A stretch of 64,000 nucleotides of DNA from Nanobdellota archaeon (GTDB lineage Archaea > Nanobdellota > Nanobdellia > Parvarchaeales > Parvarchaeaceae). Positions 1 through 64,000 of this stretch are shown piece after piece. The stretch is taken from assembly GCA_021817165.1 (NCBI GenBank), contig JAKAVT010000003.1, positions 11,844 through 75,843 on the forward strand. The letters are read 5' to 3'. The position numbers and the translations under genes are program-made. The notes under the pieces are model-generated. The model saw only the letters and a program-made list of their open reading frames with translations. It searched no databases and was not told where the DNA came from. Each line of letters starts with the position of its first letter. The first letter of the stretch is position 1.

Positions 1-206
1 AGATTAAAGAAGGCTACGACACGGGCTTGACGCGCTTGGGCGTAGTAATGGGCTACAACGTCAAAACCGGGATAAATACGTCCGTTATGCCGGGTACATT
101 GATAGGAAATAATTCTATAATAGGATCGAATACCGAAGTTAAAGGCAAGATAGAATCCAACAAACTGGTTTACAGTAAAAGCGAAAACGTAGAAAAAAGC
201 ATATGA
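1..206 (+). CDS. 3' end of a hexapeptide-repeat (left-handed beta-helix) nucleotidyl/acetyltransferase-type protein; 5' end outside window
   Basis: Frame 3 reads ...LGVVMGYNVKTGINTSVMPGTLIGNNSIIGSNTEVKGKIESNKLVY...SI*, with the [LIV]-G-x4 periodicity typical of GlmU/sugar-1-P nucleotidyltransferase C-termini. Stop TGA 204-206 overlaps the next ATG (ATGA). Confidence 0.5.
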   Translation, partial: IKEGYDTGLTRLGVVMGYNVKTGINTSVMPGTLIGNNSIIGSNTEVKGKIESNKLVYSKSENVEKSI

Positions 207-1123
207 AAACGGTGACTATAATAGGGGGAAGTGGCGCAAGGAACACGTTAAAAGCGCTGAGAAAGATAAAAAACGTGAAGATAAACAATATAGTAACCAT
301 GTTTGATTCGGGTGGCTCGACCGGCTACCTTAGGAAAAAATTCGGCATTTATGCTCTTGGAGACTTAAGGGACAGGATACTTGCAGTTTCAGAAAATGAA
401 AGTCTTAGGGACATAAGCTCGCAAAGAATAGAGATGGATGGCATAAATCACAACATAGGCAATCTTCTGCTGTATGGATTAGTTAAAAAATACGACAAAG
501 GATACTTAGAAATCGCAAAAGGCATGTTTAAAACTCCGAAGAACATAGATTTCATACCTATTGTTGATAACATAAACTGCTCTGCAAATCTAGTAATAAA
601 AACCGATAAAGGGGAGTTTATAGGGGAAGATAGCCTTGACTCAAACTCAGACCGGGAGCTGAAAATACAGGATGTAAGACTCGATAAGAAAGCGAAGATA
701 AGCAGGACTGCTGCCGATGCGATAATAAAATCAGATTTTCTAATATTCGGGCCCGGAGACGTATACTCGTCGATACTGCCAAACACTCTGGTAGACGGCT
801 TCGACGATACCATTGCGAAATCGAAGGCCAAGAAAATACTCATTGTAAATATAATGAACAAGAAATCAGAAACAAACGGATTTAAGACGTCGGATTTCGT
901 AAGACTTTTCGAGAAGAAAAAGATAAAGATAGATTATATAATAATAAACGAAAAAACCCTACCAGTACAGAAGATAAAGGGGAAATATGGAAGTTTCTCG
1001 GGATGGGTTGAAAACGATCTTTCTGACAAAAGGGTGATAAAAGGAGATTTCATAAATGAAAATCTTCCATATGAGCACGATCCGAATAAGATACTTCTGC
1101 CATTAAAACGCATCATAAAGTAA
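203..1123 (+). CDS. CofD/YvcK (UPF0052) family protein
   Basis: N-terminal IIGGSGARN loop plus FDSGGSTGYLR and ALGDLRDR motifs, typical of the 2-phospho-L-lactate transferase/YvcK family. 306 aa. Confidence 0.7.
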   Translation: MKTVTIIGGSGARNTLKALRKIKNVKINNIVTMFDSGGSTGYLRKKFGIYALGDLRDRILAVSENESLRDISSQRIEMDGINHNIGNLLLYGLVKKYDKGYLEIAKGMFKTPKNIDFIPIVDNINCSANLVIKTDKGEFIGEDSLDSNSDRELKIQDVRLDKKAKISRTAADAIIKSDFLIFGPGDVYSSILPNTLVDGFDDTIAKSKAKKILIVNIMNKKSETNGFKTSDFVRLFEKKKIKIDYIIINEKTLPVQKIKGKYGSFSGWVENDLSDKRVIKGDFINENLPYEHDPNKILLPLKRIIK

Positions 1124-1193
1124 ATGAATTATACCATAAACGAAGCTTAGTATCTTATTTATATAAATGGCATAAGTGATTTGGAGGTTTAGA

Positions 1194-2213
1194 TTAAACC
1201 TTGCCCGCTATTTCCTTTCCCACTTCAGAGCATTTTGCAGTTCCGCCCAAATCGTATGTTAAGACCTTACCTTCTTCAAGCACTTTATAGACGGCAGACT
1301 CTATGGCTTTGCCGGCTTCCACATAACCCATCCAATCAAGCATCATCTTAACCGACATTATAGTTCCTATTGGATTTACCTTATCCATGCCAGTGTACTT
1401 AGGAACGGAACCGTGTATTGGTTCGAACATCGCATATTTTTCTCCAACATTTGCAGATGCGCCTGTACCTATCCCGCCAACAACCATTGCAGCTTCATCA
1501 GATATTATATCCCCAAACAAGTTTTCAGTAACCAGCACGTCGTAAAATTCCGGCTGCTTTATGAACCACTGGGTTATAGCGTCAACATGTGCATCGTCTG
1601 CTTTTACGTCAGGATGATTCTTTGCCTCTTCGTAAAATATGTCCTTGAACATACCATCCGAAACCTTTAATACATTGCCTTTATGAACCAGAGTGACGTG
1701 CTTCTTCCTTCCCTCGGCTAATTTAAATGCATATTCAACTATCCTTTCGCATGCTTTTCTTGTTATTACCCTTATGCCTATAGTAGTTTCCTGATTTACT
1801 CTAAAGTCCAGGCCAGAGTACATCCCCTCAGTGTTCTCTCTTACTATGACCATGTCAACGTTTGGCTTTATACTTGGAACATTCGGGAGGGTCTTATTCG
1901 GCCTAACGTCTGCATAAAGGTCAAAATATTTCCTTATTCCAACGTTTGCACTCGGCAGCGAATTCGCGCCTTCTGGTGTGGTAGTCGGGCCTTTCAATAC
2001 ACAATCTGTAGTTTTAAGTATATCAAGCGTTTCCTTTGGCAGATTAGTGCCATACTTCTCCACGCTGTTCAGGCCTGCTTGTGCAGGCACATACTCTATA
2101 TCAAGGCTAAACTTCTTCTTCGCAGCATCCAGGACTAGAAGCGCTGCATTTACTACATCCGGACCGACTCCATCGCCTTTTATTACAGCGACCTTCCATT
2201 TTTTATTCTCCAT
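1194..2213 (-). CDS. isocitrate/isopropylmalate dehydrogenase family enzyme (probably isocitrate dehydrogenase given translational coupling to acnA)
   Basis: GDGVGPDV N-terminus, NLFGDIISDEAA and GSVPKYTG motifs. Start overlaps the acnA stop by 11 nt. Confidence 0.85.
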   Translation of the reverse strand: MENKKWKVAVIKGDGVGPDVVNAALLVLDAAKKKFSLDIEYVPAQAGLNSVEKYGTNLPKETLDILKTTDCVLKGPTTTPEGANSLPSANVGIRKYFDLYADVRPNKTLPNVPSIKPNVDMVIVRENTEGMYSGLDFRVNQETTIGIRVITRKACERIVEYAFKLAEGRKKHVTLVHKGNVLKVSDGMFKDIFYEEAKNHPDVKADDAHVDAITQWFIKQPEFYDVLVTENLFGDIISDEAAMVVGGIGTGASANVGEKYAMFEPIHGSVPKYTGMDKVNPIGTIMSVKMMLDWMGYVEAGKAIESAVYKVLEEGKVLTYDLGGTAKCSEVGKEIAGKV

Positions 2214-4968
2214 CGTTAAGCATCCTCCTTATCACGTAATTCAGTACTCCTTTATCCCTGTAATAATCCAATTCTATGTCTGAATCAATCCTTGCAATAA
2301 CTTCGGTTTCTCTTTTGATTCCGTCTTGCATATAATAAACCATCTTCAGTTTATCTCTAGGCTTGAAGGTATTTGGTATTTCTATGCTTACAGGTTTTGA
2401 AAAGTCTATTTTAAGGGAGAACCCATCCTCGCCCTCTTTAAATTGTAAGGGTAGAACGCCCATTCCAACTAGATTGCTGCGGTGTATTCTTTCAAAGCTT
2501 TTTGCAACTACTGCCTTTACGCCCAATAGCATCGGACCTTTTGCGGCCCAGTCCCTTGAACTGCCGCTCCCGTATTCTATGCCTGCAAAGACTATCAAGG
2601 GAGTATTGCTTTCTTTGTATTTCATAGCAGCGTCATAAATGAACATCCTTTCCTTTGAAGGCACATAAATCGTATAGCCTCCTTCGGTTCCTTCAACAAG
2701 CAGGTTTTTGATCCTTGTATTTGCGAACGTGCCTCTCATCATAACTTCATGGTTTCCGCGCCTAGAGCCGTAAGTATTAAAGTCTTCAAGCTTTACTCCC
2801 TCTTTCAGCAAGTACTCTCCAGCCGGGCTGTTTTTTGATATGCTGCCTGCCGGTGAGATATGGTCCGTTGAAATCGAATCTCCGAAAACCGCCAGAATGG
2901 TGGCATTCTCTATAGATTTTATTCCACCCTCCTTTTGATTCTCAAGCTCGTCAAAGAAGGGCGGCAGACGAATATATGTACTATCCTCTTCCCATTTGTA
3001 CACTAAACCAGTTGCCGATGGCAATTCATTCCAGTATGGGTTTACATCTTTTAGATTATCCCGGTATTTTTCCTTGAACTCTTCCGGAGATAATACAGAA
3101 CTGACTATCTTGTTTATTTCATCATTTGAAGGCCATATTTCTTTTAAGTAAACATCCTTTCCATCGCTGCCTTTTCCCAAAGGCTCCTTGCTTAGGTCTT
3201 TTAATATCGACCCGGCTATTCCGAATGCTACCACAAGCGGAGGAGACATAAGATAATTTCCTTTAACCTCATTGTGTATCCTTGCTTCATAGTTTCTATT
3301 ACCTGACAGTACACTGGCGGTCATTATCCCGCTTTCTTTTATTGCATTAGAAACCTCCGGAACCAAGGGACCGCTGTTTCCTATGCACGTTGTGCAGCCG
3401 TAGCCCACAAGAGAATAACCCAATTGATCCAAATACTTGTCCAAGCCCGCTTTTTCTAAGTATTCCGTTACAACTCTTGAACCGGGCGCAAGGCTTGTTT
3501 TAACTTTGTGGTTTATTTTTAATCCCTTCTGAACGGCATTTCTTGCAAACAATCCTGCTGCAATCATGGCAACGGGATTACTGGTATTTGTACAGCTTGT
3601 TATGGCAGATATTACTATATCGCCGTCTGAAAACTCCTCTTCTTTCCCATCGCTGAATCTTATATTTACTTTTTTAATTTCCTTTTTACCATTATTGAAA
3701 TCTATTTTTTCCGGCTCAACAACGTTGCTTTCCGTTCCTAACCTGATTTCTTCTTTACCCAACTTCTGTGTCTTTCCATCGTTTATGAAGGCATTTATGA
3801 AAGTAGAAGGAACATTCGAAAGGGAAACTGCCTGCTTTGGATTGCTAGGCCCTGAAACAGATGGTTCAACGGTATTTAAATTCAATTCAAGAACGTCTGA
3901 AAACTTTACCTTCGAATAATCTAAGTTGAACATTTTCTGGTTTTCATAGTAATTTTTAACAAGCTGTATCTGGCTTTCAGGCCTGCCAGTGGCTTTAAGG
4001 TAATTCAACGTTTCGTTGTCCACTGGGAAGAACGAGATGGTTGCACCGTATTCCGGACACATGTTGGATATGGTAGCTCTGTCAGGCAGCGAAAGGGCAT
4101 TTACCCCTTCCCCATAAAATTCTATAAACCAGCCTACCACTTCTTTCTCTCTAAATTTACGTGTAAGTGTAAGCGCTAAATCCATTGCCGTTACTCCTTC
4201 ATTTAACCTGCCAGTTAAATGAACCCCCAAGACCTTTGGAGTGGTGAAAGAAACCGGTTGGTTAAGCAATGCCGCCTCTGCTTCTATTCCGCCTACGCCA
4301 AAACCCACAATGCCTAAACCGTCTATCATCGTGGTGTGCGAGTCCGTTCCTACCAGTGTATCGGGGTATGCAACGTTTGATTTGCCGTCGAGGTGAACGA
4401 CTTCACCAAGATATTCCAGATTAACCTGATGGCATATGCCTGCGGAAGGAGGAAAGACATTGAACGACTTGAAGGCCTGGCTTGCCCATTTCAACAGCTT
4501 ATACCTTTCCTTGTTCCTTTCTACTTCCTTTTCCTGGTTTATCTTAAATGAATCTTCCGTGCCAAATGAATCTATCTGTACGGAATGGTCAATTATCAGG
4601 TCTACTTTCATCAGCGGTTCAACTGTCGCTGGATCCTTTCCTTTTTTGGCTACGTAATCGCGAATAGCCGCTATGTCCACGACTGCCGGCACGCCGGTAA
4701 AATCCTGCATCAACACCCTTGAAACCTTAAATGGAACGTCATTGTCATTTGGATTCGAAGGATCCCAATTCGCAATGTTCATCACATCTTTGTCCTTAAC
4801 GCTTTTTCCATCCAAATTCCTAAGAAGAGACTCTAAGACAACTCTTACAGAAAAAGGTAGCCTTGAGATATTATAGCCCTGCTTTTCTAATTTTGGTAAC
4901 GAATAATAGTTTATTGTTTTCCCGTTTAAATCAAATTTGGATAGTGTTTTCTGCCACTCTGTTTCCAC
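2203..4968 (-). CDS. acnA: aconitate hydratase A
   Basis: 921 aa with LMQDFTGVPAVVD, GTDSHTTM, TSCTNTSNP and CTTCIGNSG Fe-S ligand motifs. GTG start preceded by a TATA box at 21 nt. Confidence 0.95.
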   Translation of the reverse strand: METEWQKTLSKFDLNGKTINYYSLPKLEKQGYNISRLPFSVRVVLESLLRNLDGKSVKDKDVMNIANWDPSNPNDNDVPFKVSRVLMQDFTGVPAVVDIAAIRDYVAKKGKDPATVEPLMKVDLIIDHSVQIDSFGTEDSFKINQEKEVERNKERYKLLKWASQAFKSFNVFPPSAGICHQVNLEYLGEVVHLDGKSNVAYPDTLVGTDSHTTMIDGLGIVGFGVGGIEAEAALLNQPVSFTTPKVLGVHLTGRLNEGVTAMDLALTLTRKFREKEVVGWFIEFYGEGVNALSLPDRATISNMCPEYGATISFFPVDNETLNYLKATGRPESQIQLVKNYYENQKMFNLDYSKVKFSDVLELNLNTVEPSVSGPSNPKQAVSLSNVPSTFINAFINDGKTQKLGKEEIRLGTESNVVEPEKIDFNNGKKEIKKVNIRFSDGKEEEFSDGDIVISAITSCTNTSNPVAMIAAGLFARNAVQKGLKINHKVKTSLAPGSRVVTEYLEKAGLDKYLDQLGYSLVGYGCTTCIGNSGPLVPEVSNAIKESGIMTASVLSGNRNYEARIHNEVKGNYLMSPPLVVAFGIAGSILKDLSKEPLGKGSDGKDVYLKEIWPSNDEINKIVSSVLSPEEFKEKYRDNLKDVNPYWNELPSATGLVYKWEEDSTYIRLPPFFDELENQKEGGIKSIENATILAVFGDSISTDHISPAGSISKNSPAGEYLLKEGVKLEDFNTYGSRRGNHEVMMRGTFANTRIKNLLVEGTEGGYTIYVPSKERMFIYDAAMKYKESNTPLIVFAGIEYGSGSSRDWAAKGPMLLGVKAVVAKSFERIHRSNLVGMGVLPLQFKEGEDGFSLKIDFSKPVSIEIPNTFKPRDKLKMVYYMQDGIKRETEVIARIDSDIELDYYRDKGVLNYVIRRMLNDGE

Positions 4969-4989
4969 CTTAATTAAAAGTAATTGTTA

Positions 4990-4997
4990 AATTTAAA
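4990..4997 (-). promoter_or_regulatory. TATA box of the acnA-icd operon
   Basis: Minus strand TTTAAATT, then exactly 21 nt, then the GTG start at 4968. The same geometry recurs at other operon-first genes. Confidence 0.4.
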
Positions 4998-5058
4998 GGT
5001 TAATATCAATAAACTTGTTTGCAGATTACAAAATAAAGGTTCATTTTTAGCATAGAAA

Positions 5059-5703
5059 TTATTTGATTTTCTGTGCAGTATTATCCGTGTTATCTATTTT
5101 ATCGTTTTTTGATTCCTTTTCAGCTAAGCTGCTTGAATTTGAATCAGAAGGTTTTATAGGAATTGATGCAGCATTATTCTCACTAACTTTATTATTTTGG
5201 GTTTCAGTTTGTACAGTTGCATTTGTTTCGGTTTTTTGAGGCTGGCCAGCCTTCTGGAATTTTATTATATCGTATTCATCTTCATAAGGTTTTACAAGCT
5301 TTTCGTACACCTCTCTTAATTGAAAAGGGCTGTAAACCAATTCTTTCCTTTTGTCCGTAGAAATGTCATACTTGTGGGTGTGGTGCAGTACTTTAGGTGG
5401 GCAGATTTCGCTGCATAGACCGCAGAATATGCACTTATTAAAGTCTATTGCAGGAGCTTCGCTCCTTGCATTTGTATGAAAACCGGCTTCTTTGAAATCA
5501 ACTTTCTGCATCCTTATCGCATCAGAAGGGCAAATTTTAAAACAGAGTTCGCAGCCTATGCAGTTTTCTAAATCTAGACTGAGCATTCCTCTGCTTCTTT
5601 TTTGTATTGGCAAGGGCTTGTCAGGATAGGGATAGGTGGCCCTGTTCGAAACTGCTTCCTTTATTCCATAACCAAATACGCTGAAAGTCTCTTTTATTCC
5701 CAT
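5059..5703 (-). CDS. nuoI: NADH-quinone oxidoreductase subunit I (2x[4Fe-4S]) with a low-complexity C-terminal tail
   Basis: CIGCELCFKICP and CIFCGLCSEICP ferredoxin motifs. I prefer ATG 5703 (MGIKETF...), 1 nt after the nuoH stop, over the ORF-track start 5724. Confidence 0.9.
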   Translation of the reverse strand: MGIKETFSVFGYGIKEAVSNRATYPYPDKPLPIQKRSRGMLSLDLENCIGCELCFKICPSDAIRMQKVDFKEAGFHTNARSEAPAIDFNKCIFCGLCSEICPPKVLHHTHKYDISTDKRKELVYSPFQLREVYEKLVKPYEDEYDIIKFQKAGQPQKTETNATVQTETQNNKVSENNAASIPIKPSDSNSSSLAEKESKNDKIDNTDNTAQKIK

Positions 5704-5704
5704 A

Positions 5705-6700
5705 TTACAACACCAAAAGCTCAACTAATATTAAGTTAAGTACTGCCAACGGCAAAAGCCAATTCCATCCGAACTTTATAAGCTGGTCTATTCTCGGCCT
5801 TCCAAGGACCCATCTTGGCGTCAGTATAATCATTAAAACAATCGCCGTTTTTATGATAAACCATAATATCCCTGAAATAAACGGCCCGTTCCACCCTCCC
5901 AAGAAAAGATAGGTAACTAGCATTGCGATTACTGTGACCCTGACATAATCTCCGATTAAAAAGAAACCGTACCTGATTCCACTGTATTCTACCTTCCATC
6001 CTGCCTGCAATTCCTGCGAAGCTTCCGGCACGTCAAAAGGCTCTCTTTCTATTATTGCCAAACCTGCAATTATGAATACAACCATGGTGACCGGCAGATA
6101 GGCGGCATACCAGATGGCAGACTGGCTGCTTACTATCGAAGTAATGCTGTAACTGCCGGAGAGCAATGCAACGCTAGAGAGAACGACTATCAACGCCAAT
6201 TCGTAGCTTATTATCTGCGCCGCTCCCCTAAAACCTCCTATAAGCGCGTACTTGTTGTTTTCCCCCCATCCGGCTATTAACAGCAGCAACGGAGAGATGG
6301 CAAGCAAGGTGTAAATAAAAAGCAGAGAGTAGGGTATTGATATAAACTCTAAACCTGGCCCGCCTAACGGTACTATAAGCAGCATAGCAAACGAAGCAGT
6401 CGCTAAAGCTATGGGAGTGAAATTGAATGAGAGCCAATCGATATTTGTGGCTATGAAGCGTTTTCCAAGCAGCTTTGTCAAATCCGCAAAATTCTGCAGG
6501 AGCCCGAATGGGCCAACGTAAACTGGCCCATACCTAGACTCTATTCTTGCAGCGTATTTCCTGTCCACCCAGCCTATGAATATGGGAATTAAAGCTGTGA
6601 CTATCACTGCTAAGATTGCAATGATTATAAAACTGATTATGTATGACAGGGGAGAGAGAATAAACGCAGAAATGATTGAATAGACGTAATTGAATATCAT
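5705..6700 (-). CDS. nuoH: NADH-quinone oxidoreductase subunit H
   Basis: Polytopic membrane protein with WVDRKYAARIESRYGP...GLLQNFADLTKL, the NuoH/ND1 signature region. Confidence 0.9.
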   Translation of the reverse strand: MIFNYVYSIISAFILSPLSYIISFIIIAILAVIVTALIPIFIGWVDRKYAARIESRYGPVYVGPFGLLQNFADLTKLLGKRFIATNIDWLSFNFTPIALATASFAMLLIVPLGGPGLEFISIPYSLLFIYTLLAISPLLLLIAGWGENNKYALIGGFRGAAQIISYELALIVVLSSVALLSGSYSITSIVSSQSAIWYAAYLPVTMVVFIIAGLAIIEREPFDVPEASQELQAGWKVEYSGIRYGFFLIGDYVRVTVIAMLVTYLFLGGWNGPFISGILWFIIKTAIVLMIILTPRWVLGRPRIDQLIKFGWNWLLPLAVLNLILVELLVL

Positions 6701-7797
6701 CTGTCAACCTCCCCCATAACAGGATCAATGCTTGCTACTATCACAAATGCATCTGCTACCCTTATGTTAACAAGCAACTCTTCCAATGCGCGTATTGCAA
6801 AAAACGTGGGGCTTCTAAGCTTTAACCTGTAGGGCTTATCAGCGCCGTCAGTCACAAGGAATATGCCCATCTCACCTCTTGAACTTTCCTGTTTTACGAA
6901 AGTATCTTTCTTTGGTATCCTGATTATCCAAGGAACTGCGGTTTTTGACGAGCCTGCTGGTAAATCCTTAATGCACTGCCGTATTATCTTTATTGACTCC
7001 AGTATCTCCATAACCCTTACAACGAATCTAGAGTACGTATCTCCATCATTTTCAACGGGTATGTTAAAGTCCACCTTATCATAAGCCAGGTAAGGCGAAA
7101 CCTTTCTTAAATCCCTCCTTATTCCGGAAGCCCTTGCTATTGGGCCGGTTATCCCGTATTTCTTTACCATATCTTTAGTCAGCACTCCGATGCCTTTTGT
7201 CCTTGAAAGAAATATCTGGTTTTTAGTAAACATTGCATTGTATTCATGCTTTACTTTGTCCTCTATGATTGACAATGCTTCTAATATCTCATTCTCTATT
7301 CCCTGTGGAAAATCGTAGAACATCCCTCCATTACAGATGTACATCGGAGCAAGCCGCCCCCCGCTTATCTTTTCCACTACGTTCATTAAAAGCTCCCTCT
7401 CCCTCAATGCCCAGATAAAACCAGTCATATTGCCCAAATCCTCGCCGAAACTACCTATGAATACGAGGTGGCTCATTATCCTCTGTATCTCTGCCATTAT
7501 GGTTCTTATGTAGACTGCTCTTGGTGGTATCTCTATACCGGCAGCCTTTTCTACAACAGAAGCATACAATATTTCCATGTTAAGCGCGGAAACATAGTCA
7601 AGTTTATCCATTATGGGGTAATAATTCGAAAAGTAGCGCATCTCGGCTATTTTCTCGCTGGCCCTGTGAAGGAAACCTATTTCCGTCTGCGCCTTTGTTA
7701 TGGTGTCTCCTTCCACATCCAGTATAAGTTTTAGAACTCCGTGCATGGCCGGGTGCACAGGCCCTATATTCAGCCTGATACTGTTTTCTTTTACCAT
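6697..7797 (-). CDS. nuoD: NADH-quinone oxidoreductase subunit D
   Basis: NIGPVHPAMHGVLKL and the C-terminal DPVMGEVDR motif, typical of NuoD/49 kDa. Confidence 0.95.
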   Translation of the reverse strand: MVKENSIRLNIGPVHPAMHGVLKLILDVEGDTITKAQTEIGFLHRASEKIAEMRYFSNYYPIMDKLDYVSALNMEILYASVVEKAAGIEIPPRAVYIRTIMAEIQRIMSHLVFIGSFGEDLGNMTGFIWALRERELLMNVVEKISGGRLAPMYICNGGMFYDFPQGIENEILEALSIIEDKVKHEYNAMFTKNQIFLSRTKGIGVLTKDMVKKYGITGPIARASGIRRDLRKVSPYLAYDKVDFNIPVENDGDTYSRFVVRVMEILESIKIIRQCIKDLPAGSSKTAVPWIIRIPKKDTFVKQESSRGEMGIFLVTDGADKPYRLKLRSPTFFAIRALEELLVNIRVADAFVIVASIDPVMGEVDR

Positions 7798-7798
7798 A

Positions 7799-8263
7799 TC
7801 AAAACTTAAGGTCTAAGCCGGTCCAATTCCTGATCTCGTCGTCAACCTTGAAGTCTTTTCTAAGCGGGTGGCCAGGCCAGTCTTCCGGTAAGAGTATTCT
7901 TCTTAGATCAGGATGGCCGTTGAATTTTATGCCAAATAAATCGTACGCTTCCCTCTCTTCCCAATTCGCAGAGTTGAATGTGTCCGTTATGGAATCGATG
8001 GAAAAATCTTTCTCGTCTATGTTGACTTTAAGAACAAGCGAATCGGCATTTCTATAATTTGAGAAGATATAATTTAACTCAAACACGGGAGTGTAATCCA
8101 CCACTGAAAGAGCGTAGAGAATGTCAAATTCTTCTTTAATCTGCCACGCTACTTTTTTTATCAGTTTCTTGTTTTTTATCCTTATTATAGAAAGCTTCGG
8201 CTCTTCCGTCAATACCTCTAACTCCCCTTTAAATCCGCTCTTAAGCTTGTCTAATGTTACCAT
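7799..8263 (-). CDS. nuoC: NADH-quinone oxidoreductase subunit C
   Basis: ANWEEREAYDLFGIKFNGHPDLRRILL, the NuoC/30 kDa signature. Confidence 0.9.
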   Translation of the reverse strand: MVTLDKLKSGFKGELEVLTEEPKLSIIRIKNKKLIKKVAWQIKEEFDILYALSVVDYTPVFELNYIFSNYRNADSLVLKVNIDEKDFSIDSITDTFNSANWEEREAYDLFGIKFNGHPDLRRILLPEDWPGHPLRKDFKVDDEIRNWTGLDLKF

Positions 8264-8768
8264 TTTTCTGCGCTTTTGATTTATTTTCTTTTATAAGTTT
8301 CTGCAGGACTCTAACTGCATCTAAAAATTCCTCGGGCCTTGGTGGGCACCCTGGGATAAAGGCATCGACCGGCATTATACGGTCTATCCCTTCTATCGTG
8401 TTATAGCTGTCGTGGTATAATCCGCCGCTTACGTTGCATGCCCCGACGGCTATGACATACTTAGGATCTGGCATCTGTTCGTACACGTTTAAAAGTCTTC
8501 TTGCCATTTTTTTGGTTATCGTGCCGCTTACAAGTATAAGGTCCGACTGCCTCGGAGAATCTCCGGTGAAAAGAACCCCTAGCCTGTCTGAATCGACTTT
8601 TGTGGCGCCGAACGTCATCATCTCTATCGCGCAGCAGGATGTCCCGAATGTCAGCGGCCAGAGGGAATTGCTTCTTCCCCAGTTCAATACTGTGTTTATG
8701 AACTTTTCTGCTTTCATGAATACTATCTCGTACAGACCTGGATAAGAAAAACCATTTGATTCTTCCAT
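8241..8768 (-). CDS. nuoB: NADH-quinone oxidoreductase subunit B
   Basis: CCAIEMM, GACNVSGG and PGCPPRPE N2-cluster motifs. Confidence 0.95.
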   Translation of the reverse strand: MEESNGFSYPGLYEIVFMKAEKFINTVLNWGRSNSLWPLTFGTSCCAIEMMTFGATKVDSDRLGVLFTGDSPRQSDLILVSGTITKKMARRLLNVYEQMPDPKYVIAVGACNVSGGLYHDSYNTIEGIDRIMPVDAFIPGCPPRPEEFLDAVRVLQKLIKENKSKAQKNGNIRQA

Positions 8769-9136
8769 TAATTCTCCTCCGAAAGCTTATCTTCCAGTTT
8801 CAATAGGTACCTTACTAAAATGACCATGTAAAAAAGCGCTAAAAGGACGGACGCAGAGATTGAAATGCTTAGCAGCTTAGCGCTTTCTGCCCACAGGAAA
8901 ACAAGCACCATAATTGCTTCGAGAACAACAAATATAAGCGCGTAAAAGAAATATTGAAAACCGACGTTTCTCATGCCGGAAATCGACCGCTCGCCGCTTT
9001 CTATCGGGGCACTCCCTTTACCGACAGGCTTGGTCTTGGGACTCAGAAAACTTGACAGCTTTATGAAAGAGATCCACACCAGTATTGCCACTACAATGAG
9101 TAAACCAAACAATGCAAATTCTATTCCCATACTCAA
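8768..9136 (-). CDS. nuoA: NADH-quinone oxidoreductase subunit A
   Basis: 122 aa, 3 TM, FQYFFYALIFVVLEAIMVLVFLW region. First gene of the nuo cluster. ORF-track start 9136 is TTG; ATG at 9130 is an alternative. Confidence 0.8.
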   Translation of the reverse strand: MSMGIEFALFGLLIVVAILVWISFIKLSSFLSPKTKPVGKGSAPIESGERSISGMRNVGFQYFFYALIFVVLEAIMVLVFLWAESAKLLSISISASVLLALFYMVILVRYLLKLEDKLSEEN

Positions 9137-9211
9137 TTAAACAACTCAGAATTAAAAAGACTTTCTAACAAAGAAAAAGCACGTTAACGACATTCGCAAT
9201 AATATTAAGCA

Positions 9212-9219
9212 TATATATT
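9212..9219 (+). promoter_or_regulatory. TATA box for gene 9241
   Basis: TATATATT, then 21 nt, then ATG 9241. Confidence 0.4.
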
Positions 9220-9240
9220 TAAGCCATGATTTAAAATTTA

Positions 9241-10314
9241 ATGAGACCCGAAACGGTGCTTTTAGCGGCACTTATCCTGTTTTTGGCTGTAGGAAGCGTA
9301 AATGCTTCTTCAGTATCGGCATCATTCAATGCGCTTAACAGCAGTGTATCCATAAATCAGGGTGAATATTTCAACCTGTCGGCCTATTTTCCGGTTCCGA
9401 CAAACTATACAGTATTATTAAACGGTACTGCGGTATTGAATGGAAATTTCCCTGCGAATTACAGCGGATATAAATTGCTGTATTACAATGTAAGCAACAC
9501 CCCTTACGGAAAATATTATCCTTCTGTTCATTTTTCAGCCTTTAATTTTCATTTAAACTCGACCGCCAACGTCTACATAAAACCTAGCCCGGATTTCACA
9601 TTTGTGGGTTATTACAAGAACACGGAGATAACCAAGAACTATTCTTGGGTGAACATAACCATTAAAAACAATGGAAACACTCCCTTGCAGATGAACTGGT
9701 CTTTACCCTTCTTCAAAAATATATCAATATCGCTTCCGTCATTTAATCAGACCTTTAAATTGGATCCAAGTTCAACAATAACGATTCCAATAAAGTTATC
9801 ACTGCAAAAAGGTTACCAGAATAACATATCGATTCCGTTTACCGGGACATACCAAAACTATTCCTCCACAAAGTACTACGAAACCATGCTCATAAACCCT
9901 GTTATAAACATGTCATTTTACAACATAAATGTCACGCAGATAAACTCAACCAGAGAACTTTGGATTGCGTATATAAAAAACTACAATAATGTGCCATTAA
10001 ATATAACAATGCTGTTTTCGCTTGAAGTAAACGGGAGTATACTCCATTACAGTACTTCTTATGAACTTGGTGTAAATGCAACAAAAATAGAGATGTATCT
10101 GCCAAAGAGCACAGTGGAAAGCGTGCAAATCTCCTATCAGTCAGAGAACATGTCCAAAGTGAACCAGAATATCTTTACACTGCCAAAGCAGCCCTTCAGT
10201 CCAGATTTACTATCGATAATAAACACGCTTAGCTACGTGATACTTACCGTTATATCCATATTTATATTGATTTTGATACACTTAAGATTTAATAAAAGAA
10301 GGAACAAAAAATAA
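9241..10314 (+). CDS. secreted, C-terminally membrane-anchored, sequon-rich surface protein (CARDB-like segment)
   Basis: Signal peptide (LLAALILFLAVGSVNAS). More than 20 N-x-S/T sequons by eye. NITIKNNGNTPL beta-sandwich-like segment. C-terminal TM plus a basic tail (RFNKRRNKK). Confidence 0.5.
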   Translation: MRPETVLLAALILFLAVGSVNASSVSASFNALNSSVSINQGEYFNLSAYFPVPTNYTVLLNGTAVLNGNFPANYSGYKLLYYNVSNTPYGKYYPSVHFSAFNFHLNSTANVYIKPSPDFTFVGYYKNTEITKNYSWVNITIKNNGNTPLQMNWSLPFFKNISISLPSFNQTFKLDPSSTITIPIKLSLQKGYQNNISIPFTGTYQNYSSTKYYETMLINPVINMSFYNINVTQINSTRELWIAYIKNYNNVPLNITMLFSLEVNGSILHYSTSYELGVNATKIEMYLPKSTVESVQISYQSENMSKVNQNIFTLPKQPFSPDLLSIINTLSYVILTVISIFILILIHLRFNKRRNKK

Positions 10315-10315
10315 G

Positions 10316-10990
10316 ATGGAATTTATAAATAAAAATAACGCAAGGTTTTTTGCATACATAATCATAGACATAACTGCGCTGTTTGTGGTAAATTTCTATT
10401 ATTTGGGCCTTTCGCAGATATTCTCCTATGCCTTGCTGATACTACTTACGGCTTTTCTTATATTTTTAACGAAAAATTTCATAGCAGGCTTCTTTCACAT
10501 AAAAGTGAGCGGCACATTCTGGCTTACGGGACTTATATTTTCGGTAATAGCAACGTTGGTAGCGTCTAGTTTTGGCGTGCCGATACCTATCCCTGTCATA
10601 AGCTATAACAACTACAGCAGAATGAATACAATAAAAGGGATAAAAAAGGGCGCGGTAAAGATACATGAGAAATGGCATATAACCTTTTTGTCTTCTTCTG
10701 TGCTGCTGTTTGCGGCATTCATATTCATAACTTTATGGCATGTCCTGAACCAGAACGGATTTCTTATGTCAGGGATAGCGCTTGCAATGTTTGTTTTGAT
10801 CGACTTTCTACCTGACAAAAGATTCAACGGCGCCAACTTAATATATCATAACTATGTGATTTATTCAATAACTTTTCTTTTCCTTCTTGTTATAGGAGTA
10901 TTAAGCATAATAAATTATGTGGCTTCTTTGATTCTCTTCATAGTATTTATCCTGTTTATATTTGTAACGTACATTATGAAACTCTGGTGA
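10316..10990 (+). CDS. polytopic membrane protein, function unknown
   Basis: About 6 hydrophobic helices. Starts 1 nt after the stop of 9241..10314, suggesting an operon. Confidence 0.5.
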   Translation: MEFINKNNARFFAYIIIDITALFVVNFYYLGLSQIFSYALLILLTAFLIFLTKNFIAGFFHIKVSGTFWLTGLIFSVIATLVASSFGVPIPIPVISYNNYSRMNTIKGIKKGAVKIHEKWHITFLSSSVLLFAAFIFITLWHVLNQNGFLMSGIALAMFVLIDFLPDKRFNGANLIYHNYVIYSITFLFLLVIGVLSIINYVASLILFIVFILFIFVTYIMKLW

Positions 10991-11033
10991 GTTCCACAGT
11001 ATCTACTTTATTTTTGAGTTATTTATAAACCCG

Positions 11034-11056
11034 TATAACGCCGTTATATTTATAAA
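11034..11056 (+). promoter_or_regulatory. palindromic operator (TATAACGcCGTTATA) fused to TATA box (TTTATAAA) of the HTH-sufCBD operon
   Basis: Perfect 7-bp inverted arms at 11034-11048, TATA at 11049-11056, 21 nt to ATG 11078. The same 23 nt recur at 55315-55293 (minus strand) before sufS. Confidence 0.6.
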
Positions 11057-11077
11057 GAATTAAGTTCTATGAAGTGT

Positions 11078-11440
11078 ATGTCAGAACTATTCTGCTCGAA
11101 AGTCATGTCCGAGATAATACCATCATTTAGGGCGATAATAGCGAATAAACTCCTGGAGAAAGGCATGACGCAGAAGGACGTTTCAAAGCTTCTTGGAATA
11201 ACGCAGCCGGCAATTTCACAGTATAAAAGCGGCTTAAGGGGACTTATTACAGAAAAGATGACCAAAAATGAGAAGTTCATGGAATATCTAAATGAAATCA
11301 CTTACAAAGTTTACAGCAAAAACCTTGACATAAATCTTAAGACCTGCGAGATATGCAAAGCTACGAGAGATTTTGGCGTCATAAAAGAAAAGGAAATTAA
11401 GGAGTTTCTTTGCTTACTGCAGATCGCCGGTTCCCGCTAA
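11078..11440 (+). CDS. small HTH (XRE-like) transcription regulator with four Cys; candidate SUF regulator
   Basis: GMTQKDVSKLLGITQPAISQYKSG helix-turn-helix. Cys in FCSK, TCEIC and FLC. Stop overlaps the sufC ATG (TAATG). Start moved from ORF-track 11069 to ATG 11078 on the TATA+21 nt rule. Confidence 0.7.
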   Translation: MSELFCSKVMSEIIPSFRAIIANKLLEKGMTQKDVSKLLGITQPAISQYKSGLRGLITEKMTKNEKFMEYLNEITYKVYSKNLDINLKTCEICKATRDFGVIKEKEIKEFLCLLQIAGSR

Positions 11441-12159
11441 TGGAACAGATGGATGTAAGGGCACTTGAAGCCTCGGTAAACGGCAAAAAGGTGCTGAATG
11501 GAGTTGACATTTCAATACAAAGAGGAAAAATACACGTGCTTATGGGGCCGAATGGCAGCGGAAAAAGCACGCTGGCAAATGTTATAATGGGCAATCCAAA
11601 ATATACTGTAACCGCCGGATTAATAAATTTCAACGGCGAAGACCTACTAAAACTAAAGGTAAATGAGCGCGCTAAAAAAGGGATATTCCTAGCATTCCAG
11701 GAGCCTGTTGAGATATCAGGGGTTAACACGATGAACTTCTTGGTTACAGCACATACTAATTTAAGAGGGAAGGACCCGGAGCTAAGAAAAGAAATCACGA
11801 AAAAGATGAATGAATTGAATCTTCCGGACTCCTTTCTGAAAAGATCGCTAAATGAGGGATTTTCGGGTGGAGAAAAGAAACGGTTTGAACTTTTGCAGGT
11901 TATGCTTTTGAAGCCAAAGATTGCAATACTTGATGAGATTGATTCGGGTATGGACATAGACAGTGTAAGAATGCTTGGCGAGATAACTAAAAACCTGTCT
12001 AAAGACACTGGATTTCTGATGATAACTCACAATGACCATATATTAGATTATATAAAACCGGACATGGTAAGCATAATGAAAGACGGTAAAATAATAAAAA
12101 GCGGGGATTATCAGCTGATTGAACAGATAAGAAAGGAAGGATACAAGCAGCTAATTTGA
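11440..12159 (+). CDS. sufC: Fe-S cluster assembly ATPase SufC
   Basis: GPNGSGKSTL Walker A, FSGGEKKR signature, ILDEIDSGMD Walker B. ATG 11440 preferred to the upstream TTG 11410. Confidence 0.95.
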   Translation: MEQMDVRALEASVNGKKVLNGVDISIQRGKIHVLMGPNGSGKSTLANVIMGNPKYTVTAGLINFNGEDLLKLKVNERAKKGIFLAFQEPVEISGVNTMNFLVTAHTNLRGKDPELRKEITKKMNELNLPDSFLKRSLNEGFSGGEKKRFELLQVMLLKPKIAILDEIDSGMDIDSVRMLGEITKNLSKDTGFLMITHNDHILDYIKPDMVSIMKDGKIIKSGDYQLIEQIRKEGYKQLI

Positions 12160-12160
12160 C

Positions 12161-13555
12161 ATGGAAAAAATAGAGTTTGATTACAGTAAATACGATTTTA
12201 AAAACTCTACTGCGAAATACAAAATTTTATTCAATGAGGGCCTGTCAGAGGAGGTTGTAAAAAGAATTTCAAAGCTTAAGAACGAACCGGAATGGATGAC
12301 GGAGTTTAGGGTAAATGCGTACAAGTTCTTTGTAAAAAGGCCCGTGCCGGAATGGGGCGCAGACCTGTCAAAAATAAACTTTGAAAACATAACTTACTTT
12401 GCAAGAGCTACGGACAAAAAGACAAACAACTGGGATGATCTTCCAGAGGACATAAGAGACACTTACAATAAATTAGGGATACCCGAAGCCGAAAAGAAAT
12501 CGCTGTCCGGAGTGGAAGTAATGTATGAAAGCGAAGTAGTCTACAATAGCGTAAAAAAGGAACTTGAAGAAATTGGCGTCATATTCTGCGATACTGACAC
12601 TGCAATCAAACAGTACCCAGAACTCGTCAAAAAATACTTCGGAAAAGTCATCTCGCCCAATGACAACAAATTCGCGGCATTGAACTCTGCGGTATGGTCT
12701 GGTGGCAGTTTCATATACATTCCAAAAGGCGTAAAAGTGCCAATGCCGCTGCAGGCTTATTTCAGAATAAACGCAGCAAACATGGGACAATTTGAAAGAA
12801 CACTTATAATAGCAGATGAAGGTGCTGATGTTACATATGTGGAAGGTTGCACGGCGCCCGTTTATTCCAAGGACTCTTTGCATGCCGCGGTTGTTGAAGT
12901 AATAGCCCACAAGAACGCACATGTTAAGTATATCACCGTACAGAATTGGTCCAGTGATGTGTACAACTTGGTAACTAAAAGAGCATTCGCATATGAAAAT
13001 GCATTTGTGGAGTGGATAGACGCAAACATGGGGTCAAAAGTTACTGAAAAATATCCTTCGGTGTATTTAATGGAACCGGGCGCAAAGTCAAACGTATTGT
13101 CAGTTGCGTTGGCCAATAAAGGCCAGCACCAGGACACGGGAACAAAAGCAGTGCATTTGGCTCCAAACACCAGTTCAGTCATACGCTCAAAGTCGATCTG
13201 TTTGAATGGCGGAAGAACGACTTACAGAGGTTTGGTAAAAGTAAAGAAAGGAGCGACAGACGTAAAATCAAGCACGAGATGCGATGCATTAATATTTGAT
13301 GATTTTTCAAGAACCGACACTTACCCTTACATGGAGATAGACGAGGAAGAAAGCACGATATCGCATGAAGCATCGGTCGGCAAAATAGGAGATGAGCAGC
13401 TTTTCTACCTTGAATCCAGGGGTTTATCAGAATTGGAAGCCATAAACATGATAGTTCTCGGGTTCATAGCGGAATTCGTAGAGGAGCTGCCGATAGAGTT
13501 CGCAGTCGAATTCAACAGATTGATAAAAATAAATATGGAAGGAGCAGTTGGCTGA
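12161..13555 (+). CDS. sufB: Fe-S cluster assembly protein SufB
   Basis: 464 aa with the typical SufB beta-helix core (FERTLIIADEGADVTYVEGCTAP...; HEASVGKIGDEQLFYLESRG). Confidence 0.95.
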   Translation: MEKIEFDYSKYDFKNSTAKYKILFNEGLSEEVVKRISKLKNEPEWMTEFRVNAYKFFVKRPVPEWGADLSKINFENITYFARATDKKTNNWDDLPEDIRDTYNKLGIPEAEKKSLSGVEVMYESEVVYNSVKKELEEIGVIFCDTDTAIKQYPELVKKYFGKVISPNDNKFAALNSAVWSGGSFIYIPKGVKVPMPLQAYFRINAANMGQFERTLIIADEGADVTYVEGCTAPVYSKDSLHAAVVEVIAHKNAHVKYITVQNWSSDVYNLVTKRAFAYENAFVEWIDANMGSKVTEKYPSVYLMEPGAKSNVLSVALANKGQHQDTGTKAVHLAPNTSSVIRSKSICLNGGRTTYRGLVKVKKGATDVKSSTRCDALIFDDFSRTDTYPYMEIDEEESTISHEASVGKIGDEQLFYLESRGLSELEAINMIVLGFIAEFVEELPIEFAVEFNRLIKINMEGAVG

Positions 13556-13562
13556 TCCTTTT

Positions 13563-14702
13563 ATGAAAAGTGAAAGTGAGCCGAATTGGCTTTTGGAATA
13601 TCGAAAAGAAGAAAGGGAAGCAGCCGATAAATCGAATCTGGAAGATAGAAACATATTCTTAAAATACGTAGAAAAAGAAAATGAGATGTACTTCTATGAT
13701 CTAAAGGAAACAGAAGACAAATCAAATGATTTGCTGCGCTATGACAATGAAACATTTAAGGATAAACTTGAAATTAAAGCTCTAAAAGATTTGGAAAAGC
13801 TGCCAGAGCAGATATATGGATTTAAAGACAAAGACAGGGTTGAAGCGCAGATAAACTCTGATTTTTCCGAAGGAGTTATAATAACATTTAAGGATAACAT
13901 AAACATAAGTAAACCCCTTACAATAAAGCAGGATGTAGACTCTGGCAGAAAAATAACGAAAATAATCCTGTCAATAGGAAAAAACAGCAAACTTTACGTT
14001 AACGACGAGGTGGATTCCTCAAAAAATGCTTATTCCGGTCAAAACGTGTACGTCATTTTAGAAGAAGATTCGGAACTAAATTTTATGCTTTTGGATAAAT
14101 CAAATGGGAGAAGCATTACAAATTTAAGCCTGATAACTAAGGGAAAGGTCAATTTCCTTTCTTTGCTGACAAATGAAAAGATAAGCAGGAACAGGCTGTG
14201 GATAAAAATGCTTGAGCATTCTGAAGTAAACATACAACAAGGATTAATCGGAAACAATGAAAGCTATTTTGACGTTGAAAGCGAGATAATACATTCAGAA
14301 AAAAACACCAAAAGCAATCTTAACTACAGAGCAGTGCTGGATGATAGTTCAAAGGCCGTGTATAAAGGAGTTATAAGACAAGAAAAACCTGCCGTAAATT
14401 CATATGCTTATCTGTCGGAGCATTCGCTTGTCCTTGATAAAAACGCAAAGAGCATTTCGGTACCGAGCTTGGAAATCGAAACAAACGAATTAAAGGCATA
14501 CCACTCTGCATCGTCCCAGCCACTAGACAAAAGCATGCTTTTTTACGCAATGTCTAGGGGTCTTGACAAAAACACTGCGGTCAAAATGATAGCACAGGGA
14601 TTTGTAGAAGTGGTATTCAATAAAACGGAAAACCAGGAATTATTGGATGCTTTGAAAAATCTTATAGAAGACAAAATGGGTTATCTGGACAGTAAACCAT
14701 AA
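13563..14702 (+). CDS. sufD: Fe-S cluster assembly protein SufD
   Basis: SufB/D-family C-terminal region (LKAYHSASSQPLDKSMLFYAMSRGL). Follows sufB. ATG 13563 preferred to TTG 13548. Confidence 0.85.
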   Translation: MKSESEPNWLLEYRKEEREAADKSNLEDRNIFLKYVEKENEMYFYDLKETEDKSNDLLRYDNETFKDKLEIKALKDLEKLPEQIYGFKDKDRVEAQINSDFSEGVIITFKDNINISKPLTIKQDVDSGRKITKIILSIGKNSKLYVNDEVDSSKNAYSGQNVYVILEEDSELNFMLLDKSNGRSITNLSLITKGKVNFLSLLTNEKISRNRLWIKMLEHSEVNIQQGLIGNNESYFDVESEIIHSEKNTKSNLNYRAVLDDSSKAVYKGVIRQEKPAVNSYAYLSEHSLVLDKNAKSISVPSLEIETNELKAYHSASSQPLDKSMLFYAMSRGLDKNTAVKMIAQGFVEVVFNKTENQELLDALKNLIEDKMGYLDSKP

Positions 14703-14740
14703 AAAGTTAAGTATTTTTACTAGAAGACTTAAAATATTGA

Positions 14741-15394
14741 ATGGCGATAATATTTGATTTGGATGGAACTTTGATAAACAGTTTCGAGGTACATTCAGAA
14801 CTGATAAAAAAGGCCACCGACCGCATTCTTGGAAAGGATACTCTGCCACTGAAATTCATATACAACAATATAAGGTTCCCATCCAAAAAAATGCTTGGGA
14901 TAGCATCGGATAAATATAACCTTAAATTAAGCAATAAACAGATGGAGGACATAATAAAACTTAAAGATGCAATGTTTACTAAGAATTACGTAAAGCAAAT
15001 AAAATTTTATCCTGGCTCATTGCAGCTTATAAGATTCATAAAAAATAAAAAAATCGCTTTTTGCATAGCAACTTCAATGAACTCCGAGGAACTGTCAAAA
15101 GTGAAACCTTACCTCAAGCTGGGTTCCCTGGCAAAGATAGTAAATTCTCCGGCATTAAAATATGAAAAGCCTAACCCATACATTATAAACATGGCGCTAA
15201 AACTGCTTAATGCCGACAAAAAAAGAACGTTTTACGTGGGTGATGCCGAAACTGATTACGCCGCAAGCGTAAACGCAGGAGTAACCTTTATAGGCGTAAA
15301 TAATCCAAAACTAAAGAAATTGGGCTATAAGTATTTCAGCGACATAAAATCATTGTCTTCGTTTATTAAGAGAAACTATCTGGTTTTCTTGTGA
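14741..15394 (+). CDS. HAD-superfamily phosphatase (phosphoglycolate phosphatase-like)
   Basis: IIFDLDGTLINS motif I, ATSMN motif II, YVGDAETD motif IV. Confidence 0.8.
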   Translation: MAIIFDLDGTLINSFEVHSELIKKATDRILGKDTLPLKFIYNNIRFPSKKMLGIASDKYNLKLSNKQMEDIIKLKDAMFTKNYVKQIKFYPGSLQLIRFIKNKKIAFCIATSMNSEELSKVKPYLKLGSLAKIVNSPALKYEKPNPYIINMALKLLNADKKRTFYVGDAETDYAASVNAGVTFIGVNNPKLKKLGYKYFSDIKSLSSFIKRNYLVFL

Positions 15395-16650
15395 TTTTTA
15401 GCGTTTACTCTTATGTAGTAAGACAGCGGATTCTTTATAAATTTACACGTTTGATCAGGAAAACAGACGTTAAAAAATTTGTAATATCCCTTTGAATCAC
15501 AGTTTGGAGGCGGATAGGATTTTCCTGAAAAGGCGTATTCAACCTGCTGTAAAATAAGGTTCTGTTTCAAAGGGGGCTTGTTTTTGTTATTCCATTCTAT
15601 GAGGAAGCTCGTTATCTCTTCCTTTGTTCTGCCTATGCTCCTTAAAAAGTTCACGAGTATGAATACGCTGCGTTTCCTTCCATCAGAAAGACCGTTTAAT
15701 ATTATTTTTATGCATGGAGGAAGTTTTGTAACGTCTAATGGGAGAGAAACCGGCATGAATGACTTTGTTTCGGCCGGTTCCGCTGCTTTCCTATCTTCCG
15801 ATTGAAAGGCATCATATGCACGTATAAAGAGCGAAGAAGCCTCGTTTCTCTGCGGTGAGAGATCGAAAAAGTCCAGCTTTGTATCGACGTTTTCAGGCTT
15901 TGCCTGTTCAATATTAAACTCCTCCACTTTGTTCTTATCTATCGGGATTGAAACGAACCACTTTTTCTCATTAAGGGAGTACTGCATCCTGAACATGTGT
16001 CTCTCCGATATGAGCACGGTGTCTATGTCTATTATTGAGTAAGGATCGAATTTGCCATCCTGGTAAAATTTCTCTTTTTCAATGTTTAGTTCCTTCGCTA
16101 TCCTGTCTACGCCATAATTCTTTACCTCGCGTTCCAGCCTGTCTTTAAGTTCGTTCTTAAGAAAAATTGATACGACCATGGGAGCGTCCGGAAAAAGCCT
16201 TTTCGTGCTAATGCCGTTTATAGAATCCGGAAAAGTTTCATAAGGAACCAGCACATGGAAACCGCTGCCGCCGCTGAACTTGACTGACGTGCTTTTTACG
16301 CCTTCACTCCCTATTTTATCTACTATCATTTTAGTGAAAATCTTTGAAATGTCCAGTATCTTGCAGTCCACGTCGATAAGAAGGTCCCAGCCTTTCCTCA
16401 TGTCATCCAACTGGTCCTTTGGAAGCTCTTTGTCAAGCAATAATGGATTAATCCAGCGCTCTTCGCTTACGTGGAAACTGGTGGCTCCGCTTTTGATTAG
16501 CGTCTCCACATCGCTGGGATATTGAAAAAGCATCGGCCTTTTACCGAACTTGTCGTAGTATCTTGCAGCGCATTCCCTGTCTTTAACGTTCAACAGCCTG
16601 TTTATTACGTTGTCATTCAGGTAGTATTTCAGGATATCGGAAGGTTTCAT
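15376..16650 (-). CDS. DNA primase, single-chain fusion of the PriS catalytic domain and a PriL-CTD-like 4-Cys domain
   Basis: PriS motifs DLLIDVD, SGGSGFHV and DTVLISERHMFRMQYSLNEK. The C-terminal part has LPPCIKIIL...GRKRSVFILVNFL plus three further Cys (NCD, VCFP, QTC), matching the PriL Fe-S domain pattern. Confidence 0.85.
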   Translation of the reverse strand: MKPSDILKYYLNDNVINRLLNVKDRECAARYYDKFGKRPMLFQYPSDVETLIKSGATSFHVSEERWINPLLLDKELPKDQLDDMRKGWDLLIDVDCKILDISKIFTKMIVDKIGSEGVKSTSVKFSGGSGFHVLVPYETFPDSINGISTKRLFPDAPMVVSIFLKNELKDRLEREVKNYGVDRIAKELNIEKEKFYQDGKFDPYSIIDIDTVLISERHMFRMQYSLNEKKWFVSIPIDKNKVEEFNIEQAKPENVDTKLDFFDLSPQRNEASSLFIRAYDAFQSEDRKAAEPAETKSFMPVSLPLDVTKLPPCIKIILNGLSDGRKRSVFILVNFLRSIGRTKEEITSFLIEWNNKNKPPLKQNLILQQVEYAFSGKSYPPPNCDSKGYYKFFNVCFPDQTCKFIKNPLSYYIRVNAKNHKKTR

Positions 16651-16764
16651 ATAATAAGATATACTCCAGCGTCATTATTATAATTATACTCGAATAACGG
16701 ATGCCTGCAAAACGGAAAACTTAAAAAGCTTTAAAAACATTAGGTTTCTTTATATTTCAATCGT

Positions 16765-17409
16765 ATGGAGAAAGAAAACGTCGAAAAGGCATTGTCAGAA
16801 GTGTTAAAGGAAATAGACGAAAACAAGAGGGAATTCAAGCAGTCTATAGACTTTATAACAATACTTAGACCTAGGAAGAACAAATCAGAGACTCCGTTGG
16901 ACACGGTATTCACGCTTCCGAATACGGTAAAAGAAATTAAAACTTGCGGCTTCGTAGATAAAGATTTAATAACAAAGGCAAACGAGGTTTTTTCAAAAAC
17001 TATTCTAAAGGATGACTTTCAAACATTTGACAAAAAGTCCATAAGAAAACTCATAAAAGGATATGACTATTTTTTCGCAGAAGCCTCAATAATGGCGCAG
17101 ATGGCCGCAAAATTCGGTAAACAGCTTACTGCCGCAAACAAAATGCCAAATCCAAAAACAAACACTATAATCACTCCCGCATCGGACCTTAAAACGCAGG
17201 CTAAAAAGGTTGAAAACCTGGTAAAAATAAACACTAAGAAAACCAATGCTGTAAGTGTTAAGGTGGGAAATCAGGACTCGCAGAAAGAGAGGATTATTGA
17301 AAATGTAATGTCAATATATTCATTTATAAAATCTAATCTTCTAAATGGAGATGCTAGCATAAAGCACATGTATTTGAAGCCTACAATGGGCAAAAAGGTT
17401 ACTATATGA
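16765..17409 (+). CDS. rpl1: 50S ribosomal protein uL1
   Basis: 214 aa, L1-like sequence. First gene of the L1-P0-P1 order conserved in archaea. Confidence 0.9.
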   Translation: MEKENVEKALSEVLKEIDENKREFKQSIDFITILRPRKNKSETPLDTVFTLPNTVKEIKTCGFVDKDLITKANEVFSKTILKDDFQTFDKKSIRKLIKGYDYFFAEASIMAQMAAKFGKQLTAANKMPNPKTNTIITPASDLKTQAKKVENLVKINTKKTNAVSVKVGNQDSQKERIIENVMSIYSFIKSNLLNGDASIKHMYLKPTMGKKVTI

Positions 17410-18251
17410 AAAAATCCAGGGGATCGACGCAAAAAGAGAAGATGGCTACAGAGCTAAACAAAAAAATAAAGGGGTACAAGACCATAGGTATAATAGAAAT
17501 TGCAGGATATCCTTCTGAAAGCTTTGAAAGACTGAAAAAGGTTTTTAGGGGGAAAGTCGAGTTTATCTACGCAAATAAGGTGGTTATATACAATGCAATA
17601 AATCAGGCAGGATTCAAGCTTTCAGAGAAGGTATCTGATGTAAAGATGCCTGTTCTTCTTCTTTCCAATGAGGATCCATTTGACATCGCAAGAGAAGCGA
17701 TGGACAACAGTACCTTTACAAAACTGAAATCTGGAGAAACATCTGATAAAGACATAATACTGCCGAGCGGACCAACGCCGTTTCCTCCGGGGCCTATGCT
17801 TTCACAGTTCTCATCCATAGGCGTTAAGACAAAAAACGAGGGCGGGAAGATAAGCATACTATCCGACAGTACTGTTGTCAAAAGGGGGGAAAAAGTAAGC
17901 GACAAAATAGCAGGTATACTTTCAAGCATGGACATAAGGCCGAAAGAGTTAGTGCTGTCTATAGTTTATGCTTATGACGGGAAGAATCTATTCAGTAAGG
18001 ACCTGCTGTATACCAAGAAAGAAACCTACATAAGCGAAGTTTCTAAAATATTCAGAGCTGCGCTTGACATATCGATAAAAACGGACATTCCTAACAAATA
18101 TTCAATAAAATATGCAATTAAAAAGATTTATATAGGAGTAAGATTTTTATCTGTAAATAGAAATATAGTCTCAAGTTCGAATGCAAGAGACATATTGGCA
18201 AAGGCGCTGTATCAGGCCGATGCAATAAACAAGGTGATAGGAGGCAAATAA
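17406..18251 (+). CDS. rpl10: ribosomal stalk protein uL10 (P0), short form lacking the acidic C-terminal tail
   Basis: Position between L1 and P1 and an N-terminal L10 domain. Ends ...DAINKVIGGK with no EE..GLxxLFG peptide. Confidence 0.85.
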   Translation: MKKSRGSTQKEKMATELNKKIKGYKTIGIIEIAGYPSESFERLKKVFRGKVEFIYANKVVIYNAINQAGFKLSEKVSDVKMPVLLLSNEDPFDIAREAMDNSTFTKLKSGETSDKDIILPSGPTPFPPGPMLSQFSSIGVKTKNEGGKISILSDSTVVKRGEKVSDKIAGILSSMDIRPKELVLSIVYAYDGKNLFSKDLLYTKKETYISEVSKIFRAALDISIKTDIPNKYSIKYAIKKIYIGVRFLSVNRNIVSSSNARDILAKALYQADAINKVIGGK

Positions 18252-18253
18252 AT

Positions 18254-18553
18254 ATGGAGTATGTATACGCTGCAATGTTATTGAATAGCTTAGGAAAAGA
18301 GATTACAGAAGATTCGCTTAAGAATGTAATTTCATCTACAGGAGCACAACCTGATGATGCGCAGATAAAAGTAGTTGTCTCTGCATTAAAAGGAGTGGAC
18401 ATTAACAAGATAATAGAAGAGGCTCAAACTGCACAAGTTGCACAGGCTCCTGCCGCGCAGCCAAGCAAAGAGACTAAGAAAGAGGAACCTCACAAAGAAG
18501 AGGCTAAAAGCGCAGAGGAAGCTGCTGCTGGTTTAAGTAGTCTTTTTGGTTAA
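18254..18553 (+). CDS. rpl12: ribosomal stalk protein P1 (L12)
   Basis: MEYVYAAMLL start, Ala/Glu/Lys hinge, C-terminal EEAAAGLSSLFG. Confidence 0.9.
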   Translation: MEYVYAAMLLNSLGKEITEDSLKNVISSTGAQPDDAQIKVVVSALKGVDINKIIEEAQTAQVAQAPAAQPSKETKKEEPHKEEAKSAEEAAAGLSSLFG

Positions 18554-18600
18554 AAGCAACAATAACTGAAAGATAAATAGATCAAGATGTAAATAAAGAT

Positions 18601-19377
18601 ATGGTAGTACTTGTTACCAATGATGACGGTTATAAAACAGAGGGACTGCACATCTTATACAAAGCCGCTAAAAAGGTCTTCGGTTCTGAAGTTATGGTGG
18701 TTTCACCGGATAAACTGCAAAGTTCTAGCGGAATGAGCTTTACTTTCCATAAACCACTGCGCGTAGATAAAATCAATTATAGAGACATGCCTTGTTATAC
18801 CGTATCCGGGACGCCTGCAGACTGCGTGTTCATGTCAATCTACCACCTATTTAAAAACAAGGTATCGATGGTGCTATCAGGAGTAAACGAAGGGATGAAT
18901 GCCGGTTTAGAAACTGTATACTCATCAGGCACAATATCTGCGGCTATGTTCGCTGCAATATCGGAGATACCCAGCATAGCATTTTCAAAGAACTTATCAC
19001 CTGATATGACTCAGGCTGAAATCGATAAAAACATGAGAGATTCGTATGAGAGCATAGTCAAGATACTTAAAAACCTTAAAATAAAGGGCTTCCCAAAAAA
19101 TATTGACATGATCAACGTAAACCTGCCGCTTAAAATAAACACAAAAACCAAGATAAAGCTGGTAAAAACGGACAAAAGGGTATTTGACGATTTGGTGATA
19201 AAGAAGAAAGACCCGAACGGCAAAGATTATTACTGGCTTTATGGAACGCTTAGAAAAGATCTGGATAAAAACGCAGACCTCTATAACCTGTTCGACGGAA
19301 AAATAACCGTTACTCCGATTAAACTTTCAACGACAGAAGAAACGCACCTCAAAGATCTAAGCAGGATATTTGAGTAA
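18601..19377 (+). CDS. surE: 5'/3'-nucleotidase SurE
   Basis: VLVTNDDGY N-terminus, SGVNEG and YSGTISAA motifs. Confidence 0.9.
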   Translation: MVVLVTNDDGYKTEGLHILYKAAKKVFGSEVMVVSPDKLQSSSGMSFTFHKPLRVDKINYRDMPCYTVSGTPADCVFMSIYHLFKNKVSMVLSGVNEGMNAGLETVYSSGTISAAMFAAISEIPSIAFSKNLSPDMTQAEIDKNMRDSYESIVKILKNLKIKGFPKNIDMINVNLPLKINTKTKIKLVKTDKRVFDDLVIKKKDPNGKDYYWLYGTLRKDLDKNADLYNLFDGKITVTPIKLSTTEETHLKDLSRIFE

Positions 19378-19421
19378 ACGTTACTTTATTATTCTATAAC
19401 AAGCTAAGTACATTGTTTTAT

Positions 19422-20561
19422 ATGGACGGGAAAAGAAGTATATTCTTGCTGATAGGCCTTGTAGTATTGGTAGTTTTGGTGTACTTCCTTTTCTTCTACA
19501 ATGGATTGAAAACCGCTGCTGCAAACAATCAGCAAAGTTCAATAGAGATTTTCTACAACGGCTGCAGTACCTGCAGCAACAGCGCCCTGAACGTTATTTA
19601 TAATCTCTTCGGTTCGAATAAACTGCAATTACGGCTCGGCAACGTATCGTTTAACAGCTCGGAAGGCCGTACATTGGTATCAAATTATTCCATTACGGCC
19701 CTGCCTACAATAACAATAAATGAAACGAACAGTTCTGAAAACATACTTGACAGCTTGGTCTATTTAAACATGTTTAACATAGAGGGTAGCACTTTCGTAT
19801 TGAACACTCCCTTTTTGTCAGGGCTCACAAAAGGAATGACTTATTTTGATTTGATACAGGAAAGGCTAATAACCGCATTTGATATATTCAACCAGTCACG
19901 GGTATACCAAAACACCAGTGAAAGTGTGATTAACCCTTCCCAGATACTATATTTATTCAATGGGACTGAATACAGATCGGGAAACAAAACAATAATAAGC
20001 TTTATTTACAGTAATTCCAGTTTTAGCGCCGTTCAGAGCATGATATTATACGAAGCATTGAAGGCATTCGGAAACTTTAGCGATCTAAGCACAATGACTT
20101 CGCCATCGATTTCATTTTCAGCAGGAGAGACCTTGGGCAATACCCAGTTTTATGTCATAAACGGAAGCAGATACGAAAGCCCATACTTTGCCGTAGAATC
20201 TTCAAATATAGAGAACTTAAGCTCAAGCAGATACGTAAATATACTTGAAAAAGAGTTGTTTGAATTTGACCAGAATTCTGTCTATCCCTTTTTCAACAAT
20301 ATCGGGAATTTTATGCCATTTATTGATATCGGTGGAAAATACATAGAGGTATCATCAATGATAAACCCTAAAATATTCGAAAACAAAGATATAAGCCAGA
20401 TTAACCAGCTAATAAAAACAAACCAGACTATTGGCAGGGCGTTCAATGACAGCGTTTACTTCATGCAGACTATTCTGTGTAGCTACGTTGGTTATAATAA
20501 AAGCCTGTGTAATTCAACGCAGATTAAGGCTGATTTGAAACAGATAAACTCACTTATTTAG
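19422..20561 (+). CDS. membrane-anchored extracytoplasmic thioredoxin-like / DUF929-like protein
   Basis: N-terminal TM. FYNGCSTCSN (CxxC) with a downstream ALPTI cis-Pro-like loop. The C-terminal half resembles DUF929 (ALKAFGNFSDLSTMTSPS...PFIDIGGKY), with SSFS where DUF929 proteins carry CPYC as I recall them. ORF-track start 19413 is TTG. Confidence 0.5.
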   Translation: MDGKRSIFLLIGLVVLVVLVYFLFFYNGLKTAAANNQQSSIEIFYNGCSTCSNSALNVIYNLFGSNKLQLRLGNVSFNSSEGRTLVSNYSITALPTITINETNSSENILDSLVYLNMFNIEGSTFVLNTPFLSGLTKGMTYFDLIQERLITAFDIFNQSRVYQNTSESVINPSQILYLFNGTEYRSGNKTIISFIYSNSSFSAVQSMILYEALKAFGNFSDLSTMTSPSISFSAGETLGNTQFYVINGSRYESPYFAVESSNIENLSSSRYVNILEKELFEFDQNSVYPFFNNIGNFMPFIDIGGKYIEVSSMINPKIFENKDISQINQLIKTNQTIGRAFNDSVYFMQTILCSYVGYNKSLCNSTQIKADLKQINSLI

Positions 20562-21239
20562 CCCATCAACAAGGTCGTTTATAACGGATTTATAGTCCTT
20601 CGATTTTAGTATGCCGGATGCAACCAGAAGACCGTCGCTTCCGAGCTCAACGCTTTTCTCTGCGTCTTCCTTTCCCTTTATACCTGCGCCTATCAATGCA
20701 AGAGACTTGGAATTTTCCTTTACCAAACTGCAGAATTCCTTTACTACTTCTGGCTTGGAATTTGAAACGGATATGTTCCCGCCTATTAACTCAGGGGGTT
20801 CATATGCTATCCCTGTTGGCTTCATCTTTAATACCTCTTTTGCTTCATCCAAATTCTGTACACATACATAGGTTTCCATGCCTGCATTAGCGCATTTGTC
20901 AACAGCCATCTTTAGAGCGGCATAATCGATTGGCCCATTTTTTGAATGTGCATATCTCTCTTCGGAATGATTTAAAAGTGTTCCTGCAACGGCTGCTTGT
21001 TTTAATTCAAACCAGGTTACGTGAGCAGTAAAAGCACCTGGGTCTACTTCATCCACTCCCTGTGCTATCGTCTTCGCCACTTTTGCAGTATCCCTCAAAA
21101 TCGTAAATGGTGGAGAAACTATTATGCTTACACCGGAAGTTTTTGATAACTTCTTAGAATATCTTGCTATGTCCAGGCCGTTTGTAAAGGCTTCTTCGTA
21201 TGCCTTATAATTTATTATTAGAGTTTTCATATTCATCAA
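20550..21239 (-). CDS. tpiA: triosephosphate isomerase (archaeal short type)
   Basis: About 225 aa with INYKAY, LLNHSE, AYEPPELIG and GAGI motifs. Confidence 0.9.
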   Translation of the reverse strand: MMNMKTLIINYKAYEEAFTNGLDIARYSKKLSKTSGVSIIVSPPFTILRDTAKVAKTIAQGVDEVDPGAFTAHVTWFELKQAAVAGTLLNHSEERYAHSKNGPIDYAALKMAVDKCANAGMETYVCVQNLDEAKEVLKMKPTGIAYEPPELIGGNISVSNSKPEVVKEFCSLVKENSKSLALIGAGIKGKEDAEKSVELGSDGLLVASGILKSKDYKSVINDLVDGLNK

Positions 21240-22053
21240 TAAAATAACAACCTTTTATTACATAAAACTTTCCCCGGGCTATCCTTACCGTTATTCTTTT
21301 TCTTATGCGTCTGTCTCTCAGCACTTCATAAGCGCTATTTTTCATAAATTTCCAGGAATTGACAAAACTTCCTCCAAGTATTATGATCTCAGGATCCAAT
21401 ATGAATATCATAGAAGAAAGATAAAAACCGAATATCCTGCCTATTTTCTCAAATGCTTTCAGAGCTTTTTTATCTCCTTTCTCGGCAAGTTTATGCAAGT
21501 TAAAACCATCCACCCCATAGACCCGCTTTATGCTCTTGCCGCCTATAATGCTTTCTACGTCTTCTCCGCTGTTATAATCATAAATCATGTGCCCAGACTC
21601 GGTGGCAAATCCTCCTCCTTTGTAAATCCTTCCAGAATATATTATCGAACTCCCTATACCTGTTCCCCACACTACAACCAAGCCACTTTTGTATTTCTTA
21701 AGCCCGCTTTCATATAATTGGCCTATACCAAAACAGTTTCCATCATTTTCTATAGATACTTTTTTTGAGAAAGTTTTCATAAAATCCCTTAAATTAAAAC
21801 CGAATATTGGGAGATTTGGCGCAAATACTACCTTGCCATTTTCATCAAGCCTTCCCGCTATCGAAACGTTTATAATGCCATTTGAGAACTTGAGATAATC
21901 GTTTATATTAGCGCTTAACATCTTTAAAAATAAGTTTTTTGATTTTGGGGTACTTACCCTTCTACTTTTAAGTATATGCCCTGGCTTGTCCAATATTGCA
22001 AATATGATCTTTGTGCCGCCAATATCTATACATAATTTACCCTTTGCCATCAA
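21205..22053 (-). CDS. ROK-family sugar kinase (glucokinase-like), without the Zn Cys motif
   Basis: CIDIGGTKI phosphate-1 motif, WGTGIGSSII and ATESGHM. No CxCGxxGC motif. Confidence 0.8.
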   Translation of the reverse strand: MMAKGKLCIDIGGTKIIFAILDKPGHILKSRRVSTPKSKNLFLKMLSANINDYLKFSNGIINVSIAGRLDENGKVVFAPNLPIFGFNLRDFMKTFSKKVSIENDGNCFGIGQLYESGLKKYKSGLVVVWGTGIGSSIIYSGRIYKGGGFATESGHMIYDYNSGEDVESIIGGKSIKRVYGVDGFNLHKLAEKGDKKALKAFEKIGRIFGFYLSSMIFILDPEIIILGGSFVNSWKFMKNSAYEVLRDRRIRKRITVRIARGKFYVIKGCYFIDEYENSNNKL

Positions 22054-22796
22054 TCTTTTATTATGCTTTTAAGTTCTTTTATTCTTTCCACTGGATTGTC
22101 GCTCTGCCATATATTCCTGCCTATTGCCATGCCACTAAATCCAGAGCCGATTGCTTTCTTGACGTGTTGCTCAATATTCTCAGTGTCTAATTTCTTGCCA
22201 CCGGCAAGGAATACCTTAGTCTTGTCTGCTGATTTTACTATCCAATCCAATTTTGAGTCGTCATCCGGGTATTTTAGCTTGACTATGTCGGCGCCCATCT
22301 CAAAGGCCGCTCTCGCAGCGTATGCGACTATCTCCGGGGACTCATCATCTGGTATGGTTTTACCCCTTGGATATGACCACATTATTACTGGCAAGCCTAA
22401 GGAATGGGCTTCTTCTTCTATTTTGCCAAATTCTCTAACCATGTATTTTTCGTATTTACTTCCCCAATAAACTGTATAACCTACTGCGGCTGCTCCTATC
22501 TTTATGGCCTCGGAAACGCTGGTATTCTGCGTTGAAAACGGTTCACCGCCGTATAATCTTGTCTTGCCGTTCAGTTTCAATATTAATGGGATGCCTATTT
22601 CTTTTTTATTGTAATAGTGGATAGCGCTGCCTTTCAAAAATATCAGCGCATCGACTTCTGCTTTTTTTGCCAAGTCTATTATGTATTTCGGTGATACATT
22701 TAGCTCGTTAAAATCAGTCGGTCCATGTTCCAACCCATGATCATATGCTAGAAATACCCCTCTCAATGGCAATTTTCCCATGTTATTTGTAAGCAT
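22050..22796 (-). CDS. class I (DhnA/archaeal type) fructose-bisphosphate aldolase family
   Basis: 248 aa TIM-barrel pattern with LAYDHGLEHGP and ADIVKLKYP (Schiff-base Lys region). Embedded in a glycolytic operon. Confidence 0.8.
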   Translation of the reverse strand: MLTNNMGKLPLRGVFLAYDHGLEHGPTDFNELNVSPKYIIDLAKKAEVDALIFLKGSAIHYYNKKEIGIPLILKLNGKTRLYGGEPFSTQNTSVSEAIKIGAAAVGYTVYWGSKYEKYMVREFGKIEEEAHSLGLPVIMWSYPRGKTIPDDESPEIVAYAARAAFEMGADIVKLKYPDDDSKLDWIVKSADKTKVFLAGGKKLDTENIEQHVKKAIGSGFSGMAIGRNIWQSDNPVERIKELKSIIKD

Positions 22797-22803
22797 TCGG
22801 TCA

Positions 22804-23769
22804 TTATATATTTATCTTGCTTTTTGTTATTCTTAATTTGATATTTTCCGGAGGATATGAGCCGGTTATCCCCTCTTTCGCGCCGTATTTCTGTATAACG
22901 TTACTGGCATTAAAACTTCCGGCCGTGAGTGCATCTTCTATGTCCTTTCCATCATCAATTGCAGTAACGAAAGCGGATAAGAAAGCATCACCGGCCCCGA
23001 CAAAGTTTATCTGTTTTGTTTTAAAAGTGCTAGCAATATAAAGATTATTTTTGGATAAAACGAGTGAGCCCTTATCCCCTTTGGTTATTATCGCCATATC
23101 ATTAACATGTTCTGACAACTTTGAGATATTATTCATGTCATTTGCATATCCCACAAAGGATTTTGCTTCATCGTCGTTCATGCTTATTATGTCTACGTAT
23201 TTCAACACTGGGCTCATTTTCTTTAGCTTGAGGTTTAGCTCCACGGAACCCGGATTAAGCACGGTTTTCATGCCATTGGCTTTGGCGAATTTCAGTACAT
23301 CTGTAAGAAGATCTATGTTTTTGCATGGCAATGGCCCGACATACAACCATCTGGACTTGAAATCCAGCTGTATGTCTGATAGAGACATAGTACTTTCTAT
23401 GCCGCGGTGTATTAACAGGATCATGTCGCCACCGGATGAGACTATTATGTTCGAAAAAGGAGTTTCTCCACTGGACACTTTTATAAGCTCGGTGCTTATC
23501 TTGCGCCGGTTTAAGTCGTTTATCACAAACTGACCGTACTCGTCGCTCCCTATCTTTGAGATTACTGCACACTTCTTGCCAAAAGCAGAAAACGTGGCTG
23601 CGGCATTCGTTGCGCTCCCGCCGCTGAATTCAAGCACGTTTTTTACGTCTATTTTCTTATCCGTAGGTATCTCGAGAAAGTGCTTATTGACCCCCGGTTT
23701 AAGAAATGCCTTGTCTAGAAACAGGAACGTATCCTTCGTTGCAGACCCCAAGGTAACAAAATCAAACAT
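22804..23769 (-). CDS. PfkB/ribokinase-family carbohydrate kinase (candidate ATP-phosphofructokinase)
   Basis: GGSATNAA and VGAGDAFLSAF motifs. First gene of the kinase-aldolase-glucokinase-TIM operon. Confidence 0.8.
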   Translation of the reverse strand: MFDFVTLGSATKDTFLFLDKAFLKPGVNKHFLEIPTDKKIDVKNVLEFSGGSATNAAATFSAFGKKCAVISKIGSDEYGQFVINDLNRRKISTELIKVSSGETPFSNIIVSSGGDMILLIHRGIESTMSLSDIQLDFKSRWLYVGPLPCKNIDLLTDVLKFAKANGMKTVLNPGSVELNLKLKKMSPVLKYVDIISMNDDEAKSFVGYANDMNNISKLSEHVNDMAIITKGDKGSLVLSKNNLYIASTFKTKQINFVGAGDAFLSAFVTAIDDGKDIEDALTAGSFNASNVIQKYGAKEGITGSYPPENIKLRITKSKINI

Positions 23770-23814
23770 GTATTTATTATTGTTTTTAACGAATAAAAAT
23801 TTATCAGATAAGTT

Positions 23815-24123
23815 TTACTGCGTTTTTTTGCCAGTATCTTGCATGCTTTGCAACTTATTTGTCAATTCGTCTATAGACTTGGAAGAGGCCTTCAGCCTAA
23901 AATCTATTATCTCGGACTTTTCCTTGAGGTCTTTGAGTATTTCGTTTTTATCCTTCTTGATGAGTATCTGGCCTGACAGCTGGAACAAATCTGAGTTTTC
24001 TTGTGTTTTTTCAATCTCTTCCATTGTCCTTTTTAGCTCATTGTACTGCAATTGAAGAGTCTGTTTCTGCGTAGTTTCTACCTGCAAACGCTGCCTTAAT
24101 TCTTCAAATTCGTCTTCATTCAT
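23815..24123 (-). CDS. pfdB: prefoldin beta subunit
   Basis: 102 aa with two coiled-coil arms flanking a beta-hairpin (LFQLSGQILIKKDK). Conserved position after the Pcc1/RpoP/L37Ae genes. Confidence 0.8.
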   Translation of the reverse strand: MNEDEFEELRQRLQVETTQKQTLQLQYNELKRTMEEIEKTQENSDLFQLSGQILIKKDKNEILKDLKEKSEIIDFRLKASSKSIDELTNKLQSMQDTGKKTQ

Positions 24124-24373
24124 ACGTATTTATGGTCTCAAGCATTTTTATCGACTGCATTATGCTGTTGTTGACGGCCAATAGCATATTAAAATCATTT
24201 GCATTTATACTTATGCTTATTCTATCTGATGCCAGCTTTATGCGCGTTTTTACCCTGTCATCCGAGGTTAAATTGTAGGACAAAGAATGGAATAGATTAT
24301 GCATCAAAGATTCATCCAATTTTAAGTTTATGCTAGCACTGTATGAATTACCTTGCTTTGACATGGTGCCCAC
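24116..24373 (-). CDS. KEOPS Pcc1-like small protein
   Basis: 85 aa with the pattern ...ISISINANDFNMLLAVNNSIMQSIKML, similar to archaeal Pcc1 (I.I.A.D...LR..vNS). Conserved neighbourhood. Confidence 0.55.
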   Translation of the reverse strand: MGTMSKQGNSYSASINLKLDESLMHNLFHSLSYNLTSDDRVKTRIKLASDRISISINANDFNMLLAVNNSIMQSIKMLETINTYE

Positions 24374-24488
24374 CTTCAGGTTTCTTTTTTACTAAAATCC
24401 TGCCGCCACAATAAGGACATCTTACTATATCCCCTATTTCAGAAGAATCAACTGTTGCACCGCAGTTAAAACATTTGTATTTAGACAT
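24348..24488 (-). CDS. rpoP: DNA-directed RNA polymerase subunit P (Rpo12)
   Basis: Not in the ORF track (46 aa). My translation is MSKYKCFNCGATVDSSEIGDIVRCPYCGGRILVKKKPEGGHHVKAR, with a CxxC...CxxC zinc ribbon and RCPYCGxRIL. Starts 4 nt after the eL43 stop. Confidence 0.8.
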   Translation of the reverse strand: MSKYKCFNCGATVDSSEIGDIVRCPYCGGRILVKKKPEGGHHVKAR

Positions 24489-24491
24489 ATT

Positions 24492-24686
24492 TTATATCAC
24501 CTTCGAACTCAAACTATAAGCGTTGTCGGCCATTACAAGACCGCAATGCTTGCATTTCCATATCCCAGCAGACTGCCGTCTAATAGCAAGCTTCTTACAC
24601 CTTGGGCAGGCATACTTTTCGGATCTTAATTGTCTTATGGCATCAACCCTTTTCCTTACTCCTACCCCATATTTTGCCGTTCTCAT
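24492..24686 (-). CDS. rpl37ae: 50S ribosomal protein eL43 (L37Ae)
   Basis: MRTAKYGVGVRK...CPRCKK...CKHCG zinc ribbon. 64 aa. Confidence 0.95.
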   Translation of the reverse strand: MRTAKYGVGVRKRVDAIRQLRSEKYACPRCKKLAIRRQSAGIWKCKHCGLVMADNAYSLSSKVI

Positions 24687-24764
24687 ACCTCATCATTTAC
24701 TATTTTTTTATATTTAAAGCTTAATTTATTATATTATAATGTAAAATGTAATTAAATCACGGTT

Positions 24765-25742
24765 ATGGAAAGAAATAAATTCAGATATGTCATTTTGTTG
24801 TTCGCAATAGTTATAATTTTCATGATGGTCGGAAAAGCAAATGCCGTGCCTTATTCTCAAGTTAGCATTTTTGATAACATCACCCAAACATCATATCTTT
24901 ATTCGTACTCAACGGTGCATTATACTATAACGATATATAATGCCTCCGACTCTAAGTTCAATATCAGTTTACCGTCCAACACGGAAAATTTAACGGTTTT
25001 AAACGGCGTAACATTTAATATCTACCCTTCTTCAGACTGCCATACCGTTTCTGTACCGAGCGGATGTATATTGGTGGGATTAAATAACATTAAAAGTGGA
25101 GTACCCATAAACCTGCAGTATAATTATTACCAAAACTACACCGGTCTAAATAATTCTTTTAATTCAACGATATATTTTCTTCCTTCAAGTTCTACCCGCT
25201 CGTTATCAATAGATATGCTTTTGCCCAAAGGCGCATATATACCTAGTGGAGCATACAATATACCAACTTCAACAATAATTCCGGTTGCAAGTCATTTTGA
25301 AGTATCTTGGAATTTAATAAACCAGACCTATCTAAATGTTACCGGGTATTATATAAATTTACCATTTATAATACAGTATAATGATGTAATCCCAACAAGC
25401 AAAGCTCCGCCAAATAACAATTATTATTTGTATTACATTATCATTCCAATTATTTTGATTGCCGCATTTGTATTGTATTTTTATTTCGTAAAAAACAGAC
25501 AGGCAGATCCGAGAAAACCCGTGAAAAATGACAATAAAAAGTTATTGTTTAGCCTGTTAAACCACGATGAAAAGATAATTTTATCGACATTAAATAAAAA
25601 AGACTTCATTTATCAAGCAGATATAATAAAAAAGACGGGATTCTCGAAAATAAAGGTAAGCAAGATTTTATCAAAGTTATCAAGGTATAGGCTATTGAAA
25701 ATAAAGCAGGATGGCAGAACAAACAAAGTAAAAAGACTGTAA
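24765..25742 (+). CDS. membrane-tethered winged-helix protein (signal/TM, sequon-rich ectodomain, TM, cytoplasmic wHTH)
   Basis: N-terminal hydrophobic segment ending ANA, about 200 aa of N-x-S/T-rich domain, TM YYIIIPIILIAAFVLYFYFV, then EKIILSTLNKKDFIYQADIIKKTGFSKIKVSKILSKLSRYRLLKIKQDGRTNKV (MarR/TrmB-like wHTH). Confidence 0.6.
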   Translation: MERNKFRYVILLFAIVIIFMMVGKANAVPYSQVSIFDNITQTSYLYSYSTVHYTITIYNASDSKFNISLPSNTENLTVLNGVTFNIYPSSDCHTVSVPSGCILVGLNNIKSGVPINLQYNYYQNYTGLNNSFNSTIYFLPSSSTRSLSIDMLLPKGAYIPSGAYNIPTSTIIPVASHFEVSWNLINQTYLNVTGYYINLPFIIQYNDVIPTSKAPPNNNYYLYYIIIPIILIAAFVLYFYFVKNRQADPRKPVKNDNKKLLFSLLNHDEKIILSTLNKKDFIYQADIIKKTGFSKIKVSKILSKLSRYRLLKIKQDGRTNKVKRL

Positions 25743-25744
25743 AT

Positions 25745-26077
25745 ATGTTTAACAAAATGAAGGGTTACCGTGCTGAAAGAAACGTGAAGTTAAATTTTAT
25801 AAAAATGGGCTGGAAAGTAGTAAGAGCCGGCGGAAGCCTTGGAGAGTATGATATAATAGCATTTAAGAACGGAATCTGCATTTTTTTGCAGATAAAATCC
25901 ACCAACAAGCGTAAATTTTATTATTATGGGTATATGGAAGACAAATATGCCGGCTTCCCATTCAGATTAGTAGTACATTTCAACAGAGGAAAAACGGTGG
26001 TTCTTCCGCCTAAAAAAATAATATCTGAGAATGACGGTGAGGATATAGATACTTTTATAGAAAATCTCGGTAGTTAA
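25745..26077 (+). CDS. Hjc-family PD-(D/E)XK nuclease (Holliday-junction-resolvase-like), Q in place of the second acidic residue
   Basis: GYRAERNVKLNFIKMGWKVVRAGGS...YDIIAF...IFLQIKS follows the Hjc pattern G..AE......G..V.R..GS..D..A....hEVK. 110 aa. Confidence 0.65.
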   Translation: MFNKMKGYRAERNVKLNFIKMGWKVVRAGGSLGEYDIIAFKNGICIFLQIKSTNKRKFYYYGYMEDKYAGFPFRLVVHFNRGKTVVLPPKKIISENDGEDIDTFIENLGS

Positions 26078-26152
26078 CTGTTTCCAATAGTTTCTAACAA
26101 ATACTTTAATATAATTAAAATGAAAGAAAAGTATGAGTTTTTTTATTGAAAG

Positions 26153-26184
26153 GCAGTTTTTGCATACTCGGACTCAAAAACTGC
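26153..26184. terminator. 9-bp stem hairpin between convergent genes, followed by a T-run
   Basis: GCAGTTTTT (26153-26161), 14-nt loop, AAAAACTGC (26176-26184), then TTTTATTTTTT. Lies between the Hjc-like (+) and Sec61-beta (-) 3' ends. Confidence 0.4.
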
Positions 26185-26194
26185 TTTTATTTTT

Positions 26195-26335
26195 TTAACC
26201 ATTGAATGCTATTTTTATGCCGACGACGACTATGACAAGTACTATTCCAAATATTATCACAGTTCTCGGTTTAATCGTTATTTTGCTTTTGTAATCTGAG
26301 TAATACTGTACCAAACCACCAAATGAAGAAGGCAT
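26195..26335 (-). CDS. preprotein translocase subunit Sec61-beta (archaeal SecG)
   Basis: Not in the ORF track (46 aa). My translation is MPSSFGGLVQYYSDYKSKITIKPRTVIIFGIVLVIVVVGIKIAFNG. GL..Y....I.P..V plus a single C-terminal TM is the Sec61-beta pattern. Confidence 0.75.
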   Translation of the reverse strand: MPSSFGGLVQYYSDYKSKITIKPRTVIIFGIVLVIVVVGIKIAFNG

Positions 26336-26373
26336 CCTTGTCTGCGCTTTTTTATTTAACATATCCTTATATT

Positions 26374-26916
26374 TTAATCCGTACTGTTATTAAACTTTTC
26401 TATGTGCACTATCCTGTTCATATCAACTTTTGGTGCATTTATCTTAATAGTAGCTTCGTCTTTTGCATAACCCAGAGGTATAATCCCCCTTACCTTATAC
26501 TTTTCAGGTATGGACAATAATTTTTTTATGTCTCCCTGCTGCAATGTCGCTATCCAAGCGCTTCCCAAACCATAGCTGCTGGCCATAAGCAGCATATTTT
26601 CTATTGCTAAAGCCGCATTTTCAACGCAGAATGTTTCACTGTCTTCTTCATCAAAGACTGCGTCCATCTTAGATTTGTCGCATATAACGACTACCATAAA
26701 CGGTGCGGAATCTATGTACGGAGTAAGTGAGATTTTGCTTATTTCTCGTTTTGTATTTTGATTCGTTACTATAATAAATTCGTATTCCCTTATGCCGCCT
26801 GCAGTAGGTGATTTTACTGCTGAATCTATTAGCTTTAGTATTATTTCCTCGTTTACTTCTTTGTCCAAAAAAGAATATACCGTTCTTCTTTTTGTTATTG
26901 CATCGTATACGTCCAT
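26374..26916 (-). CDS. nitroreductase-family flavoprotein
   Basis: 180 aa with N-terminal AITKRRTVYSF, PTAGGIREYEF and GLGSAWI motifs. Confidence 0.8.
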   Translation of the reverse strand: MDVYDAITKRRTVYSFLDKEVNEEIILKLIDSAVKSPTAGGIREYEFIIVTNQNTKREISKISLTPYIDSAPFMVVVICDKSKMDAVFDEEDSETFCVENAALAIENMLLMASSYGLGSAWIATLQQGDIKKLLSIPEKYKVRGIIPLGYAKDEATIKINAPKVDMNRIVHIEKFNNSTD

Positions 26917-26948
26917 AGAATTTTAAATGACCCTGGGATATATAAATA

Positions 26949-27359
26949 TTATAATGAATTTCTCAAACTTATAAATTCTATTACAAGTATGGCCAACGCA
27001 ATTATCCCCAATCCAAGCGTATCAAAATTGGTTAAAACGGTTGCTTGGTTCAAGGTCAAAATAAAAATGAGCCCTACGATCGCTATAACCCCTAGGTCTA
27101 TAGCAAGTATCTTAAACCAGAATATTCTATTGTGCTTTAGTGCAGTCATCGACTTTGCTTTTGTTGATTTTGCACCGTCCATAAACCCTACTTCATAAGA
27201 GTTCAAAAGGATTATAAACCCCAAAAACCCATCGCTTATTCCAAGAATGAACGCAACTGGTTCATAAGGGGTCTGCAAACCTAAGTAACCAAGCGGTAAA
27301 AATCCAAGTGAAGCTAGTATGATGTATTTCCACTTTTTGATTAAGTTATTCATAATCAC
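26949..27359 (-). CDS. small 4-TM membrane protein, unknown function
   Basis: Hydrophobic helices throughout. Start overlaps the eS27 stop by 4 nt, so it is co-transcribed with the L44e-S27e pair. Confidence 0.5.
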   Translation of the reverse strand: MIMNNLIKKWKYIILASLGFLPLGYLGLQTPYEPVAFILGISDGFLGFIILLNSYEVGFMDGAKSTKAKSMTALKHNRIFWFKILAIDLGVIAIVGLIFILTLNQATVLTNFDTLGLGIIALAILVIEFISLRNSL

Positions 27360-27547
27360 GAATAATTTTCTATTACTTCTGCCAATATCTCAGCCTTTCC
27401 ACCGGTTGGTTTGGCAAGGACTTCATTACACACCAAACACCTTACCTCGGTAGAAGCTCTTGTAAAAATAACTTGTTCATTTTTGCATTTTGTGCATCTT
27501 ACTTTCGAAAATTTGCCTTCTGAAGGCCTGAATATGATTTCTTCCAT
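27356..27547 (-). CDS. rps27e: 30S ribosomal protein eS27
   Basis: 63 aa with a CTKC...CLVC zinc ribbon and VIFTRAST region. Confidence 0.95.
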   Translation of the reverse strand: MEEIIFRPSEGKFSKVRCTKCKNEQVIFTRASTEVRCLVCNEVLAKPTGGKAEILAEVIENYS

Positions 27548-27548
27548 T

Positions 27549-27842
27549 TTATTTTATCTCCAGTTTCTTTGCTTTTTTACCCCTTTTCTGGGTAGTCATC
27601 TTACCACATTTTGTACATTTATATCTTAAATCTATTCTCTTTGACTGCTTTATACCAAGTCTCTTTGCATGCTCAAACATCGGATAAGGCGTAGAACCAT
27701 AACCATGCTCAAGATTCCAGCCCTTCCTTCGGCTACCTGCTGTCAATGTTCCCCTCTGACCCCCTTTCACCTGCACTACTTTTTGCAGAGTGTGCTCTTT
27801 ACAGAATCTACAGTATCTTCTGACCTGACTTGGTAATTTCAT
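27549..27842 (-). CDS. rpl44e: 50S ribosomal protein eL42 (L44e)
   Basis: 97 aa with CRFCKEHT...CTKCGK zinc ribbon and GGQRGT region. Confidence 0.95.
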   Translation of the reverse strand: MKLPSQVRRYCRFCKEHTLQKVVQVKGGQRGTLTAGSRRKGWNLEHGYGSTPYPMFEHAKRLGIKQSKRIDLRYKCTKCGKMTTQKRGKKAKKLEIK

Positions 27843-27899
27843 TTAGTTTCAATAAATACCTTAGTATTTAACTTTTTCTATGTTTAAAATTACAATAAT

Positions 27900-27907
27900 T
27901 TTAAATT
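27900..27907 (+). promoter_or_regulatory. TATA box for the sedolisin gene
   Basis: TTTAAATT, then 21 nt, then ATG 27929. Identical 8-mer and near-identical spacing to acnA (21 nt) and sdhA (20 nt). Confidence 0.45.
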
Positions 27908-27928
27908 TACTTGCTGTTTTATTAGCGT

Positions 27929-30349
27929 ATGCACAAAATAACTCTGCTGATCGTTTTAATGGCCTTTTTATTTTCTATTTCGATTACGCACGCATCCCAG
28001 GGGATAAACCTGAATTTCCAGGAAATGCCCCTTCAAACGCAGGCTTGTAATTACCTGTCTCCCCTGGATTTGAGCACTGCTTACAATTTTTTACCGCTGT
28101 ACAATGAAAATATAACAGGTAGCGGGCAAGCAATTGCAATAGTGGTAGCGCATGGCGATCCAAACCTGCAGCAGGATATAAACGCTTTTGACTCATACTA
28201 CGGCCTGAATGCGCTTACAAACGGATCGAACCTTGTAATAGAAAAACCTTTTGGAAGCTCAAGTTCTTATCCAGTTAACTGGACATATGAAACTGCTTTG
28301 GACGTAGAATTGGCCCACTCTCTTGCACCGGATGCAAAGATATATTTGATAATAGCTCCAAACGACTCCTGGCTTTTCCAAACGGTAAATTATACAATAA
28401 ACAAGGTGTCTGCAGATACAATTTCGCTCAGCTGGGGCTCGTCAGAGCTTGATTACAGCCAGCAAAACATAAACTACGTAAACCAGATGCTTGAATATGC
28501 GCAGTCAAAGGGGATAAATATATTCGTAGCAAGTGGAGACAGTGGAGCATATAATTCTTACAATACTCCAAATGTAAACTTTCCTGCCTCAAGCCCTGAT
28601 GTTATAGCCGTAGGTGGAACTACTCTGTCCGTATACTCAAATGGAAGTTATAAATCCGAAATCGGCTGGAATGGCAGCGGAGGCGGTCAAAGTCAGTTTT
28701 TTACCAGGCCAGTGTTTCAACCAGCAATAAGTTCTTATCGGCTAGTGCCTGATGTAGCATTTAATGCAGGTACTCCCATTTGTGTATATGCTAATTCCGG
28801 TTGGCTTGGACTTTATGGTACGAGCTTGGCTGCGCCGTCATGGGCCGCAATAGCTTCGTTACTAAATCAAAATATACACGGAGAGGAAGGATATCTTAAC
28901 AGCCATTTATATAGTATATTCAACAGCATTGGAAATCTTGTTTTCAACAGCATAACCAGTGGCTGCAATGGATTATACTGCGCAGACGGAGGGTATAATG
29001 AAGTTACTGGATTGGGCTCCCCGAAAGTATATCAACTCGTAGAAGCGCTTTCAAATACGACTTATGCGGTATATTTCAATGACCCTGTTAATGGAGTTTT
29101 CAGCGTGAACGGCAAAAACTATACGAAACCGACGGCTTTAAAATTCGCGTTTGGCCAAAAGATAACTCTTACGGCTTATTCTGAGAACGGCAGTTTAAAC
29201 GAGAAAGTCCTTTTTACGTCATTCTCAGGGCTTGAAAACTCCAATAATAAAACAATTTCGTTTTTTGTAAACCAGTCTGGAACCATAAACATCGGATTTT
29301 CTGTCTACTTCCTTATAAATGAATATTATTACAACGGAATAAACAACAAAAGCGAGTACATTAAGAACGGGAGCATTTTTAGCATATCCGCACAAAAACT
29401 AGAAAATTATTCTGGGTACCAGGAAGTACTGCTCGGCTTCAGAGTAGACGATGGAACCTTATTGCAGATTTACAATTATCCTATACAAGTGCTGTCCCCT
29501 TTAAATGTAAGCTTTTCGTGGAACGAGAACCTTAAAGCAAATTTTAATTTTGTAAACGGAACGGAGGGTTTATTCACTAACGTATCCTATTACTCAAATA
29601 TACCCTTATCGAACAAAATCAAAAAAGTTTCTTCAATAATAACCAACGGCAGCTATGTATATTCCACAAACGATTCCAAGTTTTACATACAGGAACTGCC
29701 TCAGATAATAAACGGAAACAGGTATGTCACGTCAAACTTGACTGAAAGGTTTAACAGTAATATCCACATCTATTTCGTAAAGGAATATAATTATACAATA
29801 AACTTTTTATCAAAGCAAGGTGCAGTGGTTAAGCCTTCTTATTTTTACATATCTTTCGAAAATCTTACTGAAAAATACCAGAATTATTACATCTGGGCGC
29901 CTAAAAACGCCAAAATTACAATTAAAAATGCTAGCTATGATGGAGTAAATTTAAACGTAAGCGAATCTTTGCAGACAAATCAGCAAAATAACTTAAATAT
30001 CACTTTGCCTGTATCCAACATCAACATAAAAATTGTAACAATATTGGGTATACCTGTGGTAGGTGCGAGCGTAACTATAGCCGTTAACAACGAATCATTT
30101 AGCAATTATACTGACTTGTTAGGCGGGGTGGTCTTTACAAATCTTCCACAAAAAACGTATAATGCCACTGTAAACGCTTATAATTCAAAATTCTTCTTCT
30201 ATAATCTTAATGCACTTTCGAGCACTTTATCCATCACTGCGGGCTTGTATGAGTTATACATAATTATAGGAGTTATAATGGCCATTTTAGCAATCCTGCT
30301 TTTATTCGAGCGTATAAGACGCGAAAAACGCGGCAAGAAACATAAATAA
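27929..30349 (+). CDS. sedolisin (peptidase S53) with a long C-terminal beta-sandwich region and a TM anchor; no recognisable prodomain
   Basis: Signal peptide. ETALDVELAHSLAP (Glu/Asp of the triad), ISLSWG, ASGDSGA and GTSLAAPSWAA (Ser) motifs. C-terminal GIPVVGASVTI...GGVVFTNLPQKTYNATV (carboxypeptidase-regulatory-like), TM and basic tail. Confidence 0.85.
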   Translation: MHKITLLIVLMAFLFSISITHASQGINLNFQEMPLQTQACNYLSPLDLSTAYNFLPLYNENITGSGQAIAIVVAHGDPNLQQDINAFDSYYGLNALTNGSNLVIEKPFGSSSSYPVNWTYETALDVELAHSLAPDAKIYLIIAPNDSWLFQTVNYTINKVSADTISLSWGSSELDYSQQNINYVNQMLEYAQSKGINIFVASGDSGAYNSYNTPNVNFPASSPDVIAVGGTTLSVYSNGSYKSEIGWNGSGGGQSQFFTRPVFQPAISSYRLVPDVAFNAGTPICVYANSGWLGLYGTSLAAPSWAAIASLLNQNIHGEEGYLNSHLYSIFNSIGNLVFNSITSGCNGLYCADGGYNEVTGLGSPKVYQLVEALSNTTYAVYFNDPVNGVFSVNGKNYTKPTALKFAFGQKITLTAYSENGSLNEKVLFTSFSGLENSNNKTISFFVNQSGTINIGFSVYFLINEYYYNGINNKSEYIKNGSIFSISAQKLENYSGYQEVLLGFRVDDGTLLQIYNYPIQVLSPLNVSFSWNENLKANFNFVNGTEGLFTNVSYYSNIPLSNKIKKVSSIITNGSYVYSTNDSKFYIQELPQIINGNRYVTSNLTERFNSNIHIYFVKEYNYTINFLSKQGAVVKPSYFYISFENLTEKYQNYYIWAPKNAKITIKNASYDGVNLNVSESLQTNQQNNLNITLPVSNINIKIVTILGIPVVGASVTIAVNNESFSNYTDLLGGVVFTNLPQKTYNATVNAYNSKFFFYNLNALSSTLSITAGLYELYIIIGVIMAILAILLLFERIRREKRGKKHK

Positions 30350-30375
30350 AAGCCTGAAGCAATATAATAGTAATA

Positions 30376-32616
30376 ATGGAATTAAAAACCAAGGATTATT
30401 CTATTTCAAGAGAAGAAGGGGAAATAGGGCTTACATACAAAGTGCCTTTGGATGTACTTTACCCAAATCCGGAAGACAATGAAGATATCTTTGAAAAAAT
30501 AGTCAACGCGATAATAGAGTCTGGGGACATAACATTGCTTACAATAGTGAGCGACAGGAATTATATATACACGAAAGACCAGACAAGCCTGTTGAATGAC
30601 CTTGCAAATAAATACAAAGCCATGCTAGAATCAGATTTGTCAAAGCCGTTTGACGGTGACACTCAGAAAAACTTTCCAGAAGAAGTTTCAAAATTTAATT
30701 ACATATTATTTAACCGGCTAAAAAGAGATCCGTTGGGTGCATACGTATTAGGATTAAGATTTTTAAGGGAATTCAAAGTGAAACAGGAAAATTCCGGCTC
30801 GCAATTATTCTCAGATTTTCTGGAAAGGTTTTCAAGTCTAATTTCGCAGATCTCCGAGATTAAGATAGTAAACAAGAACTTAAACCTTATCTTAGGGTAT
30901 AAAATAGGAGATAGACAGCCTTACCGGGCAATATTCAAGCCGCTTATCAGGCCAAATTTTACGTACACCAGAATAATGTCGGAACCGCCTCTTTCGGCGG
31001 TAGAAATGGAGAATTATAAACTGGGAGATGAAGATCAGACTGAAGTAACCATATACCAAATACCTGGAATGTCACAGTATCTGTATCACCTTTCTCCGCC
31101 GGAATTACTGCTTAACGTGGAGGAATATGACATATTAGACCAGGTAAGGAACAACTTGATAGATTATAGGCCCCAGGAAAATGAGTTCACTGATCCGCTT
31201 AGGATGAGAGATGTTTTCTTCAAGATAAGCAAAGACATGATAGCGGAAATAAGCACTAGAAATGGATATAGTCTAAGTTTTAAAGACATCGACAAGCTTG
31301 CAAGGATACTTGTTAGGCTTACCGTTGGTTTTGGCATGACGGAAATAGTGCTATCCGATGAAATGGTAGAAGATGTATACATAAATTCTCCAATAAGCAA
31401 ATCGCCCATTTTTGTCAAACATTCTAAATATGGAGAATGCGCTTCAAACATCATACCGAATGCAAAGGAAGTCGATGCGTGGTCTTCCAGATTTAGATTA
31501 ATGTCTGGGAGGGCTTTGGACGAAGGACATCCCGTGCTGGACACAGAATTAATAACCGACTTGTTCAGATCAAGGGTAGCAATAGCACAGCGCCCACTTT
31601 CGCCGGAGGGGATAAGCATAGCATTTAGAAGACACCGGGAAAAGCCCTGGACGATACCTTTGTTTATAAATAATAAGATGATCTCTCCTTTAGCGGCTGG
31701 ATTGCTTTGGTTCTGTGTAGAAGGAGCAAGAACAATATTAATAAGTGGCACGCGTGGAGCAGGTAAAACGTCCATGTTAACTGCATTGATGCTGCTCCTG
31801 ATGAAAAGATACAGGATAATAACGGTTGAGGACACTTTGGAGATTCCAACGGACTCATTTACTAAATTGGGTTATGACATGCTATCGTTAAAGGTGCAAA
31901 GTGCTATCACCGGAGAAAGGGCAGAAATGAGCGCGGATGAAGGCATAAGAACAACATTGAGACTGGGTGATAGTTCGTTAATTGTTGGGGAGGTAAGAAG
32001 CACGGAAGCCAAAGCATTGTACGAGGCAATGCGCGTTGGCGCGCTTTCCAATACAGTTATGGGTACAATACATGGTGAAAACCCGTATGGTGTTTTTGAT
32101 AGAGTAGTAAACGACCTTAACGTTCCAAGGACAAGTTTTAAAGCGACCGATTTAATAGTTTCAGTAAACAAAATCAGAACGGAAGACAGATTAAGCGAAA
32201 GAAGACGCGTGCTTAATATAACTGAAGTAAGAAAAGATTGGACGGAAGACCCGCAATATGAAAATGGATTCGTAGACTTGGTAAATTATGACATACACAA
32301 AGATAGCCTTGAACCATCGAACGACTTACTGGAAGGGAATAGCTACGTAATAAAGGAAATAGCCTCAAAAGTAGAAGATTGGGCCGGAAACTGGGATGCC
32401 GTGCTTGAGAACATAAGAGCTAGGGGGGACATACTCAAAGCTATCTCAGACCATGCAGATAAGGTTAAAAACCCGTCGGTATTGGAAGCGGAATTTACTT
32501 CTGCTGCAATAGACCAGTATTATGACATAATAAGCAGATTACGAGAAGAATATGGAACTGCTGAAAGAAAAAGCATTGTGAACTTGTTTGAATTATGGCT
32601 AAGAAGCAAAAAGTAA
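30376..32616 (+). CDS. type II/IV secretion-family ATPase (archaeal FlaI/ArlI/PilB-like), long form
   Basis: GTRGAGKTS Walker A, IITVEDTLEI Asp box, LIVGEVRSTEA Walker B, GTIHGEN His box. 746 aa. Confidence 0.9.
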   Translation: MELKTKDYSISREEGEIGLTYKVPLDVLYPNPEDNEDIFEKIVNAIIESGDITLLTIVSDRNYIYTKDQTSLLNDLANKYKAMLESDLSKPFDGDTQKNFPEEVSKFNYILFNRLKRDPLGAYVLGLRFLREFKVKQENSGSQLFSDFLERFSSLISQISEIKIVNKNLNLILGYKIGDRQPYRAIFKPLIRPNFTYTRIMSEPPLSAVEMENYKLGDEDQTEVTIYQIPGMSQYLYHLSPPELLLNVEEYDILDQVRNNLIDYRPQENEFTDPLRMRDVFFKISKDMIAEISTRNGYSLSFKDIDKLARILVRLTVGFGMTEIVLSDEMVEDVYINSPISKSPIFVKHSKYGECASNIIPNAKEVDAWSSRFRLMSGRALDEGHPVLDTELITDLFRSRVAIAQRPLSPEGISIAFRRHREKPWTIPLFINNKMISPLAAGLLWFCVEGARTILISGTRGAGKTSMLTALMLLLMKRYRIITVEDTLEIPTDSFTKLGYDMLSLKVQSAITGERAEMSADEGIRTTLRLGDSSLIVGEVRSTEAKALYEAMRVGALSNTVMGTIHGENPYGVFDRVVNDLNVPRTSFKATDLIVSVNKIRTEDRLSERRRVLNITEVRKDWTEDPQYENGFVDLVNYDIHKDSLEPSNDLLEGNSYVIKEIASKVEDWAGNWDAVLENIRARGDILKAISDHADKVKNPSVLEAEFTSAAIDQYYDIISRLREEYGTAERKSIVNLFELWLRSKK

Positions 32617-34712
32617 AGGAAACGATACCAACTGTAAGGATAGACAAAAACTTTATAAACAATTATTATACAAAAGAAAACTTGGTCCAGAGTGACCTAT
32701 ACAAAAAGGACGAAAATGTGCGGGAGGAATTAAGGTCCCTTGAATACAAGATATTCAAGGAAAAAAATCCGACAAACTTTTCAAAAATAATAAATTTTGG
32801 AGCCAATACAATAGGCAAAGTAGTAAAATTTAACATAAACAAGGACCAAGAAAAGAAGATAAACACGCTTCTTTATCTGTTAGGGTACGATTTTGACGCA
32901 AAGCAGCTATACGGTTTCGGAATATTCATGCTTGTAGCTTTGATGCTTTTAGGAGTAATATTGTTGATTTTTGGGCAGGTAATAGCAGGACTTGTGCTCA
33001 TGTTTTTAGGAGTACTGTCATTTGTGGGGGTACAGCTATTTCCCCAGCAACAGATGACTGTTAGATTAAGTAAGTCCTCCAGCGACTTGGTCACAATGAT
33101 ACTTTATATGGTTATATTCATGAGACAAACCCCTAATTTAGAAGGTGCGGTGCAATTTGCTTCCGATAACCTTACAAGTTATTTGGCCCTTGATTTAAAG
33201 AAGTTGATTTGGGACACGGCTGCGAGAAAATACAATAACATAAAGGAAGCTTTGGACGACTATTCAAAAAGATGGTCAAAATCAAGTCCTGCGTTCACAG
33301 ATGCGCTTTTCCTCATAGAAAGTTCTACCTCACAAGAAACTGAAGAAGCAAGATTGGGCCTTTTAGATGAGGCCTCAGACAGGATACTCGGAGGAACATT
33401 TGAAGCCATGACAAAATATGCGTCATCTTTGAAAGAGCCGCTTAATACAATATATATGATAGGTATGGTACTGCCAGTTCTTGGGTTAGTGCTTGCGCCC
33501 ATGCTTATGGCATTCGTAGCCGTTCCTGACTTTGGAGTGCTTCTGGCCTTAATGTACGATGTTGGTTTGCCTTTGATGGTTTATTTTCTGATAAGGAACA
33601 AATTGCTTACTAGGCCAAGTGGATTTGGCGCGCCGGATATAAACAACATACCAAACATACCTAAAGTTGGCAGCTTTTTTATAAAAATGGGAAAGAAAAA
33701 TATAAGCATAAGTGCGCTTTTGCCGGCTATACTTATATTCGTGCTTTTCATGCTTCCGGTCTACTTCCTTTATCCTCTACTGTTAAAATTCGGGCCAACG
33801 CAGATATACGTTTCAATGTTCATAACTGCTGCGATAGGATTTTCCATAGTAGTTTATCTTAAACTTTCCGTTATACAGCTTAAAGAAACGGAGGAAGAAT
33901 TAACCTCAATAGAAGCATCTTTTGGTGCTGCAATGTCACAAATGAGCTCCTTCCTTGCTCAAGGCTACCCACCTGAAGCTACCTTGGTAAAAGTCGAAGA
34001 AAACATGAAAGGCACACCTGTATCCGAGTTTTTTGATGTAACCATCAACAACATCAGAAAATTAGGTATGTCTTTAAAGGATGCTTTTTTCAACGCAACG
34101 AACGGTTCTACCCGCTTTTTCCCATCTCCGATGATTCTCGCATCCACAAAAATTTTCTTGTCTTCTGCAGCAAAAAGTGTGAGAAATGCTTCGGTGGCCA
34201 CGTCTTATGTTTCAAAACACCTCGCAAATCTACGAAGAATAGAAGAACAAGTACGTTCGCTACTGGAAGAGGTTACTTCGGGCATGCGGGTAGAAGTAGG
34301 GCTAATAAGCCCTGCAATGGCAGGAATAGTAGTGGGTTTGACAACTTTGATAGGAACTGTGCTTACTTCACTTTCTGGTAGCATAAGTTCAATACAAAGC
34401 GCTGCAAGCACATCTTCAAGCGGTGGTGTTTCGTCTGTGGTCCCATTTGCATTCAGTTTATTTAATTTAAGCGGAGGAGCAATACCTTTGTATACTTTCC
34501 AGGTTATAATAGGGATATACCTTGTAAGCCTAAGCCTGATAATAGGATATGCCGTGTCAACAATTTCGCAGCCCGGAGACAGGATATTAATGAGAGACAC
34601 TATGGCATCAATGCTGCTTATATCGATGGTACTGTACATCTTAATAGCATTTATAGTGACATTGGTGTTTGCATCGGTAGGTGGATTGGTAATAAGCGCA
34701 ACGCACATTTAG
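32595..34712 (+). CDS. FlaJ/ArlJ/TadC-like polytopic membrane platform protein, long form
   Basis: 705 aa with about 9 TM helices in two blocks separated by soluble helical segments. Overlaps the ATPase gene by 22 nt, the canonical ATPase-platform pairing. Confidence 0.7.
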   Translation: MAKKQKVKETIPTVRIDKNFINNYYTKENLVQSDLYKKDENVREELRSLEYKIFKEKNPTNFSKIINFGANTIGKVVKFNINKDQEKKINTLLYLLGYDFDAKQLYGFGIFMLVALMLLGVILLIFGQVIAGLVLMFLGVLSFVGVQLFPQQQMTVRLSKSSSDLVTMILYMVIFMRQTPNLEGAVQFASDNLTSYLALDLKKLIWDTAARKYNNIKEALDDYSKRWSKSSPAFTDALFLIESSTSQETEEARLGLLDEASDRILGGTFEAMTKYASSLKEPLNTIYMIGMVLPVLGLVLAPMLMAFVAVPDFGVLLALMYDVGLPLMVYFLIRNKLLTRPSGFGAPDINNIPNIPKVGSFFIKMGKKNISISALLPAILIFVLFMLPVYFLYPLLLKFGPTQIYVSMFITAAIGFSIVVYLKLSVIQLKETEEELTSIEASFGAAMSQMSSFLAQGYPPEATLVKVEENMKGTPVSEFFDVTINNIRKLGMSLKDAFFNATNGSTRFFPSPMILASTKIFLSSAAKSVRNASVATSYVSKHLANLRRIEEQVRSLLEEVTSGMRVEVGLISPAMAGIVVGLTTLIGTVLTSLSGSISSIQSAASTSSSGGVSSVVPFAFSLFNLSGGAIPLYTFQVIIGIYLVSLSLIIGYAVSTISQPGDRILMRDTMASMLLISMVLYILIAFIVTLVFASVGGLVISATHI

Positions 34713-35570
34713 TTAATGTCTATTTTTAAGCTCATTTAAAGAAACTAAATCGATTATCAGCTTTGCTGCAAGTATTTCTGTTATATTGTTGTCACTTAAT
34801 GGTCGGGTTTCCATTACGTCCATACCAACTAAAGCCGAGTTTCGGATTATGGCAGAAGCATAATTAAGAAAATCACTGTAAAGTATCCCATTTGGCTGCG
34901 GTGTTCCAACACCTGGTGCTATGGAAGGATCAAAAACATCCATGTCAATGCTAATGTAAACTTTTTTACCTCTTATTAAATTAATCAAGGAATTGAGGCT
35001 TTTATCATCGTTTATTTTGTCCTTTGTTATTACTAACAATTTTCTCTTTATCAGTTCTTCTTTTTCCTCCAAATTCAAGCTTCTTACCCCTACAAGAGAA
35101 ACATTGTTTCTAAGATTAACCAACCTTGCATTACTGGCATGGTTTATCTCAAGCTTTAAATAATCTGGCTTGAAATCAGCATGCGCATCAAATATTACAA
35201 ATTCAACGTCTTCTCCGAAAGCCAACGAAGCACCGTATGTTGCAGTGTGCTCTCCGCCTATCAATATTGGTATTTTACCTGCAGAGACAATATCAGAAGT
35301 GCTTAAATTTATTATCTCCATCGCATTTCTTATATCTCCGCTTAATTCAAGTTCGTTAAGCGTAAATATCTTATCTTTCAGTTCGTAATTCAGCTCAAAA
35401 TCGTAATTTTCCAGCGAACGCGATGCCTCGATAACGGACCTTGGCCCGAATTTAGTTCCTTTAAGGTATGTAGTTGTTACATCTAAGGGCACAGGGACTA
35501 TAGTATACTTAGAGTCGTTAAAGCTCACTACCTCCTCCAAAAATGAGTCCCTACCTTCGTTTAAAAGCAT
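34713..35570 (-). CDS. speB: agmatinase/arginase-family ureohydrolase
   Basis: GGEHTATYG, FDAHADF and SIDMDVFDP Mn-binding motifs. Confidence 0.85.
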   Translation of the reverse strand: MLLNEGRDSFLEEVVSFNDSKYTIVPVPLDVTTTYLKGTKFGPRSVIEASRSLENYDFELNYELKDKIFTLNELELSGDIRNAMEIINLSTSDIVSAGKIPILIGGEHTATYGASLAFGEDVEFVIFDAHADFKPDYLKLEINHASNARLVNLRNNVSLVGVRSLNLEEKEELIKRKLLVITKDKINDDKSLNSLINLIRGKKVYISIDMDVFDPSIAPGVGTPQPNGILYSDFLNYASAIIRNSALVGMDVMETRPLSDNNITEILAAKLIIDLVSLNELKNRH

Positions 35571-35588
35571 ATTACTTTCAACACTCTC

Positions 35589-37319
35589 CTAATTTTTAAT
35601 GCTTATGTTTTTCTGCTGGCCATACATTTCTATTACGTCTTTCACAGTATTTGCATCTTCAGCCTTCTTGTCAGTACGTATAAAGGACACTGCTCTTGGG
35701 AATCTGAGCGCATAACCTATGCCGTCTTTCATTCCAGCAGTGTGAGTTGGACTTCTTGTAATTTCGTCTGCTTTTACTGCTATTACGTATTTGGGAACGA
35801 CCCAGACATCGGGCTGCATTATGCTGTCTACTCTGGCAGGTTTGCCATCCGTTTTTATTTCATTTAGTATTTTGAAAAGCTGCTTGAATTGCTCCTCTGA
35901 AAAACCGGAACCTACTTTTGTTATGCTTTTGAATTTGTCTTCCTTTGAATCGTATACTCCTGCCAATACTGCGCCCAATCCAAAGCCGGCCCTTTGCCCT
36001 CTGCCTTTGAAATAACCCAAAATAACTAAGTCTATAGTGTCGTTCAATTTAGATTTGTATGATCTTTTCATTTTTATCCAATTGAAATTTCTAGCTCCGG
36101 CGGAGTATGGAGAATCAAGACGCTTGGCAACTATTCCTTCTAGACCTTCTTCTATAGTGCTATCAAAGAACCTATCAATCTCTTTTTCATCGTCCGTTAT
36201 TATCATTTTTGTCTTAGAGATGGTCTTGGTGTTAGAAAACAGCTTGTCTAGTAGTTCCCTTCTTTTTATATAAGGCTCGTTTATCATGCTTTTTTTATTG
36301 AAAAGGATTACATCAAAAACGAAAAGTCTCAACGGCAATTCCTGGGAGATCTTTTCTACGTTGTGTTTTCTCTTTCTTTGTATTGTTATTTGAAATGGAT
36401 ACAGAACATTTGTATTTTCGTCATACGTTAAAGCTTCTCCGTCTATTATTAAATCTTGACAGTCTATTTTTTTAACTTCATTTACTATCTCCGGCATAAA
36501 ATGGGTTATATCTTCAAGGTTCCTGGAAAAAACGCGCACTTCGCTGCCCTTTTTGTGCACCTGCGCTCTGAACCCGTCAAGCTTCTGGTCTATCGCACAT
36601 TTGCCCAATCTCTCTAAAATTTCCTTTGAAGAGCCGAGCCTCTCTGCCAAAGCAGGTCGTATAGGCTTCATTACATTTATCTCAAATTTGTTTATCCCTT
36701 CCTCTCCCTTGGAATAAAGGACTTCTGCCACATAACCTAAATCGGAACAAAGATTAAACGCTCTCTCTATGTTGGATTTAAACTTTCTATTTCCTGTTTT
36801 TGCCTTAGATAAAGCCTCCATTATCGTTGCTTCTCCTACGCCCAAACGTAATTTTCCCATGACGAAACGTATTATAAACTTCGCTTCTATTGGCGAAACA
36901 CCTAATATCAGGTCCGACAATCCTTTTATCTTTTCATCTATGCTTCCTTCTCCAGAAGTCTTTGCTATCTTTAAAAGCTTACCGTAGACCTCTGTAATGT
37001 CCGTTTTTGAGGTTTGGGAACTGTTGGATTCTTTTTCCGCTATTTCTCCCAAATCCCCTAATCTTTTATATTCTTCAAATATCTTTGAAACGGATTTATT
37101 ATATGCAAGGGCTATGGACTTTTCTACCATCTTATCAGCTATCCCTAATTGTACGTTGTAGAACGGCGGCAATATCTGCTCCTGTATAAAATTTACTGTA
37201 TAGTTTATTTCCTCAGTTTTTGTCCTGGAGAATACTTTTGAAAGGATATCTATCATCTCAAGCCTTTTTGAGGTTTTTTCCAATTCAAGCAGATAATTGC
37301 AAAGCTCCTCAAACCTCAT
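35589..37319 (-). CDS. lig: ATP-dependent DNA ligase
   Basis: KLDGFRAQVH adenylation motif, EGIVAKR and LVILGYFKGRG motifs. 576 aa. Confidence 0.95.
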   Translation of the reverse strand: MRFEELCNYLLELEKTSKRLEMIDILSKVFSRTKTEEINYTVNFIQEQILPPFYNVQLGIADKMVEKSIALAYNKSVSKIFEEYKRLGDLGEIAEKESNSSQTSKTDITEVYGKLLKIAKTSGEGSIDEKIKGLSDLILGVSPIEAKFIIRFVMGKLRLGVGEATIMEALSKAKTGNRKFKSNIERAFNLCSDLGYVAEVLYSKGEEGINKFEINVMKPIRPALAERLGSSKEILERLGKCAIDQKLDGFRAQVHKKGSEVRVFSRNLEDITHFMPEIVNEVKKIDCQDLIIDGEALTYDENTNVLYPFQITIQRKRKHNVEKISQELPLRLFVFDVILFNKKSMINEPYIKRRELLDKLFSNTKTISKTKMIITDDEKEIDRFFDSTIEEGLEGIVAKRLDSPYSAGARNFNWIKMKRSYKSKLNDTIDLVILGYFKGRGQRAGFGLGAVLAGVYDSKEDKFKSITKVGSGFSEEQFKQLFKILNEIKTDGKPARVDSIMQPDVWVVPKYVIAVKADEITRSPTHTAGMKDGIGYALRFPRAVSFIRTDKKAEDANTVKDVIEMYGQQKNISIKN

Positions 37320-37328
37320 ACATAATAA

Positions 37329-37336
37329 TTTAAATT
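37329..37336 (+). promoter_or_regulatory. TATA box for the sdh operon
   Basis: TTTAAATT, then 20 nt, then ATG 37357. Confidence 0.45.
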
Positions 37337-37356
37337 ATGCTTACTTAAATCTATTC

Positions 37357-39081
37357 ATGCCCAGCCAAAACTACAAGGCCATAGATACAGATATACTAAT
37401 AATCGGGGCCGGCGGTTCAGGATTAAGAGCTGCCGTTGAAGCCATTAATGCAGGAGTAAGCATTACAATTGTATCAAAATCCCTTCTGGGTAAAGCGCAT
37501 ACGGTTATGGCGGAAGGAGGAATAGCCGCTTCTCTTGGCGATGTAGACCCGGAAGACAATTGGAAGGTACATTTTAAAGACACTATGGTAGAGGGGGTAT
37601 ACTTATCGGACTGGAGACTAGTCGAAAAACTGGCAAAAGAGGCTCCGGATAGGGTGTATGAACTTGAAAGGATGGGTGCGCTTTTTGACAGGACTCCTGA
37701 GAAAAAGATAATGCAGAGGGCGTTTGGGGCACATACGTACAGAAGACTATGCCATGTAGGGGATAAAACTGGATTAGAGCTTTTAAGGACATTGGAAGAC
37801 AAGATCCTGCACAGCAATAATGTTAGTGTTATGGACGAAGTTTTTGTGACTAAACTGGTAAAAAACAAGAACAAAGTTATAGGTGCAATCTGTTTGGATA
37901 TGAAAAAAGGCGAGTTCATTGCAATAAATTCAAAAGCAACTATTATAGCGGGAGGCGGCTGTGGGAGGATTTATGAGGTTACTTCAAATTCGTGGGAAAG
38001 CACTGGAGACGGGATAGCATTGGCTTTTGATGTGGGTGCAGAAATGATGGATATGGAGATGATGCAGTTTCATCCAACCGGGATGGTATGGCCACCTGGA
38101 GTCAAAGGCCTGCTTGTAACGGAGGGGGTAAGAGGAGAAGGTGGTTTGCTGTACAATACTAAAGGAGAGAGGTTTATGTTAAGATATTCTCCGCAGAAAA
38201 AGGAACTTGACGCTAGAGATGTAGTCGCAAGATCAATATATAATGAAATACAGGAGGGGAGGGGCACTGAACACGGCGGAGTATTACTAGACATTTCTTA
38301 TAAAGGCAAGAATTTCATAATGAAAAAACTTCCTGGTATGTATATGCAATTCAAAGAATTTGCAGGCGTGGATATAACGAAAGAAAAAATGGAAGTTGCG
38401 CCTACAACACATTATTATATGGGGGGCATAAAAGTCGACTCTGAAACCAATTCCACAAACGTCAACGGGCTGTTTGCAGTCGGGGAAGCTGCTGCTGGAG
38501 TACATGGTGCTAATAGATTGGGCGGGAACTCACTGGCAGATTTACTGGTCTTTGGCAGGTATGTGGGAATAAGCGCAGCATTGTACTCAAAAAAAGCGAA
38601 TTTGGAAAAGATACCGGAAGAGGTAGCAAAGGATGAAATAAAAAGGATTAATGAATTTCTAAACCCCAATGGTACAAACCCATATTCGCTTACGGAAAAA
38701 CTCAGGAAAGCCATGTCTGAAAACGTGGGGATAGTAAGAAATGAACAGGCTATGCAGAAGGCCCTATCAGTTATAGTGGATCTAAAAAAAGAATACAAAA
38801 ATGTAGGCGTTGGCGGAAGTTTGAATTACAATCCTGGTTTGCTTCAGTGTCTAGAGCTGTATAATATGTTAGAAGTATCTGAATTACTGGTCAGGGGAGC
38901 AATAATGAGAAAAGAAAGCAGAGGTGCACATTATAGAAGCGACTACCCTAAAAAAGACAGAAAATGGCTGAAAAACATAATATTCAAAAAAGCGGAGAAT
39001 AAATTAGAGAATTATACCTATTCGCCACCGGAGATGCCCCCTCGCCTTAAAGAGATCTTGCCAGAGGAAACATATGAATAA
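37357..39081 (+). CDS. sdhA: succinate dehydrogenase/fumarate reductase flavoprotein subunit
   Basis: IIGAGGSGLRAA FAD loop, FHPTG and ESRGAHYRSDYP. ATG 37357 preferred to TTG 37297, which would overlap the ligase start. Confidence 0.95.
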   Translation: MPSQNYKAIDTDILIIGAGGSGLRAAVEAINAGVSITIVSKSLLGKAHTVMAEGGIAASLGDVDPEDNWKVHFKDTMVEGVYLSDWRLVEKLAKEAPDRVYELERMGALFDRTPEKKIMQRAFGAHTYRRLCHVGDKTGLELLRTLEDKILHSNNVSVMDEVFVTKLVKNKNKVIGAICLDMKKGEFIAINSKATIIAGGGCGRIYEVTSNSWESTGDGIALAFDVGAEMMDMEMMQFHPTGMVWPPGVKGLLVTEGVRGEGGLLYNTKGERFMLRYSPQKKELDARDVVARSIYNEIQEGRGTEHGGVLLDISYKGKNFIMKKLPGMYMQFKEFAGVDITKEKMEVAPTTHYYMGGIKVDSETNSTNVNGLFAVGEAAAGVHGANRLGGNSLADLLVFGRYVGISAALYSKKANLEKIPEEVAKDEIKRINEFLNPNGTNPYSLTEKLRKAMSENVGIVRNEQAMQKALSVIVDLKKEYKNVGVGGSLNYNPGLLQCLELYNMLEVSELLVRGAIMRKESRGAHYRSDYPKKDRKWLKNIIFKKAENKLENYTYSPPEMPPRLKEILPEETYE

Positions 39082-39820
39082 AGAAATTAAAATAAACGTG
39101 TATCGGTTTGATCCAAACAAGGATAAAGAAGGGATTTTCCAGGAATTCACTGTTCCTGTGGAAGAAGGGATGGTGGTCCTCGATGCTGTGCATTATATAG
39201 AAAACAACATAGATCCTACTCTAGGAGCGAGATGGAATTGCAAGGCAGCAAGGTGTGGTTCGTGTGCCGCAGAAATAAATGGAAGGCCCAGTTTAATGTG
39301 CAAAACAAGAGTGGATTCGTTGGGGGATAAAATACATGTAGCACCTATGAAAGCATTCCCAATTGTAAAGGATTTAGTAACCGACGTTTCAAAAAACTGG
39401 GACATAGCTAGAAAACTACCTGAGTTTACACCCAAAAACGGATTAAAGGAGCCTTGGAAAATAGATGAGATAGACATAACAAGATCAAGGGAGTTTAGGA
39501 ACTGCATAGAATGTTTTCTTTGCCAAGATGTCTGTCATGTCATAAGGGAGCACGATAAAAACTACATAGGACCGCGGTTTATGGTGAAAGCCGCGTCTCT
39601 TGACACGCACCCCTTGGATTCAATAAACAGATCAAAGTTCCTACATGAAGAGGGAGGTGCCGGCTATTGCAATATAACCAAATGCTGCCAATCGGTGTGC
39701 CCCGAGCATATAGCTATTACAGACAATGCAATAATCCCAGAAAAAGAGAGCATAGTTGACAGTTACTATGATCCTGTCACCATGCTGTTTAATAAAATAA
39801 GGAGAAAGCATGGACAGTAA
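39074..39820 (+). CDS. sdhB: succinate dehydrogenase iron-sulfur subunit
   Basis: CKAARCGSCA (2Fe-2S), CIECFLCQDVCH and CCQSVCP cluster motifs. Confidence 0.9.
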   Translation: MNKEIKINVYRFDPNKDKEGIFQEFTVPVEEGMVVLDAVHYIENNIDPTLGARWNCKAARCGSCAAEINGRPSLMCKTRVDSLGDKIHVAPMKAFPIVKDLVTDVSKNWDIARKLPEFTPKNGLKEPWKIDEIDITRSREFRNCIECFLCQDVCHVIREHDKNYIGPRFMVKAASLDTHPLDSINRSKFLHEEGGAGYCNITKCCQSVCPEHIAITDNAIIPEKESIVDSYYDPVTMLFNKIRRKHGQ

Positions 39821-40532
39821 CGCAAATATCCTGGCGAATTTGAGAAAAGCGATACCTGAATTATTTGAGCCGAATTGGAGACTATGGTCTTTTATAGTGA
39901 TATTGACGTTCGCCATAGTTTCTCTTTTTGTATTCCCAGTAAAAGAGTATAAAGGTCTGATAGACCCATTTTACTCGCCAACCATATTAGTGGTTCCGAT
40001 TGCAGGTCTTTTCAGATTAACATGTTATGCCTATCGTAAGGATTATTATAGACACATATTTAATCATCCGCAAAGCTGCGCCGCAGACGAAAGAATGGAC
40101 AATGCAACGAGAGGATATTCTGGCGAGACAACGCTATTTGCATTTAATAACCTCCATAGATATTTGTTATATGCGGGGATAGCGCTTCTTCCGTTTTTCT
40201 ACTACGATTTCTACGTTTCGGTGACTTATTTTGGCGGGTTTGTATTGAGGTTTGCAAGCGTCTTGATTCTTTTAAATGCGCTATTGCTTACATTATGGGT
40301 TCTGTCATGCCATGCATTTAGGCACTTGTTTGCAGGCGGTAACGTAAAATGCTATGATTGTGCCCTGAAGCCAAAAGCCAGAAAAGGTTTCTTTAATTTT
40401 CAGTCAATGCTTAATAAAAGACATGAACAATGGGCATTTATTAGTCTGGTAGTTATAGTACTGGTTGACTTGTATTTAAGAGCACTGGCTGCAGGATGGC
40501 CAGTAGACTTCAGGATATTTCAGGTGATATAA
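39810..40532 (+). CDS. putative single-subunit SDH membrane anchor (about 5 TM, Cys/His-bearing helices)
   Basis: Overlaps sdhB by 11 nt. Five hydrophobic helices. Motifs FRLTCYAYRKDYYRH, SCHAFRH and KCYDC. Confidence 0.55.
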   Translation: MDSNANILANLRKAIPELFEPNWRLWSFIVILTFAIVSLFVFPVKEYKGLIDPFYSPTILVVPIAGLFRLTCYAYRKDYYRHIFNHPQSCAADERMDNATRGYSGETTLFAFNNLHRYLLYAGIALLPFFYYDFYVSVTYFGGFVLRFASVLILLNALLLTLWVLSCHAFRHLFAGGNVKCYDCALKPKARKGFFNFQSMLNKRHEQWAFISLVVIVLVDLYLRALAAGWPVDFRIFQVI

Positions 40533-40533
40533 C

Positions 40534-40707
40534 ATGCATTTTCCAGACAGATATAAATACCCGTTGTTTGTTATTGGAATGCTCCTTATGATAATTGCTG
40601 CATTCCTTCATAAATACGCCACTTTAACGCTGGAGATAGAAGAAATCTTGATAGTTATAGGCGCTGTGCTTTTCGTTTTCTCCATAGCTTCTTCTGTTTT
40701 AAAATAA
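40534..40707 (+). CDS. 57-aa two-TM protein, possible small SDH anchor subunit
   Basis: Not in the ORF track. ATG 1 nt after the preceding stop. My translation is MHFPDRYKYPLFVIGMLLMIIAAFLHKYATLTLEIEEILIVIGAVLFVFSIASSVLK. Confidence 0.35.
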   Translation: MHFPDRYKYPLFVIGMLLMIIAAFLHKYATLTLEIEEILIVIGAVLFVFSIASSVLK

Positions 40708-40734
40708 CGGATTGATGGTTTATTGTAACAAAAA

Positions 40735-41886
40735 TCAACTTCTTTCGGAAATGTTTTTGTAAACTAAATCTACAGAGCCTTCATACTGTTCTAATGGCCT
40801 GAAAAGCTTGTTATTTCTCCAGTATTCTATTACGTGAGCGCACCAGCCGACAGTCCTGCTAGAAGCAAATACAGTATCGAACAACTCGGGTTTTATGTTC
40901 AAATGCAGGTACAATGGTCCTGAAAAGAAGTCCACATTTGGCCATATACCATGACTTTTCCCTAGCTTGTCTATCATCATTTTTTCTGCTCTTAAAGATA
41001 TTTCTATTAACTTATTTATTTCCCCACCTGAATTTCCTTTTATTTTGTCCAAGTAAGACTTAAGGATTTTGGCTCTAGGATCATAAGTTTTGTATACTCT
41101 GTGACCGAACCCCATTATCTTCTTTTTTCCTGCCAGCGCTTCCTCTATATAATTTTCAGTATTGTCTGGACTCCCTATTTCCTTCATCATCTTAACTGCA
41201 GCTTCATCCGCTCCACCGTGTAACGGTCCCTTCAATGCAGCTACTCCTGCAGTTACTCCAGCATATATGTCTGCTAGGGTAGAACAGGCAACTAATGTCG
41301 CGAAAGTAGACGCGTTTGAACTGTGCTCTGCATGAAGAATGAACATTATATCCATTAACTTTTCTGAGTCTTTATCCGGCTTCTTGTCAGTAAGCATGTA
41401 AAGGAAGTTTGCAGAATGATTTAAGGAATTATCAGGCTCTAATATCCCTTTTCCGTCTTTGATTCTCCCTATAGCAGCTGATATTGTAGCAGTCTTTGCT
41501 ATTATCTTAATTGCTTTCTCAATATTTTCACTTTCATTGTCGCTGTATGGTTTACCATCATCAGCAGACAGAGAAGACATTGCCGTCCTTAGAACATCCA
41601 ATGTCTGTGCTTCCTTAGAAAACTTACGGATTATGTCTTTTGTCTTTTCTGATATTTCTCTTTCTTTTTTCATTTTTTCGGTGAAATCGACAAGCTCCTT
41701 GGAATTTGGCAGTTTTCCGTACAATAAAAGATAGCATACTTCTTCGTAGGAAGAGTAATTTGCCAAATCTTCTATTTTATAACCTCTGTAATAAAGCTTT
41801 CCTTCCTGGCCGTCAACTTTACATATTGATGATTTAGTTATGTAAACTCCTTGTAAACCCTCTTTTATTTCGACGGTTTCTTCCAC
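40735..41886 (-). CDS. gltA: citrate synthase
   Basis: GPLHGGA, GFGHRVYKTYDPRA and VGWCAH motifs. Confidence 0.95.
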   Translation of the reverse strand: MEETVEIKEGLQGVYITKSSICKVDGQEGKLYYRGYKIEDLANYSSYEEVCYLLLYGKLPNSKELVDFTEKMKKEREISEKTKDIIRKFSKEAQTLDVLRTAMSSLSADDGKPYSDNESENIEKAIKIIAKTATISAAIGRIKDGKGILEPDNSLNHSANFLYMLTDKKPDKDSEKLMDIMFILHAEHSSNASTFATLVACSTLADIYAGVTAGVAALKGPLHGGADEAAVKMMKEIGSPDNTENYIEEALAGKKKIMGFGHRVYKTYDPRAKILKSYLDKIKGNSGGEINKLIEISLRAEKMMIDKLGKSHGIWPNVDFFSGPLYLHLNIKPELFDTVFASSRTVGWCAHVIEYWRNNKLFRPLEQYEGSVDLVYKNISERS

Positions 41887-41887
41887 T

Positions 41888-42811
41888 TCATACCTCTAAC
41901 CCTTTTAACAAAGGTTCTATATCTACTAATGAGTTCCCGCTTTCGTCTGCTATCTTCTGTGATACTGGTGAAGGAATTTTTCTTGCCTGCAGCCTGCTTT
42001 CAAACGTGTCTGGATCCTCATTTTGAAAGAAAATACCTGTGTACATATTGTCAGGATCTTCACTGAGCAACATTTTTATCGCATTTAACTTTTTCTCGTT
42101 TACTTCTGCTTTGTTTGAAGGGTCCTTAACATAGCCATTATAATCCTGTGGCAAAGCCTTTAAATGAGTATTAAACCATGGCGCGGATGTAAACTCCGGA
42201 TTATACGTGGGGCAGCCTTGCATTATGTCTACCAATGCCAGTCCCTTGTGCTGTATCGCTTTTACCATTATATCCGCAAGCTCATTAACTTTGAAGCTCT
42301 GCGCTCTTGCAACAAAATTATAGCCTGACATTATAGCGAGCGAAAGAGGATCCAAAGCGCCGTTTATATTCGGAGCAGGAAGGGATTTAGTTTTTCGTCC
42401 TTCCGGCAAAGTTGGGCTGGCCTGGCCTTTTGTTAAAGAGTAAACACCGTTGTCGTGTATGAAAAGTTTGATGTCGGTATTTCTTCTACCGGCGCTTATG
42501 AAATGTCCCACCCCTATACCATAGGTATCACCGTCACCGCTGTCCAATAAAACTGTCAATTCTGGATTTGCTAGTTTGATTCCTTCGGCAAAAGGTATCG
42601 GCCTACCGTGCAAAGTATGAACGCCATTTACGTTTACTAAGTGCGGTAATTTAGAAGAGCAGCCTATTCCAGAGACTATTACTGTCTTATGCGGATCCAA
42701 GCCTGCTTTAACAATTGCATTCTTGACTGCTAGGACAATCCCGCTGTCTCCGCAGCCGGGACACCAGTCATTAAATTCATTGGAAGTCAAACTTTTAACA
42801 TCAGTAGCCAT
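41888..42811 (-). CDS. 2-oxoacid:ferredoxin oxidoreductase beta subunit
   Basis: WCPGCGD and GDGDTYGIG (TPP-binding) motifs. 307 aa. Confidence 0.9.
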   Translation of the reverse strand: MATDVKSLTSNEFNDWCPGCGDSGIVLAVKNAIVKAGLDPHKTVIVSGIGCSSKLPHLVNVNGVHTLHGRPIPFAEGIKLANPELTVLLDSGDGDTYGIGVGHFISAGRRNTDIKLFIHDNGVYSLTKGQASPTLPEGRKTKSLPAPNINGALDPLSLAIMSGYNFVARAQSFKVNELADIMVKAIQHKGLALVDIMQGCPTYNPEFTSAPWFNTHLKALPQDYNGYVKDPSNKAEVNEKKLNAIKMLLSEDPDNMYTGIFFQNEDPDTFESRLQARKIPSPVSQKIADESGNSLVDIEPLLKGLEV

Positions 42812-44651
42812 TTAGTATCACCTTGTTTTCACCTTTTATTACTTTGTCGATTGCGTCTGCAACTTCATCGTATCTTACAAGTCTTCCATTATACTTCAAT
42901 ATCTCATTTGGTATGATAAACCCAGTAACTGAAGCGATGTGTTGTTTCAGCTGTGCGGTTATGTTCTCCTCCAACACCGCTACTTTTTTTGCGTTCTTTA
43001 GGATATCCAGTATTTCATTCGGCAGTGGATGTAGTAACTTTACCTGCAATATCGCTATGTTCTTTCCGCTAGCAGCTTCTTTTAATGCTTCGGAAGGCCC
43101 TCCCCAAGTAACTACCAAAATATCGGCTTTCTTTGGATCGCCTATTAAGACAAATTTATCTTCATTTTTTATTTCTTTTAGGATTTGAGTATATTTTCCA
43201 TTTCTTTTCTCCATCATCTTTATCCTGTTAGTAGGGTCTTCAGAAACGTGTCCCCATTCATCATGTTCGTCACCAGTCAGCCAGAATATTGCATTTGGGT
43301 TGCCAGGCAATATTCTCTCCGAGATATTGTCATCTGTAAATTTGAATCTCTTGTATTCTCCATCGACCTTTTCTGACAGTTTGCCCCGATCTATTCTATA
43401 ATTTTTCTTTATGTCTAGAATGGCACTTTTACTTATGTTCATCGATCCCTGGGAGATGGCTTTCTCGCCAAGAACTATTACTGGCAATTGATATCTTTCA
43501 GCGTAATTAAACGCTTCTGCGGTCATTTTTATGCTGTCCCTCACGTCACCCGGGGCAATTACTATCCTGCCAAAATCTCCATGTCCTTGATGAATTGCAA
43601 ACATTAAATCTCCCTGTTCGGTTCTAGTTGGCTGGCCCGTTGCGGGAGCTCCTCTTTGATGGTCTACCAAAACCACGGGCACTTCGTTCATGCCTGCCCA
43701 AGTAACCGTTTCCGACATTAATGAAAGACCAGGCCCTGAAGTTGAAGTTGCGGCCCTTGCGCCTGCTATCGCTGCGCCGGTGGCCATTGCCAATACTGCC
43801 AATTCGCTTTCCGGTTGAATAACGCGTATGCCTAGCTCTGGATGGGACTCGATAAACACGCTTTCATCACTCGCCGGCGTTATAGGATAATAAATCTGCA
43901 TTTTGCAGCCAGCAATGACCTTTCCTATGGCCGTAGAAGCAAAACCTTCCATGTAAAGCTGCTCTCCTTTGTCTTTATTGTCAAGTTTTGATATTGGGGC
44001 GATTCCTTTGTTCTTTATATGATTCAAAGTTTCTTTAGCGAGAGTCTCATTTTTACTCTTCATATACTCAATAGTTTCTTCTGAAACGGAAATGTCCAAG
44101 TCCACCACGCTCTTTGGCTTCTTTGCAAACTCTGTTTTAATAGCATCTATTATGTAACTGTCATCCAGCCCTAAAAGATAGCAGGAGGCTGTGACGGATA
44201 TTATGTTTTTGGATATTACCAATTCGCTGATCGGTTTACCTAATTTTTTAGCCACGCTCGTTATTATAGCATCAAAATCTATATCAAGAACGTTTATATC
44301 TTTCCTGTTTATTTTGCTCTTATCCAACTTGCTGTCTACAACAATAGTTCCGTTTTCTTTAATGTCCTTTACATGTCCATCTTGTACAACTTCCCCCCTC
44401 TCGTTTACTTCTCCAAGCACTGACTCATTATCGAAAAAAATTGCAATGTCGACTTTGCTTGGTATGGAAGCCACTTCTTTGTCGGAAACTCGCACGGTGA
44501 AAAAACTATGCATACCTTTTATATTTGAAAAGTATTCTCTGTAGCCATAGATATTATACCCATACTTCATCATTACTCTTGAAAAAAGGCTTAGGGATAC
44601 ATCTATGCCACTGCCCTGTTTTCCACCTGTCATCCAGGTTAATTCTACCAT
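42801..44651 (-). CDS. 2-oxoacid:ferredoxin oxidoreductase alpha subunit (fused gamma-alpha type)
   Basis: 616 aa with the YYPITPASD motif. Overlaps the beta gene by 11 nt. Two-subunit OFOR architecture. Confidence 0.9.
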   Translation of the reverse strand: MVELTWMTGGKQGSGIDVSLSLFSRVMMKYGYNIYGYREYFSNIKGMHSFFTVRVSDKEVASIPSKVDIAIFFDNESVLGEVNERGEVVQDGHVKDIKENGTIVVDSKLDKSKINRKDINVLDIDFDAIITSVAKKLGKPISELVISKNIISVTASCYLLGLDDSYIIDAIKTEFAKKPKSVVDLDISVSEETIEYMKSKNETLAKETLNHIKNKGIAPISKLDNKDKGEQLYMEGFASTAIGKVIAGCKMQIYYPITPASDESVFIESHPELGIRVIQPESELAVLAMATGAAIAGARAATSTSGPGLSLMSETVTWAGMNEVPVVLVDHQRGAPATGQPTRTEQGDLMFAIHQGHGDFGRIVIAPGDVRDSIKMTAEAFNYAERYQLPVIVLGEKAISQGSMNISKSAILDIKKNYRIDRGKLSEKVDGEYKRFKFTDDNISERILPGNPNAIFWLTGDEHDEWGHVSEDPTNRIKMMEKRNGKYTQILKEIKNEDKFVLIGDPKKADILVVTWGGPSEALKEAASGKNIAILQVKLLHPLPNEILDILKNAKKVAVLEENITAQLKQHIASVTGFIIPNEILKYNGRLVRYDEVADAIDKVIKGENKVILNGY

Positions 44652-44969
44652 TTAAAGATTCTTCCCAAGCCATTCTTTAAGCTGGCCGGCTTGCATCGCA
44701 CCAACAATACTGGCTTTAACGTTTCCGTTTTCTATTAACAACGTCGTAGGAATAGCTTCAACGCCGTACTTCGCTGCTATTTCTTGATTTTCATCAACAT
44801 TTACCTTTACAAGCTTAAATTTATCCTTCATCTCTTCAGCCGTTTTTTCTATTATTGGAGAATACCATCTACATGGCATACACCAAGGCGCCCATAAATC
44901 CACCAACACAGGGGTGCTTGATTTAAGAACCTCTTTTCCAAATTGTTCTTCGCCATTTATTTCTTCCAT
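44652..44969 (-). CDS. trxA: thioredoxin (CMPC active site)
   Basis: DLWAPWCMPCR motif. 105 aa. Its stop abuts the OFOR alpha start with 0-nt spacing. Confidence 0.9.
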   Translation of the reverse strand: MEEINGEEQFGKEVLKSSTPVLVDLWAPWCMPCRWYSPIIEKTAEEMKDKFKLVKVNVDENQEIAAKYGVEAIPTTLLIENGNVKASIVGAMQAGQLKEWLGKNL

Positions 44970-44990
44970 TTTTAAACCTCCAGTATATCA

Positions 44991-44998
44991 ATTATATA
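44991..44998 (-). promoter_or_regulatory. TATA box for the trx-OFOR-gltA operon
   Basis: Minus strand TATATAAT, then 21 nt, then ATG 44969. Confidence 0.4.
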
Positions 44999-45065
44999 AA
45001 CAATATAACAATTGTTTTTATTTATATTTAATATTTTGCATTTTTAAATATAACACATGCGATAG

Positions 45066-45935
45066 TTACCCTAGTTTTTTGACTATCAAGCTAGAAAGTT
45101 CACCAAATGTCTTTGCAACCGGAACATTTGCTCTCTTAAAAGCCGTTAACTTGCTTTTTGCAGTACCTGTATTGCCGGATATTATTGCGCCCGCGTGTCC
45201 CATTCTTTTACCTGGAGGAGCGTATATCCCATCTATAAATGCAAATACTGGTTTTTTGATGGTTTTTCTTATAAATTCCGCTGCTTTCTCCTCCTCATTT
45301 CCACCTATCTCTCCCACTATTACTATGCCTTTGGTCTGTTTGTCATCTTGAAATAATCTTAAAACGTCAATGAAATCCATGCCGGGAACCTTGTCCCCGC
45401 CAATACCCAAAACAGTACTCTCCCCAAAACCGCTTTCAGTTATAACATTGACTATTTCATAAGTCAAAGTGCCGCTCCTTGATACTACTCCGATAACTCC
45501 TTTTTTCAGAATGCTGTTTGGTATTATACCCAACTTACCTATTCCCGGAGCAGCCAGTCCTGGACAATTCGGACCTATTATTTTTGCGCCTTTTAATCTC
45601 GCATATTCATTTATTTTTAGCATGTCTTGGAATGGCACGTGCTCGGTTATTATCGTAATTAACTTTATGCCGGCGTCTACAGCTTCAATAACAGAATCTT
45701 TAGCCATCGGAGCCGGAACAAAAACTACAGAGGCGTTTGCACCGGTCTTTTTAACAGCACTCAGCACGTCATCAAACACTCTAACACCGTTAACTCTTTC
45801 ACCTTCCTTACCCGGAGTTACGCCTGCAACTACTCTAGTGCCAAAATCCATCATCGCTTTTGAATGAAATCTTCCCTGGTGGCCGGTTATTCCCTGTACC
45901 AACACTTTTGTGCTTTTATCAATTAGAATCGCCAT
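45066..45935 (-). CDS. sucD: succinyl-CoA synthetase alpha subunit
   Basis: QGITGHQG, SRSGTLTYE and GHAGAIISG (phospho-His) motifs. Confidence 0.95.
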   Translation of the reverse strand: MAILIDKSTKVLVQGITGHQGRFHSKAMMDFGTRVVAGVTPGKEGERVNGVRVFDDVLSAVKKTGANASVVFVPAPMAKDSVIEAVDAGIKLITIITEHVPFQDMLKINEYARLKGAKIIGPNCPGLAAPGIGKLGIIPNSILKKGVIGVVSRSGTLTYEIVNVITESGFGESTVLGIGGDKVPGMDFIDVLRLFQDDKQTKGIVIVGEIGGNEEEKAAEFIRKTIKKPVFAFIDGIYAPPGKRMGHAGAIISGNTGTAKSKLTAFKRANVPVAKTFGELSSLIVKKLG

Positions 45936-47034
45936 AATTTGACAGATTTACTACCTCCTTTATCGCAGCGTCCATGTCCGTAAACGCATCTATTCCATTT
46001 TTTCTTAAGAGCTCTTTACCTTTTTCTTCGTTAAAGCCCTTTAGTCTAACCACTATTTTGAAAGTTATGTTGAGCTTTTTTATAGCTTGCACTATCCCTT
46101 CTGCAACAGTGTCCGCTTTAGTCACTCCTCCAAAGATATTTATGAAAAGAACTTTCGGATTTGAGTCTTTTACCAGTTCTATGGCTTCTGCAACCCTTGC
46201 AGGGTCATCTGTTCCGCCAAGATCCAAAAAATCCCCTGCTGTACCTCCGGCTAGCTTTATCTGGTCTATAGTCGCTAAAGTTAAACCTGCACCGTTTGCT
46301 ATCAATCCGATATTTCCATCTAACTTAACAAACGAAATTTCCTTTTTCTTTGCTTTCATCTCCAATTCATCTGGAGAGTATTCATCTCTCTTGTATTCGC
46401 TATGCCTAAACAGGGAATCATCTTCGATAGATATTTTGGAGTCCAGTGCTATCAGTCCATGATCGGTTACAGCCAAAGGATTTATCTCTACCAATTCTGC
46501 GTCTTTATCTGTAAACAGCTTCCACATGGAATCCAGTATACCATAAAATTGCGCCTTGTATTTATCGTCTAATCCAACAAATTTGAAGGCCTGCCTCTTT
46601 ACATAGTCCAGCATCCCAACAAAGACATCTAGATTAAGGCTTTCAATCTTTATTTTTGGTATCTTTTCTATGTCAACTCCTCCTTCTGAAGAAATCAACA
46701 ACGCCGGTGCCTTATTATTTCTATCTAAAGTCAAAGCAACGTACAACTCTCTGTAATGATTTACTGCTTCCTCTATCAAAAAATAGGTTGGTTTAAATCC
46801 ATTGAAAGTAAGCGAACTTATCTTGTTAAAAGCTGATAGAAATTCTTCCTTGTTTTTGAATTTTACAACTCCACCATTTACTCCTCTGTGACCGGTGGGA
46901 ACCTGTGCTTTTATTACGTGTTCTTCTTTAAAATCATTGAAGTCAGAAGCGGAGTGTATCAATTTCCCAGAAGGTATAGCTATCCCATAAGATTTAAACA
47001 AATTCTTTCCCTCAAATTCAAGGAGATCGACCAT
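45919..47034 (-). CDS. sucC: succinyl-CoA synthetase beta subunit
   Basis: ATP-grasp N-terminus (EFEGKNLFKSYGI) and NIFGGVTKADTVAEGI motif. Overlaps sucD. Confidence 0.95.
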   Translation of the reverse strand: MVDLLEFEGKNLFKSYGIAIPSGKLIHSASDFNDFKEEHVIKAQVPTGHRGVNGGVVKFKNKEEFLSAFNKISSLTFNGFKPTYFLIEEAVNHYRELYVALTLDRNNKAPALLISSEGGVDIEKIPKIKIESLNLDVFVGMLDYVKRQAFKFVGLDDKYKAQFYGILDSMWKLFTDKDAELVEINPLAVTDHGLIALDSKISIEDDSLFRHSEYKRDEYSPDELEMKAKKKEISFVKLDGNIGLIANGAGLTLATIDQIKLAGGTAGDFLDLGGTDDPARVAEAIELVKDSNPKVLFINIFGGVTKADTVAEGIVQAIKKLNITFKIVVRLKGFNEEKGKELLRKNGIDAFTDMDAAIKEVVNLSNYGDSN

Positions 47035-47055
47035 TAATTGATAAGGAAATTAGTT

Positions 47056-47063
47056 TATTAAAA
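47056..47063 (-). promoter_or_regulatory. TATA box for sucCD
   Basis: Minus strand TTTTAATA, then 21 nt, then ATG 47034. Confidence 0.4.
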
Positions 47064-47258
47064 CCTTCTACGTACAGGGTTATACAAAAACAGGTAGACC
47101 TGCATAATTTCATAGACTTCAAAATATTAAAGAAACTTGTAGAAGTACATTCTACTTAAATATGTTTATATTGTTTTACAAATACTATGGATTTGTTTGC
47201 TATAAGCTCAAAGAGCCGTAATTTAAACATATTTAAGAATTGAAATTAAAGATTATCT

Positions 47259-48482
47259 ATGTTAGACTCATCAGTATTAAACTTTTTGATGCTTGGCACA
47301 GCGGGAGTCCTGCTTATAGGCTTTTTAGGCAGAGTACTTGGCAAGAAAACAACTATTCCTTATATATTATGGCTTATGTTCTTTGGCCTTTTGCTTGGGC
47401 CAGTGCTGGGATTGCTTAAAAGAAGTTCATTACTTTCGTATCTCCCATTTATAATAAACATAATAATACTGCTTGTGCTTTTTAATGCGGGATTGAGCAT
47501 AAACTTAAGAAAAATAATCCATACCATCTCTAGAGGATTAATACTGTCATTAACAAACTTCACTTTGTCGTTCATAGTAGTTTTTTTTATAACCTATTTC
47601 CTACTTAACAACCTATTAGTTTCGGGCCTGTTAAGCTTAACTGTAGCTGGATTGAGTCTATCGGTAGTATCAAGCTTCAGCCGCAGAAGCGGGACTGAAA
47701 GAGCAAGAAATCTTGTAGAATTAGAAGCAACGGTTGAAGAGCCATTAACAATAATATTCGTATTAGTGCTTGTAGGCGCAATAATCTTAAACAATACAAG
47801 CATAAGCTTTGTATCTGGAAAAGTTATATCTGAGTTTTCTATAGGAGCCGTGATTGGGGCGCTTATAGGCATGGCATGGGTTCCCATAATGAGTTATTTG
47901 CAGAGAAAGCGCTACGATTATTCATACGTGGCTTCGCTTGCCATCGCTTTTCTCGTCTATGTGTTTATAGGCACGATAAACGGAAGCGGACCGATAGCTG
48001 TTCTGGTTTTTGGTATAATAATAGCAAACGGGGAGAACATATTTAGATCTCTAAAGTACAAACACAGCATTTCTTTCAACATAAACAAAGAATCCAAATC
48101 TTTCAATGAATTAGTTACATTTTTAACAACCTCCTTTTTCTTCGTTTATTTTGGAGCGCTTGTACTTTTGAACGACTACATTGGGTTTATTTTTGGGGCC
48201 GTCATAGCCTTGGCACTTGTCGTAACAAAGTATATATCAACAAAGATAACGTTGTATAAATCTTCCTATGACTTGAAAGACAAGACCTTAATAGGAGCAA
48301 TGGTATCTAGGGGCGCAGGAGCGGCTGTCGTAGCGGCACTCCCTCTAAGCTATTCTATACCTGGAACCGGGGCATTTATAGATATAGTATTCTCTATTAT
48401 CTTCGTGACTATATTTCTAAATAGTTTAATGATATCTGTGATAAACAAGCAAAAGTACGTGGAGGAAAGTAAGAATGACTGA
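47259..48482 (+). CDS. cation:proton antiporter (CPA1/NhaP-like), copy 1
   Basis: About 12 TM. IPYILWLMFFGLLLGP and LVLFNAGLSINL resemble the NhaP LFxGGL region. Confidence 0.75.
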   Translation: MLDSSVLNFLMLGTAGVLLIGFLGRVLGKKTTIPYILWLMFFGLLLGPVLGLLKRSSLLSYLPFIINIIILLVLFNAGLSINLRKIIHTISRGLILSLTNFTLSFIVVFFITYFLLNNLLVSGLLSLTVAGLSLSVVSSFSRRSGTERARNLVELEATVEEPLTIIFVLVLVGAIILNNTSISFVSGKVISEFSIGAVIGALIGMAWVPIMSYLQRKRYDYSYVASLAIAFLVYVFIGTINGSGPIAVLVFGIIIANGENIFRSLKYKHSISFNINKESKSFNELVTFLTTSFFFVYFGALVLLNDYIGFIFGAVIALALVVTKYISTKITLYKSSYDLKDKTLIGAMVSRGAGAAVVAALPLSYSIPGTGAFIDIVFSIIFVTIFLNSLMISVINKQKYVEESKND

Positions 48483-49692
48483 TTCAACAACATTTATACT
48501 GCTTATATCGGCGCTTATAATATTTTTAGGATATATAGGGGAACAGATTTTCAGGAAAACGCATGTGCCGTCCTTCCTTTTTCTTGTTTTTATAGGATTT
48601 ATATTAGGACCTGTACTGGGAGTTATACAAAAAGCGGTGCTGCTGCCATTAATAGGCGTACTTGCTGAAATAACACTTATAATGGTCATATTCCATGGTG
48701 GGATGGATTTAAAGGCAAGAACTCTACTTAGAGATGGCTGGCGGCCGTTCGTACAAGTTGCATTGTATATAAGCATCAGCATCATATTCGTAACAATACT
48801 TGCGCATTTTATTCTGCATTTTGATTTAGTTATATCATTGATATTTGCTTCTATCGTAGGTGGCGAGACAACAACCGTTGTTATAATCCCATTATCAAGA
48901 CAATTGGGAGTAAAAGACAAAACCGTAATGTTTCTGACATTTGAAGCTGCATTAAATTCAATCGTGCTTGTAGTTTTGTTCTTGGCATTTATAGGATTAT
49001 ATCAAAGTGGAAGCGCAAACGTGTATTCAACCGTAAATTCCTTAATCTCATCCTTTTCGATAGGTATATTTATCGGGTTGGTACTCTCTGTAATATGGAT
49101 TTATCTTTTAAATTATCTGAAAAAACAGAATTATACCTATGTTTTGACTTTGGGTTTGCTATTTCTTACCTTCGGACTTACTGATAAGGCGGGTGGAAGC
49201 GGATATTTAGCAGTCATAATCTTCGGTATAGTATTTGGAAACCACAGGTTTATAAGCGAATTATTCAGAAGAAAATTAAGGATGGATAAACTTGAAAAGC
49301 AAATATTTAATTTTCAAGGTGAGATTACTTTTGTGTTAAAGACTTTTTTCTTCGTTTTCCTTGGTTTAATCTTAAGTCTCTCCTTTTCCAGCCTTTATTT
49401 TGGGCTAGCGGCAGGGTTTGCAATATTAGCCATTCTTCTTTTTTCACGGTTTATTGCGGTTTCTATATCTACATATAAATCCGACATGATAAAGGACAAG
49501 TTGCCTATTTTTATTTCGTTGGCACAGGGATTGACGCCTGCTACTCTGGCTATATTGGCATTAGAAGATGGAATCCCACAAGCAAATACCTTCTTAGTAC
49601 TGGTGACATACGTTATAATACTAACAAATGTAGTTACAACCATTGGAACTTTTATAACGTTAAAGGGCAAAAAAGTAAAAGTTACGGCTTAA
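48475..49692 (+). CDS. cation:proton antiporter (CPA1/NhaP-like), copy 2 (tandem paralogue)
   Basis: Collinear similarity to copy 1 (VPSFLFLVFIGFILGP; MVIFHGGMDLK). Overlaps copy 1 by 8 nt. Confidence 0.75.
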   Translation: MTDSTTFILLISALIIFLGYIGEQIFRKTHVPSFLFLVFIGFILGPVLGVIQKAVLLPLIGVLAEITLIMVIFHGGMDLKARTLLRDGWRPFVQVALYISISIIFVTILAHFILHFDLVISLIFASIVGGETTTVVIIPLSRQLGVKDKTVMFLTFEAALNSIVLVVLFLAFIGLYQSGSANVYSTVNSLISSFSIGIFIGLVLSVIWIYLLNYLKKQNYTYVLTLGLLFLTFGLTDKAGGSGYLAVIIFGIVFGNHRFISELFRRKLRMDKLEKQIFNFQGEITFVLKTFFFVFLGLILSLSFSSLYFGLAAGFAILAILLFSRFIAVSISTYKSDMIKDKLPIFISLAQGLTPATLAILALEDGIPQANTFLVLVTYVIILTNVVTTIGTFITLKGKKVKVTA

Positions 49693-49696
49693 AAGA

Positions 49697-49704
49697 AATT
49701 TATA
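49697..49704 (+). promoter_or_regulatory. TATA box for fumC
   Basis: AATTTATA, then 21 nt, then ATG 49726. Confidence 0.4.
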
Positions 49705-49725
49705 TTTGAATAACAATACAATGAC

Positions 49726-51132
49726 ATGAACCAGTTTAGAATAGAGAAAGATTATCTTGGAGAAGTAAAGGTGCCACCCACTGCGTATTGGGGAGTACAG
49801 ACTCAGAGAGCATTAAACAATTTTCAAATATCAGGTATAACCCCCATAAAAGAATATACTTATTCAATAGTTTTGATAAAAAAGGCCGCCGCTTTGGCGA
49901 ATTCGGAGATAAATCTTTTGGAAAAGAAAAAGGCAAATGTTATTGTGCAGGCTTGCAATGAAATACTGGAAGGAAAGTTTGACAATCAGTTCTTAGTTGA
50001 CATTTATCAGGCAGGGGAAGGAACCTCAAACAACATGAATGTAAACGAAGTCATAGCAAACATTGCTATTGAAAAGCTTGGTAAAAAAAGAGGTGATTAC
50101 TCTGTAATACACCCTAATGATGACGTAAATATGGGCCAGTCATCAAATGATGTTATACCTACAGCTACAAAAATAGCAGCATTAAAACTATCAAAGGAAC
50201 TAATAAAATCATTGGAAGAACTTAAAACATCATTCCTAAAAAAATCTGTGGAGTTTGACAGAATAATAAAAAGCGGAAGAACGCACCTTATGGATGCCGC
50301 GCCTATAAGACTTGGACAGGAATTTAAGGCATGGTCTGATTTGATAAAAGAATCAGTTTCTAGGATAGAAGAAACAAACGAAGAATTGAAAAAAATAAAT
50401 CTGGGTGCAACAGCCGTTGGCACTGGAATAAACGCAGATCCAAGATATGTGAAAAAGGCCATATCCTATCTTAAAAATTGGACTGGTTTGAAATTAAAAC
50501 AATCTGAAGACTTGCCAGCAGTCACTGAATCTCCTTCTGACTTGCTTGGTTTATCAAGTGCGATAACCATTCTTGCAGCGGATTTGATAAAAATCGCAAA
50601 TGATTTAAGGCTAATGAATTCTGGCCCGATAACCGGATTGGCGGAGATTGTTCTGCCTGCTGTGCAGCCTGGATCTTCCATAATGCCCGGAAAAGTAAAT
50701 CCTAGCATAGCAGAAATGGTTGACATGGTTTGTTTTAGGGTCATGGGCGACAACCAAACAATTGAACTTGCTACGCAGGCTGGTCAATTTGAATTAAATG
50801 TTATGGAGCCGATAATAAATTATTGTCTTCTGCATGACTTAACCATATTGAGAAATGCCTGCAAAGCATTCGCAGAAAAGTCAATAAATGACATAAAAGT
50901 AAACAAAGAAAAAATAGAAGAGATGGTGAATAAAACACCAGGAGTGGGCCTTGCATTAAATCCTTACATTGGCTACGAAAAAAGTGCAGAAATAGTAAAA
51001 ACCGCAATAAAGGAAGGAAAGACCATAAAACAAGTCGCTGAGGAAGAAAATGTCCTAGAAAAAGGAAAACTTGAAAAAATATTTGATCCTTTTAGTCTTA
51101 CAACTTCAAAAAGATTAAAAAGCAAAAAATAA
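49726..51132 (+). CDS. fumC: class II fumarate hydratase (fumarase/aspartase family)
   Basis: GSSIMPGKVNP signature, YWGVQTQRAL N-terminus, TGINADP. The fumarase versus aspartase assignment rests on the QTQR motif and TCA context. Confidence 0.8.
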   Translation: MNQFRIEKDYLGEVKVPPTAYWGVQTQRALNNFQISGITPIKEYTYSIVLIKKAAALANSEINLLEKKKANVIVQACNEILEGKFDNQFLVDIYQAGEGTSNNMNVNEVIANIAIEKLGKKRGDYSVIHPNDDVNMGQSSNDVIPTATKIAALKLSKELIKSLEELKTSFLKKSVEFDRIIKSGRTHLMDAAPIRLGQEFKAWSDLIKESVSRIEETNEELKKINLGATAVGTGINADPRYVKKAISYLKNWTGLKLKQSEDLPAVTESPSDLLGLSSAITILAADLIKIANDLRLMNSGPITGLAEIVLPAVQPGSSIMPGKVNPSIAEMVDMVCFRVMGDNQTIELATQAGQFELNVMEPIINYCLLHDLTILRNACKAFAEKSINDIKVNKEKIEEMVNKTPGVGLALNPYIGYEKSAEIVKTAIKEGKTIKQVAEEENVLEKGKLEKIFDPFSLTTSKRLKSKK

Positions 51133-51163
51133 TGCTTATTAGCTAAAAAAGCATATAAATAAA

Positions 51164-52171
51164 ATGATAGTGTTTAGCTGCGCTGTAGCAGGCTCAGACA
51201 GGATAAGCCTAGAGACGAAGACAGTAAAGATTGCAAAAAAGCACGGTAAAGATATTGTAATAATAAATTTTATAGACGAGATGGTTAAAGTTGCAAACAA
51301 AACAAATCCGTACATAAATTCAAAAAACATTCCAAATTTGGATATAGAGAACATCAGGTTGTTAAAGGAAAATGCCCTCAAAAACATAAAAACGATTATA
51401 GATGAGAACAAGAGAACGGATTACATCATCGACGGACACATGTCGTTTTGGTGGAGAGGCGGGCCTTTGAGCCTCATAAATTCAAGGGATATGCGTACGT
51501 TAAACCCGGATATTTTTATATCGGTTGTGAATGACCCCAAGAACGTAAACAAAAACCTGCAAAAGAAAAAATCATGGGAGGACAAGACAGTAGATGAGTA
51601 TGAAATAGCGCTATGGTCAGAGCTTGAGCTTTATACTGCAGATCTGATAAGCAACTCTATAAACCGGAGGAATTATGTTATAGGCTCCAAAGAAGATCCT
51701 AATACGCTGTATGAATTGCTATACCGGCAGGACAAGCCAAAAGCATATATAAGCTATACTATAGAGCACAGAAAAAGTGGTTATGAGACCTTAGAGAGGT
51801 TCATAAAAAAGATAAAGAAATATCTAATAGTTTTCAATCCGAAGGCAGTGGACATAGATGCCTATAAAGAAAATGTAAACGAAAGAACAAAAAACCTGAT
51901 TTTTAATCAAACTGTAAGAAGAGATTTTCACCTCGTAGACCAGACTGATATTACAATTGTGTATCTATCTGATTTAGTTTATTCCAGCGGGGTAGATGGA
52001 GAAAGAATGCACGCGCATTTCACTGGCAAAAAAGTCCTACTTTATTTTCCATTCGAAAAATACAGTCCTTTCACGCCATATTTCGTTGATAATATGTTTA
52101 AATCCGAAGCTGATTTAATAAAAGAGATAAAAGAGCTATCAAAAAAATACCGATTAAAACAAAAGCAGTGA
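51164..52171 (+). CDS. two-domain protein: archaeal adenylate-kinase (AdkA)-like domain with a degenerate P-loop, plus a DNPH1/nucleoside 2-deoxyribosyltransferase-like domain
   Basis: N-terminal half is collinear with AdkA (IVFSCAVAGSDRIS versus GIPGVGKST; IIDGHMSFWW..GPLSL...LNPDIFISV versus DTH....P.GYLPGLP...INP..I). C-terminal half has ISYTIE...QTVRRDFHLVDQTDITIVYLSDLVYSSGVDGERMHAHFTGKKVLLYF, following the DNPH1/NDT pattern. Confidence 0.6.
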   Translation: MIVFSCAVAGSDRISLETKTVKIAKKHGKDIVIINFIDEMVKVANKTNPYINSKNIPNLDIENIRLLKENALKNIKTIIDENKRTDYIIDGHMSFWWRGGPLSLINSRDMRTLNPDIFISVVNDPKNVNKNLQKKKSWEDKTVDEYEIALWSELELYTADLISNSINRRNYVIGSKEDPNTLYELLYRQDKPKAYISYTIEHRKSGYETLERFIKKIKKYLIVFNPKAVDIDAYKENVNERTKNLIFNQTVRRDFHLVDQTDITIVYLSDLVYSSGVDGERMHAHFTGKKVLLYFPFEKYSPFTPYFVDNMFKSEADLIKEIKELSKKYRLKQKQ

Positions 52172-52222
52172 TTATTTTAAAAGAATTCTAAAGATCGGTT
52201 AAAATGGATTTAGTGTCTATTA

Positions 52223-52918
52223 TTATTTGATAAGTCTGACCGATCTTAATATCTTCCTGTAAATATTATCCACCATCTCATAAAGTTTGTTAAAATACTT
52301 GCTATTAAGCAAAATTGAACATATTATAAACGCTATTGCTGCACCTAATACCACGCCCGCTATTACATCTGTAGGGTAATGGACACCAACATAAACTCTG
52401 CTGTAAGATACCAAAGCCGCTTCAATAACTAAAGGTATTGAATACCTCTTCCTTAAAAACAAAAATGCTGCTACAGCACCACCTGCAACTATCAAAGCAT
52501 GTCCAGATGGGAAAGAAGAATCCAAATCCTTGGGAACGAGTATGTGGTCTATGGAAGATAATAAAGGATTAAGAAATGGCCTTGGCCGATAATAAACTGC
52601 TTTTAAGGATAAACCAATTATTATTATTGCTATAAAGACTATTATCAGCATCAACGCACCTTTTTTCGCTTTCTCATTGTTAAAAGCACTGCCTAAAATC
52701 CACATCAATAAAACAACGGGAACCCAAAAATACTCCCTGCCGTAGATTGCAACTGCAGCAAAGAAAGGATCTAAGGCATTAACACTCCATTTTTCATTTA
52801 TGAGCTTAAAAACCGTCAAATCAAAGCTATTTGATATATTTAAGTTTACAAGCAAAAATATCACTATAAAGAGTACTAGCAATACTAACCCGGTTAATAA
52901 AAGTTTTTTATTGGACAT
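52223..52918 (-). CDS. PAP2-family membrane phosphatase
   Basis: KAVYYRPRP, PSGH and SRVYVGVHYPTDV, the three PAP2 motifs. 6 TM. Confidence 0.85.
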   Translation of the reverse strand: MSNKKLLLTGLVLLVLFIVIFLLVNLNISNSFDLTVFKLINEKWSVNALDPFFAAVAIYGREYFWVPVVLLMWILGSAFNNEKAKKGALMLIIVFIAIIIIGLSLKAVYYRPRPFLNPLLSSIDHILVPKDLDSSFPSGHALIVAGGAVAAFLFLRKRYSIPLVIEAALVSYSRVYVGVHYPTDVIAGVVLGAAIAFIICSILLNSKYFNKLYEMVDNIYRKILRSVRLIK

Positions 52919-52939
52919 TATTATAAAAAAATGAGTAGA

Positions 52940-52947
52940 TTTAAATC
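52940..52947 (+). promoter_or_regulatory. TATA box for the Cas4-like gene
   Basis: TTTAAATC, then 21 nt, then ATG 52969. Confidence 0.4.
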
Positions 52948-52968
52948 CTTTTCCATACTATATTGATA

Positions 52969-53682
52969 ATGCAAAATGATGATTCTCTTGTCGATGTGGA
53001 CGTTGGCAGTATAATAGACGAATATTTAGACGAGGAATCAAGGCCAAAAAAAATAGGAGCTTATTACCCCAGTGAGATAGGGATGTGCATTAGAAGAAGT
53101 TATTATTCTTATTTCATATCAAAACCTACTGAAACTGGTGCACTTAGGATATTTGCACTTGGCAACAATGTACATGAATTCATAGCGAAAGCCCTGAAAG
53201 AATCTAAGACATTGTCACTGGCTGAGGAAGAAAGACCTATAAAGATACCGTACGAAGATGAAAATACAAAATTCACAATATACGGCAGAATAGATGATTA
53301 CATTGAGACCAAAACCGGCAAAAAAATAATAATAGAAGCAAAATCGACGGGAGACATAACAAAGGTCAATGAACCAGACCCAAAACACAAAATGCAGATA
53401 TCATTATACCTTGCTGCACAAAAGGCAGATTATGGGCTCTTAGTTTACGCCGACAAGAAAAACTTAGACATAAAGCAATTTAAAGTAGAGTACAATGAGG
53501 AAGAATACAAAAAAGTAATGCAGAGATTTAAAGACCTTGATTATCATCTAAAAAACCAGATATTGCCGCCTGCTGAGTACTATTTTGACAACAAAAAAGT
53601 ATGGGAATGCAAATACTGCCCTTATTACAAAGAATGCATGCAGGCGTTAGCGGACTCAAACTCATTAGAAAACTACCAATAA
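52969..53682 (+). CDS. Cas4-like PD-(D/E)XK nuclease with a 4-Cys cluster (stand-alone)
   Basis: N-terminal Cys (MCIRRSYY), RIDDY...IIEAKS (D..ExK), QISLY and C-terminal CKYCPYYKEC (Cx2Cx5C). ATG 52969 preferred to TTG 52963. Confidence 0.75.
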   Translation: MQNDDSLVDVDVGSIIDEYLDEESRPKKIGAYYPSEIGMCIRRSYYSYFISKPTETGALRIFALGNNVHEFIAKALKESKTLSLAEEERPIKIPYEDENTKFTIYGRIDDYIETKTGKKIIIEAKSTGDITKVNEPDPKHKMQISLYLAAQKADYGLLVYADKKNLDIKQFKVEYNEEEYKKVMQRFKDLDYHLKNQILPPAEYYFDNKKVWECKYCPYYKECMQALADSNSLENYQ

Positions 53683-53686
53683 AACA

Positions 53687-54067
53687 TCAATCGTTTTCTG
53701 CAGATTTTTTATAAATTCTTTTTACTGCATCCAAACCGACTGTTGCGCATTTTACTCTGGAAATGCTTATACCATTTATTCCCAGCAATTTTTCCATGTC
53801 TTTTAGCTCCATGCTGTTAATCTCTTCCAAGCGTTTGCCCACTAAAAATTCGCATAGCTTAGACAAAGAAACTGTAGATATGACACAGCCTTTCCCGTCA
53901 AAAGAGGCGTTTTTTACTATTCCATTCTCAACGTCTAAATAAACAGAAAACTTGTCGCCACAAGAAGGAGAATAACCCTCTTCAGAATAGTTATACTTAC
54001 TTAGTTTACCATAATGCTCCGGATTCCGGTACAACTCCACCAATTCATAAAATTTATTGTCTTCCAT
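53687..54067 (-). CDS. sufU: SufU-type Fe-S/sulfur-transfer scaffold (IscU/NifU-N family)
   Basis: NPSCGDK-like SPSCGDKF, GKGCVIS and RVKCATV motifs, collinear with Bacillus SufU. Confidence 0.85.
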   Translation of the reverse strand: MEDNKFYELVELYRNPEHYGKLSKYNYSEEGYSPSCGDKFSVYLDVENGIVKNASFDGKGCVISTVSLSKLCEFLVGKRLEEINSMELKDMEKLLGINGISISRVKCATVGLDAVKRIYKKSAEND

Positions 54068-55271
54068 ATTTTGCAGCTATTTTGTTTAATTCGTCAATAA
54101 ATGTGTTTATCTCCTCTTTTGTATTATAAAAGTAGAGACTTGCTCTAGCCGCTCCATCCAATTTTAGTCTGTCTTCTATCAATGGCTGCGCACAATGAAA
54201 GCCAGACCTTACTGCAATTCCTTTTTTGTCCAATAAATAAGCAGTATCATGTGAATGCAATCCTGTAACATTAAAAGAGAAGATGCTGTTGAATCTCTTG
54301 CTCTTCCCGCTGTATATCTCTACATTTTTAAGTTCCTTTGCTCTTTCGTACAGGTAGTTAGTAAGCTCAGCTTCATATTTTTCTACGTTTTCCATACCAA
54401 GATTATTAAGGTACTCTACGGCTAATCCAAGACCATATGCCCCTTCAACATTCTGCGTGCCTGCCTCAAAAAGGTTCGGAACATTTTCATAGATAATCCT
54501 TGACAAACTTACGTCTTTTATCATCTCTCCTCCAGTTAAAAATGGCTGCATGTTCTTTGACGTGTCTTTTTTTATGTATAAAACACCTATGCCAAAAGGA
54601 GCAAGCATCTTATGACCTGAAAATGCCACAAAATCCGCATCAATATCCTTTACATCAAAAGGCATGTGCGGTATGGATTGTGCAGCGTCTACTAAGACTA
54701 AAGCGCCCTGCTCATGCGAAAGCCTGGCGATCTCCTTTACATCATTGATAGTTCCCGTTACATTTGAAGCATGCGTTAAAGCAACTAACCTTGTATTTTT
54801 AGGAAGTCGTCTGTAATAATTAATATCTAATTCGTAATCCTCTGACACCTGAGCTATGTCGACGCCTATGCCTCTTTCTTTCAACCGCAACCAAGGAAGA
54901 AGATTTGAATGATGCTCCATATAGGTACTTGAGATTCTGTCCTCTTTTTTAAATGGAAAGGAAAATGAAACTAGGTTTATCGCTTCCGTTGCGTTCCTTA
55001 CAAACACTATCTCCTCCGGCTCGGCATTTATGAAATCCGCGACCTTTTTCCTGGCGTCATTGTATACTTTCGTTGATTCTTCCGCCAAGCTGTGTATGCT
55101 TCTTATCGGATTTGCATTTATGTTTTCATAAAAATACTTAAGCCCCTCTATGACTGCTGAGGGCTTTTGAGATGTAGCGGCGTTGTCAAAATATATCAGG
55201 TTATTACCATTCACTTGTTTACTCAAAATAGGAAAGTCCTTTCGAACGTTTTCTATGTTTATACCAGTCAT
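54054..55271 (-). CDS. sufS: cysteine desulfurase SufS (class II aminotransferase V)
   Basis: FSGHKMLAPFGIGVLY (PLP Lys) and RSGFHCAQP (active-site Cys loop). Overlaps sufU by 14 nt. Confidence 0.95.
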   Translation of the reverse strand: MTGINIENVRKDFPILSKQVNGNNLIYFDNAATSQKPSAVIEGLKYFYENINANPIRSIHSLAEESTKVYNDARKKVADFINAEPEEIVFVRNATEAINLVSFSFPFKKEDRISSTYMEHHSNLLPWLRLKERGIGVDIAQVSEDYELDINYYRRLPKNTRLVALTHASNVTGTINDVKEIARLSHEQGALVLVDAAQSIPHMPFDVKDIDADFVAFSGHKMLAPFGIGVLYIKKDTSKNMQPFLTGGEMIKDVSLSRIIYENVPNLFEAGTQNVEGAYGLGLAVEYLNNLGMENVEKYEAELTNYLYERAKELKNVEIYSGKSKRFNSIFSFNVTGLHSHDTAYLLDKKGIAVRSGFHCAQPLIEDRLKLDGAARASLYFYNTKEEINTFIDELNKIAAKYGRQ

Positions 55272-55292
55272 AGCACTATCTAACCTTTGTTA

Positions 55293-55315
55293 TTTATAAA
55301 TATAACGGCGTTATA
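55293..55315 (-). promoter_or_regulatory. palindromic operator plus TATA box of the sufS-sufU operon (second copy of the 23-bp module)
   Basis: Minus strand reads TATAACGCCGTTATA-TTTATAAA, then 21 nt, then ATG 55271. The module plus spacer fills the whole 44-nt intergenic region. Confidence 0.6.
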
Positions 55316-55954
55316 TCAGTCAAACAAATCCAAGACCAGCACCCTGCCACAGACTGCTAAAGCCTGTGGGTTCTGGAAAGCTTTCTTCATTGCCATCATA
55401 GTAAGGGTGAAATCTGACCTTACTGCCTTGCTGAATTCCCCAGTATCCCCATTCATGCCGGAAGGTATATCTATGCTGATTCTTTTCGCATTCGAATTAT
55501 TTATTAAATCAATTAAATCTGCAGTTAAACCTGGCAGATTACCATGAAAACCCGTGCCAAAAATGCCTACTACCAAAAGATCGGCACTATCTACTGTTTC
55601 ACTTATGCTTTGCAAAGCTACCGGATCAGAAATAAATTTAATTGGGATTTCTTTGATATTTTTTATAAGGTAAAGGAAGTTTTTCGGGCCTTCTTTTAAT
55701 TCTTCCTCGTTTCCTACAACAATGATTTCAATATTTGGATGGTGTAAATCATAAAGGTGGAAAGCCGATGACAACGTGTCACCGCCGTTATTTCCGGTGC
55801 CTGCTATAAATACAACTTTTCCAAACTCTACATTCTTGTGTATAAAATCAGCCACTAAATGACCAGCAGTGTCCATCATTTTTTCTTCAGTCATGCCTTT
55901 TCTTATCGCTTCTTCCTCGATTTTCTTAATTTGCGCTATGCTGTAATATTCCAT
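55316..55954 (-). CDS. NAD(P)H-hydrate epimerase (YjeF N-terminal domain protein)
   Basis: AGTGNNGGD motif. 212 aa. Confidence 0.85.
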   Translation of the reverse strand: MEYYSIAQIKKIEEEAIRKGMTEEKMMDTAGHLVADFIHKNVEFGKVVFIAGTGNNGGDTLSSAFHLYDLHHPNIEIIVVGNEEELKEGPKNFLYLIKNIKEIPIKFISDPVALQSISETVDSADLLVVGIFGTGFHGNLPGLTADLIDLINNSNAKRISIDIPSGMNGDTGEFSKAVRSDFTLTMMAMKKAFQNPQALAVCGRVLVLDLFD

Positions 55955-56002
55955 ATTTTATACTTGCAGTGCTTCTATAAATTTGTAGGTTTAAAGATGC
56001 AT

Positions 56003-57139
56003 TTAAATTGCTATGTGCAAATACATGGAAGCTATATGGCCCACTAAAAAGGTTATAAATGTTGCAGTTAAACTAAGGCCAAGCGCTCTTCCGACATACC
56101 TCCCTATCCTTTCATTTGAATTCAGAGCTATTATAAGCGAAGTAAGAGCAATTGCTATGGATGTTAAAACTACGGATATCCCTAGATTATAATATGTATT
56201 AGATTTAACTACAGAGCCTATGAGAAAACTTATCAAAGGTATGATTGCACCGAATACATAGAATACACCAACGTATAATGCGTCCTTTACAGGATTAATT
56301 GAATTCTCGTTTAAGTATATTTTCCTGTTTCCGCTTATGAAATTCATAAGCGGGTTTTTTCTTTCCCGTTCAAGCACTTTGTACACAGGGTCTTTCTCCT
56401 TCCTTAATTTTGAAATTAAGTCCTCTAAGCCCTTATCAAATTTCTTATAGTTCGAAGAGTGCTTTTCCAAATCCTCTTTTAACCTTTCCTTTGCAACCTG
56501 CAGCTCTAGCTCCAAGCGGTTTACGCCACTGAACTCAAGATCCTTCTCAGACTTGGAGGACAGATAAGCCCCCACTGCCATGGAGATTGTGCCGGATAAG
56601 CCTACTATGGTGCCTGCAACGGCTATAAGAAGATTATTGTGGATAGCTCCTGTAAACCCAGCAACCGCTGCTAGAACCTCCACTAACCCGTCATTCATCC
56701 CGAAAACGACATCTCTTATGTGGGATAAAACTCCGCTTTCCCATGATTCTTTTTTGAGTATTCTTTCCTGATACAACTCTTCGACTAAATAATTTACGAC
56801 TTTTTCTCTTTGTTTATTGGGGATAGCGTCAAAGACTTTGGATAAATCTGACATCTTCCTGTTTTCAAGCGAATTGATTACGCTTAAAGTCAAGCCACTG
56901 CCAAACAACCTTCTTAACAGAATAAACAAGAAAACCTCAGTCTTGTTTTTATTTTCCTTTATTGGGATATTTAATTCTTTGTATATTTCAGTCCATACTT
57001 TAATGTGTTTAACGTCAAGTTCCTTAAGCTCTTTTAGCTTCTTTTTCAACTGTATGTTTCTTTCAAGGCCCTCCAACCTCGAATATAGCTCATAAGACAG
57101 TTTTTCGGAGCTTAAAACCTTCTTTATTTCGTTAGACAT
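56003..57139 (-). CDS. VIT1/CCC1-family iron transporter with an N-terminal ferritin-like domain
   Basis: VFGMNDGLVEVLAAVAG signature, 5 TM C-terminal half, helical soluble N-terminal half. Confidence 0.85.
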   Translation of the reverse strand: MSNEIKKVLSSEKLSYELYSRLEGLERNIQLKKKLKELKELDVKHIKVWTEIYKELNIPIKENKNKTEVFLFILLRRLFGSGLTLSVINSLENRKMSDLSKVFDAIPNKQREKVVNYLVEELYQERILKKESWESGVLSHIRDVVFGMNDGLVEVLAAVAGFTGAIHNNLLIAVAGTIVGLSGTISMAVGAYLSSKSEKDLEFSGVNRLELELQVAKERLKEDLEKHSSNYKKFDKGLEDLISKLRKEKDPVYKVLERERKNPLMNFISGNRKIYLNENSINPVKDALYVGVFYVFGAIIPLISFLIGSVVKSNTYYNLGISVVLTSIAIALTSLIIALNSNERIGRYVGRALGLSLTATFITFLVGHIASMYLHIAI

Positions 57140-57184
57140 AATAATTGAAATCTTTCTTTACTTAAAATATAACCATCAAATAAA

Positions 57185-57520
57185 TTAGCCTGTAAATGGA
57201 TGCGTCGGCTTTGACTTATCTAGAAACCCTTTGTATTTTTCCCATATTTGCTGGCCGGCTTCCTGTGAGAGGATGTCTGTTACGGTTTCTGGCCTCATAA
57301 AAACCCCTTGGGCCTGCACTAGCCCGTTAAAAAGCACAATAACGAAATCGTTGTCTTTGGGATTGGAATTCCCTATCTCACATGTTATGATGTTGTTGTC
57401 CCACATCTCTATTACTGCCTTGTGTTTTTTATCCAGATTTCTAGAATCGCTTTTGTCGATAACCTTAACCACTTTGCCGATATGATAAAACATTAATTCT
57501 TTTGACCTTTTTTCTTCCAT
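57185..57520 (-). CDS. hypothetical soluble protein (111 aa)
   Basis: ORF with a TATA-like box (ATATTAAT) 21 nt upstream. No recognisable motif. Confidence 0.4.
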   Translation of the reverse strand: MEEKRSKELMFYHIGKVVKVIDKSDSRNLDKKHKAVIEMWDNNIITCEIGNSNPKDNDFVIVLFNGLVQAQGVFMRPETVTDILSQEAGQQIWEKYKGFLDKSKPTHPFTG

Positions 57521-57567
57521 GTCTAACAGAGTAATAGTTATATTAATATTAAAATGCTATTGTTTTT

Positions 57568-57948
57568 ATGGACTTTATTCATCTTGCACTTTTGATTATA
57601 TTGTGCCTTTATTTCGCGGGAGGGGTATTTCTTACGTATATCGTAAGCATAATTGTTTACATATTAATCAAACGAAGAAGAGACGGCGCTCCTTTACTTA
57701 CGTTTTTTAACAACGAAAAAAAGGCCTATAAGGAGGTTTCGCTGCTTTTGTATACAAGCATATTTGCCGTTCCCGTCGCAGTGATATCATCTTTAAGCCA
57801 GTTAGAGAGCTCGCATCTCGGTTACCTGCAGTCTAATTTCTGGTCCCTGTTTTTAGACTTTGGATCTTATTTAGTCGGTATAATTGTAGTAGGATTTGCA
57901 GGTTACGCAGTACTCCAATGGTATAAGAGGTTTAAAGGATTTTTATGA
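57568..57948 (+). CDS. hypothetical membrane protein (126 aa, about 4 TM)
   Basis: Hydrophobic helices. TATA-like TATATTAA 21 nt upstream. ATGA overlap with the next gene. Confidence 0.4.
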   Translation: MDFIHLALLIILCLYFAGGVFLTYIVSIIVYILIKRRRDGAPLLTFFNNEKKAYKEVSLLLYTSIFAVPVAVISSLSQLESSHLGYLQSNFWSLFLDFGSYLVGIIVVGFAGYAVLQWYKRFKGFL

Positions 57949-58271
57949 ATAGCCTTATATATTCAATAGCATTACTATCAGAAACCATCATAATATTGAT
58001 ATTTGGGCTTAGAATATTTATAAAATTGAGAAAATCGCCGGAAACCTTTTTAAGCAAAATGTATCTTGGATACAAGGGTAAATTGCCCTTAACATTTATT
58101 TTCCTGCTCTTGGGAGCACTATCCATCCTAGTTGGATTCCTAGTAACAATAATAAAATTTCTAATGGATAATCAAACCCTTTTTTGGGAATACCCTACTT
58201 TAGCAGTATATTTTTTCCTCGCCATGTTTTTTATAACGTTTGTCCCGAATATTAAAATTAAGGAAAAATAA
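57945..58271 (+). CDS. hypothetical membrane protein (108 aa, about 3 TM)
   Basis: Hydrophobic helices. Translationally coupled to 57568..57948. Confidence 0.4.
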   Translation: MNSLIYSIALLSETIIILIFGLRIFIKLRKSPETFLSKMYLGYKGKLPLTFIFLLLGALSILVGFLVTIIKFLMDNQTLFWEYPTLAVYFFLAMFFITFVPNIKIKEK

Positions 58272-58272
58272 A

Positions 58273-58280
58273 TATAAATA
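58273..58280 (+). promoter_or_regulatory. TATA box for gene 58302
   Basis: TATAAATA, then 21 nt, then ATG 58302. Confidence 0.4.
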
Positions 58281-58301
58281 TGATAAATAGTATTACTATT
58301 T

Positions 58302-58619
58302 ATGACATTGGATACTTTTACAAAGAAACCTAATATGTCTACAGGCAAGGACATAGCTGCCGAACCAGGGAAGGAATTTGTATTTAAATTAAAGGATGGG
58401 AAAGAAGTAGGAAGAGCAGGCACATTAAATGGATTTGAAGGACTGATAAGGACGCTACCTATAGAATCTTTGGAATTTCACAGCTCTGGAAAGCACTTTT
58501 CTGCATGGCTCCATTACCTTAAACAAGACAGACTCGCAAATGCGTTTGACAAAATTGATTCCAAAGGCGAAAAGCTGAGGAGAGACTTGTTAGACGCTAT
58601 AAAATTAAATAAATTATAA
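58302..58619 (+). CDS. hypothetical small soluble protein (105 aa)
   Basis: ORF with a good promoter geometry. The segment LIRTLPIESLEFHSSGKHFSAWLHYL..DRLANAF is reminiscent of a small archaeal domain of unknown function, but I cannot name it reliably. Confidence 0.4.
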   Translation: MTLDTFTKKPNMSTGKDIAAEPGKEFVFKLKDGKEVGRAGTLNGFEGLIRTLPIESLEFHSSGKHFSAWLHYLKQDRLANAFDKIDSKGEKLRRDLLDAIKLNKL

Positions 58620-58925
58620 TTTACAGTCCAATCTTTCATTGTAACCATGTGGATAATCTAACATAAAGATTTTCTTTCCATTTGACTTACAAGTGTAAAT
58701 ATAAAAGGGAATGGATCCGGACCAGCCTTCATACTTCCTATCATCAACTTTTACAAACCCATTTAGCTTTAATTTTAATAATTTCAAATAGTCTAGAGCA
58801 ACTTCTTCCGTTAAATCGGTTTTACGGTTGTATGCTTGCACTTTTAAGCCTTTTTTAGAAGTCTTACCCAATAAAGAGTCCAAGCCGTTATTGTACCAGC
58901 TTACTTCTTCGACCATAAACTCCAA
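58614..58925 (-). CDS. hypothetical protein (103 aa) immediately downstream of orc1/cdc6
   Basis: ORF 41 nt downstream of the cdc6 stop on the same strand. No recognisable motif. Confidence 0.4.
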   Translation of the reverse strand: MEFMVEEVSWYNNGLDSLLGKTSKKGLKVQAYNRKTDLTEEVALDYLKLLKLKLNGFVKVDDRKYEGWSGSIPFYIYTCKSNGKKIFMLDYPHGYNERLDCKL

Positions 58926-58966
58926 TGAAATGAACTAGTATTTAAGCTTTTAGTTTATATTTTTTG

Positions 58967-60235
58967 TTAAGTAGTAATATTTAATTCCTCTCTTATTATT
59001 GTCTCCGCTCTGTTGATTATAGACGGTGAAAAGGCTATGTTCAGCTCTCTTGTCCTGCCGTATCTACCGTGGCTTTTTATGCGCGACATGACTAATGAAT
59101 TGTAATCCATGTCAGCTATTAGATCAGAAATCCTCCTGAAGGTCAACTTCTTAAGCCCAAACTTATCAGAAAGCTTAAGATAGGCATCATAAACTTCACC
59201 ACTGTATACTTTACCCATTCTTTTGTTCCTTGCTACGGAGATAATGGACAAAAGAATGCATTTACTCTGTCTAGTCATAGATTTAATCATCCCTTCAGTA
59301 ATGTTTTGTTCCAGAGACTCCGCTGCATTATCCAATTCTTCTTCGGATATAACCGATTTGCCTAACTGTTGCGTTCTTTCTCCAGCCACTTTTAAGAGAT
59401 CCAATGCTTTCCTCACATCACCATGTTCTTGAGCGACTATGGCAGCGCACTTCCTCAAAACGCCATCACTTATGGCATTTTCATAAAATGCCTCTTTAGA
59501 ACGATTTAAGAGTATGTCAAAGATCTCTTCTGCATTGTAAGGTTTGAATATGATTTCAACTGGATTCAAGGAGCTTTTAACTCTTTGATCCAAAGAGGCT
59601 TTCAAATCAATGTTGTTTGAAATACCGATTATAGCGATCTTTGCATGCTTGAGCGACTCGTTTAACCTTAAAAGGCTATATAATACGCCATCCCCCGCAT
59701 GCTGTATCAATTTTTCTATCTCGTCTAATATCAGAATAAGGTATTTATTTTCTGCGTCTATGGTCTTTACTAGTCTTTTATACAAGCTATTGACAGAAAG
59801 GCCGCTTTCGGGAACGTTTATATTAAAAACAGCACACAAATTCGATATAAGCCGGTATTCTGTGTTATTGTTTTCAAGCCTACAGTTCATATAAACCGGA
59901 AGAACATTTACTTTCTTTTCTTCTGCAGAACTTGCTAATTTTTTGCCGACGTATTTTGTAACAAGAGATTTGCCAGTACCTGAAAAACCATAAACTAACA
60001 CATTAGAGATTCCTTCAAAGAGCAAACTAGGGGCCATAATCCTTGACAAAAGCTCTATTTCGATATTCCGATGGGTTATATCATCGGGTATAAAAGAAGA
60101 AGATAAAACCTCTTTGTTCTTAAAGATGCGTTTGCTGGTAAGAAATTCATTGAATATGACAGCTGGATCAACACTGTTTATTTTATTTGTATTTGTTTTC
60201 TGAGAAAAGTCATTGTTGGATTGAAACGTTTCCAT
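58967..60235 (-). CDS. cdc6: Orc1/Cdc6 replication initiator
   Basis: GFSGTGKS Walker A, ILILDEIE Walker B, AAA+ lid and C-terminal winged helix (RRISDLIADMDYNSLV). Adjacent to the ORB repeats. Confidence 0.95.
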   Translation of the reverse strand: METFQSNNDFSQKTNTNKINSVDPAVIFNEFLTSKRIFKNKEVLSSSFIPDDITHRNIEIELLSRIMAPSLLFEGISNVLVYGFSGTGKSLVTKYVGKKLASSAEEKKVNVLPVYMNCRLENNNTEYRLISNLCAVFNINVPESGLSVNSLYKRLVKTIDAENKYLILILDEIEKLIQHAGDGVLYSLLRLNESLKHAKIAIIGISNNIDLKASLDQRVKSSLNPVEIIFKPYNAEEIFDILLNRSKEAFYENAISDGVLRKCAAIVAQEHGDVRKALDLLKVAGERTQQLGKSVISEEELDNAAESLEQNITEGMIKSMTRQSKCILLSIISVARNKRMGKVYSGEVYDAYLKLSDKFGLKKLTFRRISDLIADMDYNSLVMSRIKSHGRYGRTRELNIAFSPSIINRAETIIREELNITT

Positions 60236-60330
60236 ATCTTAGTAAATTATTGTGTATTTCTTTATTTAAATACTATTAGTAATTTTAGTTATATAACTTT
60301 ATTTATATAACTCCATTTAACTAATAGCAC

Positions 60331-60357
60331 AGAGACACCTATATTTCTTATGGAAAA
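60331..60357 (-). repeat. ORB element 1 (inverted relative to ORB2/3)
   Basis: The reverse complement TTTTCCATAAGAAATATAGGTGTCTCT matches ORB3 at 21 of 25 core positions. TTCCA...GAAA core as in archaeal ORB/mini-ORB. Confidence 0.8.
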
Positions 60358-60440
60358 TAATTTAAAATAAATTTACTTGTTTTATATGTCGTATATAACT
60401 ATATATTCTATATAGAATTATAATAAATATAATAATATGG
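60358..60440. other. AT-rich duplex-unwinding element candidate
   Basis: 83 nt with 10 G/C by manual count. Lies between inverted ORB1 and ORB2 and contains the 14-bp palindrome ATTCTATATAGAAT (60405-60418). Confidence 0.6.
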
Positions 60441-60463
60441 CTTCCATAGGAAATATAGGTGTG
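60441..60463 (+). repeat. ORB element 2, followed by a half-ORB (60464-60477)
   Basis: CTTCCATAGGAAATATAGGTGTG, then TTCCATAAGAAAAT. Confidence 0.75.
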
Positions 60464-60524
60464 TTCCATAAGAAAATATTTTCGTTAAAAGATTGCAATA
60501 CAATACCGATCGTGAACAAAGTTC

Positions 60525-60550
60525 GTTCCACTGGAAATAGAGGTGTCTCT
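60525..60550 (+). repeat. ORB element 3
   Basis: GTTCCACTGGAAATAGAGGTGTCTCT, closest to the published archaeal ORB core GTTCCAGTGGAAA. Confidence 0.8.
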
Positions 60551-60637
60551 TATTACTATATATATTACTACTTTACAAAAACAATTAAATAGAAACATTT
60601 AAATATCAGTAGTTCTTAGGAAATTGAATTAAAAAGT

Positions 60638-62824
60638 ATGATAAATAAAAATATAAAAATATCTATTAGCTTTTTAGTGTTCACAATAGTAATATTTATG
60701 CTTTTCTTTGATCTAAACAACAGTAATGGTTTTTCTTGTTATAATGAAAACATAACGTTAACAAATTCTTCTAATTTTATCTGTACCTCTCAATGGGTAA
60801 TTATTGAAAAACCTGTTTCTATCATCAACGAAAGCATAATTGCAAAAGGGTTGTTCATAAATAATACTTTTAGTATTACTGGAAATTCTACCTTGAATAT
60901 CAGCACAATAATAAACAAAGGGAATGCCACAATAAACGCAACGTTGATCGGCGGAAATATTTTTGAGAATTACAGAACTCTGTTGTTAGAAAAACCAATT
61001 TTCATTAACTTTAGCTATTTCTTAAACAAAGGCCTTATTATAGATAAGAATTATTTGAATAATGGCGGTTACTCCAACACCTATTTTTCTTATGATGGAA
61101 ATAACTATGGGTGTAAAGGTGAAAGCTATCCTTTTTCATATGCGGGAAGCGGCGGTGGAAGCCTAGCTACATATAGTCAATGTAATGGAGGAAATACTCT
61201 AGTAACAGGAGGACTTGGCCAAGTTACTAGTTACATAAACCATGTACTATACCCAATATATAATAGCTCTGGTAATCATGTTTATCTTTCACCATCTAAT
61301 TATTCCTTTAATTTAAGTTTGTTGAGCAGTTCTGGCGGAGCATCTTACAATAGTGTAAATAACACATCTCTTTTCATGCGTGGTAGCAGTGGAGTATTAC
61401 CTTTGATAATAATCTCAAAATCTTTTAACAACGTTGGCAGCATTTACAATCAGGGCCAGTCAATAAATTATTCTGCGATAAAGAATGCAAGCAAATTCCT
61501 TGCCTTTGGAATTGTAGGAGCAGGCGGCGGAGGGGTTATTGAAGTTATTTCTGATTTATTTATCAATAATGGCACTTTTAATGTAATTGGAGGTAAAATC
61601 TATCTCAATGGTTCGCTTGGACTACCCTCTCCCTATACTACTTCCAATCTTGGATATGGTGGTAATGGAAATGTATTTTTCTTTAAAGCAAACAATAAAT
61701 TGCTGTTAAATTCCATACATAATTATAATTGGGGTTTACCATCCCAAAGCGCATATAATCCTAATTCTTCGAGCAACTTATCTAATAAAATACAAAATTA
61801 CTCCGTTACAGCAAAGCTTGAAGCACTTCCCGACTGTAGTTTAAATGGGATTTACATAAATTTAAAAGGATACTACAATAACAACAGTTTTACAAAAGTG
61901 CAGCCTATCAGTGATCCAATCTTTTGGGTAAACAGATCAAACACAAACCTCTCTTTATTTCTGTCTGGCAACAACCCTTTGATTCATTATTACAGTAATT
62001 TGAGCATAATTCTCAGTAATGCATCAAATACAAGCATAGAAACGTTAAATTTAAGTCAATATCTGCCAGTTAATATAAATTTTTTGGGAAGCCAAAATTT
62101 AAGTTTTAAATTACTTAAAAACAGCGAGGTTGTATCCTCCGGCATAAGTTCGTCAGGATTCTACTCGTTTGAATTGGAACAGGGAAAATACTCTCTGTTG
62201 TTTGAGGACGGTTCTAGTAATTATACTTATGGTTTATACGTTGCTCCGAATTGCCTTGGTTATGAGAATATTGCAATCTCACCAGGAAAATCCTATTATC
62301 TTTATGATTCACTAAATGTCTCTTCAATACCGTTTATATATAACGCCAACCAAACCGTAAGGGAGATAACATCCTATCAGAGTATTAACAGCTGCAATTT
62401 CAATATCTCGGTTTTAATAGATTTAGATAAATCGATACTTAGCAGTCTTTCTTCCATGAACAGTAGCATATCTTCTGTGTCAAGTAACAAGATTAACTAC
62501 GCAAACATTCTAAGTGAAATAAATTACACAAATTACGTGTTAACTGCACACAATACAAAAATTCCTCAAAAACCCCAGAATGTCTCTTTAAATCAAAGCG
62601 GTTTAACCATTCTTTCTTATTATAATACAGGAAATTTCACAAAAGAAGTTTTACAGTTAAGCAGCAATGGGACAATAAACCTAAGCTATGGCGCAAACAA
62701 TAGAATCCAAATCGTGGTAACAAAAGAGAATACGCAGAACATCTTTGTATCCACAGAAAAGGACATTATAAAGGTGTTTAGCTATGTCCCTTCGCTTTTT
62801 CTTGGGTTTTTGGGAGGTTTGTGA
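60638..62824 (+). CDS. large sequon-rich secreted/surface protein with glycine-rich GGxGG motifs (putative beta-helical adhesin-like protein)
   Basis: N-terminal TM/signal (ISISFLVFTIVIFMLFF), dozens of N-x-S/T sequons, motifs YAGSGGGSLA, GIVGAGGGGVIEV and GYGGNGNVFFF, and a hydrophobic C-terminus. Confidence 0.5.
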   Translation: MINKNIKISISFLVFTIVIFMLFFDLNNSNGFSCYNENITLTNSSNFICTSQWVIIEKPVSIINESIIAKGLFINNTFSITGNSTLNISTIINKGNATINATLIGGNIFENYRTLLLEKPIFINFSYFLNKGLIIDKNYLNNGGYSNTYFSYDGNNYGCKGESYPFSYAGSGGGSLATYSQCNGGNTLVTGGLGQVTSYINHVLYPIYNSSGNHVYLSPSNYSFNLSLLSSSGGASYNSVNNTSLFMRGSSGVLPLIIISKSFNNVGSIYNQGQSINYSAIKNASKFLAFGIVGAGGGGVIEVISDLFINNGTFNVIGGKIYLNGSLGLPSPYTTSNLGYGGNGNVFFFKANNKLLLNSIHNYNWGLPSQSAYNPNSSSNLSNKIQNYSVTAKLEALPDCSLNGIYINLKGYYNNNSFTKVQPISDPIFWVNRSNTNLSLFLSGNNPLIHYYSNLSIILSNASNTSIETLNLSQYLPVNINFLGSQNLSFKLLKNSEVVSSGISSSGFYSFELEQGKYSLLFEDGSSNYTYGLYVAPNCLGYENIAISPGKSYYLYDSLNVSSIPFIYNANQTVREITSYQSINSCNFNISVLIDLDKSILSSLSSMNSSISSVSSNKINYANILSEINYTNYVLTAHNTKIPQKPQNVSLNQSGLTILSYYNTGNFTKEVLQLSSNGTINLSYGANNRIQIVVTKENTQNIFVSTEKDIIKVFSYVPSLFLGFLGGL

Positions 62825-63450
62825 TGGAAGACGAATTAAAGCAGCTTTACGAAGCAGTATTGAAGATAAATGAAAAACTTTCACAGGTAAACAGTAAGAA
62901 TGATCAGCTTGAATCGCTTATAAATGCGATGTCCCAGTATATCTTAGAAAAAAATGAAGGAGATATAACAGAGCAGGAGATCGTTGTGCTGGATCCGTTT
63001 AATATAGGAGGATACAAAAACGTTTCAACTGCAAATGGTAGCGTTCTGAAAGTAAGGTCGAAAGGCCTCTGTGTAAACGGAAGACATTCTGTGGATGAAA
63101 GCTCTTCTGTTGTTATATGTTCAAAATGCAATGGAATAGTATGCGAGAAGCATGACACTGGGCTTTCTCCTCCGCTGTGTGCAAATTGCATAAAGGACCA
63201 GATAAAAGAGCTGGAACTTTTGCATATTTACATACTTAATGCAGTTAATCTGGGCCTGAATTTAAATGATCTCAGGAAAATAGTAAAGGGTTCTTCTCGG
63301 GAATTCAGCATTGCACAGCAAAAGCTGTTAAAAGCAGGCTATCTAGAAAGAGATATTCTTTTCAGAAAGATATTGACTACAAAAGGGGCTTCGGCACTTG
63401 CCCTTGGCAGTAAAGTATATGATCTTTCTTTTATGCAGCAAGGTGAATGA
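62824..63450 (+). CDS. coiled-coil + Zn-ribbon + C-terminal winged-helix protein
   Basis: N-terminal heptad-like helix, CSKCNGIVC...CANC four-Cys ribbon, and a C-terminal SIAQQKLLKAGYLERD wHTH-like segment. ATG overlaps the upstream TGA (GTGATGG). ORF-track start 62821 is GTG. Confidence 0.5.
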   Translation: MEDELKQLYEAVLKINEKLSQVNSKNDQLESLINAMSQYILEKNEGDITEQEIVVLDPFNIGGYKNVSTANGSVLKVRSKGLCVNGRHSVDESSSVVICSKCNGIVCEKHDTGLSPPLCANCIKDQIKELELLHIYILNAVNLGLNLNDLRKIVKGSSREFSIAQQKLLKAGYLERDILFRKILTTKGASALALGSKVYDLSFMQQGE

Positions 63451-64000
63451 ATGGAAGAAGTGCTTCAGGAAATCGTTGAAAAATTACGTTTTTTGAAAGA
63501 ATTTACTGACGTTAAAAATATAGAGAATTTTATTGCAAGATTAAACAAAACAAAAGATCCAGAGATGCAAGCATTTCTATTGTCGAAAATAACGTCCGAA
63601 TTTCAAAGACTGGAGGCAATGTTTCCAGTTTCTGACCCGTCTTTTCCAGCAATTAAAATCAAAGAAGGAGGGTTGGAAATAGGTGATTTAATCTATAAAG
63701 GCCAAAAAATAGGCAGGTTTTCGTTGTCTGTTGAAGATTTGAATAGAAACGTGCTTATAATCGGCTCCACAGGCCATGGCAAAACCTCCCTCATACATAG
63801 TATATTGCAAAAGTCGGCTAAGAAGGGCATAAACTATCTTGTATTTGACATGAAAAAGGATTACAAGACATTAAGCTTAGACAAGGATTCCGTTTATATT
63901 GACGCGGAAGATTTAAAGATAAATCCTCTAGAGGCGCCAATCAATACCAAAGAGGCAGACTGGGCAGTTCATTTTGCGGACATTTTTTCAGACAGCTTTT
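63451..64000 (+). CDS. HerA/FtsK-superfamily (DUF87-like) P-loop ATPase, N-terminal part; 3' end outside window
   Basis: ATG directly follows the upstream stop. Barrel-like segment GLEIGDLIYKGQKIGRFSLSVEDL, then NVLIIGSTGHGKTS Walker A, LVFDMKKDY and INPL, as in HerA/VirB4/TraG-like ATPases. Confidence 0.7.
   Translation, partial: MEEVLQEIVEKLRFLKEFTDVKNIENFIARLNKTKDPEMQAFLLSKITSEFQRLEAMFPVSDPSFPAIKIKEGGLEIGDLIYKGQKIGRFSLSVEDLNRNVLIIGSTGHGKTSLIHSILQKSAKKGINYLVFDMKKDYKTLSLDKDSVYIDAEDLKINPLEAPINTKEADWAVHFADIFSDSF

Follow-up and report, generated by a model that had tools for sequence, protein, structure and literature searches.

A conserved palindrome at two archaeal suf promoters is a probable operator of a cysteine-rich XRE-type HTH protein

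Two operons for Fe-S cluster assembly lie in the window, by which we mean the whole 64-kb stretch of DNA analyzed. The first, on the plus strand, begins with the gene of a 120-amino-acid XRE-type HTH protein, the candidate regulator (11078..11440; HTH_3 match). It continues with sufC, the ABC ATPase of the SUF scaffold (11440..12159, plus strand), assigned by an ABC_tran match and by synteny with relatives; sufB (12161..13555, plus strand; SUFBD_core, 281 bits, and SufBD_N); and sufD (13548..14702, plus strand; SUFBD_core, 149 bits), whose start is either TTG 13548 or ATG 13563. The stop codon of the HTH gene overlaps the start of sufC (TAATG). The second operon, on the minus strand, consists of the cysteine desulfurase gene sufS (54054..55271; TIGR01979, 493.9 bits against a cutoff of 475) and a sufU-like sulfur-transfer/scaffold gene (53687..54067), which overlaps the end of sufS by 14 nt, matches NifU_N, and scores 71 bits with TIGR01994, under the cutoff. 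The initial annotation had called both of these Fe-S assembly operons, and the profile matches for the HTH_3 protein, SufC, SufB, SufD, SufS, and SufU/NifU_N bear this out. Homologues of the HTH protein are 120 amino acids long with the N terminus MSELFC, and an identical protein annotated in Candidatus Parvarchaeota (ARMAN-type DPANN archaea) also begins MSELFC; we therefore take ATG 11078, rather than the upstream ATG 11069, as the conserved start.

Each operon is preceded by the same 23-nt module, TATAACGCCGTTATATTTATAAA, at 11034-11056 on the plus strand and 55293-55315 on the minus strand. The identity and shared orientation of the two copies, claimed at the outset, hold at 23 of 23 positions. 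The module is a palindrome with 7-bp arms and a 1-nt center, fused to the octamer TTTATAAA; in the sufS copy the arms extend to 8 bp (ATATAACG-C-CGTTATAT). At the HTH-sufCBD promoter, the 15-bp palindrome TATAACG-C-CGTTATA (putative operator 1; 11034..11048, plus strand) spans approximately -44 to -30 relative to ATG 11078, over the BRE position, and is abutted by a TATA box, TTTATAAA (11049..11056, plus strand), that is invariant in relatives. At the sufS-sufU promoter, the same palindrome (putative operator 2; 55301..55315, minus strand) is followed by the same TATA box, TTTATAAA (55293..55300, minus strand). From the last A of this octamer to the start codon (ATG 11078 on the plus strand, ATG 55271 on the minus strand) there are exactly 21 nt at both copies, as had been stated. 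Because operator 2 starts directly behind the TGA stop codon of the upstream yjeF_N gene, the 44-nt yjeF_N-sufS spacer is made up of operator, TATA box, and 21 nt, and nothing else.

This spacing bears on how the operons are transcribed. No Shine-Dalgarno sequence is visible at either of the two operator promoters, and TATA-like boxes at other promoters of related Parvarchaeota were seen, by qualitative inspection, to end about 21-23 nt before the ATG; a crude survey of TATA-to-ATG distances across the window yielded only 14 usable promoters and no decisive spacing. In a leaderless archaeal promoter, the A/T-rich octamer would lie about 22-29 nt upstream of a transcription start at or near the ATG. 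With 21 nt from TATA box to start codon, no Shine-Dalgarno sequence, and a similar look of neighboring promoters in relatives, the transcripts may well be leaderless, a start that is inferred without transcription-start data.

Within the 64-kb window, exact matches to TATAACGNCGTTATA number two, the promoter copies themselves. With up to two mismatches allowed there were four matches, compared with 0.3-0.4 expected, and four or more occurred in 0 of 100 shuffles. Scans for exact, mismatched, and spacer-variant forms found no further promoter-located copy in the window, so that the uniqueness first noted by manual inspection survives a systematic search. Both one-mismatch matches are intragenic and were for that reason ruled out as promoter sites: 14361 lies inside sufD, and 20580 lies inside the 3' end of an ORF that we call triose-phosphate-isomerase-like from the PF00121 (TIM) match of the syntenic gene in L001. 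Spacer variants at 24926, 41778, 49653, and 60292, mostly with one mismatch and intragenic, were not counted. Few inverted repeats in the window are longer than the one that the module pair forms (31 nt, with 90% complementarity), and its match is complete across the 23-nt module.

Close relatives provide a natural footprint of the element. On contigs carrying regulator homologues 66-76% identical to the window protein, the gene order is kept (nuo operon, two unknown genes, HTH, sufCBD, HAD, primase-like, L1), and the intergenic DNA cannot be aligned except for TATAAC-(G/A)(G/C)C-GTTATATTTATAAA, with the 21 nt to the ATG maintained. Upstream of the HTH gene in diverged Parvarchaeota, then, palindrome, TTTATAAA, and 21-nt spacing are conserved between two flanks that have both diverged. 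The sufS-sufU promoters of L038, L046, L060, L087, L092, L108, and L116 keep the palindrome, and in four other genomes (L010/L116, L038/L122, L060/L103, and L078/L087) the module is present at both the HTH-suf and the sufS promoters. The expectation that relatives would carry the motif upstream of suf genes is thus fulfilled at both the HTH-sufCBD and sufS positions. Other promoters of the related Parvarchaeota genomes lack the palindrome.

We then scanned 185,579 species genomes with the pattern TATAACNNNGTTATATTTATA, which leaves the three central bases free and includes part of the TATA box; because of the latter, the fusion to a TATA box in these matches is imposed by the pattern. The scan returned at least 120 matches. 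Archaea account for only a few per cent of the scanned genome collection. Among the matches listed, 84 of 119 loci are archaeal. The initial annotation had proposed just such a search, with the downstream genes tabulated: at least 41 of the 120 matches listed precede sufCBD, sufS, other cysteine desulfurase genes, or the HTH gene. At least 24 stand before homologues of the HTH gene, mostly with sufCBD next, in Parvarchaeota, Micrarchaeota/Acidifodinimicrobium, Aenigmatarchaeota, and others; at least 7 precede sufS-sufU; at least 2 precede other cysteine desulfurase genes; and at least 8, in Thermoproteota and Nanopusillus/Nanobsidianus, lie immediately before sufC or sufB, one Thermoproteota locus having separate sites for the two genes. 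Single or paired cases among the matches listed include 4Fe-4S ferredoxin genes and a ThiI gene with an HTH homologue behind it, and one or two matches each precede ThiS-like (Promethearchaeota) and DsrE-like (Bathyarchaeota) genes. When eight archaeal motif loci without an explanation were scanned with Rfam, the only matches were two tRNAs, both in L007, a Hadarchaeota contig; one of them is a tRNA-Cys(GCA) directly behind the module. The free central bases are mostly R-S-Y. For about 35-40 of the archaeal matches listed, either a link to Fe-S is not evident or no ORF stands out clearly downstream. Bacterial matches, which precede an XRE-like small HTH gene in Gastranaerophilales, a TetR-like gene, and repeats in Tenericutes, were set aside as unrelated or unexamined.

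Across phyla, the putative regulon is coherent in its content and takes in sufCBD, sufS-sufU, IscS-like desulfurase genes with IscU-like genes, sulfur-carrier genes, ferredoxin genes, and tRNA-Cys. Judged by these comparisons of sequence alone, the element is not confined to this genome and is part of a wider archaeal system, in which cysteine synthesis, sulfur carriers, tRNA-Cys, and cluster assembly are suggested to be coregulated.

A set of loci chosen without the motif removes the circularity of motif-based selection, since its members are picked by protein similarity alone. We assembled 80 metagenome loci with the peptide pattern [IV]TQPA[VI]SQY and tblastn confirmation, of which 76 were usable, having at least 60 nt of upstream sequence. 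Of the 76, 52 (68%) have TATAAC-N3-GTTATA, with at most one mismatch, in the 100 nt that precede the HTH start, against 4 matches in the 393 kb of remaining sequence. The other 24 have no upstream N3 motif; some are explained by an operon-internal position or by an N4 variant. Downstream of the HTH gene are either sufCBD or a cysteine desulfurase gene paired with an IscU-like one; elsewhere no gene of the pathway is linked, and in some lineages stand-alone HTH genes retain the operator. A motif that stays upstream of the HTH gene, even a stand-alone one, is what an autoregulated transcription factor classically shows.

The dereplicated sites fall into two architectures. In class A (41 sites), an A/T-rich TATA-like octamer (TTTAAATA, TTTTTAAG, TTTATAAA, and others) directly follows the palindrome, and the motif starts 44-48 nt before the start codon. 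In class B (5 sites; loci L145, L157, L159, L161, L175, L180, and L182), the palindrome lies between the TATA box and the ATG, 17-22 nt before the latter. Of the 41 class A sites, 40 have A or G at position 7 and 36 have T or C at position 9. These two positions form Watson-Crick pairs in only 13 of 46 sites compared with about 19 expected, so pairing is not under selection, implying that each half-site, TATAACR, is read independently. The consensus that we infer is TATAAC-R-N-Y-GTTATA, and the CG core of the window is one variant only. The absence of pairing at positions 7 and 9 fits reading of the half-sites by a protein and not a hairpin. A hairpin or terminator was rejected on these grounds, namely that sequence is conserved over structure, that positions 7 and 9 show no pairing selection, and that the class A element is upstream of the TATA box and therefore untranscribed.

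A profile of distant family members retrieves proteins from cultured Methanobacterium and Methanobrevibacter, where the homologues sit in cysK-cysE-HTH operons; at one such Methanobacteriales locus, these genes are followed by cysS and a Cys_Met_Meta_PP-IscS-IscU operon. Promoters of the Methanobacteriales loci lack the N3 motif. When the spacer was relaxed, TATAAC-N4-GTTATA (for example TATAACAATTGTTATA), often in tandem, appeared in the cysK promoter region at five of five loci examined, and N4 sites were also found at the promoter of the Cys_Met_Meta_PP-IscS-IscU operon of the one locus. Where the HTH subfamily changes, then, the half-sites stay and the spacer between them differs.

The 120-amino-acid protein meets the threshold for an XRE/Cro-C1-type HTH (HTH_3, PF01381; 31.5 bits against a cutoff of 23, residues 25-57). 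Its conserved cysteines are C6, C90xxC93, and C112. In the family alignment every sequence has C90 and C93, at least 90% have C6, and C112 is confined to one subfamily; the last ligand accordingly differs by subfamily, being either a single Cys (C112 in the window protein) or a C..H..CxxC tail. The recognition helix TQPA[VI]SQY (TQPAISQY in the window protein) is invariant. An AF2 model (pLDDT 83.8) is all-helical, with termini of lower confidence, and places the cysteines on helices 1, 6, and 7. The protein has all the features of an unnamed archaeal Cys-rich XRE family: a Cys at about residue 5-6, TQPA[VI]SQY, a CxxC at about residue 90, and the TATAAC/GTTATA repeat in its own promoter. By exhaustive profile search this family comprises at least 915 clusters (50% identity) at E<=1e-10, and 2200 at E<0.001. 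Members were seen only in archaea, within the searches made. Their database names are generic, those of Methanobacterium and Methanobrevibacter being only "transcriptional regulator."

No established family accounts for the protein. There is no dedicated Pfam or NCBIfam family for it, and only general HTH models match. Searches of Pfam and NCBIfam at E<=0.01 gave no match to a SufR family model, the best being HTH_3, and Rrf2 (PF02082) was not among the nine families found at that threshold. The winged-helix model HTH_5 scored 18.1 against a cutoff of 22, that is, below it. Membership of the MqsA class of zinc-plus-XRE antitoxins (TIGR03830) also fails, at 19.9 bits against a cutoff of 61.8, with only the HTH covered; MqsA-type proteins are marked by an N-terminal CxxC..CxxC zinc domain. 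No solved relative beyond generic HTH proteins was found by Foldseek against the PDB (best E 0.5) or by sequence and profile searches.

In summary, these observations lead us to consider it probable that the 15-bp palindrome is the operator of the Cys-rich XRE-type HTH protein encoded at 11078-11440, which would bind it as a dimer and repress both suf operons, its cysteines likely forming an Fe-S, sulfur, or redox center; there are no binding, cofactor, or transcription-start data. The initial annotation had read the element as an Fe-S regulon operator at the BRE position, bound by a dimeric factor, and the comparative evidence strongly supports this reading, with binding itself inferred. The protein would sit as a dimer on two TATAAC half-sites whose centers are about one helical turn apart; half-sites of 6-7 bp at that distance suit a dimeric HTH protein. 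That the recognition helix is invariant and matches an invariant half-site supports this protein as the inferred binder. At approximately -44 to -30 of the two predicted leaderless promoters, the bound dimer would occupy the BRE position contacted by TFB and abut the TATA box. Occupancy would block assembly of TBP, TFB, and RNAP, and so repress HTH-sufCBD and sufS-sufU together, the former by autoregulation; since the regulator heads the operon that it would control, the feedback is inferred to be negative. C6, the CxxC, and C112 may hold an Fe-S cluster, or another sulfur- or redox-sensitive center, supplied by the very machinery under the protein's control. When clusters are plentiful the holo-protein would repress, and with rising demand or damaged clusters it would dissociate from the DNA, freeing both operons from repression. 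Through the identical second operator, the operon for the sulfur donor (sufSU) and that for the scaffold (sufCBD) would be coupled. The analogy to SufR and IscR (PMC6034842; PMC9628965) makes it probable that the cysteines carry an Fe-S cluster that reports supply versus demand, the cofactor and its signal being inferred.

A repressor without a cluster is the alternative that survives best. Here the cysteines would hold structural zinc, or would act as a thiol, persulfide, or cysteine sensor, and what the protein senses would be the supply of sulfur or cysteine, or the redox state. We think this somewhat unlikely, yet it remains serious because the regulon is wide (cysKE, sulfur carriers, tRNA-Cys) and the fourth ligand variable. 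The genes involved exceed Fe-S assembly, including cysK-cysE, Cys_Met_Meta_PP, ThiS-, DsrE-, and ThiI-like genes and tRNA-Cys; the fourth ligand depends on the subfamily, some members having the zinc-ribbon-like tail C..H..CxxC; and the NCBIfam match to the zinc-binding MqsA class, though faint and far under its cutoff at 19.9 bits, points the same way. Against it, cysteines on three separate helices, one of them at residue 6, kept across phyla, would be unusual for a plain zinc ribbon. To our knowledge, all characterized dedicated regulators of Fe-S assembly (IscR, SufR, RirA; see also PMC9628965) sense a cluster, which again speaks for one here, but the computed data do not discriminate between metals. 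Structural zinc is possible for these cysteines, and the resemblance of the tail of one subfamily to a zinc ribbon is a caveat to be kept in mind.

The same protein and site could instead serve activation, a dimer upstream of the TATA box recruiting TFB/TBP to BRE-poor promoters so that suf is switched on when the sensor changes state. Several archaeal activators, Ptr2 and TFB-RF1 among them, bind immediately upstream of BRE/TATA. In the 41 class A sites the palindrome replaces the BRE and touches the TATA box, and its right arm, GTTATA, is unlike a purine-rich BRE, as such recruitment would have it. A class B palindrome, however, lies between TATA box and start codon, where a bound dimer should block RNAP; the tandem overlapping sites of the Methanobacteriales resemble repressor arrays; and Fe-S biogenesis regulators that head their own operons (SufR, holo-IscR) are repressors (PMC6034842; PMC9628965). 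We therefore regard activation as improbable. Repression is clearly favored, provided that the inferred binding is real, because both the class A (BRE) and class B (start site) positions would obstruct the assembly of TFB/TBP or RNAP.

Could the palindrome be bound by some other, unlinked factor, with the adjacent HTH gene merely a target? The Thermoproteota and Nanopusillus loci, where the motif precedes sufC and no HTH homologue occurs within the 8 kb examined, would allow it; a trans-acting factor at these sites is only presumed, there being no nearby HTH homologue. We doubt this very strongly: 68% of the protein-selected loci have the motif before the HTH gene, in many lineages and also where that gene stands alone; the half-sites are kept with an altered spacer exactly where the HTH subfamily changes; and the recognition helix is as invariant as the half-site. 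Finally, the element might not be regulatory at all: a repeat arisen by chance, an AT-rich feature common to promoters (TATA-like boxes in duplicate), or a hairpin that terminates the gene upstream. This is scarcely credible: its arms do contain TATA-like sequence, and at sufS it abuts the yjeF_N stop codon with T-rich sequence after it, but there are only two sites in 64 kb, against 0.3-0.4 expected even with mismatches, the sequence and not just the structure is conserved across phyla without pairing selection at positions 7 and 9, the association is specific to one gene family and one pathway, and other promoters of these genomes lack the motif.

The preferred reading, a repressor reading its own operator, may extend well beyond the window. 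On balance, we lean slightly toward an undescribed, ancient archaeal factor-operator pair, in which a Cys-rich XRE HTH protein reading TATAAC-N3/4-GTTATA would govern cysteine supply, sulfur trafficking, and Fe-S assembly (SUF, SMS/MIS-like, cysKE). Its range would then cover DPANN, Methanobacteriales, Hadarchaeota, Thermoproteota, and Bathyarchaeia, with Asgard only a probable addition. SUF and SMS systems are essential in Archaea and are considered ancestral. In the searchable literature, from which subscription-only papers were missing, we found no transcriptional regulator of archaeal suf, sms, or cys genes and no account of this motif; a 2026 review of Fe-S biogenesis names no such regulator in its passages on archaea. 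With a short, near-invariant operator and a small regulator, the proposal is directly testable and needs just the 120-amino-acid protein and a 30-bp duplex. The motif also makes it simple to predict, from sequence, the sulfur and Fe-S regulons of archaea not yet in culture, the genome-reduced DPANN among them.

Among known systems, several share parts of this design. The archaeal occlusion repressors Lrs14, MDR1, Phr, and the TrmB type resemble it in mechanism, in that a site over the BRE/TATA or the start blocks TBP/TFB or RNAP. They belong to the Lrp/AsnC, DtxR, ArsR/wHTH, or TrmB families, and we know of none that controls Fe-S assembly or has this operator. Members of the XRE/Cro-C1 superfamily are typically small dimers that repress from short palindromes; to this plan the window protein adds an N-terminal Cys helix and a C-terminal helical CxxC...C extension, its full length not being covered by any structure or family.

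The functional parallels lie outside the archaea. SufR, of cyanobacteria and actinobacteria, has a winged-helix domain. In layout the likeness to SufR (for example M. tuberculosis Rv1460; PMC6034842) is close: a small regulator heads or adjoins the suf operon, the suf promoter carries a palindromic operator, repression acts as feedback, and conserved cysteines are presumed to report Fe-S status. The window has this layout, with the regulator first in HTH-sufCBD and a conserved palindrome upstream, autoregulation being inferred. It differs from SufR in its XRE/Cro-C1 HTH, its unrelated operator, and an archaeal TATA/BRE promoter, predicted to be leaderless, rather than sigma-70. IscR holds its cluster with three Cys and one His, arranged differently from the window protein. 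Like IscR and other Rrf2 regulators, the window protein would be a single sensor coordinating Fe-S assembly operons, and holo-IscR represses its own operon (PMC9628965); unlike them, it has no PF02082 match, another fold, and another operator. CymR, an Rrf2-family regulator of Firmicutes, controls cysteine synthesis genes; with its suf/isc-like genes and, in Methanobacteriales, cysK-cysE, the putative regulon covers the fields of both IscR and CymR. Functionally, then, the proposed circuit is of the IscR/SufR/CymR kind, but its regulator is outside those families; for IscR and SufR this follows from the lack of Rrf2 and SufR profile matches, the XRE-type HTH, the unrelated operator, and the archaeal promoter logic. 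If this is true, it would be an archaeal counterpart of IscR, SufR, and CymR with an unrelated fold, acting by occlusion of the BRE/TATA or the start site.

In a Thermoproteota locus (L066), sufC and sufB each carry an operator+TATA module of their own, at 4629-4649 and 5444-5464. This arrangement, with one module per gene and the two set 815 nt apart, implies from sequence alone that the sufCBD cluster would hold separate regulated promoters. In the window, the cysteine-rich HTH gene has a further in-frame ATG (11069-11077; reading MKCMSELFC) 9 nt before its conserved start at 11078; some close relatives (L032, L100, L103) share it and others lack it. Because this ATG, at 11069, is only 12 nt past the TATA box, we predict that it probably falls outside the transcript.

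The module is also found upstream of genes other than suf. In a Hadarchaeota contig (CAZKSL010000010.1; L007 4308-4421), a tRNA-Cys(GCA) gene starts about 19 nt downstream of it, and a second match in the same MAG (L042) is followed by a 4Fe-4S ferredoxin. This suggests that tRNA-Cys may belong to the regulon, although this is one case only. At further archaeal loci, in Brockarchaeota and Nitrososphaerota (L014 2955-3000 and L077 7834-7880) and in Thorarchaeota and Aenigmatarchaeota (L024, L041, L088, L072), conserved sequence comes after the module (TTAACGGAGT..GGCGAAAG is one example). After the module at these six loci, we found neither a convincing ORF nor an Rfam match.

Some Parvarchaeota relatives encode an 824-aa SufB with an intein (Intein_splicing and LAGLIDADG_3; L003/L004 11086-13560), and the ARMAN-4 SufB match is split likewise (L089, scaffold GG730072.1); the window SufB (464 aa) has no intein. 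Elsewhere in the window, a 36-nt inverted repeat, 81% complementary, has its arms at 58948-58983 and 60559-60594, 1.6 kb apart in AT-rich surroundings; a small mobile element may end in these arms.

In Gastranaerophilales and uncultured bacteria (L028, L034, L106, L119), a module closely resembling the archaeal one, TATAACATGGTTATATTTATAAA, precedes a small gene of about 74 aa. The N-terminus of its product looks like an XRE-type HTH, without a profile test, and the bacterial case may reflect either convergence or distant kinship with the archaeal HTH protein and its palindrome.

Finally, the Methanobacteriales-type homologues are set in cysK-cysE-HTH operons, whose promoters contain tandem TATAAC-N4-GTTATA palindromes (L189 1375-1561; L197 1234-1321; L202 2095-2155; L206 2748-2783; L207 2698-2752 and 7043-7154). 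An additional small HTH_3 gene (109 aa) lies immediately upstream of the L206 homologue. Compared with the N3 palindrome of the window, the Methanobacteriales half-sites are unchanged and the spacer is one base longer.

Follow-up and report, generated by a model that had tools for sequence, protein, structure and literature searches.

A candidate DNA-translocation module of the cell envelope, possibly derived from a mobile element, beside the replication origin of Parvarchaeota

In a 64,000-nucleotide stretch of DNA (the window) from Candidatus Parvarchaeum, an ultra-small ARMAN-4-like DPANN archaeon from an acid mine, we found a tightly packed operon of three genes, A, B and C, adjoining the replication origin. 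The operon encodes a predicted surface protein, a zinc/winged-helix protein and a motor ATPase. We tentatively propose that it is a candidate domesticated module, derived from a mobile element, for translocation across the cell envelope with DNA as the putative substrate; we hold this as a real possibility rather than as the probable answer.

The operon is real and tightly coupled, as the earlier note had claimed (Table 1). Within TGATG at 62822-62826, the A of the gene A stop codon TGA (62822-62824) doubles as the start of the gene B ATG, and the gene B stop TGA (63448-63450) is followed without a gap by ATG at 63451-63453; ORF coordinates and the stop and start letters agree on the 1-nt overlap and the 0-nt spacing. 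An in-frame GTG at 62821 is an alternative start of gene B, giving 209 aa. The A-to-B junction was equally tight (-11 to +7 nt) in 18/18 orthologous loci examined, and B lay immediately 5' of C in 29/29 loci with upstream sequence.

Table 1. Positions, within the window, of the three operon genes, the putative origin and the initiator gene
Feature	Position	Strand	Basis and remarks
orc1/cdc6 replication initiator	58967-60235	-	NCBIfam and Pfam; divergent neighbour of the operon
Putative replication origin	60331-60550	.	Repeat search (families D1, I1) and sequence reading
Gene A	60638-62824	+	ORF, 728 aa
Gene B	62824-63450	+	ORF from ATG 62824, 208 aa
Gene C	63451-64000	+	ORF open at window end, 183 codons inside

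The orc1/cdc6 product scored 399.8 bits with the NCBIfam ORC1-type model and 358.6 bits with TIGR02928 (cut-off 181.3), and matched Pfam Cdc6_lid and Cdc6_C. Beside this gene, an AT-rich stretch is flanked by three ORB-like repeats with the core TTCCAnnGGAAATAnAGGTGT, one inverted (60331-60355) and two direct (60442-60466 and 60526-60550), which, from general knowledge of archaeal origins, we take to be origin-recognition boxes. With these features adjoining one another, the earlier label of an origin is reasonable. A 51-aa ORF that extends over the repeats (60437-60592) is unlikely to be a true gene. In 15/16 evaluable Parvarchaeota loci, orc1 was found upstream of gene A together with an ORB-bearing origin.

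Relatives retained the module as a unit, one of the two points on which the earlier note had staked its proposal: A, B and C stayed together in every evaluable Parvarchaeota locus, with the identity of A falling to ~20%, while the flanking genes changed across the order. The divergence of C tracked that of Orc1 (r = 0.93, 14 loci), which together with the co-conservation indicates that a functional unit was inherited vertically. The module proteins have diverged far more rapidly (37% identity) than Orc1 (66-76%). One strain lineage, seen in at least four samples, carried a transposon with R-M genes inside A and a frameshift in C; the persistence of this lineage implies that the module is dispensable.

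Gene A encodes, as predicted from its sequence, a Sec-exported, sequon-rich and glycine-rich surface glycoprotein. The protein contains 41 N-x-S/T sequons versus 19.9 +/- 3.9 in shuffles (z = 5.4), sequons being present at ~1 per 100 aa in its cytoplasmic neighbours, and is poor in R (0.7%) and D (1.5%). A signal-like hydrophobic segment was present at the N-terminus of every full-length orthologue, with hydrophobic tails at the C-terminal end; the signal segments and the sequon excess agree with the extracellular location suggested before. The conserved, glycine-rich N-terminal half (~350 aa), with SYAGSGGGG, AGGGGVIEVI and FxxN-like motifs and with invariant Gly and Asn columns among the orthologues (alignment A4), probably forms a beta-solenoid. 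The C-terminal half varies fast and ends in a hydrophobic tail, which is short, so that a membrane anchor is not certain. Searches of Pfam, NCBIfam, PADLOC and PDB sequences gave no match to A. Given its own Sec signal, A may merely be a co-expressed adhesin.

In the B protein, a long helix at the N-terminus (residues 2-43) is followed by a beta-rich Zn domain (54-126) and then by a winged helix resembling those of MarR/DtxR (132-198); the AlphaFold2 model of B has a pLDDT of 86.5, and Foldseek returned MarR/MntR/DtxR winged helices as the only matches (E ~0.015, probability 1.0, 80-90 columns). The coiled coil, zinc domain and winged helix described in the earlier note were recovered by AlphaFold and Foldseek, but its "4-Cys ribbon" turned out to be a set of eight invariant putative Zn ligands (C83, H88, C99, C102, C107, H110, C119 and C122; alignments A2 and A3), six Cys and two His, implying two zinc sites. 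The 39 homologues of B (E < 1e-63) all came from Parvarchaeota; one of them bears the name "ZapA" in one source, an automatic label without support. Alternatively, B might do no more than regulate transcription.

The complete C protein (629 aa; L002:10628-12517) was obtained from contigs 99.9% identical to the window, and its translation contains NVLIIGSTGHGKTS, LVFDMKKDY and INPL. It consists of a helical N-terminal region (1-57), a HerA/VirB4-fold P-loop motor (~75-410), a winged helix (444-509) and an alpha-beta domain (527-623), the last having an alpha-beta-beta-beta-alpha-beta topology in the AlphaFold2 model (pLDDT 83) and being nuclease-like, with the conserved residues lost. The motor carries Walker A (GSTGHGKTS), Walker B (VIDDAH) and SDQQ motifs; Walker A, Walker B, R334 and Q345/Q346 are invariant (alignment A1), and the ATPase site is intact in sequence and fold. 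C scored 48.8 bits with Pfam DUF87 (cut-off 23.2), matched Sulfolobus HerA 4d2i (7.8e-15), VirB4 4ag5 (1e-13) and TrwB 1gl6 (3.5e-9) in a Foldseek search of the PDB, and superposed on the HerA, VirB4, DndH-C and TrwB motors, confirming its previous assignment to the HerA/VirB4/FtsK superfamily.

Judged by sequence scores, all far sub-threshold, the closest named family of C would be CedD, the DNA-import ATPase of Sulfolobales: C scored 48 bits with NCBIfam CedD (cut-off 600), 33 bits with CedB (cut-off 700) and 37-47 bits with VirB4/TraC models (cut-offs 567-1177; TraC 47 bits). The CedD model matched 29/32 members of the C family and outgroup (best E 6.6e-25), its alignment covering C residues 10-366 and extending into the N-terminal helical region; the VirB4/TraC and CedB models matched the C family too, and tblastn aligned C with F-type TraC at 25.6% identity over residues 23-317. 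Since the CedD, VirB4 and TraC scores are far under their cut-offs and the structural match to HerA is of similar strength, C is assigned to the superfamily as a whole and not to one clade. The earlier note had seen no identifiable conjugation set; the operon is indeed not a canonical one, but CedD, as the best-scoring named family, provides a link to conjugation-type DNA transfer.

Past the window lie the remainder of C and E, a protein with two membrane helices, putatively arranged as a hairpin, and a basic, sequon-free tail, followed in the Candidatus Parvarchaeum clade by a 247-aa HExxH protein and by F, a protein with a type-IV-pilin-like N-terminus that is confined to the ARMAN-4/5 clade. 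E is absent from the immediate neighbourhood in several lineages. Further components beyond 64000 had thus been rightly anticipated, and the genes there match no known system. No NurA, Mre11 or Rad50 genes occur nearby, and the operon has neither a PilB/FlaI-type ATPase nor a PilC-type platform, in line with the earlier rejection of NurA-HerA and of a canonical pilus locus. In PADLOC, no system-specific model matched A, B, D, E or F.

An exhaustive profile search retrieved 163 relatives of C outside the family at E < 1e-30. Three independent contexts show the C-like ATPase immediately preceded by a B homologue and a tiny 2-TM protein, with an integrase in one and a second DUF87/Zot ATPase in one; a fourth element carries an integrase, a second VirB4-like ATPase and a D5-type primase, its Cys-rich and 2-TM proteins being just loosely similar. 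Comparison of B with the B-like proteins of mobile elements by hhalign gave a probability of 98.5% (E 2.2e-15). The module had been described as unrecognised, a view that needs amending, as distant B and C homologues are adjacent on integrase- and primase-bearing elements. An H/E/D/E motif is kept in the mobile-element relatives of C and lost in the Parvarchaeota proteins, a loss typical of domestication. R-M and toxin-antitoxin genes lie near C relatives in L044 and L051, and a role in defence, not in transfer, is conceivable for the mobile-element relatives themselves.

Two domesticated conjugation machines encoded on chromosomes, Ced and Ted, serve to import DNA (PMC9905601); Sulfolobus cannot import DNA without CedD, and certain CedD proteins are without a membrane segment, docking via other membrane proteins being presumed (PMC11823120, PMC11868833). 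Like the A-B-C module, the Ced and Ted systems of Crenarchaeota (CedA, CedA1/A2, CedB, CedD) are chromosomal, not plasmid-borne, and have a HerA/VirB4-superfamily ATPase at their core, accompanied by small membrane proteins of two helices; C, as some CedD proteins, has no membrane segment, and domestication from a mobile element would fit both. By contrast, C falls far under the CedD and CedB cut-offs, the operon lacks a polytopic channel protein of the VirB6/CedA kind and any recognisable VirB2, CedA1 or TedC pilin, and the module has one ATPase where Ced has two. It adds the zinc/winged-helix B and the large glycoprotein A, and C an additional winged helix and a dead nuclease-like domain; the module occurs in a DPANN archaeon that is mesophilic or acidophilic, Ced in a hyperthermophilic crenarchaeon.

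The motor fold of C is shared with VirB4/TraC and VirD4/TrwB of bacterial type IV secretion, and the tiny 2-TM protein directly 5' of the ATPase in the mobile-element relatives recalls the virB3-virB4 arrangement; however, C lacks the VirB4 N-terminal domain and the VirD4 membrane anchor, stays under the NCBIfam cut-offs, and is accompanied by no other T4SS components. HerA-NurA, which acts in DNA end resection, provides the best structural match of C (4d2i), and the fusion of motor and nuclease-like domain in the mobile-element relatives is functionally reminiscent of HerA with NurA, but C has a helical N-terminus and no HAS-barrel, has lost the nuclease-like residues, and reaches 18-20 bits with NCBIfam HerA models (cut-off 800). 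A core "DNA-transfer" module, proposed to move DNA through membranes, is known from plasmids of the pT26-2 family in Thermococcales and Methanococcales (PMC6972569). It resembles the A-B-C relatives, by description, in being an orphan archaeal module of many membrane or secreted proteins and one HerA/VirB4-like ATPase on integrative elements; the pT26-2 modules reside on plasmids or integrated plasmids, whereas A-B-C is a fixed chromosomal locus.

Few genes for cell-cell interaction are known from Parvarchaeota, which cannot synthesise nucleotides de novo (PMC7779479); given that inability, imported DNA could be a source of nucleotides and of material for recombination. The earlier note had suggested an apparatus for translocation at the cell surface or for interaction between cells, which remains a candidate function. 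In the mechanism that we propose, the module would be a lineage-specific machine moving DNA across the cell envelope, most likely for uptake or exchange. It would descend from a transfer module carried by an archaeal mobile element and would have become a permanent part of the chromosome next to oriC in the Parvarchaeota ancestor. A would be exported by Sec, N-glycosylated and displayed on the cell surface, its glycine-rich solenoid serving as the structural part and its fast-evolving C-terminal half touching a partner cell or substrate. C would be a hexameric HerA/VirB4/CedD-type motor threading DNA, anchored at the membrane by the E hairpin, with its winged helix and nuclease-like domain gripping DNA without cutting. 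B may oligomerise via its N-terminal helix, and its two-zinc domain and winged helix may recognise DNA or the operon's own promoter, coupling DNA to C.

FtsK-like ATPases drive export in type VII secretion, and C might similarly energise A, and F with it, as a host-attachment adhesin or fibre under regulation by B, which we consider unlikely. Gene A heads the operon and shows translational coupling with B in every lineage, the extended operon contains a pilin-like gene, another type-IV-pilin-like protein with a long glycine run is encoded upstream of A in L036, a few C relatives touch the T7SS EccC/EssC models, and the B winged helix is like those of MarR-type regulators; yet the ordinary Sec-type signal peptide means that A needs no dedicated motor, the operon is without pilus-type ATPase and platform proteins, F is limited to one clade, and C combines a winged helix with the remnant of a nuclease fold, its best named relatives being DNA movers. 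Slightly more doubtful is a pump that handles chromosomes, linked to the origin and functionally analogous to FtsK/SpoIIIE, in which B binds near oriC, E-tethered C pumps or resolves sister chromosomes at division, and A is an envelope or septum protein. The association with orc1 and the origin despite broken surrounding synteny, the vertical inheritance, and the membership of C in the FtsK-HerA superfamily with a winged helix after the motor, like the FtsK gamma domain, speak for such a pump, as do the Pfam FtsK_SpoIIIE matches of 5/25 outgroup relatives (best E 5.7e-7); C and FtsK are each associated with a chromosomal landmark (the origin for C, terminus/dif for FtsK). C itself, however, reaches 12-14 bits with that model (cut-off 24) and is without the FtsK-type N-terminal membrane domain, the relatives are located on mobile elements, and "ZapA" is an automatic name; the module also outpaces Orc1 by far in its evolution, and its dispensability, in a genome of ~1 Mb, would be unexpected for a segregation machine.

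Several defence systems are powered by HerA-family ATPases, and anti-virus or anti-plasmid defence of the HerA-plus-effector kind, with C sensing or degrading foreign DNA, B as sensor or regulator and the membrane proteins as effectors, appears quite improbable. PDB profile and structure matches include SIR2-HerA, DUF4297-HerA and DndH/DptH, PADLOC gave generic HerA and mad8 matches, mobile-element relatives with an apparently intact nuclease-like motif occur near R-M and toxin-antitoxin genes, and the module is fast-evolving, dispensable and the insertion site of an R-M-carrying transposon. As a rule, defence systems are patchily distributed and spread horizontally, whereas this module occupies one chromosomal site throughout the order by vertical inheritance; the nuclease-like residues are lost in exactly the Parvarchaeota C family, PADLOC matches stayed generic, and a large, translationally coupled extracellular glycoprotein is, to our knowledge, not usual in such systems. 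Compared with envelope DNA translocation, it is very hard to credit that the operon no longer has any function and is the inert leftover of an element integrated next to the origin long ago. Relatives on mobile elements, the vanished nuclease-like site and decay in one strain lineage are consistent with a relic, but the three frames are open and coupled across lineages at 20-40% identity, and neither the catalytic residues of the ATPase nor the eight zinc ligands vary, which requires purifying selection.

The operon comprises genes A (surface protein), B (zinc/winged-helix protein) and C (ATPase, cut by the window end). The raw sequence bore out the junctions described in the earlier note, TGATG at 62822-62826 and TGA followed by ATG at 63448-63453, and revealed an alternative in-frame GTG three bases 5' of the ATG of B. 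An exact look-up of protein B returned 24 contigs, several of which were 99.9% identical to the window across its last 8 kb. These contigs supplied the further components that had been anticipated past position 64000, namely the rest of C, whose full-length product has 629 aa (L002:10628-12517), and then, on the same strand, D, E, F and a DeoC-like gene, after which the strand switches.

Coordinates of the operon and neighbouring features (positions without a prefix are those of the window; L002 is a fetched contig among those closest to the window)
Feature	Position	Strand	Description
orc1/cdc6	58967-60235	opposite to A-B-C	5' of A
ORB-like repeat (TTCCAnnGGAAATAnAGGTGT)	60331-60355		inverted
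ORB-like repeat	60442-60466		direct
ORB-like repeat	60526-60550		direct
A	60638-62824	+	728 aa (ORF listing and raw sequence)
B	62824-63450	+	208 aa, counted from ATG
C	63451 to window end	+	183 codons inside the window
D	L002:12581-13324	same as C	247-aa soluble protein, HEEVH motif (HExxH, zincin-like)
E	3' of D	same as D	182 aa, two membrane helices, basic 85-aa tail
F	L002:13959-14312	same as C	117-aa Cys-rich protein starting MKGQGLPISTLIIIILGILILV

Homologues of C all came from Parvarchaeota-type MAGs, with identities of 76% for BJBARM4_0266 of ARMAN-4, 52% for BJBARM5_0382 of ARMAN-5 and 36% at the lowest, and a scan with one genome per GTDB species yielded 25 loci, all from Parvarchaeota under varying labels. 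A, B, C, E, F and Orc1 were mapped across all fetched loci. B lay immediately 5' of C in 29 of the 29 loci with sequence there, and an ORF lay immediately 5' of B in all 18 loci inspected, at junctions of -11 to +7 nt; these ORFs ended in a hydrophobic A-type tail and, in every complete one, began with a Sec-type N-terminus. The neighbourhood comparison proposed in the earlier note therefore found A-B-C kept together in the Parvarchaeota loci examined. Of the 16 evaluable loci, 15 had orc1 in divergent orientation 5' of the operon, and only L036 did not. E was present 3' in most lineages and absent in some, F was found with E in the ARMAN-4/5 clade only, and D, which sits between C and E, was confined to the ARMAN-4 clade, an extra 1.5-2.4 kb separating the ATPase gene from D in four loci (L019, L020, L023 and L024). 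Genes past orc1 and past E varied between lineages, so that the A-B-C block has been kept amid rearrangement. The identity of C to the window copy correlated with that of Orc1 (Pearson 0.93, n = 14), as expected under vertical inheritance, and the operon proteins diverged much faster than Orc1: at an Orc1 identity of 66-76%, C stood at about 37-38%, B at 32-37% and A at 20-29%. Collectively, these observations show that the genes are tightly coupled and that the block is conserved order-wide beside oriC.

The spacer between orc1 and A is 400 bp long, and the ORB-like repeats surround an AT-rich core. An arrangement of orc1, repeats and AT-rich core is usual for archaeal oriC, and we take the repeats at 60331-60550 to mark a putative origin. 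GC skew tracked gene strand and supported the origin weakly. The called 51-aa ORF at 60437-60592, which overlaps two of the repeats, is probably spurious and not a gene. The GC content of the operon bore no mark of recent acquisition.

Full-length C was modelled (pLDDT 83) as three helices at residues 2-57, a motor, a winged helix at 444-509 and a C-terminal domain at 527-623 with the topology alpha-beta-beta-beta-alpha-beta-alpha-beta. Both the window fragment (48.8 bits) and the full protein (44.8 bits) passed the cut-off of 23.2 for DUF87, the HerA central domain (PF01935). Residues G108, H109, G110, K111, T112, S113, D305, D306, R334, Q345 and Q346 were invariant in 21 sequences; Walker A and Walker B are intact, and the Arg and Gln that follow the Walker B strand are conserved. 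The motor has a RecA-like fold and superposed in Foldseek on HerA, VirB4, DndH-C and TrwB; for HerA, VirB4 and TrwB the values ranged from 1e-9 to 8e-15, with about 370-390 columns aligned. The earlier assignment to the HerA/FtsK superfamily is thus upheld by the PF01935 score, the motor fold and the invariant ATPase residues, and C is shown to have an intact motor of the HerA/VirB4 fold, followed by a winged helix and a C-terminal domain that has degenerated.

HerA, VirB4 and DndH came out about equal for C by structure and by PDB profile search, and Foldseek against the PDB separated none of them, TrwB included. The best functionally named curated family was CedD, of the Ced/Ted DNA-import systems of Crenarchaeota, at 48-49 bits against a cut-off of 600 (query 10-366 on model 132-479); it was matched by 29 of 32 members of the family and the outgroup, that is, C relatives outside Parvarchaeota (best E 6.6e-25). 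HerA models (17-18 members), VirB4 (14 members, best E 5.8e-16), CedB and TraC followed. C scored 33 bits for CedB, whose cut-off is 700, and F-type TraC genes numbered in the thousands among the tblastn matches of C, at 25.6% identity. Since all scores to named families fell far under the curated cut-offs, C is not a member of CedD, CedB, HerA, VirB4 or TraC. The uncharacterised model NF033849 (ser_rich_anae_1) was matched over the C-terminal part of its 1,163 positions by 30 of the 32 ATPases (best E 1.8e-27), slightly better than any functionally named family, CedD included.

The operon was also compared with described systems of which HerA-, VirB4- or FtsK-type motors are part, and the earlier statements that it is not NurA-HerA and no conjugation set that could be identified stood. 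HerA of the NurA-HerA system carries an N-terminal HAS-barrel, whereas C was modelled with three helices and no barrel there; C scored 18-20 bits for the HerA equivalog NF040937 (cut-off 800), and no gene for NurA, Mre11 or Rad50 lay in the 10 kb flanking the operon on each side, either in the fetched loci L001-L010 or in the divergent loci. For VirB4/TraC, the scores were 36.6 bits against 643 (TIGR00929), 46.7 against 1177 (PRK13721) and 28 against 567 (TIGR02746), and the matches were confined to the C-terminal ATPase part of the models, the VirB4 N-terminal domain being absent from C. The operon encodes neither a VirB6-like polytopic channel nor a VirB2-like pilin, with at most two predicted membrane helices per protein; E matched no family. 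Neither cedA (6-7 TM) nor cedA1/A2 was found among the operon genes examined. FtsK/SpoIIIE proteins have an N-terminal multi-span membrane domain, whereas a hydropathy scan found no membrane segment in C, which scored 12.4-14.3 bits for Pfam FtsK_SpoIIIE (cut-off 24).

Protein B was modelled (pLDDT 86.5) with a helix of 42 residues leading into a beta-rich domain and then a winged helix. Eight ligand residues, C-x4-H-x10-C-x2-C-x4-C-x2-H-x8-C-x2-C, were invariant in 29 sequences and thus predict two zinc sites, in place of the single four-Cys ribbon described previously. MarR/MntR/DtxR-type winged helices were the only Foldseek matches: the C-terminal domain aligned with MexR, Rv2887 and MntR over 80-90 columns (E 0.015-0.03, probability 1.0, TM(target) about 0.48), and the score for Pfam HTH_34 was 13.8 bits against a cut-off of 27. 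In the model, B combines a predicted zinc domain with a putative winged helix. The JGI name 'ZapA' on one B homologue was set aside as an automatic label without support.

Protein A matched no family or solved structure by sequence (Pfam, NCBIfam, PADLOC, PHROGs, and PDB sequence-profile search), and scans with the first four likewise yielded nothing usable for B, D, E or F. All full-length A orthologues begin with a Sec-type N-terminus. Their N-terminal half is conserved and rich in glycine, with the motifs SYAGSGGGG and AGGGGVIEVI and repeated FxxN-like turns, and is probably a beta-solenoid; the C-terminal half is scarcely alignable across lineages and ends in a short hydrophobic tail. With very few charged residues and 41 N-x-S/T sequons, where 19.9 +/- 3.9 were expected and the density in B, C, D, E and Orc1 is near one per 100 aa, A is well supported as a predicted exported N-glycoprotein of an acidophile. 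At L036, a pilin-like gene (L036:282-1652) replaces orc1 5' of A; its product has a type-IV-pilin-like signal (...SQSAVDFLFTYGWMILVLVVV) and a globular part with a long glycine run, VYITAVGGGGGGGGGASD, which recalls the glycine-rich core of A, and the two proteins may share a domain.

The helix prediction shows E to be a 2-TM protein. The N-terminus of F (MKG|QGLPISTLIII...), read by eye, has a basic residue and Gly followed by Gln and then a hydrophobic helix, and looks like a type-IV-pilin signal; F matched no family model. The called 110-aa product of F in ARMAN-5 (L012:10562-10894) departs after about residue 38, and tblastn found the remainder in another frame, the break being a frameshift or assembly error.

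Outside the Parvarchaeota family, an exhaustive profile search found 163 representatives of C relatives with E < 1e-30; the wider limit of E < 1e-10 gave 2,168. Many of them are full length at 620-700 aa. The link to mobile elements rests on five contexts (L043, L044/45, L046/47, L051 and L052). In the first three, a 65-74-aa protein of two hydrophobic helices is encoded directly 5' of the ATPase, and 5' of this 2-TM gene lies one whose 160-225-aa product combines four CxxC pairs with a winged helix. The latter proteins are homologues of B (profile-profile probability 98.5%, E 2.2e-15, 146 columns), showing that homologues of B and of C occur as pairs on integrative elements; the tiny 2-TM proteins are 15-23% identical among themselves. 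L043 carries a tyrosine integrase and L046 a second DUF87/Zot ATPase (L046:1-715). L052 looks like an integrative, conjugation-type element: besides an integrase and a D5-type primase-helicase it encodes a second ATPase, AAA_10/VirB4-like, together with a 2-TM protein and a sequon-rich secreted protein anchored at its C-terminus. The elements bearing the B-(2-TM)-ATPase module seem to form a family of archaeal integrative elements that has not been described. A TFIIB-type zinc ribbon (L043:6455-6700) and a D5_N/DUF5906 primase-helicase (L052:13466-15577) were also noted on elements with the distant module.

In the outgroup ATPases, four residues of the C-terminal domain, H, E, D and E, hold fixed alignment columns (motif GxxEH ... 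E ... D ... hAhEhE; alignments A5/A6, e.g. residues 560-615 of P0093, a distant mobile-element ATPase) on an alpha-beta-beta-beta-alpha-beta scaffold, and all four residues have been lost in every member of the Parvarchaeota family. Pfam and PDB sequence-profile searches gave the outgroup domain no name; its topology and motif suggest a possible fusion of a HerA-like motor with a PD-(D/E)xK-like nuclease, and the modelled topology of the C-terminal domain of C agrees with that fold. Against viral structures, Foldseek with the C model returned generic motors only and no archaeal-virus link, and tblastn of P0001, a Parvarchaeota ATPase of the C family, and P0093 against phage records gave nearly no matches; a pleolipovirus-like provirus remnant (spike and NTPase) was therefore dropped as a candidate. 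The same queries against plasmids returned bacterial TraC, islands of unrelated 'ATP-binding protein' genes and truncated haloarchaeal fragments, and the annotated neighbourhoods of these matches were uninformative.

In contigs from at least four samples (L003:188-8354, L005, L007 and L008), A is interrupted by an 8,167-bp element whose terminal inverted repeats read CAGTACTTCCGAA(T/A)GT and whose insertion duplicated 5 bp of the target, CAATG (window 61178-61182). Its cargo encodes a DDE_Tnp_1 transposase, a Dcm-type methylase, Vsr, DUF3800 and DUF6998. The L007 copy has an identical right end, yet its cargo differs, comprising N6/N4 methylases together with an NmeDI-like enzyme, which indicates a cargo-swapping R-M transposon. 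The same four contigs share a 1-bp deletion (TTT to TT) at C nt 810, about 260 bp past the window end, which splits the ATPase into 276 and 359 aa. L010 shares the point substitutions of the transposon lineage in the ATPase gene, yet its ATPase is intact. The operon is decaying in the transposon-bearing lineage.

As a tentative reading, to which we give the most weight, the operon parts would together form one envelope apparatus for moving DNA, and the module would have been domesticated from a mobile element: E would dock C at the membrane, B would couple DNA to C, and A would touch a partner cell or substrate. Some CedD proteins also lack a membrane segment, and docking via other membrane proteins has been proposed for them (PMC11823120; PMC11868833). 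We hold more doubtful the fuller version, an order-wide, oriC-fixed DNA-transfer apparatus derived from an integrative element. It would comprise a motor whose nuclease domain has been inactivated, a DNA adaptor with zinc and winged-helix domains, a membrane hairpin and a variable surface glycoprotein, and through it nucleotide-auxotrophic episymbionts would import host or neighbour DNA. Parvarchaeota lack nucleotide synthesis, which would give imported DNA a plausible use, and published genome analyses recognised almost no cell-cell interaction genes in them (PMC7779479). The orc1-oriC pair possibly came from the same captured element.

The other explanations follow in falling order of probability. 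An adhesin or pilus export system is unlikely; the operon has neither a T2SSE (PilB/FlaI-type) ATPase nor a T2SSF (PilC/FlaJ) platform, in agreement with the earlier view that it is no canonical pilus locus, and such a pair lay 5 kb from the operon in one relative only, L011. Less probable again is a segregation pump linked to the adjacent origin; the lineage with interrupted A and frameshifted C shows that the module is dispensable in nature, which argues against an essential segregation role and is compatible with an accessory function. R-M or toxin-antitoxin genes near the ATPase in L044 and L051 make a defence role possible for some relatives; C matched only generic HerA/mad8 models in PADLOC-DB 2.0 (best 7.9e-13) and none of its system-specific defence models, A, B, D, E and F had no matches there, and we rank a defence system below the segregation pump. 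That the operon is an inert relic is very improbable, and the remaining probability goes to explanations outside those listed.

Ced/Ted provides the precedent for a chromosomal, domesticated DNA-transfer machine, known from hyperthermophilic Crenarchaeota and, according to its authors, unreported elsewhere (PMC9905601). A literature search found no published work on the operon genes or on the ARMAN-4/5 locus tags. The ATPase superfamily and the concept of a chromosomal DNA-transfer machine are already known; the set of parts (A, B, E and the predicted nuclease-dead tail of C) and the fixed place beside oriC are new. The operon is a solid order-wide orphan system in uncultivated hosts and, with the function proposed here, would bear on DNA acquisition by DPANN archaea. 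It is a concrete order-wide candidate for the route by which these ultra-small cells could gain DNA, nucleotides and genes from their hosts, linking a surface glycoprotein to a DNA-type motor with traceable mobile-element relatives. DNA import, if true, would extend the idea of domesticated conjugation machines from Ced/Ted to DPANN with different parts, as a second, independent archaeal domestication of a conjugation-like machine. Whatever the function, A, B and E are protein families without annotation, and archaeal mobile elements have in the B-(2-TM)-ATPase(+nuclease-like) module a building block not described before. The knock-out lineage offers a ready comparison within existing metagenomes. 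As a minor observation, a related Parvarchaeota MAG encodes a pyruvate:ferredoxin-oxidoreductase-type TPP subunit containing an intein with a LAGLIDADG endonuclease (L016:9771-11861; Pfam).
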